NCBI GenBank assembly: GCA_040755995.1
Contig: JBFMAF010000035.1
Location: forward strand, 96,001-160,000
Length of the DNA stretch: 64,000 nucleotides
Direction of reading: 5' to 3'
Origin: Acidobacteriota bacterium
GTDB lineage: Bacteria > Acidobacteriota > CAIWXX01
Under the pieces are notes generated by a model that searched no databases, was not told the origin of the DNA, and was given only the letters and a program-made list of their open reading frames with translations. This document shows, piece after piece, positions 1 through 64,000 of this stretch (its first letter is position 1; every line of letters starts with the position of its first letter). The position numbers were made by a program, and so were the translations under genes.

Positions 1-3000
1 TCGACCGTCGGGAGTCAACGCAGCGCCGTAGACGCGCTGCCTGCCGTGATCCGTCAGCGTATGCCGGCAGCTGCCGTTGAGAAGATCCCAGACTCTCACC
101 GTTCCGTCGGCACCGGCTGAAACCGCCATCGATCCGTCGTGACTCACGGCAACTCCGAGCACCTCTGCCGTGTGGCCGGAGAGATCGCATACGAAGCGCC
201 GACTGGCTCGGTCCCACACACGAATCGTGTGACCGAAGCTCCCCGAGAGGACGCGGGCGCCATCAGGTGTGACGGCGACGGCACTCACCCGGTCGCCATG
301 CTGATAGAGCGGCAGGACACGGCCGCCTTCCAGTTCCAGGAGGTTGACGCTGCCGTCTGTGCAGCCCGCAACGGCCAACCCACCGTCGGCCGTCACCGCC
401 AATGAGTGTATGACACTGCCACTCCAATGGATCAGGTGGCGAGGCTCCCCCGTGGAAAGGTCCCATACTCTCACGTGCTTGTCGGTGCTGGCCGCGGTGA
501 CCGCGTACCGGCCGTCAGGTGTCGCAGCCATGACGGCCACAGACCCGGCGAATCCGCCCCGCGACATGAGACACGAACCGTTGAGCGTGTTCCACACCCG
601 CATCGTTCGATCCGATCCTCCGGACACCACGCGCGTGCCGTCCAGTGTCACGCCCAATGAGCACACCCAGTCGGAGTGACCGGTGAGCGTGCGCAGTAAC
701 GCGGGCTGCGGCTGGTGCTCGGGTCGTGAACTCTCAAGCCGCAAGATGGCGGGGTTGCTTGTCTCATCGCCCGCCAGAAGCGCCGCGGCCGCGTCAGCCA
801 CTGGTCCGCTGCGCGCTGAGCTGTAAGCCTGCTGCACGCCGAATCCGCGCATCGAGCTGAATCGCACGAGCGTGTGGCTCTCGGCGTTGACGAACTGCGC
901 GAAGCTCCGGATGCGCCCGAGTCGTGTCGGCGCCTTCTCCACCCGTTGGACCACCCCCGTGGTCGTCCTGTCGGCATCCGGCAGGAGTGCTTCGGGAGGT
1001 TGCGGCGCGCTATCCGGAGCGGCTGTGACGCTGTCCGTGCCGCACTCGATCGATTGACGGCATACCGACGCGAGGCTGATCAGCTTCTCGGTGTAGTCTC
1101 TGATGGAGACAGTGCGAGCCGCCTCCGCCTTGCACGATGCCTCAGCCTCGGGCAGCGCATCCAGAACGTGCCGGTAGTCATCGATCAGGTCGTAGGTGCC
1201 GCCGGCCGCGCAGCGCGCCTGAATGTAGCGCAAGTCGGTCAGCAGAGCTTCCAGTTCGTCCCATCGCCTTGCCTCGCGCAGATGGGCAGGGAGATGCGCC
1301 AATGCATACTCGGAGAGGCTGTGCGTGCCGGACCGATATTCTTGCCACCCGCGGTCGGCCAGCCGTCTGTGACCATCAATCAGGCCCGCGTAGTAAGGTC
1401 CGGCACGGTCAGGCGCGTTCAGCCACTCGAGGAGCGACCGGTGAAACGGCCGCACGCGACCGTCCTCCACACAGAACAGAGACCCCACAGCGCGCAGGAA
1501 TCTCATCTGCGCGCGCTCGTTCCAACCGACCAGAGCCGATAAGTACTCGATCGACAGCGGCTCTCGCGACGCCGAGATCGCGTCCAGGGCGGGCAGCAGA
1601 TCGCTTTCATACTCGCGAATGTCGGGAAACTGGCGCGTGAAGAATTGCGCGTAGATGCCGCCCAGGCCCTGGGGGAAATCGTCGAGGCGATCCAGAGACA
1701 GCCGCCCCATCGCGAGCTCGCGGCAGATCCACTCGACGTACAGAAAGATCCCTTCGCTGCCGCTGATGATTCGGCGGACCACCGCCGGATCCGGCTTCCT
1801 TCCCACCGCTCGCTCGATCTCCCGCTCCAGATACGCCCTGATATCCGCCTCGTTTTCGGGAACAGCGGCGTCGAGCACGTACGGCGTGAGGCCCTGGAGA
1901 TGAAATGCCACGGCCGGATCCGGGCGGCTCGTGACTATAAGGCGCAGCCAGGCGGGCGTCTTTTGAAACTCGGTGGCCAGAAAGGCCGCGAGCTCGTTTC
2001 GGCCTCCGGCCGTGGCCTCGTCCAGAGCGTCGATCAGGACGACCGCCATGTGATCCGGCTCGGGGAAACCCCGCGCCAGAGGCTGGACGATCAGTTCATC
2101 GAAGAGCGTCTGCGCGTTTGACTCAGGGATGAGCTGTTCCAGGTTGACGGCCTGAAGACGGTCGAAGTAGTCGGGGAGCTGTGAGCCGAGCTGGTAGGCG
2201 ATCGACAACACGGCTCTACGCGGGTCCGCCTTCTGCACGTGGCCGTATCGGCAGAGATGAAACGCCGCGACCTCCCTCCGATGACTGCAAAGCCGGGCCG
2301 CCAGAGCCGTCTTGCCCACGCCGGGCTTGCCCAGGATCCAGAAGACGCGCGATGCCGTTTGGTCGACGAGCCAGGCATCGATTCTGTCGAACACCCACTG
2401 CCTGCCGGTGAAGCGACGGACGTGCGGCAGCAGGTCGGCCTCGAACGGAAGCGGCTGCAGCAAGTTGGCCAGTCGGCCATGGGCACCTTCGAAGGCCGGG
2501 GCTTCGCGATCGAGGACCTCCGTGAGCACCGCGAACTTGCCCTCGTAACGCGTCGAGCCGTCGAGCAGAGGCACGCAGTCCTGCATATCGAGCCACTGGA
2601 TCCGGCAGATGGAGAGCGGCGGCTCGCACCAGACGACCATGACCGGCACGATGGCCAGCCGCCTCTGCAAGGCGCGCGCCATTTCGTTGAGGCAGTACCC
2701 ATCGGGCCTGCGCACGGAGTGTGGAGTCATCAGGAGGACTACCCTGCCTGCCCCTGGTATCTCAGAGGCCCAGTCGAGGCCTTCCTCGATATGCTTCTCC
2801 CAGTCTGCTCCGGGTTTGAGCTTCTCCAGGTCGAACCAGACTGAATGTCCCTGCGCGACAAGGTCTTCTTTCAATCGTTGAGCGACCGATGCGTGTTCGT
2901 CATGCCCGTAGCTCAGGAATATGCGCCGGGAGGGGCGCGGCTTCCCTGCCGAGAACTCATGGCAGCAGTCGACACAGACCTGGACCTGCCGCTTCGGGCT

Positions 3001-3060
3001 GAAGTGGAGATTCGGCGAGGCGCACGCGGGGCAGACTGTATCGCCGGGTAGAGCCGCCAT
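1..3060 (-). CDS. Zn-ribbon + TIR + NACHT/STAND NTPase + WD40 repeat protein (NLR-like; 3' end beyond window edge)
   Basis: Manual translation from ATG 3060: MAALPGDTVCPACASPNLHFSPKRQVQVCVDCCHEF (two CxxC); RIFLSYGH...VWFDLEKLKPGADWEKHIEEG...YCLNEMARA (TIR); FTGRQWVFDRIDAWL...WILGKPGVGKT (Walker A); VLIDALDEA (Walker B); LIVTSRP; then repeats such as GHSDWVCSLGVTLDGTRVVSGGSDRTMRVWN and GHTAEVLGVAVSHDGSMAVSAGADGTVRVWD. No stop seen before base 1. Confidence 0.92.
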   Translation of the reverse strand, partial: MAALPGDTVCPACASPNLHFSPKRQVQVCVDCCHEFSAGKPRPSRRIFLSYGHDEHASVAQRLKEDLVAQGHSVWFDLEKLKPGADWEKHIEEGLDWASEIPGAGRVVLLMTPHSVRRPDGYCLNEMARALQRRLAIVPVMVVWCEPPLSICRIQWLDMQDCVPLLDGSTRYEGKFAVLTEVLDREAPAFEGAHGRLANLLQPLPFEADLLPHVRRFTGRQWVFDRIDAWLVDQTASRVFWILGKPGVGKTALAARLCSHRREVAAFHLCRYGHVQKADPRRAVLSIAYQLGSQLPDYFDRLQAVNLEQLIPESNAQTLFDELIVQPLARGFPEPDHMAVVLIDALDEATAGGRNELAAFLATEFQKTPAWLRLIVTSRPDPAVAFHLQGLTPYVLDAAVPENEADIRAYLEREIERAVGRKPDPAVVRRIISGSEGIFLYVEWICRELAMGRLSLDRLDDFPQGLGGIYAQFFTRQFPDIREYESDLLPALDAISASREPLSIEYLSALVGWNERAQMRFLRAVGSLFCVEDGRVRPFHRSLLEWLNAPDRAGPYYAGLIDGHRRLADRGWQEYRSGTHSLSEYALAHLPAHLREARRWDELEALLTDLRYIQARCAAGGTYDLIDDYRHVLDALPEAEASCKAEAARTVSIRDYTEKLISLASVCRQSIECGTDSVTAAPDSAPQPPEALLPDADRTTTGVVQRVEKAPTRLGRIRSFAQFVNAESHTLVRFSSMRGFGVQQAYSSARSGPVADAAAALLAGDETSNPAILRLESSRPEHQPQPALLRTLTGHSDWVCSLGVTLDGTRVVSGGSDRTMRVWNTLNGSCLMSRGGFAGSVAVMAATPDGRYAVTAASTDKHVRVWDLSTGEPRHLIHWSGSVIHSLAVTADGGLAVAGCTDGSVNLLELEGGRVLPLYQHGDRVSAVAVTPDGARVLSGSFGHTIRVWDRASRRFVCDLSGHTAEVLGVAVSHDGSMAVSAGADGTVRVWDLLNGSCRHTLTDHGRQRVYGAALTPDGR

Positions 3061-3069
3061 GATGCGAGG

Positions 3070-3099
3070 ATTCTAGGGAAGGTCGCGTGGAGCTGTCAA
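3070..3099 (-). promoter_or_regulatory. sigma70-like promoter for the TIR-NACHT gene
   Basis: Minus strand TTGACA (3099-3094), 18 nt, TAGAAT (3075-3070), 9 nt before the ATG; no Shine-Dalgarno. Confidence 0.55.
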
Positions 3100-3311
3100 T
3101 TCGACGGGGCCGCCCCTAACCGGAGGCGCAGAAGACGCTTGACTGCCCGCCTTCTCGTGCCTATGTTGGGGTATCATGTCGCTGGTACAGAGGGGCGCAC
3201 TCGGCCTCATCTCGTGTGGCGCACGCCTGGGTACCTGCATTCTGAGAGAGACATTCCGAGTGCCCGGGCTCGGTTCCTGATCGGACTCTTGCTGGAGCAC
3301 AAGATAGACGT

Positions 3312-3518
3312 GTGGTCGTCCCGAAAACGGAGGTGGCTCGAATGGACAAACCACTGGGGGTCGCGTTCATTTGCGACCATGTCGCCGGCGATGTCGCACT
3401 GAGCTCGGAGCACAACACCTACGCCTGGATCGATCCATCGGAACACGCGGACTACCCTCTGAGCACCTCGATGAAGGAGCAGATAGAGGCCTATCTGGGG
3501 AGCCAGCGGCGCTCGTAG
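3312..3518 (+). pseudogene. C-terminal fragment of a NUDIX-family hydrolase
   Basis: LGVAFICDHVAGDVALSSEHNTYAWIDP resembles the NUDIX C-terminal LSxEHxxxxW segment; no Nudix box upstream in frame. Confidence 0.5.
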
Positions 3519-3534
3519 CGCAGCCGCGAATGCC

Positions 3535-3858
3535 ATGATAGAGATGGTGGACACGGCGCCGCGCAAGGTAGCGGTGCATCCGCAGTCCGACTGGGCGCAG
3601 CGGCCACTCGAGCTCACGCCCGAGGAAGTGGAGCTTCTGGCCAGGATGGAGCATACGCGCTGGTGCGACGAGCGTCGTGCAGCCGGCTGGCGCTACGCAC
3701 CGCCGCCGAAGAACGTCGAGAAGAAGCCCAGCCCGTATCTGGTGGCGTGGGAAAAGGCTGGCGAGAAGACAAAGGACATCGATCGGGATGCTGTGCGCTC
3801 CATCCCCGCAACACTGGCGCAAGCGGGGTTTCAGGTGTATCGACGTAGAAGTAGATAG
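3535..3858 (+). CDS. RyR-domain protein (stand-alone or remnant of a larger gene)
   Basis: ELLARMEHTRWCDERRAAGWRY...KKPSPYLVAWE...KDIDRD matches the RyR repeat pattern LAxxEHxRWxxER...GW.Y...HP.LVPW..L...KxxDR. Confidence 0.85.
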   Translation: MIEMVDTAPRKVAVHPQSDWAQRPLELTPEEVELLARMEHTRWCDERRAAGWRYAPPPKNVEKKPSPYLVAWEKAGEKTKDIDRDAVRSIPATLAQAGFQVYRRRSR

Positions 3859-4006
3859 GGATCAGTCCGCTTTGAGAAGGAGTGTTGCGGTTCTCGAGTG
3901 CAGCAGACGCGGAGACACAGCACCAGTTCACAAGATGACGACCACAACCTGTTGGGGTCACCCACACTGAACGCGGATACACGTGTGAAATAAGTAGGAG
4001 GCCGTC

Positions 4007-4231
4007 ATGGAAGCGCGGAACACCGACTCCAAGTCAGCCGGCCAGGAATGGGCGCAGAAACCGATCGCCACGTACCGATCGCGGCTGGGGGATTGCGAGG
4101 GGTTTGCCGGGGTGCTGAAGGCGGTGCTGGAGCCGGTCGCTGAAAAGCTGGCTCCACAGGCCTACCCATCGGCTGCGGCTCCGGATCGTAGCGCCCCTCG
4201 CCCTTGCCGCTCTGCGGCGGCTTTGGTATAA
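4007..4231 (+). pseudogene. short ORF, possible N-terminal remnant of a RelA/SpoT-domain-RyR type protein
   Basis: Strong RBS (AGGAGG) before the ATG; EWAQKPIATYRSRLGDCEGFAGVLKAVLEPVAEKLAPQA resembles, from memory, the helix preceding small alarmone synthetase domains; the sequence then degenerates. Confidence 0.3.
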
Positions 4232-4271
4232 GCTGCGGAGGAGATCGACTCTTACCGGATAGGAGGAATTC

Positions 4272-4955
4272 ATGGCAACTGAAATAGCCTGGCACGGTCA
4301 CTCTACGTTCGAGGTTCATTCGGGCGGGAGGGTCATCCTCGTAGATCCGTTCTTCAACGGTAATCCGCTTGCGAAGGCGACGCCGGATTCCGTCAAGGCT
4401 GACTTCATTCTGGTGACGCACGGCCACGGGGATCACATCGGCGACACAGTCGAGATCGCCGGACGCACGGGAGCGACGGTAATCTCCAATTTCGAGATCT
4501 GCAACTGGGTCGGCTCGAAGGGCGATCTCAAGGTTCATCCGCAGCATATCGGCGGCGGATTCCAGCACCCGTTCGGCTACACGAAGCTGACGATCGCGCA
4601 TCACGGGTCCGCATTGCCCGACGGTTCGTACGGCGGCAACCCGTGCGGCTTTCTTATCAGCCTGGAAGGCAAGAAGGTCTACTTCGCGGGCGACACCGGG
4701 CTTTTTCTCGAAATGCAGCTCTACGGTGAAGAAGGCATCGACCTGGCGTTTCTGCCCGTCGGAGACAACTTCACGATGGGACCCGACGACGCGCTCCGCG
4801 CCGTGAAGCTCCTGCGGCCCAGGACCGTCGTCCCGATCCACTACGGCACCTGGCCGGTGATCGAGCAGAGCGCCGAGGCCTGGAAGCAGCGAGTGGAAAA
4901 GGAGACATCGACGCGCTGCGTCATCCTCACCCCCGGTGGTCGCATCTCCCCGTAG
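4272..4955 (+). CDS. metal-dependent hydrolase, metallo-beta-lactamase fold (UPF0173-like)
   Basis: WHGHSTF, THGHGDH, YFAGDT, PIHYGTW motifs; RBS AGGAGG. Confidence 0.92.
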   Translation: MATEIAWHGHSTFEVHSGGRVILVDPFFNGNPLAKATPDSVKADFILVTHGHGDHIGDTVEIAGRTGATVISNFEICNWVGSKGDLKVHPQHIGGGFQHPFGYTKLTIAHHGSALPDGSYGGNPCGFLISLEGKKVYFAGDTGLFLEMQLYGEEGIDLAFLPVGDNFTMGPDDALRAVKLLRPRTVVPIHYGTWPVIEQSAEAWKQRVEKETSTRCVILTPGGRISP

Positions 4956-5017
4956 AAACGACGCTTCGGCGCAGATTGATTCTCTGAGGAACTAGAACCT
5001 ACGGGAGAAGTGCTGCT

Positions 5018-5644
5018 ATGGCGTTCAACCTGTTTCCAAGAGTGGTGAGATTCTACGACATGCTCCAGGCGCAGAGCCGGTTCCTGACGGAGGCGGCCCG
5101 GGCCCTGGAGTGCATCTGCGAGGATCCTGCTGGACGCAACGCTCTGTGTAAGCGTATCGGCCAGCTGGCTCAAGAGGGCGACGCGTTGGAGCGCGAGATC
5201 TCCACCAAGCTGGCTCAAACGTTCATCACACCGCTGGACCGTGAGGATATTCACGATCTGAACCTCGCACAAGAGGATCTGCTCAATCTCATCCATGCCG
5301 TCTCCACGCGCCTGGGCATCTATCCATTCTCGACGATGCGGCCAGGGGTTCGAACACTGGCCGGTGAGCTTCGCAGGATGGTTGATGAGATAGCTGCCAT
5401 GGTCGGCAATCTCGGCAAGAAGAAGCTGGATACCCACTCCACGGCAGCTCGGGAGATCAAGTCCGATGCGTCGGCTCTCATTTTGGTTGCCTTGGGTGAA
5501 CTGTACGAACAGCCCGTCGGGTCCGCGGGCGAGGTCATGGAGATCATGCTGTGGGCTCAGATCTATGACCGTATGGAGCAGGCCGTCAGGCAGGCCCAGG
5601 CCCTCGCCAGCCTCCTCGAGAGGATAGGTGTCAAGAATGCCTGA
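5018..5644 (+). CDS. DUF47 / PhoU-like phosphate transport regulator
   Basis: TFITPLDREDIHDL signature; directly upstream of and overlapping a Pit transporter. Confidence 0.9.
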   Translation: MAFNLFPRVVRFYDMLQAQSRFLTEAARALECICEDPAGRNALCKRIGQLAQEGDALEREISTKLAQTFITPLDREDIHDLNLAQEDLLNLIHAVSTRLGIYPFSTMRPGVRTLAGELRRMVDEIAAMVGNLGKKKLDTHSTAAREIKSDASALILVALGELYEQPVGSAGEVMEIMLWAQIYDRMEQAVRQAQALASLLERIGVKNA

Positions 5645-6641
5645 GATTTCCTGGCTGCTCGTCGTCATTATCTTCGCCGCCTTGGCCTTTGACTACACCA
5701 ACGGCGCGCATGATGCAGCGAACGCCATCGCCACGGTGGTCTCCACCAAGGTCTTGTCGCCCAGAGCTGCTGTGGTCATGTCAGCGACACTCAATTTCGG
5801 CGGAGCGATGTTGGGCACCCGCGTGGCGGAGACGATCGGCAAAGGGATCGTTGACCCGAAGATGATCCTGGACTCCCATTGCCTGTTGCTCGCGTCCGTT
5901 CTTGCGGCCATTGCCTGGAACTCATTCACGTGGTGGCTCGGCCTGCCTTCATCCTCCTCGCACGCGCTCATCGGGGGGCTGATAGGCGCCGCGGTGGTGG
6001 AATGCGGATGGAGCGTCCTGCAGTACCGATCCATCCTGGAGAAGGTCGTGGTGCCGCTTTTCGTCTCGCCGCTCGCCGGTCTCATCGCAGGCTACTTCCT
6101 GATGGTGTTGATCGCGTGGTTGACCCATGGCCTCCGGTATCGGACCGCCAGTGCCGCATTCAAGAGGCTCCAGATCCTGACGGCCGGGTTCATGTCCGTG
6201 AGCCATGGTTCCAACGACGCCCAGAAAACCATGGGCCTGATCACGCTGAGCCTGCTGAGTTATGGGCTCATTCCGAGCCTGACGGTCCCGCTGTGGGTGA
6301 AGCTGGCATGCGCCGGCGCCATCAGTCTAGGGACGATGACGGGCGGCTGGAAGATCATTCGGACGATGGGGCACAAGATATTCAGGATGCGCCCTGTGCA
6401 CGGATTCGCTGCCGAGATTGCCGCCTCGACGGTCATCTTCTCAGCTTCGCTCTTCGGGGCACCCATCAGCACGACCCACGTGATCTCCTCGTCTGTGCTC
6501 GGCGTCGGCTCAGCCCAAAGATGGACGGCTGTGAAATGGAGGGTCGCAGGCGAAATGGTCAGCGCGTGGGTCTTCACCATCCCGTGCGCGGCCGTGGCCG
6601 GGGCGCTGTGGATGATGCTCCTGGGCGCTATCGGCCTTTGA
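5637..6641 (+). CDS. pit: inorganic phosphate transporter (PiT family)
   Basis: NGAHDAANAIAT, GLPSSSSHALIGG, HGSNDAQKTMG, PISTTH motifs. Confidence 0.93.
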   Translation: MPEISWLLVVIIFAALAFDYTNGAHDAANAIATVVSTKVLSPRAAVVMSATLNFGGAMLGTRVAETIGKGIVDPKMILDSHCLLLASVLAAIAWNSFTWWLGLPSSSSHALIGGLIGAAVVECGWSVLQYRSILEKVVVPLFVSPLAGLIAGYFLMVLIAWLTHGLRYRTASAAFKRLQILTAGFMSVSHGSNDAQKTMGLITLSLLSYGLIPSLTVPLWVKLACAGAISLGTMTGGWKIIRTMGHKIFRMRPVHGFAAEIAASTVIFSASLFGAPISTTHVISSSVLGVGSAQRWTAVKWRVAGEMVSAWVFTIPCAAVAGALWMMLLGAIGL

Positions 6642-7959
6642 GCGTCCGCTCTGCAGGCCGAACTTCATAGATCCGGAACGAGTTCTTCCCAGGATCCACG
6701 GCGGTGAACGATAGGTGGCTCGCACGGTCCCGCACGAAACCGAACCTGTCGGGGAAGGCCATCACGTAGAGGGCGCCGCCGGGTCGGAGGCGGGCGTCCA
6801 GCGACGAGAGCACTGAGAGCATGATACGCCCTTCATGATCGACACCCCTGTGGTCGCTCCAACTCAGCGCTGTCTCGTACGTTACGGGCGCGTTGAACAG
6901 GATGGTGTCGTATGCATCCGGCACATTCTGGAACGCATCGCTTCGCCAGACGCGGATTCGCCGCGCAAGATCGTGGTACGCCACGCTCGCTCTCGCGTTG
7001 GCGACCTCGAGATCCCCGATGTCTACCGCATCAACGGCCACGTCGCGATTCAGCGCCACCAGGACCGCCTCAGGGCCGGCTCCGCATCCAAGGACGAGCA
7101 CTCGCTGGCCCGCCTGGATCTTCGGGAGCGCGCAGGCCAGCAGCACGCGCACGAAGTCTGTGTTGGGCGTGAAGACATCCAGGAACAGCGGAATACTGAC
7201 GTTGCCGCAGGGGCCTCCTCTGGCCACCGACCACCACAACCGAAAATCGCCGGTGGGGCCGTCGATGCCTATTGGTGCGCTGCTCTCGGCGAGGTCAGCC
7301 CCCAGAGCCGTATTGACGAACTTCCCGAAGTACTCCGTCTTGAACTCGCTCCAGCGTTCACGTGCGCTCGCATCCGGCGCCGCCCCGAACGACGTCAGCT
7401 CCGAGAACTCGAGAAAGGCGAAGTCGCCGGAGGGACCTTCGGGGACCGCATGTGGAGCCCGGATCAGCAGACCAAGCGGCACACGATCATGAATGAGCAG
7501 CCATCCGGCGAGCGGCCCGGCCCGCTGCCCGTGCTCCTTCCAGCCTGGCAGACATCCCGCGGCGCGACGCAGAACGGACGAGTCGCCGACTGCGATCAGA
7601 TGAAACGGGCCGAGCCGCGCACCGGGCTCCGAGTCCAGTGCTACCCCGAGTGCGTCCAGGAAGAACCGGATCGAATCGGACGCGCACGGATAGGGCACTG
7701 TGGCTACCTCGTCCCAAGCGGCCTCAGCAGCATGTTGTGGTAGAGGGCGCCGTAGACACCGAACGCTCGCGGCATGTAGCGCAGCCTGGCCAGTTCGAAG
7801 CCCCTTCGCGCCTTGATCAGGAACTCGCTCTAGGGAAGAGGATCGTCGGAACCGTTCGCGGCGAGGCTGTCCTTTGGCGGCAGTTCGAACCGCGTCACGG
7901 TTCCATCGGTCGAAGGCATGGAGCTCAAGACGATCACGAATGCAGCCGCGCGCCGACAA
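6628..7959 (-). CDS. class I SAM-dependent methyltransferase (true start uncertain)
   Basis: C-terminal VLVLGCGAG, VDAVDI and ILFNAP motifs; N-terminal part not recognised. Confidence 0.7.
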   Translation of the reverse strand: MSARGCIRDRLELHAFDRWNRDAVRTAAKGQPRRERFRRSSSLERVPDQGAKGLRTGQAALHAASVRCLRRPLPQHAAEAAWDEVATVPYPCASDSIRFFLDALGVALDSEPGARLGPFHLIAVGDSSVLRRAAGCLPGWKEHGQRAGPLAGWLLIHDRVPLGLLIRAPHAVPEGPSGDFAFLEFSELTSFGAAPDASARERWSEFKTEYFGKFVNTALGADLAESSAPIGIDGPTGDFRLWWSVARGGPCGNVSIPLFLDVFTPNTDFVRVLLACALPKIQAGQRVLVLGCGAGPEAVLVALNRDVAVDAVDIGDLEVANARASVAYHDLARRIRVWRSDAFQNVPDAYDTILFNAPVTYETALSWSDHRGVDHEGRIMLSVLSSLDARLRPGGALYVMAFPDRFGFVRDRASHLSFTAVDPGKNSFRIYEVRPAERTLKGR

Positions 7960-9382
7960 GCTGCGAAATGAGGTAGGTCACGTCAACTGCGTACAGCGCA
8001 ATGAGGATCATGAACCAGAGGTAGAAACAGAACATCACTCTCGGCGATCCCGCGATCCTGAGAACCGCCCACTGGCAGCCCTCGGCGAAACACCACAAGA
8101 AGGCCGGCATGGCTGGGAAGACGTAGATCGCCTTCATTGCGGAGTAGTCGCGGTTGCCATACGTGAATTTCAGCATGCCGATTGCGAACAGCATCAGGAA
8201 TAGCGGCATCACCCAGGAGAAGTCCTGCGAGAGGTGCGCGAGGCCGCGATCGAGAACTCCCTTGCCCGCGCGGACGGCACCATCGGCAAATCCGACGAGC
8301 ATTAGGAAGAGGTGCAGCAAAGCCAGACCGAGGATGGCACTTCCCAGTCCCATGACGAAACGGCTCCTGTCGGCCCAACTCAGAGGAAACTGGTCGAAAT
8401 GGACGAAATGGGTGCGGCCGTAAAGCTGGGACCAGAGTGATGACCTGTGTCTGGGCTCAATTGGGACACCGAGCGTATTGTAGGGATGCCGTATCAGGTC
8501 GATGATCCGAAAGGTGCACCAGGAATCGAGGAGTGTCGTTACGCCGAGTGAGCTCCTCCAGGTCGGGTCCGGAACGAATTCGAAGAACTTCGGAGCGATG
8601 CTCGTGGGCACCTGGGAGTGGATTGGATTGCCGTGCGTCTTCCAGCCATAGTAGTACTGCCCGAAATAGGGCACTATGGCGGCCCAGAGAAGGATGAGTG
8701 TCAGCAGAGTCCTCAGATAGATCCTACGCGCAAGGAGGTCCGATCGGCCGGCGAAGAGAACCACCACGAGCACGAGGACGCTTCCGCCGAAAATGACGAG
8801 CCCCGACGCCTTCGAGAGGCAGGCCAGAATCACCGCCGCTACGAGCAGGGCGCCGTAGAGGCCCGCCTTGGTGTGCAGAAGTCGCCATAGCGAGTAGATT
8901 GCGAGCGTCCCAAACAGGATCACGAAAGAGTCGTTGGTCACCTGGGTGTTGATGCCGACCGACTTGGGGTTCAGCGCCGCGCCCGCGAAGACGATCAGTC
9001 GAACATCGTCCCGAATAGGAAGCATCTGGACGAGCCTGAGCAGAATGTAGACCGTCAGAACGCCGGCGAGTGCACTCAATATCTGAAAGGCGACGATTGC
9101 CGCATTGATCGACTGGAGATCGAATAATCTACCCATCGCCGCGCAGGTGGCGTGGTAGAGCTTGGGGTGGTACCCCTCCCATTCGTCCTCCGCGTGTACG
9201 AACGTCCCCTCGAACTGTATATACCCGATCACGTTCAGATGAATGTCGTTGGCCTCTCTATTCACGACCGCGAGAAGAATGCGCAGGAGAATGGAGACCA
9301 AGAAGACAGCCATCAACGCCCTGGGGAACAGGAGACTCCGCTCGCTACTGTTCCCACCACCATTCAACGAGGATATCCACAT
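7934..9382 (-). CDS. multi-pass membrane protein, GT-C / PMT-ArnT-like glycosyltransferase
   Basis: Many hydrophobic helices; ANDIH, EGYHPKLYH, VTNDSF and LSKASGL resemble GT-C family motifs. Confidence 0.65.
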   Translation of the reverse strand: MWISSLNGGGNSSERSLLFPRALMAVFLVSILLRILLAVVNREANDIHLNVIGYIQFEGTFVHAEDEWEGYHPKLYHATCAAMGRLFDLQSINAAIVAFQILSALAGVLTVYILLRLVQMLPIRDDVRLIVFAGAALNPKSVGINTQVTNDSFVILFGTLAIYSLWRLLHTKAGLYGALLVAAVILACLSKASGLVIFGGSVLVLVVVLFAGRSDLLARRIYLRTLLTLILLWAAIVPYFGQYYYGWKTHGNPIHSQVPTSIAPKFFEFVPDPTWRSSLGVTTLLDSWCTFRIIDLIRHPYNTLGVPIEPRHRSSLWSQLYGRTHFVHFDQFPLSWADRSRFVMGLGSAILGLALLHLFLMLVGFADGAVRAGKGVLDRGLAHLSQDFSWVMPLFLMLFAIGMLKFTYGNRDYSAMKAIYVFPAMPAFLWCFAEGCQWAVLRIAGSPRVMFCFYLWFMILIALYAVDVTYLISQLVGARLHS

Positions 9383-10000
9383 CTGCAGCAGAAGTCTCGC
9401 CCTCCAGGCGTGGCGCCTTGTGCGCGAACCTCCTGAGTCTATCCCACACTCCGCGCCCTAGCAACCTTCGCAGTGGGGGCTCAGCTGTTTCGCAATTGTT
9501 TGGTTCCCCGGTTGCAGGGAGAGGCACTTGGAGCGACTTTGCGCTGCGTGGAGGCGGAGGAGCGAAGGCGGGGGCTATCTTGCGGGTGATCACTGACTTG
9601 TTTTTCTGGCTTCGAGAAGGCCTGGGCCGGGCGGCGGGATGATCGAATCAATCAGGTGCCGAACTGGACGCGGGGCAGGCTATGTGGTATGGAATGCACG
9701 GACATGCCCAGCTGCACGAACGAGATAAGCCAGGCTCTGGCTTTTCTGAAGTCTGGATCCAGGAGCATGATAGGATCGATCCCAGATGGTAGCGCACGGG
9801 AAGTGCTTGTGCCTTGGTGCTTGATTACTATTCGACGGTGCGGTAAGTCAGGCGTGAGAGACCCGAGCTCAGACCTTGCCCTGCCCGGTGCCGGCCCTGC
9901 GAGGTCTCCTTCATCACGTGCCCACGCAACAGGGGGCCGAAGGATCTGGGCGCCGCATGCCTCCTCTTCGGGCATGGAGTAGGGGTGGAGGAGGCACGCC

Positions 10001-11485
10001 ATGGGCGAGCGCACGCACGGCCAGGAGCCGAAGGGCGAGCTCCGCTTCGCTGTTTTCGTCGTGGCTTACAACGCGGTATCTACCCTGCGGAGGGTCCTGG
10101 ATCGGATTCCGGCGGAGGCGTGGGAACAGCTCGAAGAGGTCTTCGTTTTTGACGACTGCAGCCAGGACGACACGGCCCTGCTGGGAGAGGGATACAAAGC
10201 CTCGCGCGGCATCGAGAAACTGAAGATCTACCGGAACAAGTGCAACTTGGGTTACGGGGGCAACCAGAAGCGGGGCTATGCCTATGCCCATGAGAAGGGG
10301 TTTGACTACGTCATCCTACTGCATGGGGACGGCCAGTATGCGCCGGAGATGATCCCTGAGTTCATGCGCGTGGCCCGAGAAGAGCGTCCCGCGGCCGTGT
10401 TTGGCTCCCGCATGCTCGCGAAGGGGAGCGCCCGCCGGGGCGGCATGCCGCTCTACAAGTACACCGGGAACAAGATCCTTAGCACATTTGAAAACCTCCT
10501 CCTGGGCGTGAAGCTTTCTGAGTTTCACTCTGGCTACCGCATGTATTCGGTACGGGATCTACGACAGCTCCATCTCCAGGCGTACACCGATGACTTCCAT
10601 TTTGACACGCAGATCATCGTGGAGCTCGTGCACCTGGCGAAGGCTATCGTCGAGATCCCGATCCCTACCTACTACGGGCGGGAGATCTGCTACGTGAACG
10701 GGATGAAATACGCGTGGAACGTGGTCTTGTCGGTCTTACAGTACAAGCTCAGCGGCTTGGGGCTGGTCAGCTGCCACTGGTGCGGCGCGGAGGGGGAGCG
10801 AATGGGTCGGTACCGTGCAAAGGGCAGTCCATTGAGCAGCCACCGGAGAGTGGCGAACCTTGTGCCGCCCAACGCCAGTGTCTTGGATCTGGGCGCGGAG
10901 GGATTCTACGTGACCGAGTTGAAGGCCAGAGGGTGCCTGGTCGTCGGCCTGAACAGCAAGGAGCCGGGGGGCGAGGTCAGGGCCCAGTATGACCGGTTCG
11001 TCTTGCGGGATGCCGATGCCGAGGGGCTGCCGGCACCCAAGGACATCGGCTATTTCGACTGCGTGATCATGGCCGATGTGATCGAGCACCTGAGGACTGC
11101 CCCTGCGGTGCTCTCCCACGCCAAGGATCTGCTTGGGGGAAAGGGTGTCCTCGTCGTCTCAACTGGAAACGTGGCCCACTGGTTTGTCCGCTTGAACCTT
11201 CTGTTGGGGCGCTTCAATTACGCTGAGCGCGGGATACTGGACCAGAGCCACGTGCACCTCTACACGAAGAATACCTTCAAGAGGCTCCTGCTCGGGCAGG
11301 GCTACCAGATCCTCAAGTTCAAGGTCACCCCAATTCCGTTCGAGCTCCTGGCAGGTCGCGGGGCACTTTCCCGGCGGTTCTGGAAGGCCGTTGAGTATGG
11401 CTACTACGTCCTTGCCAGGGTGTGGCCAGGCTTGTTCGCCTACCAGTTCGTCTTGGTGGCCACCCCTTGCAGGAGAGGGCCGTGA
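10001..11485 (+). CDS. GT2 (DPM1-like) glycosyltransferase fused to a class I methyltransferase
   Basis: VAYNA, FDDCSQD, NLGYGGNQK, LHGDGQY, EFHSGYR, then VLDLGA, ADVIEHL, GILDQSHVHLYT. Confidence 0.9.
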   Translation: MGERTHGQEPKGELRFAVFVVAYNAVSTLRRVLDRIPAEAWEQLEEVFVFDDCSQDDTALLGEGYKASRGIEKLKIYRNKCNLGYGGNQKRGYAYAHEKGFDYVILLHGDGQYAPEMIPEFMRVAREERPAAVFGSRMLAKGSARRGGMPLYKYTGNKILSTFENLLLGVKLSEFHSGYRMYSVRDLRQLHLQAYTDDFHFDTQIIVELVHLAKAIVEIPIPTYYGREICYVNGMKYAWNVVLSVLQYKLSGLGLVSCHWCGAEGERMGRYRAKGSPLSSHRRVANLVPPNASVLDLGAEGFYVTELKARGCLVVGLNSKEPGGEVRAQYDRFVLRDADAEGLPAPKDIGYFDCVIMADVIEHLRTAPAVLSHAKDLLGGKGVLVVSTGNVAHWFVRLNLLLGRFNYAERGILDQSHVHLYTKNTFKRLLLGQGYQILKFKVTPIPFELLAGRGALSRRFWKAVEYGYYVLARVWPGLFAYQFVLVATPCRRGP

Positions 11486-11581
11486 AGCGGCTCGGCCCGC
11501 CCGCAGCTGGCCTCCGGTGTCCCCGGGACTGCTTCGAGAGGGGGCAGTGATCGGCTGGTCCGCCCGGGCGCTCAAGGGCAT

Positions 11582-11734
11582 GCCGATCTGGCTTTCGGAG
11601 CATTCGCGACCGGGTTCGGGTACGAGTACATCACGACCGAGACCAAACGCGGCGGCGTAACGGACACCACGAACGGCTGGGCCGTCTCGACTCAGCCTAC
11701 AGTCGGCGTCCAGATCCGCTACTACTTGAATTAG
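11582..11734 (+). pseudogene. C-terminal remnant of an outer-membrane beta-barrel gene
   Basis: Frame with no obvious start reads ADLAFGAFATGFGYEYITTETKRGGVTDTTNGWAVSTQPTVGVQIRYYLN-stop: amphipathic strands ending in a beta-signal-like motif. Confidence 0.35.
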
Positions 11735-11762
11735 CGAGACGCGGTCGGCCGGGTCTCTGCGT

Positions 11763-11792
11763 GCCCGTACCCGTTCGACGTCGGGTACGGGT
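11763..11792. terminator. hairpin between convergent genes
   Basis: GCCCGTACCCG / CGGGTACGGGT inverted repeat just downstream of the ligase stop. Confidence 0.45.
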
Positions 11793-11821
11793 GCGCGCAC
11801 CGTACCGAGGATTCGGCCCAG

Positions 11822-13744
11822 TCATCCGACGCGCTGGCGCAAGTAGAGCTCCTCGATGCTCGTCGTACTGTCGGTCTCGTGGGCGTGCTTGTCGGCGCGG
11901 ATGACGACAAGCTTGGGATCGCGAAGCGAGAGGCGCCCTGTCGCATGGTCGCGCGTCACGCCTTCAAACCGCACCGTGACGACGATGTGCGGAAGCAGCT
12001 CCATGCCGGGCCGCACGCCGGAAGCGCTCGGCCGCTCGATCCGCCGCCCCGTCAGCAGCCCTTCCCTCAGGATCTCCGCCTGTATCTCCGCGTCGCGCAC
12101 CCGATCGACTCCAGCCACGTCCCCAACGTCCTCGAACGAGCCGTCCGGCCGGCGAGCGCCGATCAGGTACGACCCGAACACCCCGGCGTGCTCCTTGGTG
12201 GTCACGGCAAGCACCGCGCCGAGGAGGACCAGGTCGAGCGTCACCTCCGGCTTCCGCTTCCTCCATGCCGGATCGCGCTCGGAAAGCAGGTAGCGCCCGT
12301 TCAGGTCCTTGGCGATGATCCCCTCGTAGCCCTGCGCGCGGAAGTGGTGGAAGAGCCTGTTGACATCATCGCGGCTGCTCGCGAGCTGCCCCTCGGCGAC
12401 GAGGAGAGGCACGGGGAGTGAGAAAGCGGCGAGCGGCGCGAGCAGAGCCTGGAGCCGCGCACGGCGCTCGGCGAGCGCCATCGACGTGAGATCGTGGCCG
12501 TTCAAGTACAGCAGATCGAAGGCCGCGAACTTGAGATGCACGGGCTGCGCCCGTTCGCCCTGCAGCGCCGCGTACACTTCGTAGACTGTGGCGGGGCGCG
12601 CGCCATCGAGGCTCAGCACTGTGCCGTACAGCTCGCCGTCTACTATCGCATCGCGCGCCGGAATCATCTTGATCGTAGCGTCGAGCCCGGGTACGAGCTC
12701 GAGCCAGTCTCCCCGGTTGCGCGTGTAGGCGCCGCAGAGCACCGTGGACAGTGCATCGGTCGACTTGTGCAGCATCAGCCGTATGCCGTCGTACTTGCGC
12801 TCGACCCACACTGGGAACTTGTCGATCTCGTCGGCCGTCCCGCCCGCGAGCGCCGGCCGGACCGGCGCGAGCGGTTTGAGGCGGATGCTGTGAAGCCCTT
12901 GCGGGCCGTGTGCCTGGAGAGCCTCGGCGACGTGGAAGACGTCGGTGAGCGCTATGGCGTGCGCCACGGCCTCCTCCGAGGCGCCGAAGCTGGTCGCGAG
13001 GACTCGAGCGATCAGCGATCCCTGGTATTCGATGCCGGCCTTGCACAACAGAAGCCTGGCGAGGAAGTACGCTTCGAGTTTCCCGCAACGCAACAGCATT
13101 GAGCGAAGGACGTCGAAGGCGAGAGTCCTTCGTGTGCCTGGAAGGAACCGCAGCGTCTCGAGGACCTCGGCGGAAGTCAGTGCCGGCTCCTCTCGCAATG
13201 AAGGCCGCGTTTCGGCCATGAGCACCGCCACGTCTCCAACCATGGTGAGCCGATCCAGCATCTCACGGTAACGCGCAAGCCGCACCGAGGAGGTCAGGCG
13301 GACCAGGCTGTCTCGCCGGAAGGTGCTCTTCTTGCCTCGGAAGGGTTGGCCCAGGATGCAGCCGAGCTTCTGGAGCAGACCGAGCCCGGTCTCGCGGTCG
13401 AGAAACCGCCGTATAAGGTTCTCGCGCGCTTGCGAATCCAGTGGCGGCGGAACGATTATCCCAAACAGCTGGGCTACCTTCTCAGGAGCCATACCCGAGA
13501 GTGGCAGGAACAGGCCGGTGCAGAGACTGTAGAACGGAATCGAGTCCAGTGCGCCCTCCGCCACCGGAGCGCCTCGCTCGGCCGCGAGCCTCTCGATGAC
13601 GAACGCGAGGTGAAGCGGGACGCCCAGGTTGCCTTCGAGATACTCGGTTGTGGCCGGTTGAGGTCCGAGCGTATGCAGAACAGGCGCGAGCGACCCTGCG
13701 CTCTCGACCCAGGCCCGGACGTCGTCGGACTGAACAACTTTCAT
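11822..13744 (-). CDS. ATP-dependent DNA ligase with long N-terminal helical domain
   Basis: Motif I ERKYDGIR, III IVDGEL, IIIa AFDLLYLNG, IV EGIIAK, V WRKRKP...LDLVLLG, VI SLRDPKLVVIRADK; RBS GGAGAGGGAG. Confidence 0.93.
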   Translation of the reverse strand: MKVVQSDDVRAWVESAGSLAPVLHTLGPQPATTEYLEGNLGVPLHLAFVIERLAAERGAPVAEGALDSIPFYSLCTGLFLPLSGMAPEKVAQLFGIIVPPPLDSQARENLIRRFLDRETGLGLLQKLGCILGQPFRGKKSTFRRDSLVRLTSSVRLARYREMLDRLTMVGDVAVLMAETRPSLREEPALTSAEVLETLRFLPGTRRTLAFDVLRSMLLRCGKLEAYFLARLLLCKAGIEYQGSLIARVLATSFGASEEAVAHAIALTDVFHVAEALQAHGPQGLHSIRLKPLAPVRPALAGGTADEIDKFPVWVERKYDGIRLMLHKSTDALSTVLCGAYTRNRGDWLELVPGLDATIKMIPARDAIVDGELYGTVLSLDGARPATVYEVYAALQGERAQPVHLKFAAFDLLYLNGHDLTSMALAERRARLQALLAPLAAFSLPVPLLVAEGQLASSRDDVNRLFHHFRAQGYEGIIAKDLNGRYLLSERDPAWRKRKPEVTLDLVLLGAVLAVTTKEHAGVFGSYLIGARRPDGSFEDVGDVAGVDRVRDAEIQAEILREGLLTGRRIERPSASGVRPGMELLPHIVVTVRFEGVTRDHATGRLSLRDPKLVVIRADKHAHETDSTTSIEELYLRQRVG

Positions 13745-13823
13745 CGCCAACTCCCTCTCCTACTCGCCCCACTACACGCCGTCTGCCTCAGGGGGAGCAC
13801 CGAAGCTGGCATGATCGGCTCTC

Positions 13824-14156
13824 TCACCGCCGCTTAGCTGATGACCGGACATGGCGTGCGCTGCGCCAGTACACATCTGGCAGGCCCCAGGCTCGGCCGA
13901 TCTCGTATCGCATCAGCAGACGCGCGGCCCGGCTGAGCATCGCGAGGTCGCGCATAACCCAGAGGTCACCGAGCAGATTCCGCGTCGTGTATTCATCGAC
14001 CGGGCTTCCGGCGGGCAACCTCCGCAATCGCCGCATGATCTCGGCACACTCCGCCGCCGAGAATCTCGATCGCATGGCACGACAGGATGCCGTCAATTCG
14101 GCCCACTCGCGAAATCCGTGGCGGCGTTGATGGATCAGCGGATCGAAGGCGCTCAT
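13824..14156 (-). CDS. small hypothetical protein, possible partner of the nucleotidyltransferase
   Basis: 110 aa; ATGA overlap with the upstream gene indicates translational coupling. Confidence 0.55.
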   Translation of the reverse strand: MSAFDPLIHQRRHGFREWAELTASCRAMRSRFSAAECAEIMRRLRRLPAGSPVDEYTTRNLLGDLWVMRDLAMLSRAARLLMRYEIGRAWGLPDVYWRSARHVRSSAKRR

Positions 14157-14755
14157 GGTTTCAGTCGCTGGATGGAACGCAAGATCTCGGCGTCTTCCAA
14201 GTCGCGCGGCCGTTCGGAGAGTGACTTCAAGTCAGCAAACGCCCCCAGTCCCAGCACCCTGAACCGTTCACCGGAAGACACCTCTTTGATCACTGTGTTC
14301 TGCAGGGCTCGCTCGCACACCGATCCGGGGTCGGCAATGAGGAAGTCCAGGACCTCTGGGTCGGCATCAGGCACGAGCCGAACGAACCGCCGTATCCTGA
14401 TCCGGCCACGGGCAACTCTGATCTCCCCTGGCTCGTGTGCATATCCCAGCTCGCGGAGACGAGGTCGAAGGGCGTCCACCGCTTCAGGCTCGATGATCAA
14501 GTCCACGTCCGCTGATGCGCGAGGCGCACCGTAGATAGCCATTCCGACGGCACCGCACCAGGCATGCTTGTATCCCCCGGCTGCGAGAAGACCCGCCACC
14601 TCCCGCGCCATCTGCAGCAGCTGCCGAGCGCCCTCCTTCACATGGACGTTCTCACGATCCGGACTGACACCGCTGCGGACGCCCGTGGCCGGTTTGGAGG
14701 AGCGCCCTGGCTTCCCGAGCACTCGCTTGCTGGGTCTCGTGATTCTCGGCATCAC
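14153..14755 (-). CDS. nucleotidyltransferase, Pol-beta superfamily (AbiEii/DUF6036-like)
   Basis: WCGAVGMAIYGAPRASADVDLII (G..DxD) and LKSLSERPRDLED (K...RP.D..D); the start may be further downstream. Confidence 0.8.
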   Translation of the reverse strand: MMPRITRPSKRVLGKPGRSSKPATGVRSGVSPDRENVHVKEGARQLLQMAREVAGLLAAGGYKHAWCGAVGMAIYGAPRASADVDLIIEPEAVDALRPRLRELGYAHEPGEIRVARGRIRIRRFVRLVPDADPEVLDFLIADPGSVCERALQNTVIKEVSSGERFRVLGLGAFADLKSLSERPRDLEDAEILRSIQRLKP

Positions 14756-14786
14756 GCGTCACTCGGTCAAGGCGTGTTGTTCCTCT

Positions 14787-15905
14787 TCAGGCCCGTGGCA
14801 CCGGCGGCTTGTACTCAGCCGGCTGCGAGGCGTGGACCACGAGGACACCCGTGTGCGGCTCGCGATCCACACGGATCGGGTACGGGAAGATCGGAGTCGT
14901 CACGCTCTTCACCGCCGTGACGATGTCGATCTTGTCTCTGTACTTGCCGCCCCACATCTCGGCGACCTCTTTGGAGCCCAGTGAGAACTCCTCGATGAGG
15001 AACACCGCGTCCGCGGTATGCTGGAGCGCCTCGCCTCCAACAGGCATCCCTGTGTCCCGGATCTGGCCCACGCAGATGCAGGTGACCCCGTTCGCGTGGT
15101 TGTATGTCTTGAGCGCTGAGAGGTGGTCGGCGGTCCGGTTCTTGGTGGGGTCGAGCATGTTCAGCGAATCGATGACCACGAAACGAATCGATTCCTTTTC
15201 GACCAGGTACCGGTACTTCGCGATGAAGCTGTCCCAGTCCATACCCTTGTGGTACTGGCTCTCGAGTACGAACATGTTGCCGAGGGCCTTCTCGGCGAAG
15301 GCCTGCTCGTCGAGGGCGGTCACGGCCATGCCGATCTTGGTCAGTCGAGAGCACAGATCGTCCCGGCCGGACCCCTCCTGATCGTGGAAGCCTTCTTCAG
15401 CCACCACGAAGGCGACCTTCTCTCCGGCCAGCGCCACGCGGGCCATGCCTGCCATGACAGTACGCGTCTTGCCCTTGCCGGGAGGCCCTGCGAATGCCAT
15501 GGTGCATCCCTTGGGCACGCCTCCGAGCGCGCTCTTCCCATCCTCGGTGAGGCAGAGCAGATCGAGGACCGATCCGAGCTGGACGGCCTCCTGCGTCTTC
15601 AGCCGCCCTGTGATGAGAGCCGGACGGATGATGGCGGCATCAAGGCCGGGGTCGGTATCGGGTGTGGCTGCCGGTTGTGCGAACGGCATGGCCGCCGGAT
15701 CCATGGCAGGCGCGCCCATGGCGCCGCCCATCATCATCTGCATCATCTGCATCATCGCGTACATCGGGTTCTGGCCCATCATCATTGGAGCGCCCGGCAT
15801 GCCGGCCATCGGCATCATAGGCATGGCAGCAGGAGCCGGCGCGGCGGCGGGCGGCATCGCTGCCTGCTGGGGAGGGCTTTGTGGGGGCGTTGGCTTCTTC
15901 GTCAT
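14787..15905 (-). CDS. single-domain KaiC/RAD55-like RecA-superfamily ATPase with low-complexity N-terminus
   Basis: LGGVPKG, Walker A GPPGKGKT, catalytic VAEE, Walker B VVIDS, GGEALQHTADAV; first ~85 aa rich in Met, Pro, Ala, Gln. Confidence 0.85.
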   Translation of the reverse strand: MTKKPTPPQSPPQQAAMPPAAAPAPAAMPMMPMAGMPGAPMMMGQNPMYAMMQMMQMMMGGAMGAPAMDPAAMPFAQPAATPDTDPGLDAAIIRPALITGRLKTQEAVQLGSVLDLLCLTEDGKSALGGVPKGCTMAFAGPPGKGKTRTVMAGMARVALAGEKVAFVVAEEGFHDQEGSGRDDLCSRLTKIGMAVTALDEQAFAEKALGNMFVLESQYHKGMDWDSFIAKYRYLVEKESIRFVVIDSLNMLDPTKNRTADHLSALKTYNHANGVTCICVGQIRDTGMPVGGEALQHTADAVFLIEEFSLGSKEVAEMWGGKYRDKIDIVTAVKSVTTPIFPYPIRVDREPHTGVLVVHASQPAEYKPPVPRA

Positions 15906-16165
15906 TCTTTGCTCCACTTCCTCGTTGCACAAGGTGCCACGGCCTCGTGGGCACCTGCTCTACTAGTATCTCACAACTCCCGCGGGCATGCGCAAGCTCG
16001 ATAGTCCGGGGCTGATGGTGCGCACTGCGGGTCGCTGCGTAGACCCGCAGCCCGATGGGCCGGCTGCGACCGCGCAACTTTGTCCTGGATCTCGTCGTAT
16101 GTATTAGGCTGAGCATGACTCATATCGGCCGAAATCACCGATCAACTGAAGAGATGGAGGGTTTC

Positions 16166-18214
16166 ATGAGAAGGACCTGCACAGGGACCGCGCTGCCTGC
16201 GCTGATGACAGCGCTGTTGATCTCCGGGCCGGCGCTGACGGCAGAGGATACCAGCCCGGCGCTGGACCGGAAGAACATGGATCTTGCGATCCGGCCTGGT
16301 GATGATTTCTATCGCTACGCGAACGGGCAATGGATAAAGAACCTGGTGCTGCCCGACGACAAGAGCCAGTACGAGTCGTTCACCCAGGTAAGCGAGCAGA
16401 ATCGGGAAAGGCTGCGGGAGCTTTTCGAGGGGCTGGCGATGAAGTCCAAGGACGCCCCAAAGGGGAGCGCCGCACAGAAGATCGGCGATTTCTATGGTGT
16501 GGCCATGGACGCCGCGAGGATTGATGCTCTGGGCTGGAAGCCGATCGAGCCGGATCTGGAGAGGATCGCGAAGGCCGCGACGTTGGAGGAGATGCAGGAG
16601 GTGGTGGCCGGCTTCCACCGAAAAGGGTTCCCGGTGATTTTCGTTGCTACCGTGGACGTCGACCTCATGAATGCGAAGGAGTACTCGTTCTACCTTGCGC
16701 AGGGTGGCTTGGGTCTGCCCGACAGGGACTACTACACCAACGAAGACTCTGACTCCCAGAAGATACGCGATGAGTACCTGCGCCACGTGTCAAAGATGCT
16801 GCAGCTGCTGGGAGACGCGCCTGATCAGGCCGATGCCGGCGCGAAGACCGTGATGTCCATCGAGACCCTCCTGGCACGCAGCTCGAAGACGCGAGTGGAA
16901 CTGCGAGACGTCCAGAAGCTGTACAACAAGATGACGCTGCAGCAGCTCCAGGAGCTCTCCCCCGGGATCGACTGGGCCCGGTACGTGAGAAACATCGCCG
17001 GGAAGGAAATCTCGGTATTCGTCGTCGTCTCGCCGGATTTCTACAAGGAGCTTGGCCGCGTGGTGAAGGAGATTCCGCTGGCCGATTGGAAGACCTACTT
17101 GCGCTGGCATCTGGTGAGCTCCTACGCGCCCTACCTGAGCTCGGCGTTCGTCGACGAGAACTTCGGCTTCTTCGGCCGGCACATGGAGGGGATCAAGACG
17201 CTGCCCGAGCGCTGGAAGCGGATGACCAGCCTGGCGAGCGAATCGCTGGGGGAGCTGGTCGGGCAGATGTATGTCGAGAAGTACTTCCCGCCGGTGTCGA
17301 AGAGGCGTATGGATGAGCTGGGAGCCAACCTCAAGAAGGCGATGGAAAGCCGCCTCCGCAATCTGACCTGGATGAGCGAGGCCACCAAGAAAGCGGCCCT
17401 TACGAAGCTGGCCGCCATGAGGGTGGAGGTCGGGTATCCGGTCAAGTGGGAGGACTACACGAAGCTCGAGGTCGGCCGCGAGTCCTTCCTCGACAACGTC
17501 ATGAGGGCAGGCAAGTTCAACTTCGACAAGAACCTCGATCAGCTCGGGAAGCCGGTCGACACGACCAAGTGGGACATGACTCCACAGACGGTCAACGCCG
17601 GCTACAACCCGTTGTTCAACAAGATGATCTTCCCCGCCGGCATACTCCAGCCTCCGTTCTTCTTCGCCGGCGCGGACGATGCCGTGAACTACGGGGCCAT
17701 CGGCATGGGCATCGGACACGAGATGAGCCACGGCTTCGACGACCAGGGGCGCTACTTCGACAAAGATGGCAACATGCGAGACTGGTGGACCCCGGATGAC
17801 GCGGAGAAGTTCAAGCAGCAGACACAACTCCTGGTGAAGCAGTACAGCGCGTTCGCGACCGCCGACGGCGTCCATGTCAATGGCGAGCTCTGCCTCGGCG
17901 AGAACATCGCCGACTACGCCGGCCTTGCCGTCGCCTACGATGCCTACCAGCTGTCGCTCCAGGGCAAGGAGAGACCGGAGAAGATCGACGGCTTCACCGG
18001 CGGCCAGCGATTCTTCCTCGCCTTCGCCCAGCTCTGGCGCGGCAAGATCCGCGACGAGGCACTGAAGCGGAGGATCCAGGAGGACGTCCATCCGTGGGGC
18101 GAGTTCCGCGTCAACGGGGCTCCGTTCAACGTTCCGGTCTTCTACGAGCTGTTCGACATCAAGCCGGCCGACAAGCTGTACAGAAAGCCGGATGAACGGC
18201 CGGCGATCTGGTAG
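16166..18214 (+). CDS. M13 family zinc metallopeptidase (PepO/neprilysin-like), secreted
   Basis: Signal peptide; PGDDFYRYANG, VNAGY, GHEMSHGFDDQG (HExxH), GENIAD; RBS GGAGG before ATG 16166. Confidence 0.95.
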   Translation: MRRTCTGTALPALMTALLISGPALTAEDTSPALDRKNMDLAIRPGDDFYRYANGQWIKNLVLPDDKSQYESFTQVSEQNRERLRELFEGLAMKSKDAPKGSAAQKIGDFYGVAMDAARIDALGWKPIEPDLERIAKAATLEEMQEVVAGFHRKGFPVIFVATVDVDLMNAKEYSFYLAQGGLGLPDRDYYTNEDSDSQKIRDEYLRHVSKMLQLLGDAPDQADAGAKTVMSIETLLARSSKTRVELRDVQKLYNKMTLQQLQELSPGIDWARYVRNIAGKEISVFVVVSPDFYKELGRVVKEIPLADWKTYLRWHLVSSYAPYLSSAFVDENFGFFGRHMEGIKTLPERWKRMTSLASESLGELVGQMYVEKYFPPVSKRRMDELGANLKKAMESRLRNLTWMSEATKKAALTKLAAMRVEVGYPVKWEDYTKLEVGRESFLDNVMRAGKFNFDKNLDQLGKPVDTTKWDMTPQTVNAGYNPLFNKMIFPAGILQPPFFFAGADDAVNYGAIGMGIGHEMSHGFDDQGRYFDKDGNMRDWWTPDDAEKFKQQTQLLVKQYSAFATADGVHVNGELCLGENIADYAGLAVAYDAYQLSLQGKERPEKIDGFTGGQRFFLAFAQLWRGKIRDEALKRRIQEDVHPWGEFRVNGAPFNVPVFYELFDIKPADKLYRKPDERPAIW

Positions 18215-18230
18215 CGGAGGGCCGGATCGA

Positions 18231-18276
18231 GGCGCGGCCGGCGCAGCCTCGCATGTACATCGGCCGCGGGCCGCGG
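18231..18276. repeat. dispersed two-hairpin intergenic element, copy 1
   Basis: GGCGCGGCCGGCGCAGCCTCGCATGTACATCGGCCGCGGGCCG is closely similar to 28875-28920. Confidence 0.6.
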
Positions 18277-18280
18277 CTCG

Positions 18281-18868
18281 CTAACTGAACGTGGCGGTGA
18301 ATTCGCAGACTGCATGGCCCCTGTGGACGCAGGCAGTGTGCCGCACGCGCATGTCTTTCGCGCCGAAGATCTGGCCGATCTTCTCGAACCATCCCTCCAT
18401 CAAAGCGCAATGCGTCGGATCAATCTCGGGGAAGTTCCGGATCACCAGACGGGCGCTCCGATCCGTGATGTCCAGCACCTCCAGTTTGCCGCTACTGAAG
18501 TACCGGGGCCAGAAGAGAGTAGCCTTCGGCAGCAATCTCTGGAAGCTGGTAATGGCTGCAATGATCCTGAAAACACCTTGCACATCGCGCTCCGCACTGA
18601 CTCCGCCGACGCGTCTTGCGAGGGACTTGTCGCCCTTCCCGATGGTCTTGTCGACGGCGCAGAGAAGGTGAGCGAAGACGTGGTAGGCGTACCAGAGCGA
18701 AGCGTTGATAGGAGTGGCAAAAACCGCTCGGTCCTCCGCGGGCAGCTTCGAGATGATCGCAGGAATCCCGCCGGGATAGTTCGAATCCTTGATGAACTTG
18801 AGCAAACCCCGGATCGCAAAGCCCTTGATGTCAGCCACGGCCACCCCCCTAGAAGACCCTTGGGCCAT
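18281..18868 (-). CDS. hypothetical protein with V4R/HNOB-like ligand-binding fold (DUF2378-like)
   Basis: IKG...L near the N-terminus, SLWY, C-terminal C...GW...CVHRGHAVCEF; the start may be GTG 18844. Confidence 0.7.
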   Translation of the reverse strand: MAQGSSRGVAVADIKGFAIRGLLKFIKDSNYPGGIPAIISKLPAEDRAVFATPINASLWYAYHVFAHLLCAVDKTIGKGDKSLARRVGGVSAERDVQGVFRIIAAITSFQRLLPKATLFWPRYFSSGKLEVLDITDRSARLVIRNFPEIDPTHCALMEGWFEKIGQIFGAKDMRVRHTACVHRGHAVCEFTATFS

Positions 18869-18925
18869 TATACCAGGCTCGCCGCCGGACCGGCCACTCT
18901 CTTACCACTCGATCTCACTCTCCCC

Positions 18926-18954
18926 TTGACACGGCCTCGCAACCCCCGTATTCT
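18926..18954 (+). promoter_or_regulatory. sigma70-like promoter
   Basis: TTGACA-17 nt-TATTCT upstream of the cNMP-binding gene. Confidence 0.6.
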
Positions 18955-19045
18955 GCCCTCGCAGGTCGCGAGGCAGGTGCCCCGATGACCGATCATATTC
19001 GTTAAATCCATTACGATTTTCCGCGTTCATGAAGGAGGAATCCCA

Positions 19046-19513
19046 ATGGCAGGCGAACAGTTGGGGGCGCAGGATGTATTTCGTTTCTTGAGACCCGAGC
19101 AGGTCGATGCCATCAGCAAGGTTGCCGTGATGGCCAACTTCGGCGCCGGCGAGGCCGTTTACAACGAAGGGGCGAAGGCCAGGTACGTTCACATCATACT
19201 GGAGGGACAGGTGGCGCTTCACCTGCCCGCGAAGGATGGCATCAGCATTCTTGTCGACCAGCTTGGACCCGGCGCGATACTCGGCGCGAGCTCCTTCTTC
19301 GACCTGGACAGCTACATGCTCACCGCGCGTTGTCTGACCGAATGCAAGATCCTGAGAATCGAGATGGCCGTCCTGCGTCGCATGATGGAGGAGGATCCCA
19401 GGATGGGGTACGCCATCCAACTTCGGATCTCTGAGATCTTCTTCAAGAGATACGTAGACGCCCTCCATAAGCTCCAGGCGATCCTGACGAAGATCCCCGT
19501 CGAAGCTCGATAG
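19046..19513 (+). CDS. stand-alone cyclic-nucleotide-binding domain protein (no HTH)
   Basis: GEAVYNEG, IILEGQV, LGPGAILG, TARCLTECKILRI; RBS GGAGG. Confidence 0.85.
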   Translation: MAGEQLGAQDVFRFLRPEQVDAISKVAVMANFGAGEAVYNEGAKARYVHIILEGQVALHLPAKDGISILVDQLGPGAILGASSFFDLDSYMLTARCLTECKILRIEMAVLRRMMEEDPRMGYAIQLRISEIFFKRYVDALHKLQAILTKIPVEAR

Positions 19514-19534
19514 AGAGGGGTAGCGGAACTCAGC

Positions 19535-21610
19535 GTGAAACGTCCCGGATGTGAGCCGCCTCTCGTCTCCTTGCTCGCGCTGATTCTCGCGCCGGCCTGG
19601 TCGGGCACGGCGGCCGGCTCAGCGAGGCTGCCTGCCAGCGCCGCCGTCTATTCGTTCCGGATCGAACAGAGCTGGCTCGCCATGCCCGACGGCGTTCGTC
19701 TCTCCGTCACCTGCTTCATGCCGGCCGCGCGCACGCCTGGCGAACGATTCCCGGTGCTGCTCGAGCTTCTCCCCTATCGCAAGGACGACATGTTCTACCG
19801 GCGCGACTATCCTCTGTACAGCTACTTCGCCCGGCGCGGCTATGCCATGGCCAAGGTCGACGTCCGCGGCACCGGTTCCTCGGAGGGCGTCCTCCCCGAT
19901 CGCGAGTACTCGGAGCAGGAGCTGGATGACGCCGTCGAGATAATCCGGCAGCTGGCGCGCCAGCCCTGGTCCAGCGGCAGGATCGGGATGTGGGGGATTT
20001 CCTGGGGAGGTTTCAACGCGATCCAGGCGGCCATGCGACGGCCGCCGGAGCTTCGTGCGATACTCGCCGTAGACGCGTCCGACGATCTCTTTCACGACGA
20101 TGTGCATTACATCGACGGCGCATATCATGCCGACGAATATGAGCTGTCGATAGACAACGACAACGGCCTCCCGGACTCGATCGAGTACCGCGTCGATGAT
20201 GCATATTTCCGCGACCGGTTCGACCGGTATCCCTGGTTCCTGACATATCTCAAACAGCAACAGGACGGCGACTTCTGGCGCGATAACTCGCTGCGTTTCC
20301 GCTACGACGCGATCCAGGTGCCGGTCTACCTGATCGGCGGACTGCTCGACGGCTACCGCGACAGCGTTCCTCGGATGCTCGAGAACATGAACGTACCGAT
20401 GAAGGCCGAGATCGGGCCGTGGAACCACGCGTGGCCTGACAATGGCGAGCCGGGCCCGAACTACGAGTGGCGCCAAGAGCTCGTGCGCTGGTGGGACTAC
20501 TGGCTCAAGGGGAAAGACACCGGGATCATGGACGAGCCTCGCTTCGCCGTCTTCGTGAGAGCCGGACACGCGCCTGATGCTTTCCTCAAGGAGACTCCAG
20601 GCCACTGGCGATACGAGGACTGGCCGATTCGCCGCACGACCTGGTCAAGGCTCTATCCGTCGGCGGCCAGAAGTCTGGGCAAGGCAGCCCCCGAGAAGAC
20701 GGTGGAGAAGCTGAAATACGTGCCGAGCTCGGGAGTCCAGGCGGGGTTCTGGTGGGGAGAATCCACAGGCGACATGCGCCCAGACGACGCAGGCTGTCTC
20801 GTGTATGACAGCGAACCGGTTGCCGGCAGCATGGAGATCATCGGCTTTCCGCGGGTGAAGCTGCGCGCCGCCGCGTCGGCACAGCTCGCGCACTGGGTCG
20901 TCAGGCTGGAGGATGTTCAACCGGACGGCCGCGTTTCGCTGGTGACCGGCGCGGTGCTCAACGGCGCGCAGCGCGAGTCGAGGCTCGAACCGAAGCCGCT
21001 GGCGCCGGGCGAGTTCTACCCGCTCGATATCGAGCTTCACTTCACAACCTGGACTTTCCAGCCTGGTCACCGTATCAGGGTCGCCGTGGGCAATGCCCAG
21101 TTCCCGATGATCTGGCCCACGCCGCAGCCGATGGACACCTTGCTCGAGCTGGGACCGGCCACGTTCGTCGAGCTCCCCGTCATTCCATCCGAACCCCGTG
21201 CGCGGCCTGCGTTCCTGTCGCCGGAGCCTCGCGAGGAGCGCCCCGACGCGGAGGAGCTGCCGGGTGGAGCGTGGCCGCGCGAATATGAGTGCACGCGCGA
21301 CCTCGCGGGATCCACCACCACGGTTACGTGGGCCGGCGAGGATCTCTTCAAGATCCGGGATCGGCGTTACAGGCTTTTCGAACGCACGACCTACAAGACA
21401 AACGACACACGCCCGGCCGAATCGACATTCGTTGGAGAAGCGGGGCATTGGATCGAGCTTCCGGGGCGGAGTCTCGATCTGCGCACGCTCATCGAAGTGC
21501 ATTCCGACGAGGCCAACTTCCACGTAGTCTTCTCGCGCACGTTGTATCAGAACGGCGCGCGCGTCCGAGAGAAGACGTGGGACGAGACCATACCAAGACG
21601 CCTGCAATGA
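19535..21610 (+). CDS. CocE/NonD family hydrolase (peptidase S15)
   Basis: [26 protein letters not shown] nucleophile elbow, GPWNH. Confidence 0.93.
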
Positions 21611-21653
21611 GCTGTTGCCAGCTCGCAACTCCACGGGTATGCTGTCCCACCTT

Positions 21654-23954
<2,301 letters not shown>

Positions 23955-24130
23955 GAACCGTCGTCCCGAGGTTCGGGGAACAAGCTGGTGTTCGAAGAGG
24001 GCGCTCTGCACAGTTCGAGCAGCAACCTCCACTAGTGGACGTGAACCTGTGTGGGGAGCGTGAGCGAAGGCAACTTGCCGCGCTCGTTGGCCATTCCGAC
24101 CGGCATCCTCGCTCTGCTGCCACCCATTCG

Positions 24131-25111
24131 CTACTCCTCGCTCACCCCCGCTTCCTTCATCACGAACTCGGGTGTCCGCGGCTCATCGGGCACGATGAGT
24201 TCCTTCCTGCCGGAGGCGAGCACCCACCGGTGCAGCCAGCTGATGCCCGCGGGGCCATAGTAGCCGTCGGGCAGCTCGTAGGCAGGGTCCTGTAGCGCTG
24301 CAGCGAGCGTGATGAAATCGTAGCCGCGCGCGCGAATCATTCGAGCGAGCGAGTCGAAGGTGTCGGCGTTGAGCGAGTTTGCGTGGAGGAGAAGGATCTG
24401 CGGCGGCTCGCGCCCCAGCAGGACGACCGACTGCCTCTCGTAGTAGTCGAACTTCTGCTCCATGTACGGAATGAACGCGGCAACGATCCTCTCCTTCATC
24501 GCGCTGTCTCCACGTTCGGATCCGGAGGCATACGCACCGGCGAATATCCAGTCGGAGTTGTCGATCGTGACAGGCGCGATCGCATAACCGCGCTTGGAAA
24601 GGAACTCTGCGAGGGCGCGTCTTGTCTCTACGTCGCGGCCGGTGTGCAGCATCGGATGCCGGAAGTACCGCAGCTTCTGTCCGTGTTCCCCAGCGAGCCG
24701 ACCTAGAACGGTCTCCCCGCGCACGATGTCTTGCTCGTAGTCCGCCAGCTTGGTCGCGTGCAGGTCGGAGTGCGAATACGTGTGATTGCCGAGCTCAAGG
24801 CCCGCGTCCAGCCACATCTGGAGAAGTGCAATACGCGTCTCATCGAGCTTTCCCTGCGGGTAGAGCTTGCCCTCGTTTACAAACCCGACGGCTGGCAGCT
24901 TCTCGGATGTGACGGCCGCCAGCAACCGGCGCGTCATGTTCCGGCGCCCGTCCGCATCGTCAGGTCTCACGCTGACGGTAGGCAGGTCGTCGAACGTCAC
25001 TGCAACCCGCCGGTGCGCCGGAAGTAAGGCCTTCTGGGGCTCCGGTTGGGCAAAGCACAGCAGGCCGGCCACCAGAGAGCACACCATGAGAGCACCGGCC
25101 GGCGCGCGCAT
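24131..25111 (-). CDS. polysaccharide deacetylase (CE4/NodB)
   Basis: AVTFDDLP, GNHTYSH, YFRHP, ILLLH motifs; signal peptide. Confidence 0.9.
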   Translation of the reverse strand: MRAPAGALMVCSLVAGLLCFAQPEPQKALLPAHRRVAVTFDDLPTVSVRPDDADGRRNMTRRLLAAVTSEKLPAVGFVNEGKLYPQGKLDETRIALLQMWLDAGLELGNHTYSHSDLHATKLADYEQDIVRGETVLGRLAGEHGQKLRYFRHPMLHTGRDVETRRALAEFLSKRGYAIAPVTIDNSDWIFAGAYASGSERGDSAMKERIVAAFIPYMEQKFDYYERQSVVLLGREPPQILLLHANSLNADTFDSLARMIRARGYDFITLAAALQDPAYELPDGYYGPAGISWLHRWVLASGRKELIVPDEPRTPEFVMKEAGVSEE

Positions 25112-25121
25112 CGTCGAATGC

Positions 25122-25712
25122 TCAGTGCTTGCCACTCTGACCTTCCGTCGAAGGAACCAGAAGATCGCGTGCAAGAGCTATGTACGATCGCCGGGAGCGC
25201 TCACCCTGGAGCCATGAGGGGTCTGCCGAGACCAGGCTCACGAAGCCCAGCCACGCCGTATAGGCCAGGGTCGCTCGATAGCTGGCCTGGGGGTCGCGAT
25301 ACCCCATCTGGCGATAGGCGCGCCCGGCGAACTCGATCCAGAGGCGGTGGTGCTGCCGCAGCCACTTCGCCACTCGAGGATCGGAGGCGGAGGTCGCCAG
25401 CGCCAGGTCGATCGATCCGATGAGAGCCGACGCCGGGGACGGCTTCATGAGCGTGCGGAGCCTCTCGCGCGGATCCCCGATCCCCTCCAGCCTGGCGATC
25501 GACTCGCGCGTCTCCTCCACGGCCCATCGCTCCAACGCCGCATCGATCAAAGCGTCCACGTCCTTGAAATGCCAGTAGAAGCTCCCCTTGGTCACGCCGA
25601 GCTGCTTCGCCAGGGGCTCCACCGCAATCCCCGCCAGACCACGCTCGCCCAGGGCGCTCAGCGCCGCCCGGATCCAGTCATACCGAGTCAGCCGTTTTCT
25701 CTTGGCCGCCAT
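25122..25712 (-). CDS. TetR family transcriptional regulator
   Basis: AVEPLAKQLGVTKGSFYWHF helix-turn-helix. Confidence 0.93.
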   Translation of the reverse strand: MAAKRKRLTRYDWIRAALSALGERGLAGIAVEPLAKQLGVTKGSFYWHFKDVDALIDAALERWAVEETRESIARLEGIGDPRERLRTLMKPSPASALIGSIDLALATSASDPRVAKWLRQHHRLWIEFAGRAYRQMGYRDPQASYRATLAYTAWLGFVSLVSADPSWLQGERSRRSYIALARDLLVPSTEGQSGKH

Positions 25713-25724
25713 TCGGGGCTCCTT

Positions 25725-25786
25725 CCATACGCATGCGTATTGACAACCGCTCGCGATCATCATACCATACTTATGCGTATGGTCAA
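25725..25786. promoter_or_regulatory. divergent promoters with two TetR-type operator palindromes
   Basis: CCATACGCATGCGTATTG (25725-25742) and CCATACTTATGCGTATGG (25765-25782); plus strand TTGACA-17-TACCAT, minus strand TTGACC-16-TATGAT. Confidence 0.75.
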
Positions 25787-25832
25787 AGCGCAAAGGGGTT
25801 GCACGGAGTTCCGAGGGCATGAGTGAGCGGAG

Positions 25833-26369
25833 GTGATGGTCGGCATGACGTGGGGCAAGAGTCTCTTTCGAAGCCGGCGTTTCCGGTGGTTTGCAGGAGT
25901 GAGTGCCATGGTGATGATCGGGGTTGTGGTGGTAGCGGCGATTGGTCCCGGGGAAGTCGAGCGGGTGGCAGTTGACCCGCAGAGCGCCGTCGCACCGTTC
26001 CTGAACGGTTGCGACTACTGGGACAGCTACCGCATGCTGGTAGCCGGAGTGGACCCGGCGGACTCAGCCTTCCTGGACGCCATCGCGTTTCAGCGTGGCG
26101 ACCTCGTGGCGGAGAGACCGGGTGAACGCGTGTACCGGGGGCCTGCGCCGGGCCTCGTCTTCTACGTGTCGTATGCCTGCAGTGCCGCAGGCCAGGGCAT
26201 GGCGGCCGTCCAGATGTCCACCGTCGTCCGCACCAACAGCCGGAAGGGGCGCGTGTACTTCTTCTTTGTACGACCGGTGCACCGCCTGCTGATGCCGTGG
26301 GCGCTACGGCACTTCGTGCTGAAGGCGGTGCTCGCGCGAGGCGGTCGCTCTAGTGGAAGATCTCGTTGA
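25833..26369 (+). CDS. DUF2867-like protein
   Basis: DYWDSY and STVVRTNSRKGRVYFFFVRPVHRLL; divergent from tetR. Confidence 0.7.
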   Translation: MMVGMTWGKSLFRSRRFRWFAGVSAMVMIGVVVVAAIGPGEVERVAVDPQSAVAPFLNGCDYWDSYRMLVAGVDPADSAFLDAIAFQRGDLVAERPGERVYRGPAPGLVFYVSYACSAAGQGMAAVQMSTVVRTNSRKGRVYFFFVRPVHRLLMPWALRHFVLKAVLARGGRSSGRSR

Positions 26370-26469
26370 AAAAGGTCTTCATATATTCCCAGGAGCGTCG
26401 ATCGGCCTTCTCATTGTAAGCAGTACCCTTCGAAAGACCTCCCATCAGCCGAGGTCAGCAGCATGTATT

Positions 26470-26904
26470 TCATCCGGACCACCCCTTCTCAAGATCGGCC
26501 CGCAGCCGCGCCTCCTGCTCTCGGAGCTCGGGAGTGAAGTTCTCACCGAAATCCTCGGCTTCGAAGACCTGACGAATCTCGATCTCCGACTCCTCTCCCG
26601 GCATGGGATTCGGGCTGCGCTTCACCCATTCGATCGCCTCCTGCAGCGACTCGCACTTCCAGAGCCAGAAGCCCGCAACCAGCTGCCTGGTCTCCGCAAA
26701 TGGCCCGTGAACTACCGTCCGTTTCTCGCCGGAAAACCTGACCCGTGCGCCCTTCGAGCTGGGTTGAAGCCCCTCGCCCGCGAGCAGTACACCGGCCCTG
26801 GCCAGCTCTTCGTTGAATTTCATCATCTCGGCAAGCGATTCCTTGCTCGGGAGGACTCCCGCCTCGTCGGCCTTGCCGGCTTTGACGATCACCATGAATC
26901 TCAT
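26470..26904 (-). CDS. YciI/DGPF family protein
   Basis: MRFMVIVKA, GEGLQPSSKG, HGPFAETRQLVAGFW, IEIRQVFE. Confidence 0.9.
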   Translation of the reverse strand: MRFMVIVKAGKADEAGVLPSKESLAEMMKFNEELARAGVLLAGEGLQPSSKGARVRFSGEKRTVVHGPFAETRQLVAGFWLWKCESLQEAIEWVKRSPNPMPGEESEIEIRQVFEAEDFGENFTPELREQEARLRADLEKGWSG

Positions 26905-27439
26905 TGTGGTGTCCCCTTAGTTGTTTGTATTGTTCTGTCGTTCATGAAATCGTGTGTGCGCAGTCGCCGCTCTGTGCAAATCGCAGAGCGTCGTACGGCA
27001 CCATGCTTGATGGCATGGTGTTCATGACCGAGTCCGGTTCGGTTGGTGTCTTGAGGACTCGTATTCTAAACCCTGGTTACTCAAGGCCTCATGCGCGACT
27101 GCCCTGCTAGAGCATCGCAGATGTGGGCAAGGTGTTCAAGGTGTGCGTGGGCGCCCGCAGGTGCCATAGGCACTTAGCGGTGTTTGACACAGTCGGGCCG
27201 CCGGGCGTATCGTTCCGGATAGAGTCATGCGAACTGGTCGGAAGGTGGCTTCTTGATTGTTCGAGGAGGGGGCAACCGCCAAGCCTCTGACATGCCCGGA
27301 GGCGCGGAGACACCGGCCGCGCATTCACGGAGGTGTTGCGTGCGATTTCGGCGTCCCAGCCATGAGTCCATTTCATCCGGAGTTCTGTTGTCAATTCTTT
27401 GCATTGCGCTGGTTCTGCTCAAACCGGCGGAAGCGGGCG

Positions 27440-27838
27440 AGCGGCGATACATCGAGGCCGATCGCGGGCGCCACCTCGATGCAGTACACGACGACGCCGT
27501 CGAGCCGCGGCACCCATGACTACTGGGTCAGGGCGGCGAATATGTGCGGGGTTGCCGACAGCAACACCGCGACCATAACCGCCGGCCCGCTGATCACGTC
27601 CATTCATTCCAAGTCGGCAACACCCGGCTCTGTGGCATACATCTTCGGCCGCGGGTTCTCCACCAAAAGCCGGCGCAACACTGTCTTCGTCGGTGGCGTG
27701 GCGGTCACCGGCAGCGTTCGGGCTCTATCATCGAATCGACTCCAGTTCGTCATCCCCGACGTGCCCCCGGGAATGGTAAACGTGCACGTCGAGGTTAGGG
27801 GAGTCCGTTCCAACACGGTGAAATTCGAGGTGAGGTAG
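27440..27838 (+). pseudogene. 5'-truncated surface-protein remnant (partial Ig domain + IPT/TIG domain)
   Basis: GDTSRPIAGAT...YWVRAANMCGVADSNTATIT followed by PLITSI...PGSVAYIFGRGFS...NTVFVGG...SNTVKFEV; no signal peptide or credible start. Confidence 0.55.
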
Positions 27839-27940
27839 ACTGCCCCTGGAGCGCCGTCTCGACGCAGGATTGAGGGCGGCCTCGGGGGCGATGTAGCGCA
27901 CTATGCCCGCTGTGCCCGCCCTCGCCGCTCGGCTGGGAGC

Positions 27941-28795
27941 TCACGCCGCGGGTGCCAGGGCATGAAACCCTGCGGCGACGGCCCGGCTTATGTTGGAGAT
28001 CAGGTCGCCCCTGGCGTTGACCGCGTACAGGTGAGCCGTGAGCGCCCACAACTCCCGCTCCACCCGCCGCGGCTCGATCTCAACACCTCCACCGCGCCGC
28101 TCGAGCTCCGCAACGAGCATCGGCAGGATCTTGTCCGTCAGACGCAGCGCCGTGTCCACCACGAACAGCGAGACGTGAGGACGCAGACGGCCGACACGGT
28201 CGAAGAAGGCGCAGATCTCCGGCGCGGTGATGTTTCTCGGGGGCGAAGACTTGAGCTCGATATACACGAGCTTCCCTTCGGCCGCGGCGACCACGTCAAG
28301 GTCGCCGCCAACGCCCTTTGCGTGGGTCTTGAGGCCGCTGGCGACGTCAAACTGCAGACGCCGTCGCAGCTCGCGAGCTACGTACCACTCGAGCGTACCC
28401 CCGAAGCTCCTCGCGCCCCGAATCAACCGGTACCGATCTGTGGACAGGCGGGATGCCAGACCTGCCTTGACGAGCCACTCGGCGTACGCGCGGGACTGGG
28501 GCGCCTGGAGGTAGCGCGTCGTCTCTCCAGGGCGAAATCCTTCCCATCTCTGGATCGCCCCGCGCAGGAAGAGCCTGAACGCGTAGCTGTCGAGCTGCCG
28601 CGCGAGCTGGTCTGCGGCAGCCTCGTCCAGGTCTGGCGAAAACGGGATGTCGGGCGGGGTGGGCCGGGGCCGCAGGCCTCGTCTGACCAGCATCGCGAGC
28701 GCTTCACCCGGAAGAGCAGCGGCGCGGGCAGGCCGCGGCGGAGCTGCCGCGGCAGCGGCGGCCTCAAGCTCGCGTGCTGTCCGGCCTCTACTCAT
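27941..28795 (-). CDS. PD-(D/E)XK nuclease-fold protein
   Basis: GGTLEWYV...GGDLDVV...YIELKS gives E...D...ExK; possible winged-helix N-terminus. Confidence 0.7.
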   Translation of the reverse strand: MSRGRTARELEAAAAAAAPPRPARAAALPGEALAMLVRRGLRPRPTPPDIPFSPDLDEAAADQLARQLDSYAFRLFLRGAIQRWEGFRPGETTRYLQAPQSRAYAEWLVKAGLASRLSTDRYRLIRGARSFGGTLEWYVARELRRRLQFDVASGLKTHAKGVGGDLDVVAAAEGKLVYIELKSSPPRNITAPEICAFFDRVGRLRPHVSLFVVDTALRLTDKILPMLVAELERRGGGVEIEPRRVERELWALTAHLYAVNARGDLISNISRAVAAGFHALAPAA

Positions 28796-28830
28796 CGACG
28801 GCCGGCGATGATCGCGCCGAGAAGGCGGTC

Positions 28831-28867
28831 TCCACTCTCCACTCTCCGCTCTCTACTTTCTACTCTC
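28831..28867 (+). repeat. heptamer tandem repeat
   Basis: CCACTCT CCACTCT CCGCTCT CTACTTT CTACTCT. Confidence 0.75.
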
Positions 28868-28874
28868 CGGGCGG

Positions 28875-28920
28875 GGCGCGGCTGACGCAGCCTCGCATGG
28901 TTCATCGGCCTGAGGCCGTG
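28875..28920. repeat. dispersed two-hairpin intergenic element, copy 2
   Basis: GGCGCGGCTGACGCAGCCTCGCATGGTTCATCGGCCTGAGGCCG is similar to 18231-18276. Confidence 0.6.
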
Positions 28921-28929
28921 CCACGCCAG

Positions 28930-29418
28930 CTACTGCCCGCCGGCCTCCCGGATGATCGTGGCTATGTCGGGCCGGTTGCACCGGTCCGCGGCGGCAATCG
29001 GAGTAAGACCCTCGTTGTCACGGGCGTTCACGTCTGCGCCTTTTGCGATCAGGAGCTTCACCATCTCCACGTTCTTCTCGTACCACACCCCGCTGGGATC
29101 GGAGCACGCTGCGGCGATCAGCGCAGTTCGCCCGTATCGATTCCGCGCGTTGACGTCCGTGCCAGCTGCGAGGTAAGCCCGCACGGCCTCCATGTCGCAC
29201 ATGAAAGCACAGTACACGAAGTTCGTGTCGCTGACCTCATCGATCCTTCCCGAATCCTTCAGCTTCTGTAACCTGGCGCGGGCTGCCTCTGGATCCTCTT
29301 TCACCTGGCAGGCCGGAATCAACGTCGCGATCGAGGCCAGACACAGGATAGCCAAACCAGTGCTCCTCACAGCATCCTCCCATCGTTTAATCCGTTGTCG
29401 ACTTGTGACGCGCTGCAT
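28930..29418 (-). CDS. ankyrin-repeat protein, probable lipoprotein (start probably internal GTG)
   Basis: GTDVNARNRYGRTALIAA, GADVNARDNEGLTPI; hydrophobic stretch ending LIPAC. Confidence 0.85.
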   Translation of the reverse strand: MQRVTSRQRIKRWEDAVRSTGLAILCLASIATLIPACQVKEDPEAARARLQKLKDSGRIDEVSDTNFVYCAFMCDMEAVRAYLAAGTDVNARNRYGRTALIAAACSDPSGVWYEKNVEMVKLLIAKGADVNARDNEGLTPIAAADRCNRPDIATIIREAGGQ

Positions 29419-29421
29419 AGC

Positions 29422-29814
29422 CTACTCGCCGAGAAAGTCGCGGATCTTCGAGAGCAGCGTCGCACTGTCGATCGGCTTGGTGACATAGTCGTCGCAGCCG
29501 CTCTGAAACCCCGTCTTCACATCCGCCGCCTGGCCGAGCGTCGTCACCATGATGATGGGAATGCTCTTGGTGGCCTTCAGCTTCCTGATCTCGCGACATG
29601 CTTCGAACCCCGTGATCTTGGGCATCACGACATCCATCAGGATGAGATCGGGCGACTCGGCCGCCGCCTTCCGTACTGCCTCCTCGCCATCGCTCGCGGT
29701 GATGACCTGGTAGTGACCCGACTTGAGGATCATGCACTCCATCAACAGGACTGTCTTCGAGTCGTCCACCACAAGGATCTTCTTGCGCCCCTTGTCGGTC
29801 TCAGTCCCAGTCAT
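29422..29814 (-). CDS. single-domain response regulator
   Basis: ILVVDD, DLILMDVVMP, IMVT, YVTKP. Confidence 0.93.
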   Translation of the reverse strand: MTGTETDKGRKKILVVDDSKTVLLMECMILKSGHYQVITASDGEEAVRKAAAESPDLILMDVVMPKITGFEACREIRKLKATKSIPIIMVTTLGQAADVKTGFQSGCDDYVTKPIDSATLLSKIRDFLGE

Positions 29815-29901
29815 CGTTCCACTCCTCTATCCCGTTGCCAGACCGCTCGCATCTACGGTCCCGCCCCCGCCCGCCCGTGAGCTTCTGATCAACATGTATG
29901 C

Positions 29902-29962
29902 AATCTAGAATCATTGCGGGTAGTTGTCAACCGCGCAGAATGCAGAAAGCAGTTGACAGCTA
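29902..29962 (-). promoter_or_regulatory. inverted repeat after top6A overlapping a promoter for the response regulator
   Basis: TAGTTGTCAAC (29921-29931) / GTTGACAGCTA (29952-29962); minus strand TTGACA-17-TAGATT (29930-29902). Confidence 0.45.
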
Positions 29963-31069
29963 AGGCAGGAACTGATCGGTCCTCTTGAGTTTCTTCGGCA
30001 GGTATTCGTCGATGACGTAGTTGAGCCCGTGCTTTGCCAAAGCCTGTTGCTCGGCGCGCACGCCCATCTTCATGAGCAGCTCGATTGCATGCTGCCAGCT
30101 CTTGTGGTGCCGGAAGAAAGGGTCGTTCTTCAGCGCATCCCGTGCGCGCTTGACGTCGACGTCCTTGAGTGGGTGCGTCGGCAGCTTGTAGTCGGTGATA
30201 TCCTGAGGGGTGACGCCAAGGAACCGGGCCTGCGGCACACAGAAGAACCGGTTCAGGTGGGCGTTGTTGCCCGATCCGACCTTGAGCGTGCGGTATATGT
30301 TGCCGATGCCGTAAGGATCGCAGTCTACGAAGACGTAGACGGGGATCTTCCGGGAGTCCGCGAGGCGGCGGATGAATCGCCGGACGGCGCGGGTAGGCAC
30401 GCCGTTCATGGAGACCAGGATGCATTTCGCCGTCTTCCAGAACTTGTGATAGTTCAGCCGCTCGAACATGCCGCTGGTCTCGATCGCGAGAACGAAGTCT
30501 GCCTTCGTCTTGAACTCGAGATGCTCGACAGCGGACGGGATGGCGTAGGACCCGGAGCCGAAGCGTGTGCAATCGATTTCGATCCTGCGAGTCGTTCCCG
30601 GCTCGTGGTCGACAACGATCAGCTCGCCCGCTACACTCCCCCCGTGCTCATCCGGCCTGAACCCGAGCTGCTCCTTGTTGAGCGCGAAGTAGGCTTCGAT
30701 GTCGTCCATGATGGTGTCGGACTCGTCCTGTTCGTCGCATCGCGCCTCTTCCCAGTTCTTCGTCTGGTAGTAAGCGTCTCGCTTGGTGGCGAAGGTGTCC
30801 ATCTCGATGAGGCTCTTGGAGAGGGCGATCATGCGCAGCGTCTGGGCGAAGTTCTTGACGGTGGAGACGCTCAGCGTCCGTTCCTTCTTGAGCCCCGCCA
30901 TCTCCAGGTACCCTTTCGACGGGTGGTACCGGACGTTGGCCAGCGATCTGACCGGGAATTGCATGGACGGCTTCTTGCGCGCCAGGATCTTCCGGTAAAT
31001 CCCGTCGCTCGACGCCTTGATGCGGCGAACGACTTCGCCGTTGTCGCCCGACTTGCGGCTGCTCATCAC
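29960..31069 (-). CDS. top6A: DNA topoisomerase VI subunit A (Spo11-like)
   Basis: TKRDAYY catalytic Tyr region, EQDESDTIMDDIE, TOPRIM AIETSGMFERL and DCDPYG, LKVGS, RAEQQAL. Confidence 0.93.
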   Translation of the reverse strand: MMSSRKSGDNGEVVRRIKASSDGIYRKILARKKPSMQFPVRSLANVRYHPSKGYLEMAGLKKERTLSVSTVKNFAQTLRMIALSKSLIEMDTFATKRDAYYQTKNWEEARCDEQDESDTIMDDIEAYFALNKEQLGFRPDEHGGSVAGELIVVDHEPGTTRRIEIDCTRFGSGSYAIPSAVEHLEFKTKADFVLAIETSGMFERLNYHKFWKTAKCILVSMNGVPTRAVRRFIRRLADSRKIPVYVFVDCDPYGIGNIYRTLKVGSGNNAHLNRFFCVPQARFLGVTPQDITDYKLPTHPLKDVDVKRARDALKNDPFFRHHKSWQHAIELLMKMGVRAEQQALAKHGLNYVIDEYLPKKLKRTDQFLP

Positions 31070-31160
31070 TCACCCCCGCGACAGGCCCCATGGGCCCTGC
31101 GCTCGTGAACGGGTCCGCCGCGACGCCTGCTGCGGGGGCTCTCAACCACGTCTCTGCCCT

Positions 31161-32156
<996 letters not shown>

Positions 32157-32210
32157 GCGTTCCTCACGATCGAGCGGTCCCCGACCCCTATCCTCGTCTG
32201 TCAACCGCTA

Positions 32211-33503
<1,293 letters not shown>

Positions 33504-33599
33504 CTAAACGTCGCTCATCACCATATCCATGCACCCCTGCACGAGGCTGTGGCTTCCTGGCGGAAGCAGTGCGATGCTACGGCGACGAGTACCCCTGTT

Positions 33600-34751
33600 C
33601 TACAGGCCGGCGTCCTTCCGGAGCGACTCGGCCTTATCGGTCCTTTCCCAGGTGAACTCAGGCTCCATGCGCCCGAAGTGTCCATATGCCGCGGTCTTCC
33701 TGAAGATCGGCCTGCGCAGCTCCAGGTGGTCGATGATTCCCTTCGGAGTCAGAGGGAAGTGCACGCGCACGAGCTCCTTTATGCGGTCCTCGTCTACCTT
33801 GCCGGTGCCCAGCGTGTCGACCATGATGGAGACGGGATCAGGGTAGCCGATGGCGTAGGCGAGCTGGAGCTCGAGCTGATCGGCCATTCCGGCGGCGACG
33901 ATGTTCTTCGCGATGTAGCGGGCCATGTAGGAAGCCGAGCGGTCGACCTTGGTCGGGTCCTTGCCCGAGAAGCAGCCGCCGCCATGGCTCCCTACGCCGC
34001 CGTAGGTGTCTACGATGATCTTCCGGCCGGTCACACCTGTGTCGCCGTGAGGTCCGCCGACAACGAAGCGGCCGGTCTGGTTCACGAAGTAGCGGGTCTG
34101 CTCGTCGCGGAGCTCCGAGGGTATGACATGGTTCACGACCATGTCGATCACGTCTTCGCGGAGCTCCTCGGTGGGCACCGTCGAGCTGTGCTGTATGGCG
34201 ATGACGACCGTGTCGACGCGCACGGGCTTTCCGCTGTGGTACTCCACCGTGACCTGGCTCTTGCCGTCGGGCCGGATGTACTCCAGCAGCCGCTCCTTGC
34301 GCACCTGCGTGAGGCGCATACAGAGCTTGTGGGCGAGCGTGATCGGCAGAGGCATCAGCTCCGGTGTCTCGCGGCACGCGTAGCCGAACATCAGTCCCTG
34401 ATCTCCGGCGCCGCCGATGTCGACCCCTTGAGCGATGTCCGGCGACTGCTCCTGAATCGCCGAGATCACGGCGCAGGTTTCATAGTCGAAACCGAACTTG
34501 GCGCGTGTGTAGCCGATGTCCTTGATTGTATCTCTTACGACCCTGGGGAAGTCGACATACGTGGTCGTCGATATCTCGCCGGCGATAAAGGCGAGCCCTG
34601 TGGTGACCAGCGTCTCGCACGCGACGCGGCCCTTCGGGTCGTCTTTCATCACCTCATCCAGTATCGCATCGCTGATCTGGTCCGCGATCTTGTCCGGGTG
34701 CCCTTCGGTCACCGACTCAGATGTGAATAGGTACTTTCCGTTCTTGGCCAT
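33600..34751 (-). CDS. metK: S-adenosylmethionine synthetase
   Basis: [40 protein letters not shown]. Confidence 0.98.
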
Positions 34752-34838
34752 TCTTCCTCCTTAGACCTCCTCGTGCCTGGCGGCCGGGCAAGGCAACCAG
34801 CAAAACTAGCACATTGATTCGAATGCAGTCAAACGCGA

Positions 34839-34880
34839 TCGCGATTCCGATTCTGCGATTCTGATTCCGATCTCGATTGC
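34839..34880 (+). repeat. degenerate short tandem repeat (GATTCC/GATTCT/GATCTC)
   Basis: GCGATTCCGATTCTGCGATTCTGATTCCGATCTCGATTGC between the methyltransferase and metK. Confidence 0.6.
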
Positions 34881-34886
34881 ACGGTC

Positions 34887-35636
34887 TCACCGCACGGCGC
34901 GGACATCCACGGCGAGGACGGCCGGATGCTTCGTGCGGGCGTTCCTGCTGCATCGGATCATGAGCGCTTCACGGAAGCCTGCCGCCCTGAACTCCTCCAG
35001 GAAGGCTCCGCCTTCCATAGCGCCGGCGATTCAGGCAAACCAGGCGCGCTCGTCGACGGGTTCTGTCGCGGGCAGGGGCTCCTTCAGGATCAGCTCGGCC
35101 GCGTGCAGAACGCCGCCGGGGCGGACGACACGTGCGAGCTCTCGGAAGATCGCGTCTCGATCTGGGTTGAGGTTGAACAGCCCGTTCGTGACGGCGACGT
35201 CGATCGACGCGCCGGCGATGGGGAGGGCATCGGCGGCGGCGAGGCAGAAGAGCATCAGGGGATACGCATCGCGAAGGCTGGCGCGGGCGCGGGTCAGCAT
35301 GGCCTGGCTGAAGTCGACGCCGATCACACGTCCGAGCGGGCCGGCGGCCCTTGCGGCGATCCACGCGTCCATACCGGCTCCGCAGCCGGCGTCGAGGACT
35401 GTTGCGCCCGGAGGGATGTCGGCGATCATGGTGACGTTGGAGACGCCGGTGAACGCATCCACGCACGGGGGCGGGCAGTCGGAGAGCAGCTCGACAGGGT
35501 AGCCCAGGCTGCAGGCGAAGCCCCGCCCCAATGGGAAGGGATGCGTCGCGTCCGGCTGCGCTGCGGCCCTCGAATAGGCGCGTCGCACAGCGTCGTGCGC
35601 CAGTTCAGGCCGGCTCCACGGAATTCGCACACTCAC
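34887..35636 (-). CDS. ArsM-like SAM-dependent methyltransferase, predicted selenoprotein (UGA at 35033-35031)
   Basis: FTGVSN, GATVLDAGCGAGMD, VIGVDFS, NGLFNL, RVVRPGG; ...AWFA-TGA-IAGAMEGGAFLEEFRAAGF... continues in frame to TGA 34889-34887, matching the ArsM W..CIAGA....Y...L..AGF segment. Confidence 0.85.
35000..35016 (-). promoter_or_regulatory. SECIS-like hairpin
   Basis: GGAAGGC-GGA-GCCUUCC, a perfect 7-bp stem with G-led loop starting 14 nt after the in-frame UGA. Confidence 0.7.
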
Positions 35637-35781
35637 TTGATAATCCCCGTGTACCTGCGTGTCAAGCGGTGATTCTGGTGGGTGACCTCGCCGGAGCGGT
35701 GGCGGGAGTATCGGGTGCCACCCTCAAGGCAGGAGGAGGACGGCACCGGAATGCATGGCTGCTGTCGATGCCGCTCGTGGT

Positions 35782-37362
35782 TTAACGCACCAGCAGCCTG
35801 CTGGCATCCGAGTAGAGGCTGTTCCCATATTGGTCTTCGCCGTACACGCGCCAGTACAGCGTGCCTTTCCTGCCGGAGAGGCTCTGGATCTTCTTCCAGG
35901 CCTTCTTGCGAGGAGTGCATTGCGAACCCTGGATCCACGTATCCTTCCCCGAGAGCGGCAGCGTGAGAACGTCCTTCGAGAAAGTGGGACGGCTGCAGAA
36001 CTGGATGCGGAATCTGTCGTACGGCGTGCTGTCCCAGGAGAACGTCGCTGTCACCTTTGACGAGACGGTCGCTCCGTCTGACGGTGCCTTGTTGGCGATC
36101 GCACCCATGCAGGCCGCGATCGGCCCGTGGAACTTGCTTGTTCCCGCGGAATCCACCTCTTCGAGCTTGTAGAAGAAGGTCTGGCCGAGAGCCACGGCTG
36201 GATCGGGCCAGGAGTAGCTCGCGCCGGTCGAGGTCCCTCCCTCTGCCGGGATCATCGAGTCGGTGATCCTCAGGTACTCGCCGTCCCTGGCCGGGCTCTT
36301 CCAGAGGTAGAAGCCGGCACTGTCCTTCTCCGTGGCGGTCTTCCACTGCAGCAGCAGAGCGCCGGCCGACGGCTTGCCCTCGAACGAAACGAGGCCGACG
36401 GCCGTCGTGCCGTTGACCGTGAGAACGTCAAGGCCGTAATCACTATTATAGTGGTAGCTGCTTCCGGAGAAATCATAGATAAGGCCAGAAAGCGTCCCGG
36501 TACCGGCAGAGACCACCTTGAGACGATATGTCTGGGATATCGGATTTCCGCCGGCCTTGTCGCCGGTGTAATTCGCCGGCCCTATGCAGCTCCTGTAGTT
36601 CGGTGACGTCGGGACGGCATCCCACCCGCAGGCATCGGCGTAGACCTTGTCGTTTGTGGCAGGCGGTGGCGGCGGAGGCTCGGGGTAGGTGACCCACGTA
36701 GTGACCAGCTGGAACATGGATTCAGGGAAGACGAGAGTATTCACGAGCTGTTCGTATCCACCGGTGGCTGTCTTCGAGTTCATGACGTAGTCGTACATCG
36801 CGCCAACCTTGACCGACGTTGCGCCCGTGATGCTGTTGACCTCGTTTCGGTTCTGGCTGACGAGCTTTTCGACATAGAGCTCGCGTGGGGTCGGCGTGCT
36901 CACCATCGGGGCGTTGATGGCCTGCGCTTCGATGTGGTACTGCCTAGTGGTGTTCCAGGCGCCCGTGTTTCTCGTCACAGTCACCTCGTAGTACACGTCC
37001 CAGGTGGCGCCGACGGCGAGCACGGTATCGCGAAAGATCGTTTTCGGAGCCGGGCCGTTGGTCAGATCGATGTAAGTGTTGGCGGAGTCCCAGAAGAAGG
37101 TGGCACTCGCAGTGGCCGCAGGGGAGCTCCCTGTGTTCGTGACCCTGGCCGCCACGAGAAAGCGGTCCGGACCGTCTGACACCTTGTTGCTGTCGAGACC
37201 GATCACGTTCCATGTGATCGGCGTGATGCTGAGCGTCGTCATCTGCGCCGATCCCGGGCCGGCCCCGACTGTCCCCATGACCACCAGGACCGACACACAC
37301 CAGGGCAGAATTCCAAACGATCCGCGCTGGATAGAATACCTTGACAAGTGCACCGATTCCAT
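35782..37362 (-). CDS. secreted multi-domain beta-rich (Ig/Fn3-like) protein
   Basis: Signal-like N-terminus; ITWNVIGLDSN, TPRELYVEKLVSQNRN; TAVGLVSFEG..LLQWKTATEKDSAGFYL..YKLEEVD module. Confidence 0.75.
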   Translation of the reverse strand: MESVHLSRYSIQRGSFGILPWCVSVLVVMGTVGAGPGSAQMTTLSITPITWNVIGLDSNKVSDGPDRFLVAARVTNTGSSPAATASATFFWDSANTYIDLTNGPAPKTIFRDTVLAVGATWDVYYEVTVTRNTGAWNTTRQYHIEAQAINAPMVSTPTPRELYVEKLVSQNRNEVNSITGATSVKVGAMYDYVMNSKTATGGYEQLVNTLVFPESMFQLVTTWVTYPEPPPPPPATNDKVYADACGWDAVPTSPNYRSCIGPANYTGDKAGGNPISQTYRLKVVSAGTGTLSGLIYDFSGSSYHYNSDYGLDVLTVNGTTAVGLVSFEGKPSAGALLLQWKTATEKDSAGFYLWKSPARDGEYLRITDSMIPAEGGTSTGASYSWPDPAVALGQTFFYKLEEVDSAGTSKFHGPIAACMGAIANKAPSDGATVSSKVTATFSWDSTPYDRFRIQFCSRPTFSKDVLTLPLSGKDTWIQGSQCTPRKKAWKKIQSLSGRKGTLYWRVYGEDQYGNSLYSDASRLLVR

Positions 37363-37690
37363 TTCAGTCTCCTCTTGACTCCCGCCGGGTGTGGCTACAA
37401 GGGTGCCCCAAATCTCCATAGCCCAGGCCTGGATGCTGAAGCTATCCCCTCCGTTCTTTCTATCTCGCTGACTTGAGCGCCCCGTCTGTCCTCCGGGCAA
37501 CTCACTGGGGCTAACCTCGAGTCGCACTGATAATAAGGGACGGGCGTGAGGCTGTCAATGGTCACCGGCAGCTTCTAATCAGGTGGGAGTCTGATATTCA
37601 CATAGGGCGAAACCCTACTCGAGCACCCTTCGCCCTGACGGTCACGAGGCGCGACACCTTGTCGGATTGGCAAATTCGCAACTCACCCTC

Positions 37691-37737
37691 TTGACAGCAT
37701 GCTATCGTTGTGATATCATCGTGATATGAGAAAGGAG
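37691..37737 (+). promoter_or_regulatory. sigma70 promoter with three 11-bp-spaced operator boxes
   Basis: TTGACA-17-TATCAT; TGCTATC (37700), TGATATC (37711), TGATATG (37722); RBS AAGGAG. Confidence 0.75.
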
Positions 37738-37744
37738 TTGTACC

Positions 37745-38626
37745 ATGATTCGTGAAAGGCAAGGATCGAGCTTACCTGGGCTGCCGACGATGATCATCCT
37801 GCTCGCGCTCACGGGCTTGACGATCCGCCATCTGATCGGTCGCATCCAGGAGGCCGAGGCCGGTGGTCCGGCTTTGCCGGTGATACTGACGATCGTTGCG
37901 TTGGCGATCGAGATCATCCTGCTGCGGGGGCCGTTCATTGTCAACCCGAACGAGGCAGTCGTGCTGCAGCTCTTCGGCGCTTACGCGGGCACGGTGAAGA
38001 CGCCCGGACTGCGCTGGTCGAACCCGTTCTATTCGAAAAAGCGCGTTTCGCAGAGAGTCCGGAACTTCGAGAGCGGCCACCTGAAGGTCAATGACCGCGA
38101 GGGAAACCCGATCGAGATCGCGGCCGTCGTTGTATGGAGGGTCGTCGACACGGCCGAGGCCGTCTTCCAGGTCGACAACTACGAGAACTACGTTCATGTA
38201 CAGAGCGAGGCTGCGCTGCGCAACATGGCCACGGCCTATCCCTACGATGCACACGAAGAGGGGCAGGTATCGCTGCGCGGGAGCACGGCCGATATCGCAC
38301 AGCACCTGAAGACGGAGATCCAGGATCGCCTGGCGAAGGCCGGGGTGGAGGTGATGGAGGCCCGGATAAGCCACCTCGCCTATGCGCCCGAGATCGCTGC
38401 GGCGATGCTCCAGCGCCAGCAGGCTTCCGCCATCATAGCTGCTCGTCAGAAGATCGTCGACGGGGCCGTGGGCATGGTCGAGATGGCGCTGGACCGCCTG
38501 GCTCGCAACCAGGTCGTCGACCTCGACAACGAGCGCCGAGCCGCCATGGTCAGCAATCTGCTCGTGGTGCTCTGCAGCGAACGTTCGACCCAACCCGTAG
38601 TGAACGCAGGCACGATCTACCACTGA
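37745..38626 (+). CDS. SPFH/band 7 domain membrane protein
   Basis: Two TM helices; [45 protein letters not shown]. Confidence 0.93.
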
Positions 38627-38636
38627 TGGAACGTGC

Positions 38637-38810
38637 ATGGCCGAGCGGAAGACGTATCTGCTCCGGATCGACCAGAAGGTGCTCACCGCCCTTCGTCAAT
38701 GGGCAGATGACGAGCTGCGGAGCCTGAACGGCCAGATCGAATATCTCTTGCGCGAGGCCCTCAGGGAAGCGGGCCGGCTGAAGGAACCGGAATCCAAGCG
38801 GGCGTCGTAG
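38637..38810 (+). CDS. Arc-like ribbon-helix-helix protein (57 aa, not in ORF track)
   Basis: MAERKTYLLRIDQKVLTALRQWADDELRSLNGQIEYLLREALREAGRLKEPESKRAS; usual partner of this SPFH family. Confidence 0.88.
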   Translation: MAERKTYLLRIDQKVLTALRQWADDELRSLNGQIEYLLREALREAGRLKEPESKRAS

Positions 38811-38826
38811 GGGCGTCGGGGGGTAG

Positions 38827-38862
38827 GTAGGGGCGAGGTCACCTCGCCCACCTCGCCCCTAC
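38827..38862. repeat. GTAG-family REP-like palindrome between convergent genes
   Basis: GTAGGGGCGAGGT ... ACCTCGCCCCTAC, perfect 13-bp inverted repeat. Confidence 0.7.
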
Positions 38863-39629
38863 GGCGCCGCCTTCACGTTCACCGCGATCTCGAAAACCTT
38901 CACCGGTTTCGCATCCTTCTCCCACGGGCGCCGGTAGCCGAGCTTCAATACGCTCGTGCCCATGCCGATCGAGTGGAATCTGATGATGCACCGACCAGGC
39001 GCTCCTACGAGATCCGACTCGCCCCTGGTAGCGGTCTCGCCCTGCTTCAGCACAGCCTCGTCCATCTGCAGGACCTCCCACGAGTAGCCGGTGCTGGGGT
39101 TGCAGTCCAGCGCGACCTCCAGCGCCGTGCCCAGAGGCATGTCCACGAGCGTCCCGTTGTCCTCGGCGCGGACTCTGACAACAGCCGGCAGCACTGCCAC
39201 CGTGAGCGCATACCTGGGTGCGGTATCGTCGTACGCAATGACGCTTATGGAGTAGTCTTGGGTAACGGGGGCCTCCCCGCGAAACTCCGCTACGGGCGGA
39301 TCATCTGCAAGAAGCACCGTCCCATCGGCTCCCGCGACGCCGAGCTTGATCTTCCCCCCGCTTCCACCTGTGGTCTTGACTTGCACGTCCAATCGCTGCA
39401 GCTTCCGCAGACTCACGACCCACATCTCAGCAGAATTGGGAGCGAGCTTGCCTTCGACCGTGACCGTATCCCTGCCCTGCTCGAAGGTGAGGGCCCGTTT
39501 GGATAGATCAGGCGTGACTGCGCGGGCCGCCGAGTCTCGGTCGGCCAGCGCCATGAGGGCGAACGCCGCAAGGGCGGCAGCCACGAGCAGTTGAGGAACC
39601 GTCGAACCGGAAATGAGCTGATAGTTCAC
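38859..39629 (-). CDS. secreted protein with C-terminal chagasin (I42) protease-inhibitor domain
   Basis: RBS GGAGGT + GTG 39629; signal peptide; PPC-like beta domain; LDCNPSTGYSW, VGAPG, YRRPWE. Confidence 0.85.
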   Translation of the reverse strand: MNYQLISGSTVPQLLVAAALAAFALMALADRDSAARAVTPDLSKRALTFEQGRDTVTVEGKLAPNSAEMWVVSLRKLQRLDVQVKTTGGSGGKIKLGVAGADGTVLLADDPPVAEFRGEAPVTQDYSISVIAYDDTAPRYALTVAVLPAVVRVRAEDNGTLVDMPLGTALEVALDCNPSTGYSWEVLQMDEAVLKQGETATRGESDLVGAPGRCIIRFHSIGMGTSVLKLGYRRPWEKDAKPVKVFEIAVNVKAAP

Positions 39630-39840
39630 GCGCGCACCTCCTGGGATGCTAGGCACTCCCCATATTACCACATGAACCGGCGGCGGGGGCGATTGTGACG
39701 GGACCGGGAACGGGTACGGGTACCTGCCAGAGGAGACCGTCACCGGATCGATCGGGCAGCCGCAACGCGCGACGGATTGACACCGGGTCTCACCGCGGCT
39801 ACAGTTCGATCGCTCGTGGATCGCGCAGAAAGGGCGGTAC

Positions 39841-41478
39841 TTGTCGGAACCACAACGCTCTGAGTCGCTCGTTGGCATGCTCATTCTCTGCGGAGGCCTT
39901 GCGGCTCTTCTGGCTGCCGGCTGTGGATCGGCTGGATCGGCGGCCCGCAACGCCATCCTCATCAGCGTCGATACTCTCAGACAGGACGCTCTCGGGTGCT
40001 ACGGCAACCCGGAGGTCAGGACGCCTTCGATCGATGCGCTGGCCAGGGACGGTGTTCTGTTCCGGCAGGCCTTCACGCATGCTCCGAGCACGCTGCCCTC
40101 TCACACATCAATGCTCTTCTCCAACTACCCGTGGAATCTGGGCGTTTTTCGCAATGGCGACAGCGTCCCGATGAGAGAGGATTCGATTCAGCAGATACTC
40201 AAGCAGCACGGCCTACGCACGGCCGCGTTCATCTCCCTGGCGGCCCTGAGCTCCTCGTACAAGCTCTCGCAAGGTTTCGATGAGTATTCGGACGTCTCGC
40301 AGCATGCGGCACGCCCGTACCTGTTCGCCGACGAGCTGAACGACAGGATACTCACGTGGCTGAGCGCGCACCATGAGGACCCGTTCTTCCTGTTCATCCA
40401 CTACTCCGATCCACACGAGCCATACATACCCAAAGATGCCCCGGCCGATGTCGAGGTGATACTCAACGAGCGTTCCCTGGGGACGTTCTGCTTCCCGAAG
40501 CGGGAGTATCACCACGTGGGCGTCGATCTCGACCCGGGAAGGAACTCGCTCGTCTTCAAGAAGATGGATCGCTCAGGCGCTCCCGTCGAGCGAGAGTACG
40601 AAATAGAGCAGCTGCGGGTCGGGCACGCCGCCATCCGCATGGCTGCGCAGGCAGGCGAGCTGGCTGCCGGCGACGAAATTCGATTCACGGATTCCGCCGA
40701 GCTGGTCCTGCATAACCCGACCAGCGCACCGATCGCGACCGAGATCGTCCTGCGCGGGAAGGCCTCACTCGGACAGCGCGAGACCAGGAGGAATTACCTC
40801 CGCGAGGTAGAGTGGGTCGACAGGGCAATCGGAGAACTGGTAGCCTGTCTCAGGGCCCACGACTGCTACGAGGACACCATCATGCTCCTGCTGGCGGATC
40901 ATGGCGAGGGGCTGGGCGAACACGCCAGCTTCGGCCATGAAAGCCAGCTTTACCTTTCACAGCTCAGGATTCCGTACGTCATGTTGGACCACAGGCACGT
41001 CGGCCTGGATGTGAGCTCGCCGGTCACACCTCTGGACCTGGCGCCCACCATTCTGTCACGCCTCGGCAAGACGCGGCCGCAGGCCTGGAAAGGTCGCGAC
41101 CTCAACGAGCTGCTCGATCACCCCGCCGAGTGGGACGGCAGGCAAACAGACATACTCTCGGCAACGTTCTACTCCGGTAGAGGCCAGCACGCGCTGACGA
41201 ACTGGAAATTCTCGGTTCTCCACCCGCCGCACCATCTCATAATCACGCTCCCCATGGAGCGCTACGAGTTCTATGACATCAACGCTGATCCCGGTGAGAA
41301 ACGGAACCTCATTCGCGATTCGGAGCACCCTGACGGTTATGACGAGCTGGTATCGTCGGCCCGCGAGCTTGCTCGACAGCTGGAGGAGCAGCTGCGACTG
41401 CGCAAGACACCTGATCTCTCTCCGGAGCAGATCGAACAGCTGAAGTCGCTGGGATACCTCGGGGAGACCGACCAGTGA
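39841..41478 (+). CDS. sulfatase-like hydrolase (alkaline phosphatase superfamily), probable lipoprotein
   Basis: ILISVDTLR, PSTLPSHTS, HYSDPHEPY, ADHGEG, DPGE, QLKSLGY; LAAGC lipobox. Confidence 0.88.
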   Translation: MSEPQRSESLVGMLILCGGLAALLAAGCGSAGSAARNAILISVDTLRQDALGCYGNPEVRTPSIDALARDGVLFRQAFTHAPSTLPSHTSMLFSNYPWNLGVFRNGDSVPMREDSIQQILKQHGLRTAAFISLAALSSSYKLSQGFDEYSDVSQHAARPYLFADELNDRILTWLSAHHEDPFFLFIHYSDPHEPYIPKDAPADVEVILNERSLGTFCFPKREYHHVGVDLDPGRNSLVFKKMDRSGAPVEREYEIEQLRVGHAAIRMAAQAGELAAGDEIRFTDSAELVLHNPTSAPIATEIVLRGKASLGQRETRRNYLREVEWVDRAIGELVACLRAHDCYEDTIMLLLADHGEGLGEHASFGHESQLYLSQLRIPYVMLDHRHVGLDVSSPVTPLDLAPTILSRLGKTRPQAWKGRDLNELLDHPAEWDGRQTDILSATFYSGRGQHALTNWKFSVLHPPHHLIITLPMERYEFYDINADPGEKRNLIRDSEHPDGYDELVSSARELARQLEEQLRLRKTPDLSPEQIEQLKSLGYLGETDQ

Positions 41479-42542
41479 TGCGGCAACAGCTGAGCGTCGC
41501 CGGATTCGAGCAGGTCGTCTCCTGCCGGGACGCGCAATCGGGGCTCCACGCTATCATCGCCATCCACGACACGACGCTGGGGCCGGCGGTGGGCGGTACG
41601 CGGATGATGCCGTACGAGACCGAACAGCTGGCGCTCGCAGACGTCTTGCGCCTGTCGCGGGCGATGACATACAAGGCGGCGGCGGCCGGGCTGGATTTCG
41701 GCGGCGGCAAGGCGGTAATTATCGGCGACCCTGAGCGTGACAAGACGCGAGAGCTGCTGCTTGCCTACGGCCGCTTCCTCGAGGCGCTCGGCGGCGCGTT
41801 CATCACCGGGGAAGACGTCGGAACGACTGCCGGCGACATGCGCTTGGCCGCGCATGAGACGCGGTATGCAATCTTTCCGCAGGCCGAGCTGGATCCGACA
41901 TGGGAGACGGCGTTCCTGACCGCGCGCGGTGTGATGCGCGGCATCGAGGCGTCCGCTCGTGAAGCGCTTGGCACGGGCAGCCTGTCGGGGTTGAGCGTCG
42001 CCGTCCAGGGCGTGGGCAAGGTGGGAGGGCACCTGGCTCGGATGCTCCACTCCGAGGCAGTGCGGCTGATGCTGTGCGATGTCGAGCGGGAGCGGGCGGC
42101 GAGCCTGGCGGCAGAGCTGGGTGCCGCTTGCCTCGAACCGGCGGAGATCTACGAGACTGCAGCGGATGTCTTCTGCCCCTGCGCGCTTGGAGGCGTGCTG
42201 AACGATGCGGTGATTCCGCGTCTCCGCTGCAGAATCGTCGCAGGTGCCGCCAACAATCAGCTTGCAGAGAATCGGCATGACCAGCAGCTCTGGGAGCGCG
42301 GCATTCTCTACGCGCCGGACTACGTCATCAACGCCGGCGGCCTGATATCGGCGCTGTACGAGATGGGCACCTGGGACCGGGCCGCGGTGATGGCGTGCAC
42401 GGACGCGGTCTACGATCGCCTGCTCGACGTCTTCGCCCTTGCGCGCAGGCTCGGTTTGCCCACGCAGGCCGCAGCGGATCGACTGGTCGAGGAGAGGCTT
42501 CAGCGGGCCCGCGCAGAGCCTCGGGCGACTGGACGGCCGTGA
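41475..42542 (+). CDS. Glu/Leu/Phe/Val dehydrogenase (leucine dehydrogenase-like)
   Basis: GPAVGGTR, MTYK, GGGKAVI, TGEDVG, QGVGKVG, GAANNQL, PDYVINAGG. Confidence 0.93.
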   Translation: MMRQQLSVAGFEQVVSCRDAQSGLHAIIAIHDTTLGPAVGGTRMMPYETEQLALADVLRLSRAMTYKAAAAGLDFGGGKAVIIGDPERDKTRELLLAYGRFLEALGGAFITGEDVGTTAGDMRLAAHETRYAIFPQAELDPTWETAFLTARGVMRGIEASAREALGTGSLSGLSVAVQGVGKVGGHLARMLHSEAVRLMLCDVERERAASLAAELGAACLEPAEIYETAADVFCPCALGGVLNDAVIPRLRCRIVAGAANNQLAENRHDQQLWERGILYAPDYVINAGGLISALYEMGTWDRAAVMACTDAVYDRLLDVFALARRLGLPTQAAADRLVEERLQRARAEPRATGRP

Positions 42543-43432
42543 CCGCTTCGGCGCGCGCGGAGCTCGCCCCTCATCGCGGTTACTTGTTGGCGGCCGTAGC
42601 CGCGCTCTTGTGGAGCACTATGGGTCTATTCGGCAAGGGGCTGTTCGAGTACGGCGCCGCGCCGTTGACGGTGGTCGCGCTGCGGGCGACCGTGGTCTTC
42701 CTCACGCTGGCCTTGTTTGCGGGGCTGCGGGGGTGGCCGCATTTGCCGCGGGGCGACTATTTCTTCTTCGCGATCTACGGGCTTGTCGGCGTGGCCGCTC
42801 CCTATTTCTTGTTCTTCACCGCGGTTCAGTTGGTAGGCGTTGCGCTCACGACGATACTGCTCTACACATACCCGGCTTTTGTTACGCTTCTGTCGAGGGT
42901 GCTGCTGCGCGAGCGCATCACGCGATGGAAGGCGATGGCCCTGCTTAGCAGCCTGATCGGGGTTGCGCTGGTCGCCGGCATCGGCACGACTGTAGGAGTG
43001 CGTGCGGATCCCCGCGGTGTTGCCGCGGCGTTGCTCGCGGGGCTCTCAGCGTCCGTCTACTCGATCTTCGGCAAGAAGGCTGTGGAGCGGCATTCGCCGC
43101 AGACGGTGATGCTCTACTCGTGCGGGTTCGGGTCTCTGTTCCTGCTCGCAGCCCAGTTCCTGACGCTGGGGTATCCGGAACTCGCGAGGCCGGCGGCATT
43201 CTGGTGCATGCTGATGGCTCTCGCCTGGGTCTCGACGCTCGCCGGGAGCCTTGCCTACATCGCCGCCCTGGCTCGGATCGAAGCGAGCCGAGCCAGCATC
43301 ATGGCCACAATCGAGCCGGTGGCCGCCTCCGCCCTGGCCTACGTCTTTTTCCACGAGGCGCTGTCGGCGCGACAGATACTCGGGATGGCTTTGGTTGTCG
43401 GCGGGGTGATCATCGTCCGGCGTGGCCAGTAG
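42539..43432 (+). CDS. EamA/DMT family transporter
   Basis: About ten TM helices; LLYTYPAFV, ATIEPV; GTGA overlap with the dehydrogenase. Confidence 0.9.
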   Translation: MTASARAELAPHRGYLLAAVAALLWSTMGLFGKGLFEYGAAPLTVVALRATVVFLTLALFAGLRGWPHLPRGDYFFFAIYGLVGVAAPYFLFFTAVQLVGVALTTILLYTYPAFVTLLSRVLLRERITRWKAMALLSSLIGVALVAGIGTTVGVRADPRGVAAALLAGLSASVYSIFGKKAVERHSPQTVMLYSCGFGSLFLLAAQFLTLGYPELARPAAFWCMLMALAWVSTLAGSLAYIAALARIEASRASIMATIEPVAASALAYVFFHEALSARQILGMALVVGGVIIVRRGQ

Positions 43433-43454
43433 CCGTGGGCGGGGGTCGCGCGTG

Positions 43455-45029
43455 TCAATCCTCGTTCAGTGACATCTCGACCGCAAGCAGCTTGCCGTCG
43501 AGCCTCGGGGTCCAGCGTATCCTGTCGGAGACAGCGTACAGATTCAGACGGTCGTAGAGCGGGATCAGCGGCATCTGATCGAGGACATATTGCATGAGTC
43601 GCTCGAAGTATCTCAACCGTTCTGCCTCGTTGAAGATCCCGTCGATCTCACTGATGAGCCGGTCGACGCTCGGATCCGAGAACCCGGGATTGTAGGTCCC
43701 GTACCCCTGAGCGGCATCTCGGGTATAGAGGCAATCGCGGAGGAAGCTGGTGGCGTCGCCGTTCTCGAAACGCCAACCTGAGAGGAAGAAAGGCAGACTC
43801 GCTCCCCTCCACGCTGCAACCATGACGGGCCATTCCATCCTCTCGAGCTTGACGCGAATCCCCGCCTGGCCGAGCATCTCCCGGATGATCTCGGCCGCTC
43901 GGATGCCCCAGTCTGCCGTGCTGTGCGCCAGCGTCACGTCGAGGCCGGTGCCGTAGCCTGCCTCCTGGAGCAGGAGGCGGGCCTGTCGTAGGTCGTACGG
44001 AAGCACAGGGAGTCCGGAAACATGTCCGAAGACACCCTTCTGTACGAGCTGTGTCGCGGGCGATCCCACCGCCTTGAGCCTGGCGACCAGTGCGACTCGA
44101 TCGATGGAAAGCGAAACAGCTTGACGCACGCGCTTGTCGGCGAACGGGTTCTTGGGCTGGGCGGGCAGCTGCAGCGTGTTGAGCCAGATGTAGTTGGAAG
44201 CAAGGCCGGTTCGTGCGACCACACGGATTCCTGGAATGGCCGAGACCTCGTCTCTGAAGGCCTCCGGAAGATCCCGGAGAACGTCGAGCTTCCCCTGCCT
44301 CAGGGCATCGACGCACTTCGCATCCTGTTCCACGGGCACGAATAGAACTCTCTCTGTTGCCGGTTTACCGCCCCAGTAGTCAGGGTAGGCCTCCACTTCG
44401 AGAAACCTGCCGGGCTCCCAGCGGACAAATCTATACGGGCCGGTTCCAACGGGGCCGGCGTGGGGTTGAGCGTGCGATCGGCGAGGTTCTATCAGCACGT
44501 ACGTCAGTCGTTCGATCAGCAGCGGGTCGGGTTTCGCTGTTGCCAGCCTGAGGATCGTGTCATCGATGACATCGACCTCCTCGATGCTCCACAGTTGTCC
44601 CGACACCCTGGATGCCGGGTCGCTCTTGGCCCGATCGAGCGTGTACTTGACATCGGCCGACGTGAGCGGGCGGCCGTCGTGAAAACGCACCCCCGGCCGC
44701 ACATGTATCATCCATGTGTTGGAGCTCGGTGTGCTCCAACTGACCGCCAGCGCCGGTATCAGGCGCATGTCTTTGTCGAAAGTGGCCAGGGGCTCGAAGA
44801 TGTTGGACAGAATCGAGTTCGTCGCAGCTTCTTGAACGGCCACCGGATCCAGCGAGAGAACGTCGGACTCGTGACCGATCCGGATTGGGCTCGGCGAAGA
44901 TGCCCTGCGACAGCTGGTGAGGCCGAGGAGTACGATCACCAGCGTCAGGCACGACGTGCATCGCAGCCGTCTCCGTTCCAGACCTCGACCGCCGGTTGGT
45001 GTGACCAGGTACGTGCGCGAGCCGAGCAT
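43455..45029 (-). CDS. ABC transporter substrate-binding lipoprotein, family 5 (DppA/OppA-like)
   Basis: LTSC lipobox, SLDP, PALAVSW, GVRFHDG, GTGPYRF, VRQAVSLSIDR. Confidence 0.9.
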   Translation of the reverse strand: MLGSRTYLVTPTGGRGLERRRLRCTSCLTLVIVLLGLTSCRRASSPSPIRIGHESDVLSLDPVAVQEAATNSILSNIFEPLATFDKDMRLIPALAVSWSTPSSNTWMIHVRPGVRFHDGRPLTSADVKYTLDRAKSDPASRVSGQLWSIEEVDVIDDTILRLATAKPDPLLIERLTYVLIEPRRSHAQPHAGPVGTGPYRFVRWEPGRFLEVEAYPDYWGGKPATERVLFVPVEQDAKCVDALRQGKLDVLRDLPEAFRDEVSAIPGIRVVARTGLASNYIWLNTLQLPAQPKNPFADKRVRQAVSLSIDRVALVARLKAVGSPATQLVQKGVFGHVSGLPVLPYDLRQARLLLQEAGYGTGLDVTLAHSTADWGIRAAEIIREMLGQAGIRVKLERMEWPVMVAAWRGASLPFFLSGWRFENGDATSFLRDCLYTRDAAQGYGTYNPGFSDPSVDRLISEIDGIFNEAERLRYFERLMQYVLDQMPLIPLYDRLNLYAVSDRIRWTPRLDGKLLAVEMSLNED

Positions 45030-45100
45030 GAGGTACGTATAAGGCTCGGGACGCGGCGTGTCAAATCGGCGATCCAGCGGTCCCGCGGTGCCCCGCCACG

Positions 45101-45760
45101 CTACGGCGTTTCGACAAGCAGCTTGATCCCAGCTGCCACGTACTGTACTCCGATGCAGATCATCAACAGCCCCACGATCCTCGACATCGCCTCCATTCCC
45201 TGCGCCCCCAGCGATCGATTGATCCTCACCGAGGCCTTGAGGATCACCGCGGTCAACAGCGAGACGGTCGCAATCGCCGCCAGTGTGATCACGTAGCCGG
45301 CGATCTTCTCGTGGATCGACGTGCGCTCCGCGATGTGCGTCGAGACGCCGATGATCATGGCGATCGTGCCCGCGCCGCTGAGAGTCGGCAGCGCTAATGG
45401 GATGAACGCGTAGTCGCGCTTCCCGCTCGGCTGCGATGCCGGCGCCGACCCCTTGGGTGTCGGGAAAAGCATACCGAAGCCCAGGTAGGCGACAATGAGT
45501 CCGCCGGCTACGCGGAGCGCACCCACCGAGATCCCGAAAAACCACAGCAGGGCATCTCCCAGGAACAGGCAGAACGTCATGATGATCGCCGTGTACCACG
45601 ATGCGCGCACCGCCTGCTGTCTTCGTTCCGCGTCGCTCATATCGGAGGTCAGCGATAGCAGCAGCGGTATGGCGCCGAACGGATTGAGCATCGGGAAGAA
45701 CGAGGCAACGGCCAGGAAGTAGTACTTCACCGCCGTGAGCGCATAATCCTCAAACGTCAC
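45101..45760 (-). CDS. MarC family membrane protein
   Basis: NPFGAIP, FGISVGALRVAGG, PLALPTLSGAGTI, RIVGLL. Confidence 0.92.
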   Translation of the reverse strand: MTFEDYALTAVKYYFLAVASFFPMLNPFGAIPLLLSLTSDMSDAERRQQAVRASWYTAIIMTFCLFLGDALLWFFGISVGALRVAGGLIVAYLGFGMLFPTPKGSAPASQPSGKRDYAFIPLALPTLSGAGTIAMIIGVSTHIAERTSIHEKIAGYVITLAAIATVSLLTAVILKASVRINRSLGAQGMEAMSRIVGLLMICIGVQYVAAGIKLLVETP

Positions 45761-45776
45761 GGCTCACCTACTTAGA

Positions 45777-45825
45777 GGTTCAAGGTTCCCGGTTCAAGGT
45801 TCCCGGTTCAAGGTTCCCGGTTCCC
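45777..45825 (+). repeat. heptamer tandem repeat (GGTTCAA/GGTTCCC alternating)
   Basis: GGTTCAA GGTTCCC three times, then GGTTCCC; overlaps the OMF stop codon. Confidence 0.85.
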
Positions 45826-47242
45826 GCGTCGGTTCCGGCGTCACCGGCTGAGTCTGCGACTCGCGCGGCTGCCACCCGCCGCCGAGCGCCTTGTAGAGTT
45901 GAACGAAGTTGACCTGGCGTTCCCGTTGCGCCTGAGACAGCGAGATCTCGGCCGGGAAGAGCTCCAGCATTGCGTCGATCACTTCGAAGTAGCTTGAAAG
46001 CCCGGCCAGGTATCGCGCGTTCACCAGCCTCACGGCCTCCTGATAGGCGGCCACCTCCTCGGCTCTCCACCTCTCGGCCTCCGCGATCTTCTGGTTCGCC
46101 ACCAGATACGTCGCCACCTCGGCGAACGCGTTGTTGACCGCGCGCTCATGCGCGACCTTCGCCTCTTCCCACTGGGCCTTCGCGACTTCCTCCTGTCGCT
46201 TCAATGCCCCGCCCTGGAATATCGGCCCGAGCAACCCTGCCGAGACGGACCAGGTCTTGCCCTTGCCCAGGAGCTCCGAGAGCTCCGGGCTGACGCCTCC
46301 GAGCATGCCGGTCAGCGATACTTTCGGAAAGTAGCTCGCCACGGCGACGCCCACGTTGGCGTTGGCGGAGATCAGCGTCTGTTCGGCCTGTCGCACATCC
46401 GGCCGGCGCTCCAGCAGCGACGCCGGCAGTCCGGCCGGAATGGAGACAGGGATAGCTGCGCCGTCAGCGGGCCGGCGGGGGACCGGACCCGGCGGGCGCC
46501 CGAGCAGCAGCGAAAGCTGGTTTTCGAGCGCGGCGATCTGGCGTTCGATCTCAGGAATCTGGGCGGCGACGTCGTCGCGAGACGCTTTGGCGCGCGCTGT
46601 CTCCAGTCCCGACGCTACGCCCTGCTCCAGTCGACGCTGGAAAAGGTCGAGCGTCTCCTGGAACGCGATGTGAGTGCGACGGGCGATGTCGAGCTCGCGG
46701 TCCAGGTCGCAGAGCTGGAAGTACTCTGAGGCGACTTCCGCCACGAGCGACAGCATCACTCCGCGACGCGCCTCCTCCGTGGCCAGGTACTCCGCCCGCG
46801 CTGATTCATTGAGCCGGCGGATTCGTCCCCATACATCGATCTCCCAGGAGAGCCCGACGTCGGCCTGGTAGCTTGTTGCGGCCTCGCCTCTTGCCAAAGG
46901 CGCCACGTACTCTGACTGGCGCGACCGGGCCGCCGCTGCGGAGTAGTCGATCTGCGGAAAATACTGCGAGCGCGTGATCCCGGCGCGCGCACGCGCCTCT
47001 TCCACCCGCCACGCGGCGATCCTGGCGTCGTATCCGTTGCGGAGCGCTTCGTCGATCAGCTCGTTGAGCGTGTCGTCTCCGAAGATCTCCCACCAGGGCC
47101 TGTCGGCAAGCGACTCGGGAGAAGGGACGCCTTCGAGGCTGCGGAAGTTCGCGGGCGGCCGGACATCCGGGCGGTGGTAGTTCGGCCCCACTGCACAGCC
47201 GGCGGCGCACATGATCAGAATCACGAGTGCCAGGCGTCTCAT
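45794..47242 (-). CDS. RND efflux outer-membrane factor lipoprotein (NodT/OprM family)
   Basis: AAGCAVGPNY lipobox, WWEIFGD, WEIDVWG, LLERRPDV, LYKALGGGW. Confidence 0.95.
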   Translation of the reverse strand: MRRLALVILIMCAAGCAVGPNYHRPDVRPPANFRSLEGVPSPESLADRPWWEIFGDDTLNELIDEALRNGYDARIAAWRVEEARARAGITRSQYFPQIDYSAAAARSRQSEYVAPLARGEAATSYQADVGLSWEIDVWGRIRRLNESARAEYLATEEARRGVMLSLVAEVASEYFQLCDLDRELDIARRTHIAFQETLDLFQRRLEQGVASGLETARAKASRDDVAAQIPEIERQIAALENQLSLLLGRPPGPVPRRPADGAAIPVSIPAGLPASLLERRPDVRQAEQTLISANANVGVAVASYFPKVSLTGMLGGVSPELSELLGKGKTWSVSAGLLGPIFQGGALKRQEEVAKAQWEEAKVAHERAVNNAFAEVATYLVANQKIAEAERWRAEEVAAYQEAVRLVNARYLAGLSSYFEVIDAMLELFPAEISLSQAQRERQVNFVQLYKALGGGWQPRESQTQPVTPEPTREPGTLNREP

Positions 47243-47243
47243 C

Positions 47244-50200
47244 TCAGTGCCCTCCTTCCGCCTGGGCCGCAGGCCCGGCGGGCGCCTCCGCGGCATGGTG
47301 TTTCTTCTCGGCGCCCGAGATCCTCTCGACCACGACGAAGAGGACCGGAATGATGAAGATCGCGATCATCGTGGCCACGAGCATTCCTGAAATGACCACC
47401 GTCCCCAGGATACGGCGCGCGTGCGCGCCGGCTCCGAATGCGATCCAGAGCGGCACGCAGCCGAGGATGAAGGCGAAGGAGGTCATGAGGATCGGCCGCA
47501 AGCGGAGCTTCGCGCCCTCCAGCGCGGCATCCACCAGGCTGCGTCCCTCTTCGAACCCTGCCTTGGCGAACTCAACGATCAGGATGGCGTTCTTGGCTGC
47601 CAGCCCGATGAGCATGATGAGGCCGATCTGGGCGAAGACGTTCAGATCGAAGTTTCTGAGCCACAGCCCGAGGAACGCGCCGAACACGGCTATAGGCACC
47701 GACAGCAGGACTGAGAAGGGCAGCGACCAGCTCTCGTACAGCGCCGCGAGAATGAGGAACACGAACACGAGCGAGAGCGCGAAGATGAGCCCCGCCGTGC
47801 CCGCGGCTTTCTTCTCCTGGTACGAGAGATCCGCCCAATCGTAGCCGATCTCTTGAGGCAGGACCTCTCTGGCGACTTCCTCGAGCGCGTTCATAGCCTG
47901 ACCTGAGCTATAGCCGGGCGAGGCGTTACCGGTGATCTGCGCGGCGCGGTAGAGGTTGAAGCGGTTGGTGTACTCAGGCCCTGCGATCCTGCTGGGGAAT
48001 ACCAGGGTCGAAAGCGGCACCATATCCCCGTCGTTGTTACGGACGTAGAACGTCCCGATGTCGCTGTCGGCCACGCGGTCCTCGGCTTCGGCCTGCAGAA
48101 AGACCTTCCATTGGCGGCCGAAACGATTGAACTGGTTTATGTATAGACTGCCGAGGAAGGCTTGCAGCGTCTGGTAGACGTCGCCCACGGCGATGCCCTG
48201 TTTGAGAACCTTATCGCGGTCCACCTCCGCGTAGACCTGCGGCACAGCCGGCCGGAAAAGGCAGATCACGCCGCTGAGCTCCGGGCGCTTCTGGCAGGCT
48301 TCCAGGAACTTCTGAACGTTCTGATCGAGGAAATTCACCGACCCGCCGCTTCGATCCTGCAGCCAGAAGGAGAACCCGCCGGACTGTCCGAGCCCGGGGA
48401 TGGCAGGTGGAGGGAATGGGAATGCGCGGGCCTCCACGATCTGCTCCGCGAACTCCTGGTTGAGGCGTTTCATGATGGATGAGATCAACAGCGCGCGGCT
48501 CTTCCGTTCGTCCCACGGCTTGAGGGCCACGAAGTAGAACGCGGTGTACGTGGCCGAAGTACTGGTGAGCATGCTGTAGCCGCCGATGGTGTTGTAGTAC
48601 TCGACCCCCTGGGTCTTTTCCATGATCGACTCGATCTTCCGGCAGACCGCATCGGTGCGCTGCAGCGAGGCTCCGTCTGGCAGCTGGACGTTCACGAAGA
48701 AGTACCCGTTGTCCTCCATTGGGATGAAGCTGCTGGGCAGGATCTCGCCGAGCCCACCGGCGGCCAACAGGAAGCCCAGCAGGATTGCCAGTCCGACCAG
48801 GCTCTTGCGAATGAGGCCATGGCTGATGTCTACGTAGCGGCGAGTCATCCGCTCGAACCAGCGGTTGAATCCGCCAAAGGCCCGCCCGAAGAATCCTCGC
48901 GCTTCTTTCCGCGGCCGGAGGAGCATGGCGGAGAGCGCCGGGGAAAGGGTGAGCGCGTTGAAAGCGGAGATCAGCACCGAAATCGCGATGGTCACTGCGA
49001 ACTGTTTGTTCAGCCGCCCCTGGATCCCGCTCATGAACGCGACCGGGATGAACACGGAGGACAGGATGAGGGCGATGCCGATCACGGGTCCCGAGACCTC
49101 TTCCATGGCCTTGAACGTAGCTTCGCGGGGCGACATGCCCTGTTCGATGTGATGTTCGACCGCTTCCACCACGACGATCGCGTCATCCACGACAAGGCCG
49201 ATGGCCAGCACAAGTCCAAACAGCGACAGGGTGTTGATGGAGAATCCCAGCAACGGGAACACAGCGAACGTGCCGACGAGCGATACCGGCACGGCGATCA
49301 TCGGAATCAGCGTGGCGCGCCAGTTTTGCAAGAAGAGGAACACGACCAGCAGGACCAGCACGAGAGCCTCGAACAGCGTCGTGACGATCTCGCGGATGCC
49401 CTCGGTGACCGGAAGGGTCGTGTCGAGCGAGATAGCATAGTCGAGATCGTCCGGGAAGCGATCCTTGAGCTCCGCGATTGTCTTCTTGATCTCATCGGCC
49501 ACGGCCAGTGCATTCGACCCCGGGGCCTGGTAGACTGCGATGATGCAGGCGGGCTTGCCGTTCATGCGGGCAATGTTCGTGTAGATGAGCGCCCCGAGCT
49601 CGATGCGTGCCACGTCCTTCAGGCGTACGATCGACCCATCCGGGTTCAAGCGCACGACGATCTCCCCGAACTCCTCGGCCTTGACCAGGCGTCCCTGCGC
49701 CCGCACTGTGTAAGTGAACTCCTGGCCCGGCGGCGCCGGTTCTGCACCCACCCTCCCCGCCGGGTTCACGTTGCTCTGCTCCTTGACGGCCTTGACGAGG
49801 TCCGGGACGGTGAAGCCGAGCTTGGCGAGGCGGTCGGGTTTGACCCAGATGCGCATCGCGTAGTCGGCTGCACCGTAGTTGGTGACCTGGCCTACGCCTC
49901 TCACGCGGTAGAGGGTGTCATTGATGTTGATCGTGGCGTAGTTACCCAGAAACAGCGCGTCATGCGAGCCCTTGGGTGAGTAGAGCGAAATCAGGAGCAG
50001 CGGCAGTCCCATGGACTTCTTGACGGTGACGCCGTACTGGTTGACGTCGCTCGGCAGATTAGGTGACGCCTGCGACACCCGGTTCTGCGTATTGACCTGG
50101 TCCATGTCGACGTCCGTCTCGAGATCGAAGGTGACTCGCAGGCTCAGGGTCCCGTCGTTGGCGTTGGTGGACTGCATGTAAAGCATGTTGTCGACACCGT

Positions 50201-50408
50201 TCATCTGCTGTTCGAGCGGCGCGGCGACTGACTGCTCGATGGTGACCGCGTCGGCTCCGGTGTAAGTGGTCGACACCAGGATCTGCGGCGGCACGATGTC
50301 GGGATACTGCGCGATGGGCAGCCCGGTCATCGAGACCAGCCCGGCGATGAGGAACACGATAGAGATGACGATGGCGACGATTGGCCGGTTGATGAAGAAC
50401 TTCGCCAC
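47244..50408 (-). CDS. RND efflux permease (HAE1/AcrB family)
   Basis: FFINRPIVA, AMRIW, AIGLVVDDAIVVVE, AKNAILIVEFA, RLRPILMTS. Confidence 0.97.
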   Translation of the reverse strand: MAKFFINRPIVAIVISIVFLIAGLVSMTGLPIAQYPDIVPPQILVSTTYTGADAVTIEQSVAAPLEQQMNGVDNMLYMQSTNANDGTLSLRVTFDLETDVDMDQVNTQNRVSQASPNLPSDVNQYGVTVKKSMGLPLLLISLYSPKGSHDALFLGNYATININDTLYRVRGVGQVTNYGAADYAMRIWVKPDRLAKLGFTVPDLVKAVKEQSNVNPAGRVGAEPAPPGQEFTYTVRAQGRLVKAEEFGEIVVRLNPDGSIVRLKDVARIELGALIYTNIARMNGKPACIIAVYQAPGSNALAVADEIKKTIAELKDRFPDDLDYAISLDTTLPVTEGIREIVTTLFEALVLVLLVVFLFLQNWRATLIPMIAVPVSLVGTFAVFPLLGFSINTLSLFGLVLAIGLVVDDAIVVVEAVEHHIEQGMSPREATFKAMEEVSGPVIGIALILSSVFIPVAFMSGIQGRLNKQFAVTIAISVLISAFNALTLSPALSAMLLRPRKEARGFFGRAFGGFNRWFERMTRRYVDISHGLIRKSLVGLAILLGFLLAAGGLGEILPSSFIPMEDNGYFFVNVQLPDGASLQRTDAVCRKIESIMEKTQGVEYYNTIGGYSMLTSTSATYTAFYFVALKPWDERKSRALLISSIMKRLNQEFAEQIVEARAFPFPPPAIPGLGQSGGFSFWLQDRSGGSVNFLDQNVQKFLEACQKRPELSGVICLFRPAVPQVYAEVDRDKVLKQGIAVGDVYQTLQAFLGSLYINQFNRFGRQWKVFLQAEAEDRVADSDIGTFYVRNNDGDMVPLSTLVFPSRIAGPEYTNRFNLYRAAQITGNASPGYSSGQAMNALEEVAREVLPQEIGYDWADLSYQEKKAAGTAGLIFALSLVFVFLILAALYESWSLPFSVLLSVPIAVFGAFLGLWLRNFDLNVFAQIGLIMLIGLAAKNAILIVEFAKAGFEEGRSLVDAALEGAKLRLRPILMTSFAFILGCVPLWIAFGAGAHARRILGTVVISGMLVATMIAIFIIPVLFVVVERISGAEKKHHAAEAPAGPAAQAEGGH

Positions 50409-50412
50409 TGTC

Positions 50413-51585
50413 CTATCTCCCGGCAGCGGCCTGTTGGTTGGGCTCCTGCGCATCCGGCTCGACGGGCGCGGGCTTGGGCGAGACCTTCATCCCGGTCTTC
50501 ACCCGCTGTATGCCCTCGACCACCACCTGGTCTCCGGCATTCAGGCCTTCGTCGATGACCCACAGGCGGCCCGCCTGCTCGGCCGGCTTCACCACAACGG
50601 TCGTGGCGGTGTCGTCAGGCCCGACCACCACGATCGTATAGGCCCCCTGCAACTCCGAGACCGCGCGCTGCGGTACGAGGAGCGCGCCTTTCTTGACGTT
50701 TGTCACCGCCCGCAGCTTCGCATACTGGCCGGGTCGGAGGATGTTATTCGGGTTGGGGAACTCGGCGGCGAGCGTGATCGTCCCGGTCTTCACGTTGACC
50801 TGCCGGTCGGTTAGGATCGGCCTTCCCTTGTGCGGATAGATGGTGCCGTCTTCAAACACGAGATCCATTGGGAGATCCCGAATTTGCTTCGAACCCGTGC
50901 TGATAAGCTCGGCAATCCTCATGTATCCCTGTTCGCTGATACTGAAGTACACCTTGATGGGATCGACAGTCGAGACCGTGGTCATCAAGACCGAGCCATC
51001 GACAAGGTCGCCCACCTGTGCCTTGGCGATCCCCGCGACACCGTCGATGGGCGAGGCGACCAAGGACCAGCCCAGGTTGAGCTGGGCTTGGTCGACAGCG
51101 GCCTGCGCCGAATCCACGTCTGCTTTGGCTGACCGCTGGCGGGTCAGGGCGTCATCCAGCTCCTGCTGACTAATGGCTTTCTCTGCCGCGAGCGGCGTGT
51201 ATCGGGCCACGTCGAGATTGGCTTTGTCCAGAGAAGCCTGGGCCCGAACCAGACTGCCCTGCGCCTGTTGCAGAGCCGCCTCGAACTGCCGCGGGTCGAT
51301 CTGAAACAGCGGCTGCCCCTTGGTGACACGTCCTCCCTCGTCGTATAGCTGCTTCAGCAGGTAGCCCGCGACCTTCGGCCGTATCTCCGCGTTCACGAAT
51401 CCATCGGTCGTACCGATCCACTCGTGGTAGACCGGGACATCCTGCTGGATCACACGAGTCACGAGGACTTCGGGCGGAGGCCCCTCGGCCGCGGGCGGCT
51501 TCTTCTCGCAGCCCACCACCGCCAGGCACGCCAGGCCGACGGCCGGCACCACCACCATTCCCAGGTTGCCCCTCTTTGTCGCCAT
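50413..51585 (-). CDS. RND efflux periplasmic adaptor (AcrA family)
   Basis: VVGC lipobox, EIRPKVAGYL, LFQIDP, SPIDG, LRPGQY. Confidence 0.95.
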   Translation of the reverse strand: MATKRGNLGMVVVPAVGLACLAVVGCEKKPPAAEGPPPEVLVTRVIQQDVPVYHEWIGTTDGFVNAEIRPKVAGYLLKQLYDEGGRVTKGQPLFQIDPRQFEAALQQAQGSLVRAQASLDKANLDVARYTPLAAEKAISQQELDDALTRQRSAKADVDSAQAAVDQAQLNLGWSLVASPIDGVAGIAKAQVGDLVDGSVLMTTVSTVDPIKVYFSISEQGYMRIAELISTGSKQIRDLPMDLVFEDGTIYPHKGRPILTDRQVNVKTGTITLAAEFPNPNNILRPGQYAKLRAVTNVKKGALLVPQRAVSELQGAYTIVVVGPDDTATTVVVKPAEQAGRLWVIDEGLNAGDQVVVEGIQRVKTGMKVSPKPAPVEPDAQEPNQQAAAGR

Positions 51586-51942
51586 GGTCACAATGATCCT
51601 CCTTACCCTCCGAGCGAGGACGCCGGACCCGCGCCCTCCTGCTGTCCCCGTCTCTAAGATCTGGTTGGGGGCGATCTGCCCCGAAGAAGCTGTCGACCAG
51701 AGTCGTACGATCACCGTGCTGCCGACAATAATGCAGCGCTTACCACGCTGTCAAGGATGCTGGCGAGGTCGCGAGGCCGAGGTCGCGAGACCGGACTCAC
51801 CCGGATGCCAGTTCTGGCGCACGGTCAGGTCGCGAAATGCCATCGGGGGTATCAAGTGCACCGTTCGCGCGCGCGCTCCGGGTTCAACAGCCTCCGCGCA
51901 AACTCGATGACGTCGCCATCCAGCGACCCAGCGAGGCGTGGC

Positions 51943-51971
51943 TTGATTTTCCGGCATCCGCCCGATATAGT
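51943..51971 (+). promoter_or_regulatory. sigma70-like promoter for rpmE-prfA-prmC
   Basis: TTGATT-17 nt-TATAGT. Confidence 0.55.
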
Positions 51972-51999
51972 TATGCTTCCTTTGAAAGGGGGGTTTCGG

Positions 52000-52215
52000 T
52001 TGAAGAAGGACATTCATCCGACGTATTACGAAAACGTCACGGCTCGTTGCGCGTGTGGTGAGACTTGGGTCACGCGGTCCACCAAGCAAGAGCTGAAGCT
52101 CGAGATCTGCTCGAAGTGCCACCCGTTCTTCACCGGCCGCCAGAAGTTGATCGATACGGCAGGCCGCGTCGAACGTTTCCAGCGCAAGTACGCTCGCTCG
52201 AAGAAACCCAGCTAA
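52000..52215 (+). CDS. rpmE: 50S ribosomal protein L31 (Zn-binding type)
   Basis: TTG start; [28 protein letters not shown]. Confidence 0.96.
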
Positions 52216-52251
52216 CTGATCTCCCAGGGTCCTCACCTCTAAGGTATTCCC

Positions 52252-53346
52252 ATGTTCGACAAGCTGGCAGCGATCGAACAGAGCTACATTGAGCTGGAAC
52301 GGCAGCTGTCGGAACCTGAGGTCGTCTCCGATCAGTCGCGCTTCCAGAAGCTTGCGCGGCAGCACTCGAACATGCAGCCGGTCGTCGACAAATTCCGCGA
52401 GTACCAGCGGATCGAGCAGAAGCTCATGGAGGCGCGGGGACTGATGAGGGATAGCGACCCCGAGATGAAGGCGCTGGCGGAGGAAGAGGCGACGGAATTG
52501 GAGCGCACGCGCGATCGGTGCACGCTCGAGCTGAAGAGGCTCCTCATCCCGCGCGATCCCAACGATGAGAAGAACGTGCTGCTGGAGATTCGGGCCGGGA
52601 CCGGCGGGGACGAGGCCGCTCTGTTCGTGCAGGAGATATTCCGGATGTACTCGAAGTACGCCGAGGCCAGGCGCTGGAAGATCGAGGTGATCTCGTCGAA
52701 TCCGACCGGGATAGGCGGTTTCAAGGAGATCATCTCGATGGTCGAAGGGGCCGGCGTGTACAGCAGGCTCAAGTACGAGAGCGGCGTGCATCGCGTCCAG
52801 CGAGTGCCGGTGACGGAGGCGAGCGGGAGGATTCACACTTCCGCCGTGACCGTGGCGGTTCTGCCCGAGGCCGATGAGGTCGAGGTGCAGATCGATCCGA
52901 AGGACCTTCGGGTGGACACGTTCTGCTCGTCGGGTCCCGGCGGACAGTCCGTCAACACCACCTACTCCGCCGTTCGCATCACGCACATCCCTTCCAACAT
53001 GGTGGTTACCTGCCAGGACGAGCGGTCGTGGCAGAAGAACAAGGCGAAGGCGCTCCGGGTGCTCCGGAGCCGCCTGCATGAGCAGGCGGTGGCCGAGCAG
53101 CAGGCGTCGATCGCAGACAGCCGGCGGAAGCAGGTCGGAACGGGAGACCGGAGCGAGAAGATCAGAACCTACAACTTCCCTCAGGGCCGGGTCACCGATC
53201 ACCGGATCGGCCTCACATCCCATCGGATTCAGGAGGTCCTCGCCGGGAGCCTCGACGAGTTCGTCGACGCCCTCGCGACTCACTTCGAGGCGGAGAAACT
53301 CAAGAGCGGTGCAGCCTTCTCCGTGGACGCGATCGCCGGCAGGTAA
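52252..53346 (+). CDS. prfA: peptide chain release factor 1
   Basis: [15 protein letters not shown] (PxT), [15 protein letters not shown]. Confidence 0.97.
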
Positions 53347-53432
53347 GGTGCCACCCGTCGCGCGGTCACCGCTGGCGCCCGCGCTGCCCGGCGCTCGCAG
53401 CCGCCTGCCGCCGGGTTGTACCGCGTGAGCGA

Positions 53433-54272
53433 ATGCGCGTAGCCGAACTAATCCGCAAGGCCGCCAGCCGGCTTCTCATCGCCGGCTGTCCGAACCCGGA
53501 ACGTGACTCTGAGCTCCTGATGATGCACGCGACGGGTTGGAGTCGCGAGAGGCTGTTCTGTAGTCTTCACGACTCGCTCCCCGAACCGGTCGTGGACGAA
53601 TTCCTCGAGCTGATGATACGCCGCGAGAATCGTGAGCCGCTCTCTTACATTGTCGGGACCAAGGAGTTCTGGGGGCTCGATTTCCATGTGATGCCCGACG
53701 TCCTGATTCCCCGCCCCGAGACGGAAATCGTAGTCGAACGGGCGATCCAGCTCGCGCCGGCCGGCGCGAGAGTCGTGGACGTCGGCACCGGCTGCGGCAA
53801 CATCGTCGTGGCGATCGGGCACGCCAGGCCCGACCTCCACCTCTTCGCCACGGACATCTCTGGCACGGCGCTGAAGGTTGCTCGTCGCAACGCCGGCAGG
53901 CACGCCGTCGACCGGCGGATCCAGTTCGTGCGGGCATCGCTGCTCGATCCGTTCGCACCAAGTACTTTCGACATGGTGCTCGCGAATCTGCCCTATGTTC
54001 CCGAAACCGAGGCGCAGATCCTGATGCCCGAGGTGCGAGACCACGAGCCGTACGTGGCGCTCTTCTCGGGCCAGGACGGCTTGAGCCTCCTCCGCTCCAT
54101 CCTGCCTCAGGCAGCATCGGTGTTGAAGCCGGCCGGAGTCATTCTTCTGGAAGTCGGCCTGGGCCAGGCAGCCGCCGTTCGGACGCTCCTCGACCCGGGC
54201 TTGTGGGACGACATCAGCTTCAGCCTCGACATGCAGAGGATCGAGCGAACGCTTTGCGCCAGGCGGCGCTGA
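53433..54272 (+). CDS. prmC: release factor glutamine methyltransferase
   Basis: EPLSYIVG, VLIPRPETE, DVGTGCG, NLPY. Confidence 0.95.
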   Translation: MRVAELIRKAASRLLIAGCPNPERDSELLMMHATGWSRERLFCSLHDSLPEPVVDEFLELMIRRENREPLSYIVGTKEFWGLDFHVMPDVLIPRPETEIVVERAIQLAPAGARVVDVGTGCGNIVVAIGHARPDLHLFATDISGTALKVARRNAGRHAVDRRIQFVRASLLDPFAPSTFDMVLANLPYVPETEAQILMPEVRDHEPYVALFSGQDGLSLLRSILPQAASVLKPAGVILLEVGLGQAAAVRTLLDPGLWDDISFSLDMQRIERTLCARRR

Positions 54273-54290
54273 CCGGCCCGATCCTTGGCA

Positions 54291-54548
54291 TCAGCTCGCC
54301 TTCTTCAGCTTGCGGGCGCTCACATTCAGATTGATGCCATCAACCTTCGGAAGTGACAATCCTTCCCGAACGCGGATCAATATCCAGTCTTCGAGCACGC
54401 TCTGCAGCCCCGCACTGCACTGGTCCAGCCTTCTGGCGTTCGCCCACACGCCCCTGCGGACAGGGATCTCACCATAGAAAGTCCCGTCATCTTCGAGGAT
54501 TTGGCAAGTCGCGTGCCTCATCGCGGCCCGGATGTAGTCGGAAGGCAT
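54291..54548 (-). CDS. HicB-family antitoxin-like protein (no adjacent hicA)
   Basis: YIRAAMRHA...EDDGTFYGEIP...GVWAN...LEDWILIR...LP. Confidence 0.8.
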   Translation of the reverse strand: MPSDYIRAAMRHATCQILEDDGTFYGEIPVRRGVWANARRLDQCSAGLQSVLEDWILIRVREGLSLPKVDGINLNVSARKLKKAS

Positions 54549-54601
54549 CTCCTCCCCCGTCCGCATCGTCGCAGGATGCGCCGACCTGCTCGACGTCGCC
54601 G

Positions 54602-55594
54602 TCAGTACTCCTTCTTCAGGCTGCGCTCCATCAGGTCTTTCAGCGCGGCAGCGGGCGGCTTGTCTTCGTACAGGATGGAGTGCATCTCGAAGGTGATCGG
54701 CATGACGACGCCGAGGCGGTGGGCCAGCTGGGTGGCGGAGCGGGTCGTGCGGACACCTTCGGCGACCTGCGTCATGGTGCTCAGGATCTCCGAGAGCTTC
54801 CGCCCCTGGCCGATCTGTTCGCCGACCCAGCGGTTGCGCGAGAGGCCCCCAGTGCAGGTCAGCACGAGGTCGCCGATCCCGGCGAGCCCCGCCATCGTTT
54901 CCGCGCGCGCGCCCATGGTCAGCGCAAGCCTCGTGATCTCATGCAGGCCCCGCGTAATCAGCGCCGCCTGCGTATTCAGCCCGAATCCCAACCCGGACAC
55001 GATACCCGATGCCAACGCGATCACGTTCTTCAGCGAGGCTGCCAGCTCGACGCCGAGGACGTCCGAGTGGACGTAGACGCGGAACAGGCTGGTGTTGAGC
55101 GCCTGCTGGAACTCCTGCGCCAGCGCCTGATCCTTCGACGCGATCACCACGGTCGTCGGGTGCGCCTTGCCCACCTCCAGAGCGAAGCTCGGACCCGCCA
55201 GCACGGCGTACGCCTTCATCTGAGGCACTGTCTCGGCCGCGACCTCCTCCATCCGCTTGCACGTGTCCTCCTCGATCCCCTTGGTGGCGCTCATGATGCG
55301 AGTGCCATCCGCCGCCAGCTCCGCGATCCGCGAGTACACTCCGCGGCAGAAGTGCGATGGGACCACGACGAAATACGAATTCGAGAAAGAAGCGCACTCG
55401 GCGAAATCCTCCGTCGCCCGCACGCCGGCCGGGATCGGGCACCCGGGCAGGTACGCTGTGTTCTCCCGCTCGCTGTTGATGACCCGGGCAAGTCCCTTGT
55501 CGTACACCCACAGCAACACATCGTTCCCGGCCCGCCCCGCCTGAATCGACAGGGCCGTGCCCCAAGTGCCTCCACCGAAAATCGATATCTTCAT
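54602..55594 (-). CDS. gpsA: NAD(P)H-dependent glycerol-3-phosphate dehydrogenase
   Basis: GGGTWGTAL, ATKGIE, GPSFA, LKNVIA, GDLVLTC...SRN. Confidence 0.96.
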   Translation of the reverse strand: MKISIFGGGTWGTALSIQAGRAGNDVLLWVYDKGLARVINSERENTAYLPGCPIPAGVRATEDFAECASFSNSYFVVVPSHFCRGVYSRIAELAADGTRIMSATKGIEEDTCKRMEEVAAETVPQMKAYAVLAGPSFALEVGKAHPTTVVIASKDQALAQEFQQALNTSLFRVYVHSDVLGVELAASLKNVIALASGIVSGLGFGLNTQAALITRGLHEITRLALTMGARAETMAGLAGIGDLVLTCTGGLSRNRWVGEQIGQGRKLSEILSTMTQVAEGVRTTRSATQLAHRLGVVMPITFEMHSILYEDKPPAAALKDLMERSLKKEY

Positions 55595-56181
55595 CGGTCC
55601 TTCTTCAGACGGAACGTCGGTTCCTCTCCGCGGATCAGACGGCGGATGTTGGCGCCGTGGCGGATGAAGATCACGACGACAACAAGCACGCCCGCCCACA
55701 CGGCCGGGATCGGCGACCCGAGAAGCCAGGCAATAGGAGGAAACGCAGCCGAGGCCGTGAGCGACGCGGCCGAAACGATCCTTGTCGTCAGAGCCACAAG
55801 CGCGAAGATGAGGAGCACCGCGAGAACTGCCTTCGGCGAAATCGCCATGAACACTCCCGCACCCACGGCCACGCTCTTTCCACCTTTGAATTTCAGGAAG
55901 ATCGGGTAGCTGTGTCCAACGACCGCCGCGACCGCAGCGCAGACGGCCGCCGTGTCTCCCGCGAAGTGGTGGGCCAGCACGACAACCAGCGTCCCCTTGA
56001 GGAAATCAAGCAGAAACGTCATCAGTCCCGGCAGCTTGCCCACACTCCTCATTACGTTCGTCGCCCCGATGTTGCCGCTCCCCTGACCACGAATGTCACC
56101 TGCGCCCACTAACCAGGCGATGATGAACCCGAATGGGATGGACCCCACCAGGTACGCGAGAACAGTGATGAAATAGATCAC
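55591..56181 (-). CDS. plsY: glycerol-3-phosphate acyltransferase
   Basis: YLVGSIP, GSGNIGATN, FKGGKSVA, HGANIRRL. Confidence 0.96.
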   Translation of the reverse strand: MIYFITVLAYLVGSIPFGFIIAWLVGAGDIRGQGSGNIGATNVMRSVGKLPGLMTFLLDFLKGTLVVVLAHHFAGDTAAVCAAVAAVVGHSYPIFLKFKGGKSVAVGAGVFMAISPKAVLAVLLIFALVALTTRIVSAASLTASAAFPPIAWLLGSPIPAVWAGVLVVVVIFIRHGANIRRLIRGEEPTFRLKKDR

Positions 56182-56195
56182 GGGAGTCGTCGACG

Positions 56196-56230
56196 AGTTG
56201 TCAGTTGTCGGTTGACAGTTGTCAGTTGGC
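56196..56230 (+). repeat. heptamer tandem repeat (AGTTGTC family)
   Basis: AGTTGTC AGTTGTC GGTTGAC AGTTGTC AGTTGGC. Confidence 0.85.
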
Positions 56231-56389
56231 CGCAGCCATCGCAGAGTCCGGTGGAAAGAACATGCTCTCCGGCCGCACGGATCTTACGCAGTGATTCGAG
56301 AGGCCGGCTTGACAGAGGAGTTCTTTCGAATCCACGGATGAAGCCGTCGGATTGTGAAGTCCCCCTGCCCCTCGACCCCTTCATCTTCT

Positions 56390-56425
56390 CCCTTTTCCCT
56401 TTCCCCTTGACCCTTGTCCCTTTCG
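56390..56425 (+). repeat. pyrimidine-rich heptamer tandem repeat
   Basis: CCTTTTC CCTTTCC CCTTGAC CCTTGTC CCTTTCG directly after the thpR stop. Confidence 0.7.
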
Positions 56426-56426
56426 C

Positions 56427-56987
56427 CTAACTCCCCATCGAGTGGGCGGAAACTTCGCGGTGGACCGCGCCGGTCGGCAAGAGCGTGGACTGAAACAGAA
56501 CGATTCTGGAGAAGACGAACTCGATCGGCTCCACGATGATCCGGCCGAAACTCTCACGTCCGATGCCTCCGCTCTTCCTCCCGGGCTTGCGACGGCCCAG
56601 CGTCAGATGCGGGGTGAAAGCGCGGCTCTCGCGCTCGAACCCCAACGACTCCATCGCCTCTTCGACGCGCGAGCTCAGAACCTCCGATGTGCCGCCGTCT
56701 TCGAGCCCCACCCAGATCACTCGCGGAGATGACCCTCCGGGGAAACCGCCCACTCCCGTGAGCCTCGCCCTCCACGGCGCAAATTCCGGCGCAATCCGCT
56801 TGAGCTCCGCCGAGATCGCGGGGACCTTCCCGTCGTCGATCTCGCCGAGGAACTTGAGCGTCAGGTGGATCTGTTCTGACTTCACCCAGCGCATGCTTCC
56901 GGCAGCCGTCCGATCAAGCTTGTCGCTGATGATCGCCAGGTGGGCCTTCACCTCCGCCGGAAGCGGAAGAGCGATGAACGCCCTCAT
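56427..56987 (-). CDS. thpR: RNA 2',3'-cyclic phosphodiesterase (2H family)
   Basis: MRAFIAL, HLTLKFLG, PHLTLGR. Confidence 0.93.
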   Translation of the reverse strand: MRAFIALPLPAEVKAHLAIISDKLDRTAAGSMRWVKSEQIHLTLKFLGEIDDGKVPAISAELKRIAPEFAPWRARLTGVGGFPGGSSPRVIWVGLEDGGTSEVLSSRVEEAMESLGFERESRAFTPHLTLGRRKPGRKSGGIGRESFGRIIVEPIEFVFSRIVLFQSTLLPTGAVHREVSAHSMGS

Positions 56988-58273
56988 TCTCGGCCTCCCC
57001 GAGCGCCGGCCTGCCGCGCAGCGCGGATGTTGAGGAGCCTGAGGCGGAGCATGTCGAGGGCTCGCTGTGTGGCCTGGAAACGCACCAGCGCACGCTCGCC
57101 GAGGAACCGATTCTCCGTGGTCTCCGTCCTGCCCAGACCCGCCAGCGACACGTACACGAGCCCCACGGGCTTGGCCTCCGTGCCTCCCGAAGGTCCGGCG
57201 ACACCCGTAATCCCTATCCCATAATCGGCGCCGGCTGCGCGTCTCGCGCCGCTCGCCATCGCTTCCGCCACTTGCGGCGACACCGCTCCGTGCTCGGCGA
57301 TCAGATCCGCTCCCACGCCAAGCTCGTCGGTCTTGGATTGGTTGGAGTAGCAGACGAGGCCGCGGAGGAAGTAGGCGGAGCTCCCCGGGACTTCCGTGAG
57401 GCGGCTGGCGAGCAGTCCGCCGGTGCAGCTTTCCGCCGTCGCGATGCTCTGTCCAAGGCCAACCAGCAAACCGGCCACGACCGTCTCCAACGTCTCGCCG
57501 TCGGCACCGTAGACGCGATCACCCAGCCTGTCGCGGAACTCCCTCTCGATTTCCCGTATGAGAACCTCGGCCGGCCGATCCGGCCCGGCAGTCGCCCTAA
57601 TGTGCAGCTCGATCGAGCCCGGGCTGGCCAGGATGGTCACGGATGGGTTCAGCAGATCCCGGTAGATCGAGCCGATCAGCGAGTCCGTGTGGGACTCCGT
57701 GATACCCGTCACGCGCAGGACGCGCGTGAGAATCGGCGCGCCGCCGGCGAGGAGCGCGCTGATGCGAGGCCGCGCCGCCTTCTCGAACATCGGCACAACC
57801 TCGCGCGGCGGACCGGGCAGCATCAAGATGGCGCAAGCCCCGTCGATCCACTGGCCGGGCGCCGAGCCGACTGCGTTCTCCAGGAGCTCGGCTCCGTCCA
57901 ACAGGTCGGCCTGCTGTAGGTTGTTCGAGGTGAGCTTGCGCCCGGCTCGCTGAAACCGCATCGTGAGGTAGTCCACCCACTGTTGCGACCGCACAAGCGC
58001 TCGCCCCGTGGCCTTCGCCACGGCCTCGCGCGTCCGGTCGTCCTCGGTCGGCCCCAGGCCGCCCACCGTGATCAGCAGGTCCGCGCGCCGCATCCCCTCC
58101 TTGATCGCATCCACCAGGTCGTCGACCGAGTCGCCCACGACGGTCTTCCGGCGCAGCTCGATCCCGAGCTCGTTCAGCATGCGGGTCAGATAGAGCGAGT
58201 TGGTGTCGGTGCGGAGCGGCGTCAGCAGCTCGGACCCGACCGCTATGATCTCGGCGTTCCTGATCCCCTTCAT
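56984..58273 (-). CDS. cinA: competence/damage-inducible protein A
   Basis: VGSELL, DTNS, GGLGPTEDD, AESCTGG, GITGVAGP. Confidence 0.95.
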   Translation of the reverse strand: MKGIRNAEIIAVGSELLTPLRTDTNSLYLTRMLNELGIELRRKTVVGDSVDDLVDAIKEGMRRADLLITVGGLGPTEDDRTREAVAKATGRALVRSQQWVDYLTMRFQRAGRKLTSNNLQQADLLDGAELLENAVGSAPGQWIDGACAILMLPGPPREVVPMFEKAARPRISALLAGGAPILTRVLRVTGITESHTDSLIGSIYRDLLNPSVTILASPGSIELHIRATAGPDRPAEVLIREIEREFRDRLGDRVYGADGETLETVVAGLLVGLGQSIATAESCTGGLLASRLTEVPGSSAYFLRGLVCYSNQSKTDELGVGADLIAEHGAVSPQVAEAMASGARRAAGADYGIGITGVAGPSGGTEAKPVGLVYVSLAGLGRTETTENRFLGERALVRFQATQRALDMLRLRLLNIRAARQAGARGGRE

Positions 58274-58755
58274 CCGACCAATCCGAAATGAATTAGCGCG
58301 CGCACGACGATATTAGCATAGATCGCCGCCATCAGATCGTCGGCGACGATGCCCCAGCCGCCCGGGAGCTTCTCCAGGCGGCGACCGGGGAAAGGCTTGA
58401 TGATGTCGAACACGCGGAACAGCACGAAACCTGCCAGCGGGACCTGCCAGGATGACAGCGGGATCGACAGCGGCGCCAGGAACAGTGTCAACATCATCCC
58501 GACCATCTCGTCCACGACGATGCAGGACGGGTCCTTGCGCTCGACCGTCCGCTCGACGACGCCGGACGCATACACGGCAAGCGCAATCGAAAGCCCGAGC
58601 GCTACGGCATAGAGCACGGGCCCGCCGAGCCGCAGGGCAAAGGCCATCGGCAGCGCCACCGCCGAGCCCACGGTGCCAGGCGCAAACGGAAAGTAGCCCG
58701 AATAGAAGCCTGTGGCGACGACGACGGGCCAGCGCGGTGCGGACTCAGATGCCAC
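58270..58755 (-). CDS. pgpA: phosphatidylglycerophosphatase A
   Basis: APGTVGS, DPSCIVVDE, FRVFDIIKP, GIVADD. Confidence 0.95.
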   Translation of the reverse strand: MASESAPRWPVVVATGFYSGYFPFAPGTVGSAVALPMAFALRLGGPVLYAVALGLSIALAVYASGVVERTVERKDPSCIVVDEMVGMMLTLFLAPLSIPLSSWQVPLAGFVLFRVFDIIKPFPGRRLEKLPGGWGIVADDLMAAIYANIVVRALIHFGLVG

Positions 58756-60181
58756 TGACGATATCTCCGTCGAGATCGTAGGCGCCGGCGCGCGAAATCC
58801 TTACGACGGCGCGATCTCCCGGCTGCAGCTCCACCGGACCCCCGCGCCGCACACGCGTGACGCCGTCGATCTCGGGCGCCTGACCCATTACTCTACATAT
58901 GTAGTAATTCCCGCGGACGGCGTCGACGACGGCGTCGTGTATCTCGCCGATGCGCGCCGTGTTGGCCTGAAGACTGATCGTCCGCTGGAGCCTCATCGCC
59001 GCCGCCCGCCGCCTTCTCTTCTCGCGAGCCGGGACGGAATCGCCCAGCTTCCAGGCGGATGTGCCGTCCTCGCGGGAGTACGTGAAGATGCCCACGTGCT
59101 CCAGGCGCGCGTCACTCAGGAAGCCGAGCAGCGACTCGAATCGCGCCGGCGTCTCGGCCGGATAGCCGACGATGAATGCGCTGCGTATGAAGATCCCCGG
59201 CACCTCCCGCCTGAGCTGCTCGATCAGCCTCAGATGCGCCTTCCTGCTGCCACCCCGCAGCATGGATGAGAGTACGCTGCGATCCGAGTGCTGCAGAGGA
59301 ATGTCGGCGTATTTGCAGACCTTCGGCTCCCCGGCGATGGTCTCGATAAGATCGCGTGTCACGTGGCTGGGATAGAGGTAGTTGAGACGGATCCAGCGTA
59401 CGGCCCGGATCTCGGCGAGCCTTCCAGCCAGCCGGGCGAGGGTGGGTCCGCCAGGCAGGTCCCTGCCGTAGCCGCTCGTGTCCTGAGCGACCAGGATGAT
59501 CTCGGTGGCGCCAATCCCAGCCAGCTCCTCGGCCTCTTCGACAACCTCCTCAATCGCGCGCGATCGTTGAGGGCCGTGGATACCGGGGATGGCGCAGAAC
59601 GAGCACCTCAGATCGCACCCTTCGGCGATCTTCAGATATGCATAGTGCCCCGGACCGGTGACGGCGCGCGGCGACGGTGCGGCGGTTCGCGGCAGCCCTA
59701 GAATGTCAGTGATCGCATCCTGGTTCCGGACGCCCACGAACGCGTCCACTTCCGGAAGCGATCGAACGAGCTCGCCGGCGTAGCGTTCCACCAGGCAGCC
59801 GATCGCCACGAGCCTCTTGGTTGTGTTCTGCTTCAGCCGCGCCATCTCGAGTATCGTCGCGATGCTCTCGCGCTTCGCGTCGCCGATGAAGCCGCACGTG
59901 TTGATCAGAATCACGTCCGCCTGCTCCGGATCCGCGACCACGTCGCATCCGGCCGATCGAAGCCGGCCCAGGATCTTCTCGGAGTCGACGAGGTTCTTCG
60001 GACAGCCCAGGCTGATCATTCCGACGCGAAGCGGCGACGGCGAATCCCCGCCGTCGTGCCGGGACCGGCGGATGTTCGGTGCGTCAGAGGCCGCGGGCGC
60101 GCACGGCGAGTCCGCCTCTGCCGAATCGGCCACGCGGCCCGGTGCGCAGCGCCGGCCCGACTGACAACTGCCAACTGCCAA
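58745..60181 (-). CDS. rimO: ribosomal protein S12 methylthiotransferase (true start likely internal)
   Basis: SLGCPKNLVDSE, NTCGFI, AYLKIAEGCDLRCSFCAIP, APEIDG, TRAM domain. Confidence 0.93.
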   Translation of the reverse strand: MAVGSCQSGRRCAPGRVADSAEADSPCAPAASDAPNIRRSRHDGGDSPSPLRVGMISLGCPKNLVDSEKILGRLRSAGCDVVADPEQADVILINTCGFIGDAKRESIATILEMARLKQNTTKRLVAIGCLVERYAGELVRSLPEVDAFVGVRNQDAITDILGLPRTAAPSPRAVTGPGHYAYLKIAEGCDLRCSFCAIPGIHGPQRSRAIEEVVEEAEELAGIGATEIILVAQDTSGYGRDLPGGPTLARLAGRLAEIRAVRWIRLNYLYPSHVTRDLIETIAGEPKVCKYADIPLQHSDRSVLSSMLRGGSRKAHLRLIEQLRREVPGIFIRSAFIVGYPAETPARFESLLGFLSDARLEHVGIFTYSREDGTSAWKLGDSVPAREKRRRRAAAMRLQRTISLQANTARIGEIHDAVVDAVRGNYYICRVMGQAPEIDGVTRVRRGGPVELQPGDRAVVRISRAGAYDLDGDIVSGI

Positions 60182-60190
60182 CTGTCAACT
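60161..60190 (+). repeat. heptamer tandem repeat (GACAACT family; reverse complement of 56196 type)
   Basis: CT GACAACT GCCAACT GCCAACT GTCAACT. Confidence 0.85.
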
Positions 60191-60193
60191 ACT

Positions 60194-61483
60194 CTACGGG
60201 TAGATGCGGTACAGCGTCCGCGGGAATGGGATGGTCTCGCGGATGTGTTCTATGCCGCAGAGCCATGCGGTGGCTCTCTCGACGCCCATCCCGAACCCGG
60301 AATGGGGCACCGAGCCGTACCGGCGGATGTCCAGGTACCACTGGAAGGCCTCCCTGGGGAGCCCGTGTTCGTCGATGCGCTTCAGCAGCAGATCGCCGTC
60401 GTCGAGCCTCTGGCCGCCGCCGATCACCTCGCCGTAGCCCTCCGGCGCGAGCACGTCGACGCAGAGTGCCAGTGCGGGGTCGTCAGGGTCGGGCTTCATG
60501 TAGAACGCCTTCACCGCGCTGGGATACCGGTGCACTATGAGGGGGCTGTCGAACTTGTTCGAGAGTATCGTCTCGTCGTTGCCGCCGAAGTCGCCGCCCC
60601 ACTCGATCTCCGAGCCCTCCTTCTTGAGTATCTCGACCGCCTCGGTGTACGTCATGCGCGGAAAGGGCCTCTTGACCCGGCGCAGCTTCTCCACGTCCCG
60701 CCCCAGGACGGCCAGTTCCTTCTGGCGGTTGTCGATCACACGCTGGACGATGAAGTACAGGAACTCCTCGGCCAGTTGGACGTTGTCTTCGAGGTCGGCA
60801 TAGGCCATCTCGGGCTCGACCATCCAGAACTCGGTCAGGTGGCGCCGCGTCTTGGACTTCTCGGCCCTGAAGGTCGGCCCGAAGCAGTAGACCTTCCCGA
60901 ACGCGGCGCAGGTGGCTTCGCTGTATAGCTGGCCGCTCTGCGTGAGGTATGCTTTGTCGTCGAAGTACTGGGTCTCGAAGAGAGTGGTGGTGCCCTCGCA
61001 CGCTGCGGGCGTGAAAATCGGGGTGTCGACCAGCAGGAATCCGTGGCTGTCGAGGTAGTCGCGGCAGGCCCGGATGATCTCGGCGCGCACGCGCAGAATC
61101 GCCCACTGCCTCTGGCTGCGCAGCCACAGATGCCGGTGCTCCATCAGAAACGCCGTCCCGTGCTCCTTCGGCGTTATCGGGAATTCTTCGGCGATCTGCA
61201 CCACCTGCATGGCCGACACGTCCATCTCATATCCGCCCGGCGCGCGGGCATCCGCGCGCACGGCGCCTTCCACGATGACTGACGATTCGTGCGTGAGGCG
61301 GTCGAAGAGCTCAAGAAGCTCCGGCCTGGTGATCACGGCCTGGAGTATCCCCGTTCCGTCCCGCACCATGACGAACCGGATCTTCCCGCTGCTCCGCTTA
61401 TTGTGCACCCAGCCGTAAATCCGCGCCTCGACACCGGCCGCGGACGAGATGGTTTCGATCGTGACTCGCTTCATGTTGCCCAC
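60194..61483 (-). CDS. asnS: asparagine--tRNA ligase
   Basis: [54 protein letters not shown]. Confidence 0.95.
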
Positions 61484-61506
61484 CCGTGAATCGGCGAGGT
61501 ATTATA

Positions 61507-61719
61507 ATGGACGGTGTCCCACGGAGCAAGGAGGAGCCGGTGAAAGACTTAAAGGCGTTGGTTTCCATCATTATCTGCGTGGCGCTCGCGTTCTGGCTGC
61601 TGCGATACCTGCTGCCCGTGGCATTCGCAGCAGTACACCTCGTCATCTCTCTTGCCGCACTGGTGCTTCTCGTGCTGCTGGTCTTCTACTTCTACAAGAA
61701 GGTGATGCGCAAGTTGTGA
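61507..61719 (+). CDS. small two-TM membrane protein (start may be GTG 61540)
   Basis: Two hydrophobic helices and a basic tail; AAGGAGG before GTG 61540. Confidence 0.55.
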   Translation: MDGVPRSKEEPVKDLKALVSIIICVALAFWLLRYLLPVAFAAVHLVISLAALVLLVLLVFYFYKKVMRKL

Positions 61720-62043
61720 GAACGGTGCGCCGCGGAAGGACTGGACGCGAGCGGTGCGGCTCACGGGGATTGCTTCAACCTCACCGCGATCCGCGTCGTG
61801 GTCGAAATCGTGTTCGCATGCGATTCAATGTCGTTGTCGAACCCGACGACGAAGACAGCCACGGCGGCGAGCGTCCATGCATCTTCCCTGCAGCCGGACT
61901 ACGGGGCCTGCGACTGGGGTAGTGGACAGAGGTGCTTTGTGCTATTCTTCATTCCATAGAAGAGGGATGCGACCGGTGACTTGGAGTGATCCCCGGGACT
62001 TGCATGGTGGTCGAGGCGCAGAGGTCGAGGTCGGAGGGTTGAG

Positions 62044-62973
62044 GTGAGTCGAGGGCGCGTGGTGTGGGGGATCACGCTATCGGCCTTCGTGCTGATCATC
62101 CTGCTCCTCGCGGCGATCACCGTGTACGTGCTTGCCAAGGTTACGTTCCCCGAGCGCCGGACTTCGGTGCTGACGCCGCGCAGCCTGTTTCTGGACTGCC
62201 GCGATGTGAAGTTCCAGACCGCCGACGGAGTCGGGTTGGCGGGCTACTACGTCCCGGCCGATGGGTCGGTGCCGATCATACTCTGCCACGATTTCGGTTG
62301 GAAGAAGGAGGACATGCTGGCTCTGGCCGCGATGCTGCACGAGGCCGGCTATCCCGCGCTCCTTTTCGACTTCCGCCACCACGGCAAGAGTGGCGGGGGA
62401 ATGTCGACTCTCGGTGCGCGCGAAAAGCTGGACGTGCTCGCCGCAGTCGAGTTCCTCAAGTCCAGCGGCAAGGGCGGGAAGATCGGCCTGCTCGGTGTCT
62501 CCATGGGCGCCTACGCCGGTGCACTGGCGGCGACGGAGGTCGAGGAACTTGCGGCGCTCGTCCTGGTAGACCCCTACCCCAACCTCTCTCTGTACTTTCA
62601 CGATCGCGTCGAAGAGCTGTTCAATATCGATCGCGGTCCTCTGCCATGGATCTTGGAACATGTGTTCACGGCATACACACACACGACCGGCGACCAGTGG
62701 GCACTCGACCGGGCACTGCCAGGGCTGAGCAAGAAAGCTGTGCTCTTTGTGTCGAGTCACCAGGATCCGCGCAACGATCAGTACTGCCGCGATCTCTACG
62801 ATATTACACCCGAACCGAAAGAGCTGACGGCAATCGATGGCTTCCAGAAAGCCATGCGCCTGGGGACGGAGAAGGACCAAGTGCGCACCCGGGTGATTCG
62901 TTTCTTCAACGACTTCCTCCCAGGATCTGCCAGGCCACCCAAGGTGATCAAGGCCAGGCCGGGCGAGCGCTGA
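62044..62973 (+). CDS. membrane-anchored alpha/beta hydrolase
   Basis: N-terminal TM, FDFRHHGKS, GVSMG nucleophile elbow. Confidence 0.88.
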   Translation: MSRGRVVWGITLSAFVLIILLLAAITVYVLAKVTFPERRTSVLTPRSLFLDCRDVKFQTADGVGLAGYYVPADGSVPIILCHDFGWKKEDMLALAAMLHEAGYPALLFDFRHHGKSGGGMSTLGAREKLDVLAAVEFLKSSGKGGKIGLLGVSMGAYAGALAATEVEELAALVLVDPYPNLSLYFHDRVEELFNIDRGPLPWILEHVFTAYTHTTGDQWALDRALPGLSKKAVLFVSSHQDPRNDQYCRDLYDITPEPKELTAIDGFQKAMRLGTEKDQVRTRVIRFFNDFLPGSARPPKVIKARPGER

Positions 62974-63079
62974 ACCGTTCGAACGTCAAATTGCATATCG
63001 CAAGAGAAGGGCAGCGCGCGGCGTGCGTGCCCCGTGTCACGCATCGACCGCCATCACACCGCGCTTTGCGCGGGCCAGC

Positions 63080-63502
63080 TCATCGGTCGAGCTTGCGATC
63101 CAGCCTCACCTCAGTGCCGCCTCGGCGGCTGAAGCGGAACGCCACGTGCTCCATGAAGTTGCGCATCAGGAAGATCCCGCGACCGCAGGGCTTCAGGAGA
63201 TTCTCCGGCTTGGTTGGATCCGGGAGATTGCGCGGATTGAAGCCTGAGCCCTGGTCCTGCACCGACAGGAGTATCCGTCCGGGCTCACCGGACAGACGCA
63301 CCCGAACCTGCTTCTCGGGGCTTCTACGGTTGCCATGCAGGATCGCGTTGTTGAGCGCCTCCCGCAAGGCCAGGCAGATGTCAGAACAATGCGCCTCGTC
63401 GAATCCGCATCGGTGCGTGAAAGAACAACAAAGGTTGACCGCGATCTCGGCACACGCCAGGTCGCTCCTGAAGTTGAACTCAACGGTCCGCCGGTCAGCC
63501 AC
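63080..63502 (-). CDS. anti-sigma factor / RsbW-like HATPase
   Basis: EALNNAILHGN, DQGSGF, GRGIFLM. Confidence 0.9.
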   Translation of the reverse strand: MADRRTVEFNFRSDLACAEIAVNLCCSFTHRCGFDEAHCSDICLALREALNNAILHGNRRSPEKQVRVRLSGEPGRILLSVQDQGSGFNPRNLPDPTKPENLLKPCGRGIFLMRNFMEHVAFRFSRRGGTEVRLDRKLDR

Positions 63503-63672
63503 CGCGTCCCTTCCTCCGCTCTCCGGAGGTTATTCGATAGGCGGCCGGGCTGTCAAGGCATCATCGAGTACCACAATCCGGCAGCAGGTCCTCAATCGTG
63601 CTCGCGTGATCCATGCGATTCCGCTGAATCACGGGACTGTTGCCTTTCGCTCGCCGATACCTCGGGCACGCT

Positions 63673-64000
63673 GTGGATAAGCGTCATCGGATATTCATGG
63701 TCCCCAGCCAGAACTACGGGTTTGCACTGCTCTGCGGCGCAGAGGAAGCCGAAGCCCCACCTCGGCTCAGGCTCGCGATCTGGCGGAGACTCAGGTCGTG
63801 GTACTACCGGTGGACAGAGTCGGCCCTGGCACAGGAAAGAGCGCTGAAGAAAGCGCGGAAGGCAAGCTCGATCGAGGTCTGCTATCCCTCGCAACTCAGC
63901 CCGGAAGACGCGGCACAGCTCTTCGCCCGGCGTGTGCGCGAGGAGATGAAACACCACATCATATGGCTGCTCATCGATTTCCCTCTGCTGATCCCCGCAT
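63673..64000 (+). CDS. hypothetical protein, runs off the right edge
   Basis: Open frame from GTG 63673: DKRHRIFMVPSQ...IEVCYPSQLSPEDAAQLFARRVREEMKHHIIWLLIDFPLLIP; no stop before the window end. Confidence 0.55.
   Translation, partial: MDKRHRIFMVPSQNYGFALLCGAEEAEAPPRLRLAIWRRLRSWYYRWTESALAQERALKKARKASSIEVCYPSQLSPEDAAQLFARRVREEMKHHIIWLLIDFPLLIPA

Follow-up and report, generated by a model that had tools for sequence, protein, structure and literature searches.

The sensor gene and its domains

The window, the whole 64,000-nucleotide stretch analysed here, opens with the first 1020 codons (positions 1–3060, minus strand) of a gene for a ZnR-TIR-NACHT-helical-WD40-ZnR protein of 1479 aa, hereafter the sensor. 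As the preliminary description had reported, an uninterrupted minus-strand frame of more than 1000 codons is present: it runs without stops from an ATG at 3060 to the left edge, 1020 codons in all, a length that composition alone would yield with a chance of ~4e-13 per start. Extending the contig leftward, which that description had proposed, kept the frame open for 1380 bases past the edge, to a stop at G000:C35:94621 (G000, host genome; C35, contig). The label ‘hidden gene’ was dropped: the sensor is missing from the list of closed reading frames because it runs off the window, being 3'-open there, and the 1479-aa protein is already catalogued in the protein collection and the Atlas. A sigma-70-type promoter (3070–3099, minus strand; 11/12 consensus matches, 18-nt spacer) ends 9 nt before the ATG, no obvious Shine-Dalgarno sequence precedes this ATG, and the transcript is probably near-leaderless. 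A second copy of the gene on contig C28 and a 67%-identical orthologue (L156) keep this -35/-10/9-nt layout, which supports Met1 as the start and translation of the Zn ribbon.

At the level of sequence and structural modelling, we show that the sensor comprises, in order, a Zn ribbon, a TIR, a NACHT, an APAF1-type helical domain, ~14 WD40 blades and a C-terminal CxxC/CxxC domain, with intact motifs and a record of purifying selection. The motifs of the preliminary description all lie where it had placed them: CPAC (aa10-13), CVDC (aa29-32), YCLNE (aa122-126), Walker A GKPGVGKT (aa244-251) and Walker B VVLIDALDE (aa340-348). Its suggested Pfam run matched the TIR_2, NACHT and WD40 profiles, with E values of 4e-19 for TIR_2, 2e-24 for NPHP3_N, 2e-8 for APAF1_C and 5e-34 for WD40. 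NPHP3_N was the best NTPase profile; NACHT (PF05729) reached 33.8 bits (cut-off 26.7) and NB-ARC stayed below its own cut-off (17.4 versus 23.5 bits). Pfam gave no DUF4062 match on aa1-220, where TIR_2 matched, and a PDB sequence search with aa1-660 returned no match.

The TIR_2 domain (2581–2922, minus strand; aa47-160) retains the catalytic glutamate that had been called intact, Glu126 (codon 2683–2685), which is predicted to sit in the alphaC helix; the residue is Glu in 103 of the 104 homologues that could be parsed (15/119 were unparsed). Tyr122 occupies the WxxxE aromatic position, which is Tyr or Phe in 102/104 parsed homologues. All cyclising TIRs share an aromatic at the equivalent position (10.1101/2022.05.07.491051), a criterion for ADPR cyclases that is necessary, not sufficient. 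The structures nearest to the modelled TIR are the SPARTA TIR-APAZ (Z 15.6), a Hydra TIR (15.5) and SARM1 (14.5), which are effectively tied. The NACHT NTPase core, delimited by the NPHP3_N profile (1924–2400, minus strand; aa221-379), contains Walker A at 2308–2331 and Walker B at 2017–2043, the latter fitting the NACHT-type consensus. The APAF1_C helical domain (1135–1371, minus strand; aa564-642) overlaps a weak TANC1-like winged-helix match (aa488-605). At least five WD40 repeats had been noted; the window holds the first five to six blades (1–699, minus strand) of the ~14 counted in the predicted structure, which amount to two propellers' worth, with the remainder beyond the window.

The N-terminal four-cysteine zinc ribbon (2965–3033, minus strand; aa10-32) is modelled as a small beta-hairpin unit (pLDDT ~80-87). 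Its Pfam matches are all sub-threshold (best E 0.007), and an Atlas search with it found TIR clusters only, under 0.9. With a dN/dS of 0.11-0.13, a figure that indicates purifying selection over the whole divergence time rather than at present, the ribbon is real, as the preliminary description held, but it is not the unfamiliar feature it had seemed, since 54 of the 119 top homologues carry it in full and 56/119 lack it. We rejected it as the defining novelty: a widespread, dispensable accessory of the family is not what sets the locus apart. A second CxxC/CxxC motif, CAWC...CPHC, marks a C-terminal zinc domain outside the window (aa1400-1451, minus strand) that gave no usable Atlas match and no Pfam match over cut-off. 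Both zinc ribbons probably serve accessory roles in structure or docking.

Two complementary island copies

The island that holds the sensor is present in the genome in two diverged copies, which are collinear, ~78% identical and reciprocally deleted. In the C35 copy the sensor is intact and its NUDIX, channel-RyR and RelA-RyR neighbours are cut to remnants, at least five genes having been deleted, truncated or frameshifted; in the C28 copy the sensor is the remnant and these three genes are intact. On the plus strand of the window, the sensor is followed by a 58-aa NUDIX remnant (3342–3518), which has lost 234 nt internally and in frame when compared with the intact gene at C28:172427, and by a 107-aa single RyR-domain ORF (3535–3858), the in-frame remnant of a 610-aa 2TM-TrkA_N-RyR-RyR gene (C28:172853). 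This ORF keeps the HxxW motif and the downstream Asp, and on its sequence it may work as a stand-alone RyR protein. The island ends on the right with a 5' stub (4007–4162, plus strand) of a RelA/SpoT-TPR-(SLOG-like)-RyR-RyR gene of which C28 has the intact copy, its SLOG match being sub-threshold (E 0.003).

The 7.7-Mb genome has five PF02026 (RyR) matches, and each falls within ~5 kb of a ZnR-TIR copy. Bacterial RyR repeats keep HxxW and, mostly, an Asp ~42 residues downstream; the phosphate-binding His of the phage protein RyDEP is replaced in most repeats of the host genome, with positions equated by spacing only.

A patchy family with exchangeable tails

We found at least 817 relatives, and about half of the closest carry the Zn ribbon. 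Tails are exchanged among WD40, TPR, NUDIX and RyR types, with direct fusions to RyR in 4 and to NUDIX in 6 of the 119 homologues. The ZnR-TIR-NACHT-WD40 architecture is thus a known theme, and the gene alone is one more TIR-NACHT-WD40 protein from a large family. The family is spread patchily over many phyla and methanogens (3/301 genomes in the host's phylum), and its sensing part diverges faster than the head (47% versus 65-71% identity). No relative was found in viral contigs, nor in plasmids at E 1e-20. DUF4062-NACHT genes adjoin 17/134 relatives and occur in the sensor's own island. The nearest orthologue (genome G018, 67% identical) has no island genes within ~20 kb; a type I RM-like cluster adjoining an integrase lies ~12 kb away, names assigned by eye from the sequence.

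The preliminary description had proposed an anti-phage NLR with a WD40 sensor. The NLR-like architecture, catalytic Glu and Walker motifs bear this out in part, but PADLOC, which it had recommended, gave no Avs or bNACHT match: PADLOC 2.0 returned only 10 matches on the sensor, to the WD40 stretch (HEAT-ARM_XIII) and to weak TIR models. Across 12 homologous loci, the 106 neighbours matched generic domains only and no canonical defence system, and a classical defence island was found at none of these 12 loci.

Linkage to RyR-domain genes

Of 134 independent family loci, covering 1.28 Mb of flank, 23 have an RyR gene alongside or fused, far above background, and so do 20 of the 75 loci whose flanks reach 8 kb or more; an RyR neighbour is lacking at 111/134 loci and at 55/75 of those with long flanks. 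PF02026 exceeds its cut-off in 27 of 50 genomes carrying the family, and was found in only 19/299 genomes of the host's phylum (G000 and G025 left out), a background not taxon-matched to the family's hosts. Another 21/50 family-bearing genomes, many of them incomplete MAGs, lack any RyR match. The three family-bearing genomes among 301 in the phylum all have RyR genes, and represent two lineages only. Sampling in the reverse direction, 12 of 25 RyR clusters contained a TIR (10) or DUF4062 (2) gene in a stretch of up to 20 kb, against ~0.4 expected for TIR_2, as estimated by arithmetic.

The linkage is loose. On a quick NACHT tree of 76 rows it requires 20 changes, against 19.3 in shuffles, and we rejected a fixed RyR operon because the link is scattered rather than clade-bound. 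Nor was the cyclase aromatic supported as a predictor of RyR partners, which neighbour 11/82 TIRs with the aromatic and 10/30 of the Val/Ile types; a cyclic signal is therefore not indicated. Near family genes, most RyR repeats form part of larger proteins with channel-, synthetase- or ATPase-type domains, and small RyR-only ORFs of 82-131 aa that look like sponges or erasers adjoin several relatives. RyR modules also flank DUF4062-NACHT genes; the DUF4062 domain of TEP1, as tested in the available part of one report, yielded linear ADPR only (10.64898/2026.05.01.722283). Phage RyR domains were shown in 2026, in the portions of the reports available, to bind or hydrolyse TIR-made 2'/3'cADPR (PMC13232231; 10.64898/2026.06.04.730250). 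Linkage to RyR, NUDIX and RelA genes points to TIR signalling besides, or instead of, plain NAD+ depletion. Our literature search, largely at the level of listings and abstracts, found no description of a host TIR-NACHT with RyR-domain effectors, although survey supplements could list ZnR-TIR-NACHT or RyR architectures; the RyR gene context is the new part of the finding.

Comparison with known systems

The sensor, with its N-terminal effector, central NACHT and C-terminal repeats, has the layout of bacterial NACHT NLR-related proteins (10.1101/2022.07.19.500537). As far as the available text of that work goes, its domains include TIR effectors, beta-propeller sensors, ZnR and ‘hybrid’ sensors bearing an additional small domain at the C terminus; the same passages mention no RyR partner. 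The STAND switch resembles that of Avs3 (8dgc; Z 14.5, rmsd 3.3, 238 aligned), yet the sensor matches no Avs profile and its best NTPase profile is of NPHP3 type. Apaf-1-like WD40 sensors have been recognised in bacterial STANDs, according to the accessible part of a recent study (10.64898/2026.01.04.697583).

A Foldseek search with the TIR-NTPase head ranked the plant TIR-NLR RPP1 (7crc) first (E 3e-8, low TM-score), and Apaf-1 (3shf) came fourth for the propeller half; with Apaf-1 the sensor shares an APAF1 helical domain and, after it, two WD40 propellers. Unlike these proteins, the sensor has NACHT in place of NB-ARC, no LRR and no CARD, and its head is a TIR; the resemblance lies in the design and does not amount to orthology. 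TEP1, NWD1, NPHP3 and bacterial DUF4062 NADases share the NADase-NACHT-APAF1 helical-WD40 order, in the available part of the account (10.64898/2026.05.01.722283), but the sensor carries a canonical TIR_2 with a zinc ribbon in DUF4062's place.

Thoeris types I-XI, in the part of the survey available, likewise set a TIR enzyme beside candidate nucleotide-binding genes with channel or enzyme outputs (10.64898/2025.12.03.692087); the survey removed TIRs in Avs proteins, and ‘RyR’ is absent from its main text. In contrast to the non-STAND Thoeris TIRs, the sensor's TIR is fused to NACHT-WD40 within a 1479-aa NLR, and its RyR linkage forms no fixed operon. Phage RyDEP and RyR Tad have the same PF02026 domain and His/Trp/Asp pattern, but in the available accounts (PMC13232231; 10.64898/2026.06.04.730250) they are viral anti-defence proteins, whereas the host RyR domains are encoded on the chromosome and usually occur in tandem and joined to putative effectors.

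Interpretation

Our preferred reading, at a probability of roughly 0.45, is that the sensor acts as a ligand-gated NADase and that RyR-domain effectors read the ADPR-type product in trans. If the sensor works like Apaf-1, Avs and plant TNLs, its paired WD40 propellers would hold the NACHT off until a ligand, probably a phage protein, binds. As in other STAND proteins, the NACHT would then oligomerise and bring TIR domains together, and the clustered TIRs would cleave NAD+ through Glu126. The gene context suggests that the product, ADP-ribose or a 2'/3'-cyclic isomer, would serve as a second messenger. Three proteins would sense it through tandem RyR (Repeat12) pockets, namely a 2TM-TrkA channel-like protein, a RelA/SpoT-type synthetase and a P-loop ATPase, and a NUDIX hydrolase would remove it. 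With the intact sensor on C35 and intact receivers on C28, this relay would act in trans; the candidate RyR-bearing effectors are broken in cis on C35, intact on C28 and adjoin the same 23/134 relatives. Counting for the relay are the position of 5/5 PF02026 matches near ZnR-TIR copies, the reciprocal deletions of the two island copies, the two-way RyR-TIR linkage and its recurrence across the NACHT tree, the fusions, the ligands of phage RyR domains, the HxxW and Asp kept by bacterial repeats and Tyr122; counting against it are the 111/134 loci and the nearest orthologue without RyR neighbours, the 21/50 family-bearing genomes without an RyR match, the RyR neighbours of Val/Ile-type TIRs and of DUF4062-NACHT genes, the replaced RyDEP-type His, and the broken state of the adjacent partners in the window.

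A close rival, which we hold to be somewhat improbable, is that the sensor is a self-contained executioner, on the model of TIR-bearing Avs/bNACHT, SPARTA or DUF4062 systems: sensing would oligomerise the TIR, which would drain NAD+ and arrest the infected cell, while RyR and NUDIX would be optional ADPR buffers or clean-up, or reflect NAD-themed clustering. Most loci, and the nearest orthologue, lack RyR neighbours, and the sensor was retained while its adjacent partners decayed. The modelled TIR is nearest to SPARTA TIR-APAZ and SARM1 (tied with the Hydra TIR), N-terminal TIRs on NACHT are classed as NAD+-targeting effectors in the available text of one study (10.1101/2022.07.19.500537), and the 82-131-aa RyR-only ORFs resemble sponges or erasers. 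Left unexplained are the fusion of most RyR repeats to channel-, synthetase- and ATPase-type domains, the strength of the two-way linkage and the intact receiver set kept on C28.

It is clearly less probable that the protein has no anti-phage role but works in NAD/ADPR signalling, as a receptor through which large-genome environmental bacteria perceive a stress, developmental or cell-contact cue. The PADLOC results for the sensor and its 106 neighbours at 12 loci, and the failure to find relatives in viral contigs or plasmids, favour this, as does the NPHP3_N profile, since a 589-clade survey, in its available part, calls NPHP3 and TEP1 non-immune STANDs; patchy spread, swapped tails, fast sensor divergence and rapid gain and decay nevertheless all fit conflict genes. 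That the island is a decaying relic, its frame still open but the sensor next to go, seems very improbable. Five or more damaged genes on C35 and a dN/dS that averages the whole divergence time are compatible with it, but 4.4 kb are stop-free, every motif is intact, the promoter is near-consensus and the losses in the two copies are complementary, not identical.

The RyR link matters more than the gene alone. Bacterial STAND TIRs are usually seen as NAD+-draining executioners and were excluded from the systematic Thoeris survey. More tentatively than the relay itself, we suggest an NLR-to-second-messenger pathway in bacteria, in which a WD40/TPR NACHT receptor would switch on its TIR; the resulting ADPR-type signal, bound in RyR Repeat12 pockets, would gate a K+-channel-like protein, an alarmone synthetase and an ATPase, and NUDIX would end it. 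This pathway would work in trans across two complementary half-islands, would be the source of phage RyDEP and RyR Tad, and would be a counterpart of plant TNL signalling and of the animal cADPR-RyR link, long debated. As the genome has one intact copy of each part, a defined gene set is testable. If signalling is true, the messenger logic of plant NLR TIRs would extend to bacteria, cellular RyR/Repeat12 domains would gain a ligand and an output, and the cADPR-RyR question would become testable with small bacterial proteins.

The sensor gene and its product

The uninterrupted minus-strand frame that the preliminary description placed at the left edge of the window is real: it starts at an ATG at window position 3060, runs for 1,020 codons as far as the edge and stays open when the contig is extended leftward, giving a full protein of 1,479 aa in the genome (7.7 Mb, 99.84% complete, 3% contaminated), in which the window corresponds to G000:C35:96001-160000. 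Pfam matched the proposed TIR_2 (aa 47-160, motif YCLNE126), NACHT (aa 221-379) and WD40 repeats (from ~aa 788) in this sensor, with a weak winged helix and APAF1_C (aa 564-642) after the NACHT domain; the Zn ribbon (aa 10-32) gave sub-threshold Pfam matches only. The head was modelled confidently (pLDDT 87.5, pTM 0.82), and the model of aa 780-1479 (pLDDT 92.7) has 55 listed strands and one short one, ~14 propeller blades by hand count; after these comes a small alpha/beta domain containing CAWC and CPHC. The ATG is preceded by a near-consensus sigma-70 promoter whose end lies 9 nt upstream (two sites found versus 0.4 in shuffles); because this layout is also present in the copy on contig C28 and in the 67%-identical orthologue L156, the start codon is supported.

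The conserved C-terminal CxxC...CxxC-PLxxNPF domain (aa 1400-1451, G000:C35:94700-94870, outside the window) caps WD40 propellers and has no name from Pfam or Atlas. It also ends some DUF4062-NACHT proteins, DUF4062-NACHT-WD40 proteins among them, and occurs on a broken copy at C37:109322-110125 of the host genome.

A duplicated island with RyR-domain genes

The sensor lies in an island present in two collinear copies, C35:79666-100162 and C28:162550-174860, at ~71-86% identity, mostly near 78%. Shared parts show purifying selection (dN/dS 0.10-0.44) during divergence of the copies; gene losses therefore followed long function. The C35 copy retains intact sensor, two DUF4062-NACHT-TPR and ankyrin genes. 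Divergent from the sensor are three remnants: NUDIX, from which 234 nt have been deleted in frame; a 107-aa ORF in which only a ryanodine-receptor (RyR, PF02026) domain is left of a 610-aa gene; and a stub of RelA. The C28 sensor has lost ~3.7 kb and gained a stop; intact there are NUDIX, 2TM-TrkA_N-RyR-RyR, RelA/SpoT-TPR-RyR-RyR (with a sub-threshold SLOG match), P-loop ATPase-RyR-RyR, inositol-monophosphatase-family and second TIR-NACHT-WD40 genes. All five RyR matches of the host genome fall within ~5 kb of the two copies. Judging by its sequence, the C28 TrkA protein may be channel-like, with two hydrophobic helices either side of a pore-helix-like segment that lacks the GYG filter.

Three internal deletions kept the frame: those in NUDIX (at a 9-nt near-direct repeat) and TrkA-RyR, both in window 3342-3858, and one in the C28 sensor copy (G000:C28:171633-172136). 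Natural RyR proteins that stand alone (82-131 aa) adjoin other relatives; the 107-aa product looks like these and might be a sponge or eraser. Both copies carry a sigma-54 activator (G000:C35:79666-81645, frameshifted and then followed by a TIR fragment; C28:162647-164332), relatives of which adjoin three other family loci, and the C28 copy includes a DUF4032 fused to an HPr-like domain (G000:C28:165784-166449). Upstream of the island, four genes (G000:C35:72819-79624), among them those for P-loop proteins named from motifs by eye (MoxR-like, 338 aa; ClpB-like, 778 aa), are possibly a ternary conflict system; to its right, window 4272-13750 holds ordinary genes for a metallo-beta-lactamase-fold hydrolase, DUF47 with a phosphate transporter, a methyltransferase, glycosyltransferases and an ATP-dependent DNA ligase.

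A large family with an optional zinc ribbon

Sensor residues 1-480 matched at least 817 relatives among 8,000 candidates scored, a lower bound on family size; detailed counts were taken on the 119 best. These retain the Walker A Lys (116/119), Walker B (115/119) and the catalytic Glu (103 of 104 parsed; 15 unparsed). Their tails are WD40 in ~45 and mostly TPR in the rest, with NUDIX in six and RyR in four (Pfam); ten have the C-terminal zinc domain, eight of which were seeds of the search profile. The Zn ribbon is full in 54, reduced to the second CxxC in nine (probably late start calls) and absent from 56. The hosts belong to many bacterial phyla and to methanogens, with only 3 of 301 genomes in the sensor's own phylum. 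Compared with its closest orthologue, the sensor has a dN/dS of 0.13-0.49 in each of its parts; identity is 65-71% across the head and 47% across the WD40 repeats. The sensor is thus an ordinary member, and the ribbon, which had seemed unfamiliar from characterised systems, an optional accessory.

A recurrent but loose link to RyR genes

We collected at least 157 family loci from two scans (best 80 of each), merged at 90% identity into 134 groups, and searched their flanks with a local RyR profile that in the host genome matched known RyR genes only. RyR adjoined or was fused in 23 of the 134 groups, 20 of the 75 whose flanks reached 8 kb or more, and in 8/79 groups at ≥44% identity versus 15/55 below; most groups had no RyR alongside. 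Against a background of phylum genomes, not taxon-matched to family hosts, in which PF02026 is rare (21/301; 19/299 leaving out the host genome and G025), 27 of 50 genomes carrying the family had a match above the cut-off (50 of 79 genome loci examined). In the reverse direction, 12 of 25 RyR clusters from phylum genomes, spanning eight genera, had a nearby TIR (10) or DUF4062 (2) gene; ~0.4 TIR_2 would be expected (hand arithmetic from density in those genomes, tally including G025), and Pfam confirmed TIR_2 in all four TIR neighbours checked. Mapped on a quick 76-row NACHT tree, the RyR label needs 20 changes, similar to shuffles; the link is therefore recurrent and loose, not synteny of one clade. 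Several results count against the link: besides the majority of groups that lack RyR and the unmatched background, the nearest orthologue has no RyR within ~20 kb, though two RyR genes lie elsewhere in its genome, and around 12 family loci no classical defence system turned up.

Other repeated neighbours among the 134 groups were DUF4062 (17), a SLOG-like membrane protein family (9) and NUDIX (7). Members of the SLOG-like family (L048:1074-2816, L013:7426-9219, L191:10332-11975 and others; ~550-600 aa, weak Pfam N-terminal match, hydrophobic C-terminal half) also adjoin most RyR-ATPase genes. At two loci (L197:9908-12160, L198:7892-10264) an RyR-TPR-S-nucleotide-cyclase protein (Pfam on L197) is divergent from a TIR gene. 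A same-family genome holds a complete cluster of two DUF4062-NACHT, TIR, NUDIX, TrkA-RyR, RelA-RyR and ATPase-RyR genes (L174-L175, G001:C324:9078-35908), which may be better suited to testing a TIR-RyR system.

Possible mechanism and messenger

STAND proteins oligomerise upon ligand binding, and TIR domains cleave NAD+ via the catalytic Glu. By this established behaviour, ligand binding would oligomerise the sensor and its TIR would cleave NAD+ via Glu126. Judging by gene context, an NAD+-derived product would signal to RyR-domain effectors, a reading to which we assign a probability of roughly 0.45. Self-contained NAD+ depletion is a close rival, somewhat less probable; in modelled fold comparison the sensor TIR is nearest to SPARTA, Hydra and SARM1 TIRs, and depletion and RyR signalling are not mutually exclusive. 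Signalling outside defence is unlikely, and that the sensor is a relic is very improbable.

For signalling to RyR effectors, the messenger may be plain ADP-ribose. Passages of two 2026 preprints (PMC13232231; 10.64898/2026.06.04.730250) describe phage PF02026 domains that bind or hydrolyse 2'/3'cADPR. Judged by spacing, which is like that in the phage protein RyDEP, cellular RyR repeats retain HxxW and mostly the Asp, and often miss the phosphate-binding His; they match animal RyR repeats at E 1e-10 (a chimera) and 9e-9 (RyR2 and RyR3). Tyr122 of the sensor TIR permits cyclisation by the criterion in part of 10.1101/2022.05.07.491051. RyR partners do not follow this aromatic among parsed relatives (11/82 with, 10/30 without) and also accompany DUF4062 genes, whose member TEP1 yields linear ADPR only, according to a portion of 10.64898/2026.05.01.722283; hence the suggestion of plain ADP-ribose, a messenger that the NUDIX neighbour would suit.

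Relation to known systems

The anti-phage NLR reading in the preliminary description is partly supported: its NLR part stands, since the sensor matches the sequence definition of bacterial NACHT NLR-related proteins in passages of 10.1101/2022.07.19.500537. The sensor lies outside every Avs or bNACHT system modelled in PADLOC. WD40 sensors are already known among defence STANDs (excerpts of 10.64898/2026.01.04.697583), and the zinc-ribbon passages seen in PMC7159879 deal with GTPases and kinases. The sensor is not a ThsB of Thoeris, yet may act like one; a Thoeris survey left out Avs TIRs, and 'RyR' is absent from its main text (10.64898/2025.12.03.692087). Our literature search found no host TIR-NACHT/RyR system, which supplementary tables, outside its scope, could alter. 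The sensor gene thus belongs to a known kind of protein, and the new part is its gene context, which loosely connects a TIR receptor of NLR type with RyR-domain proteins.
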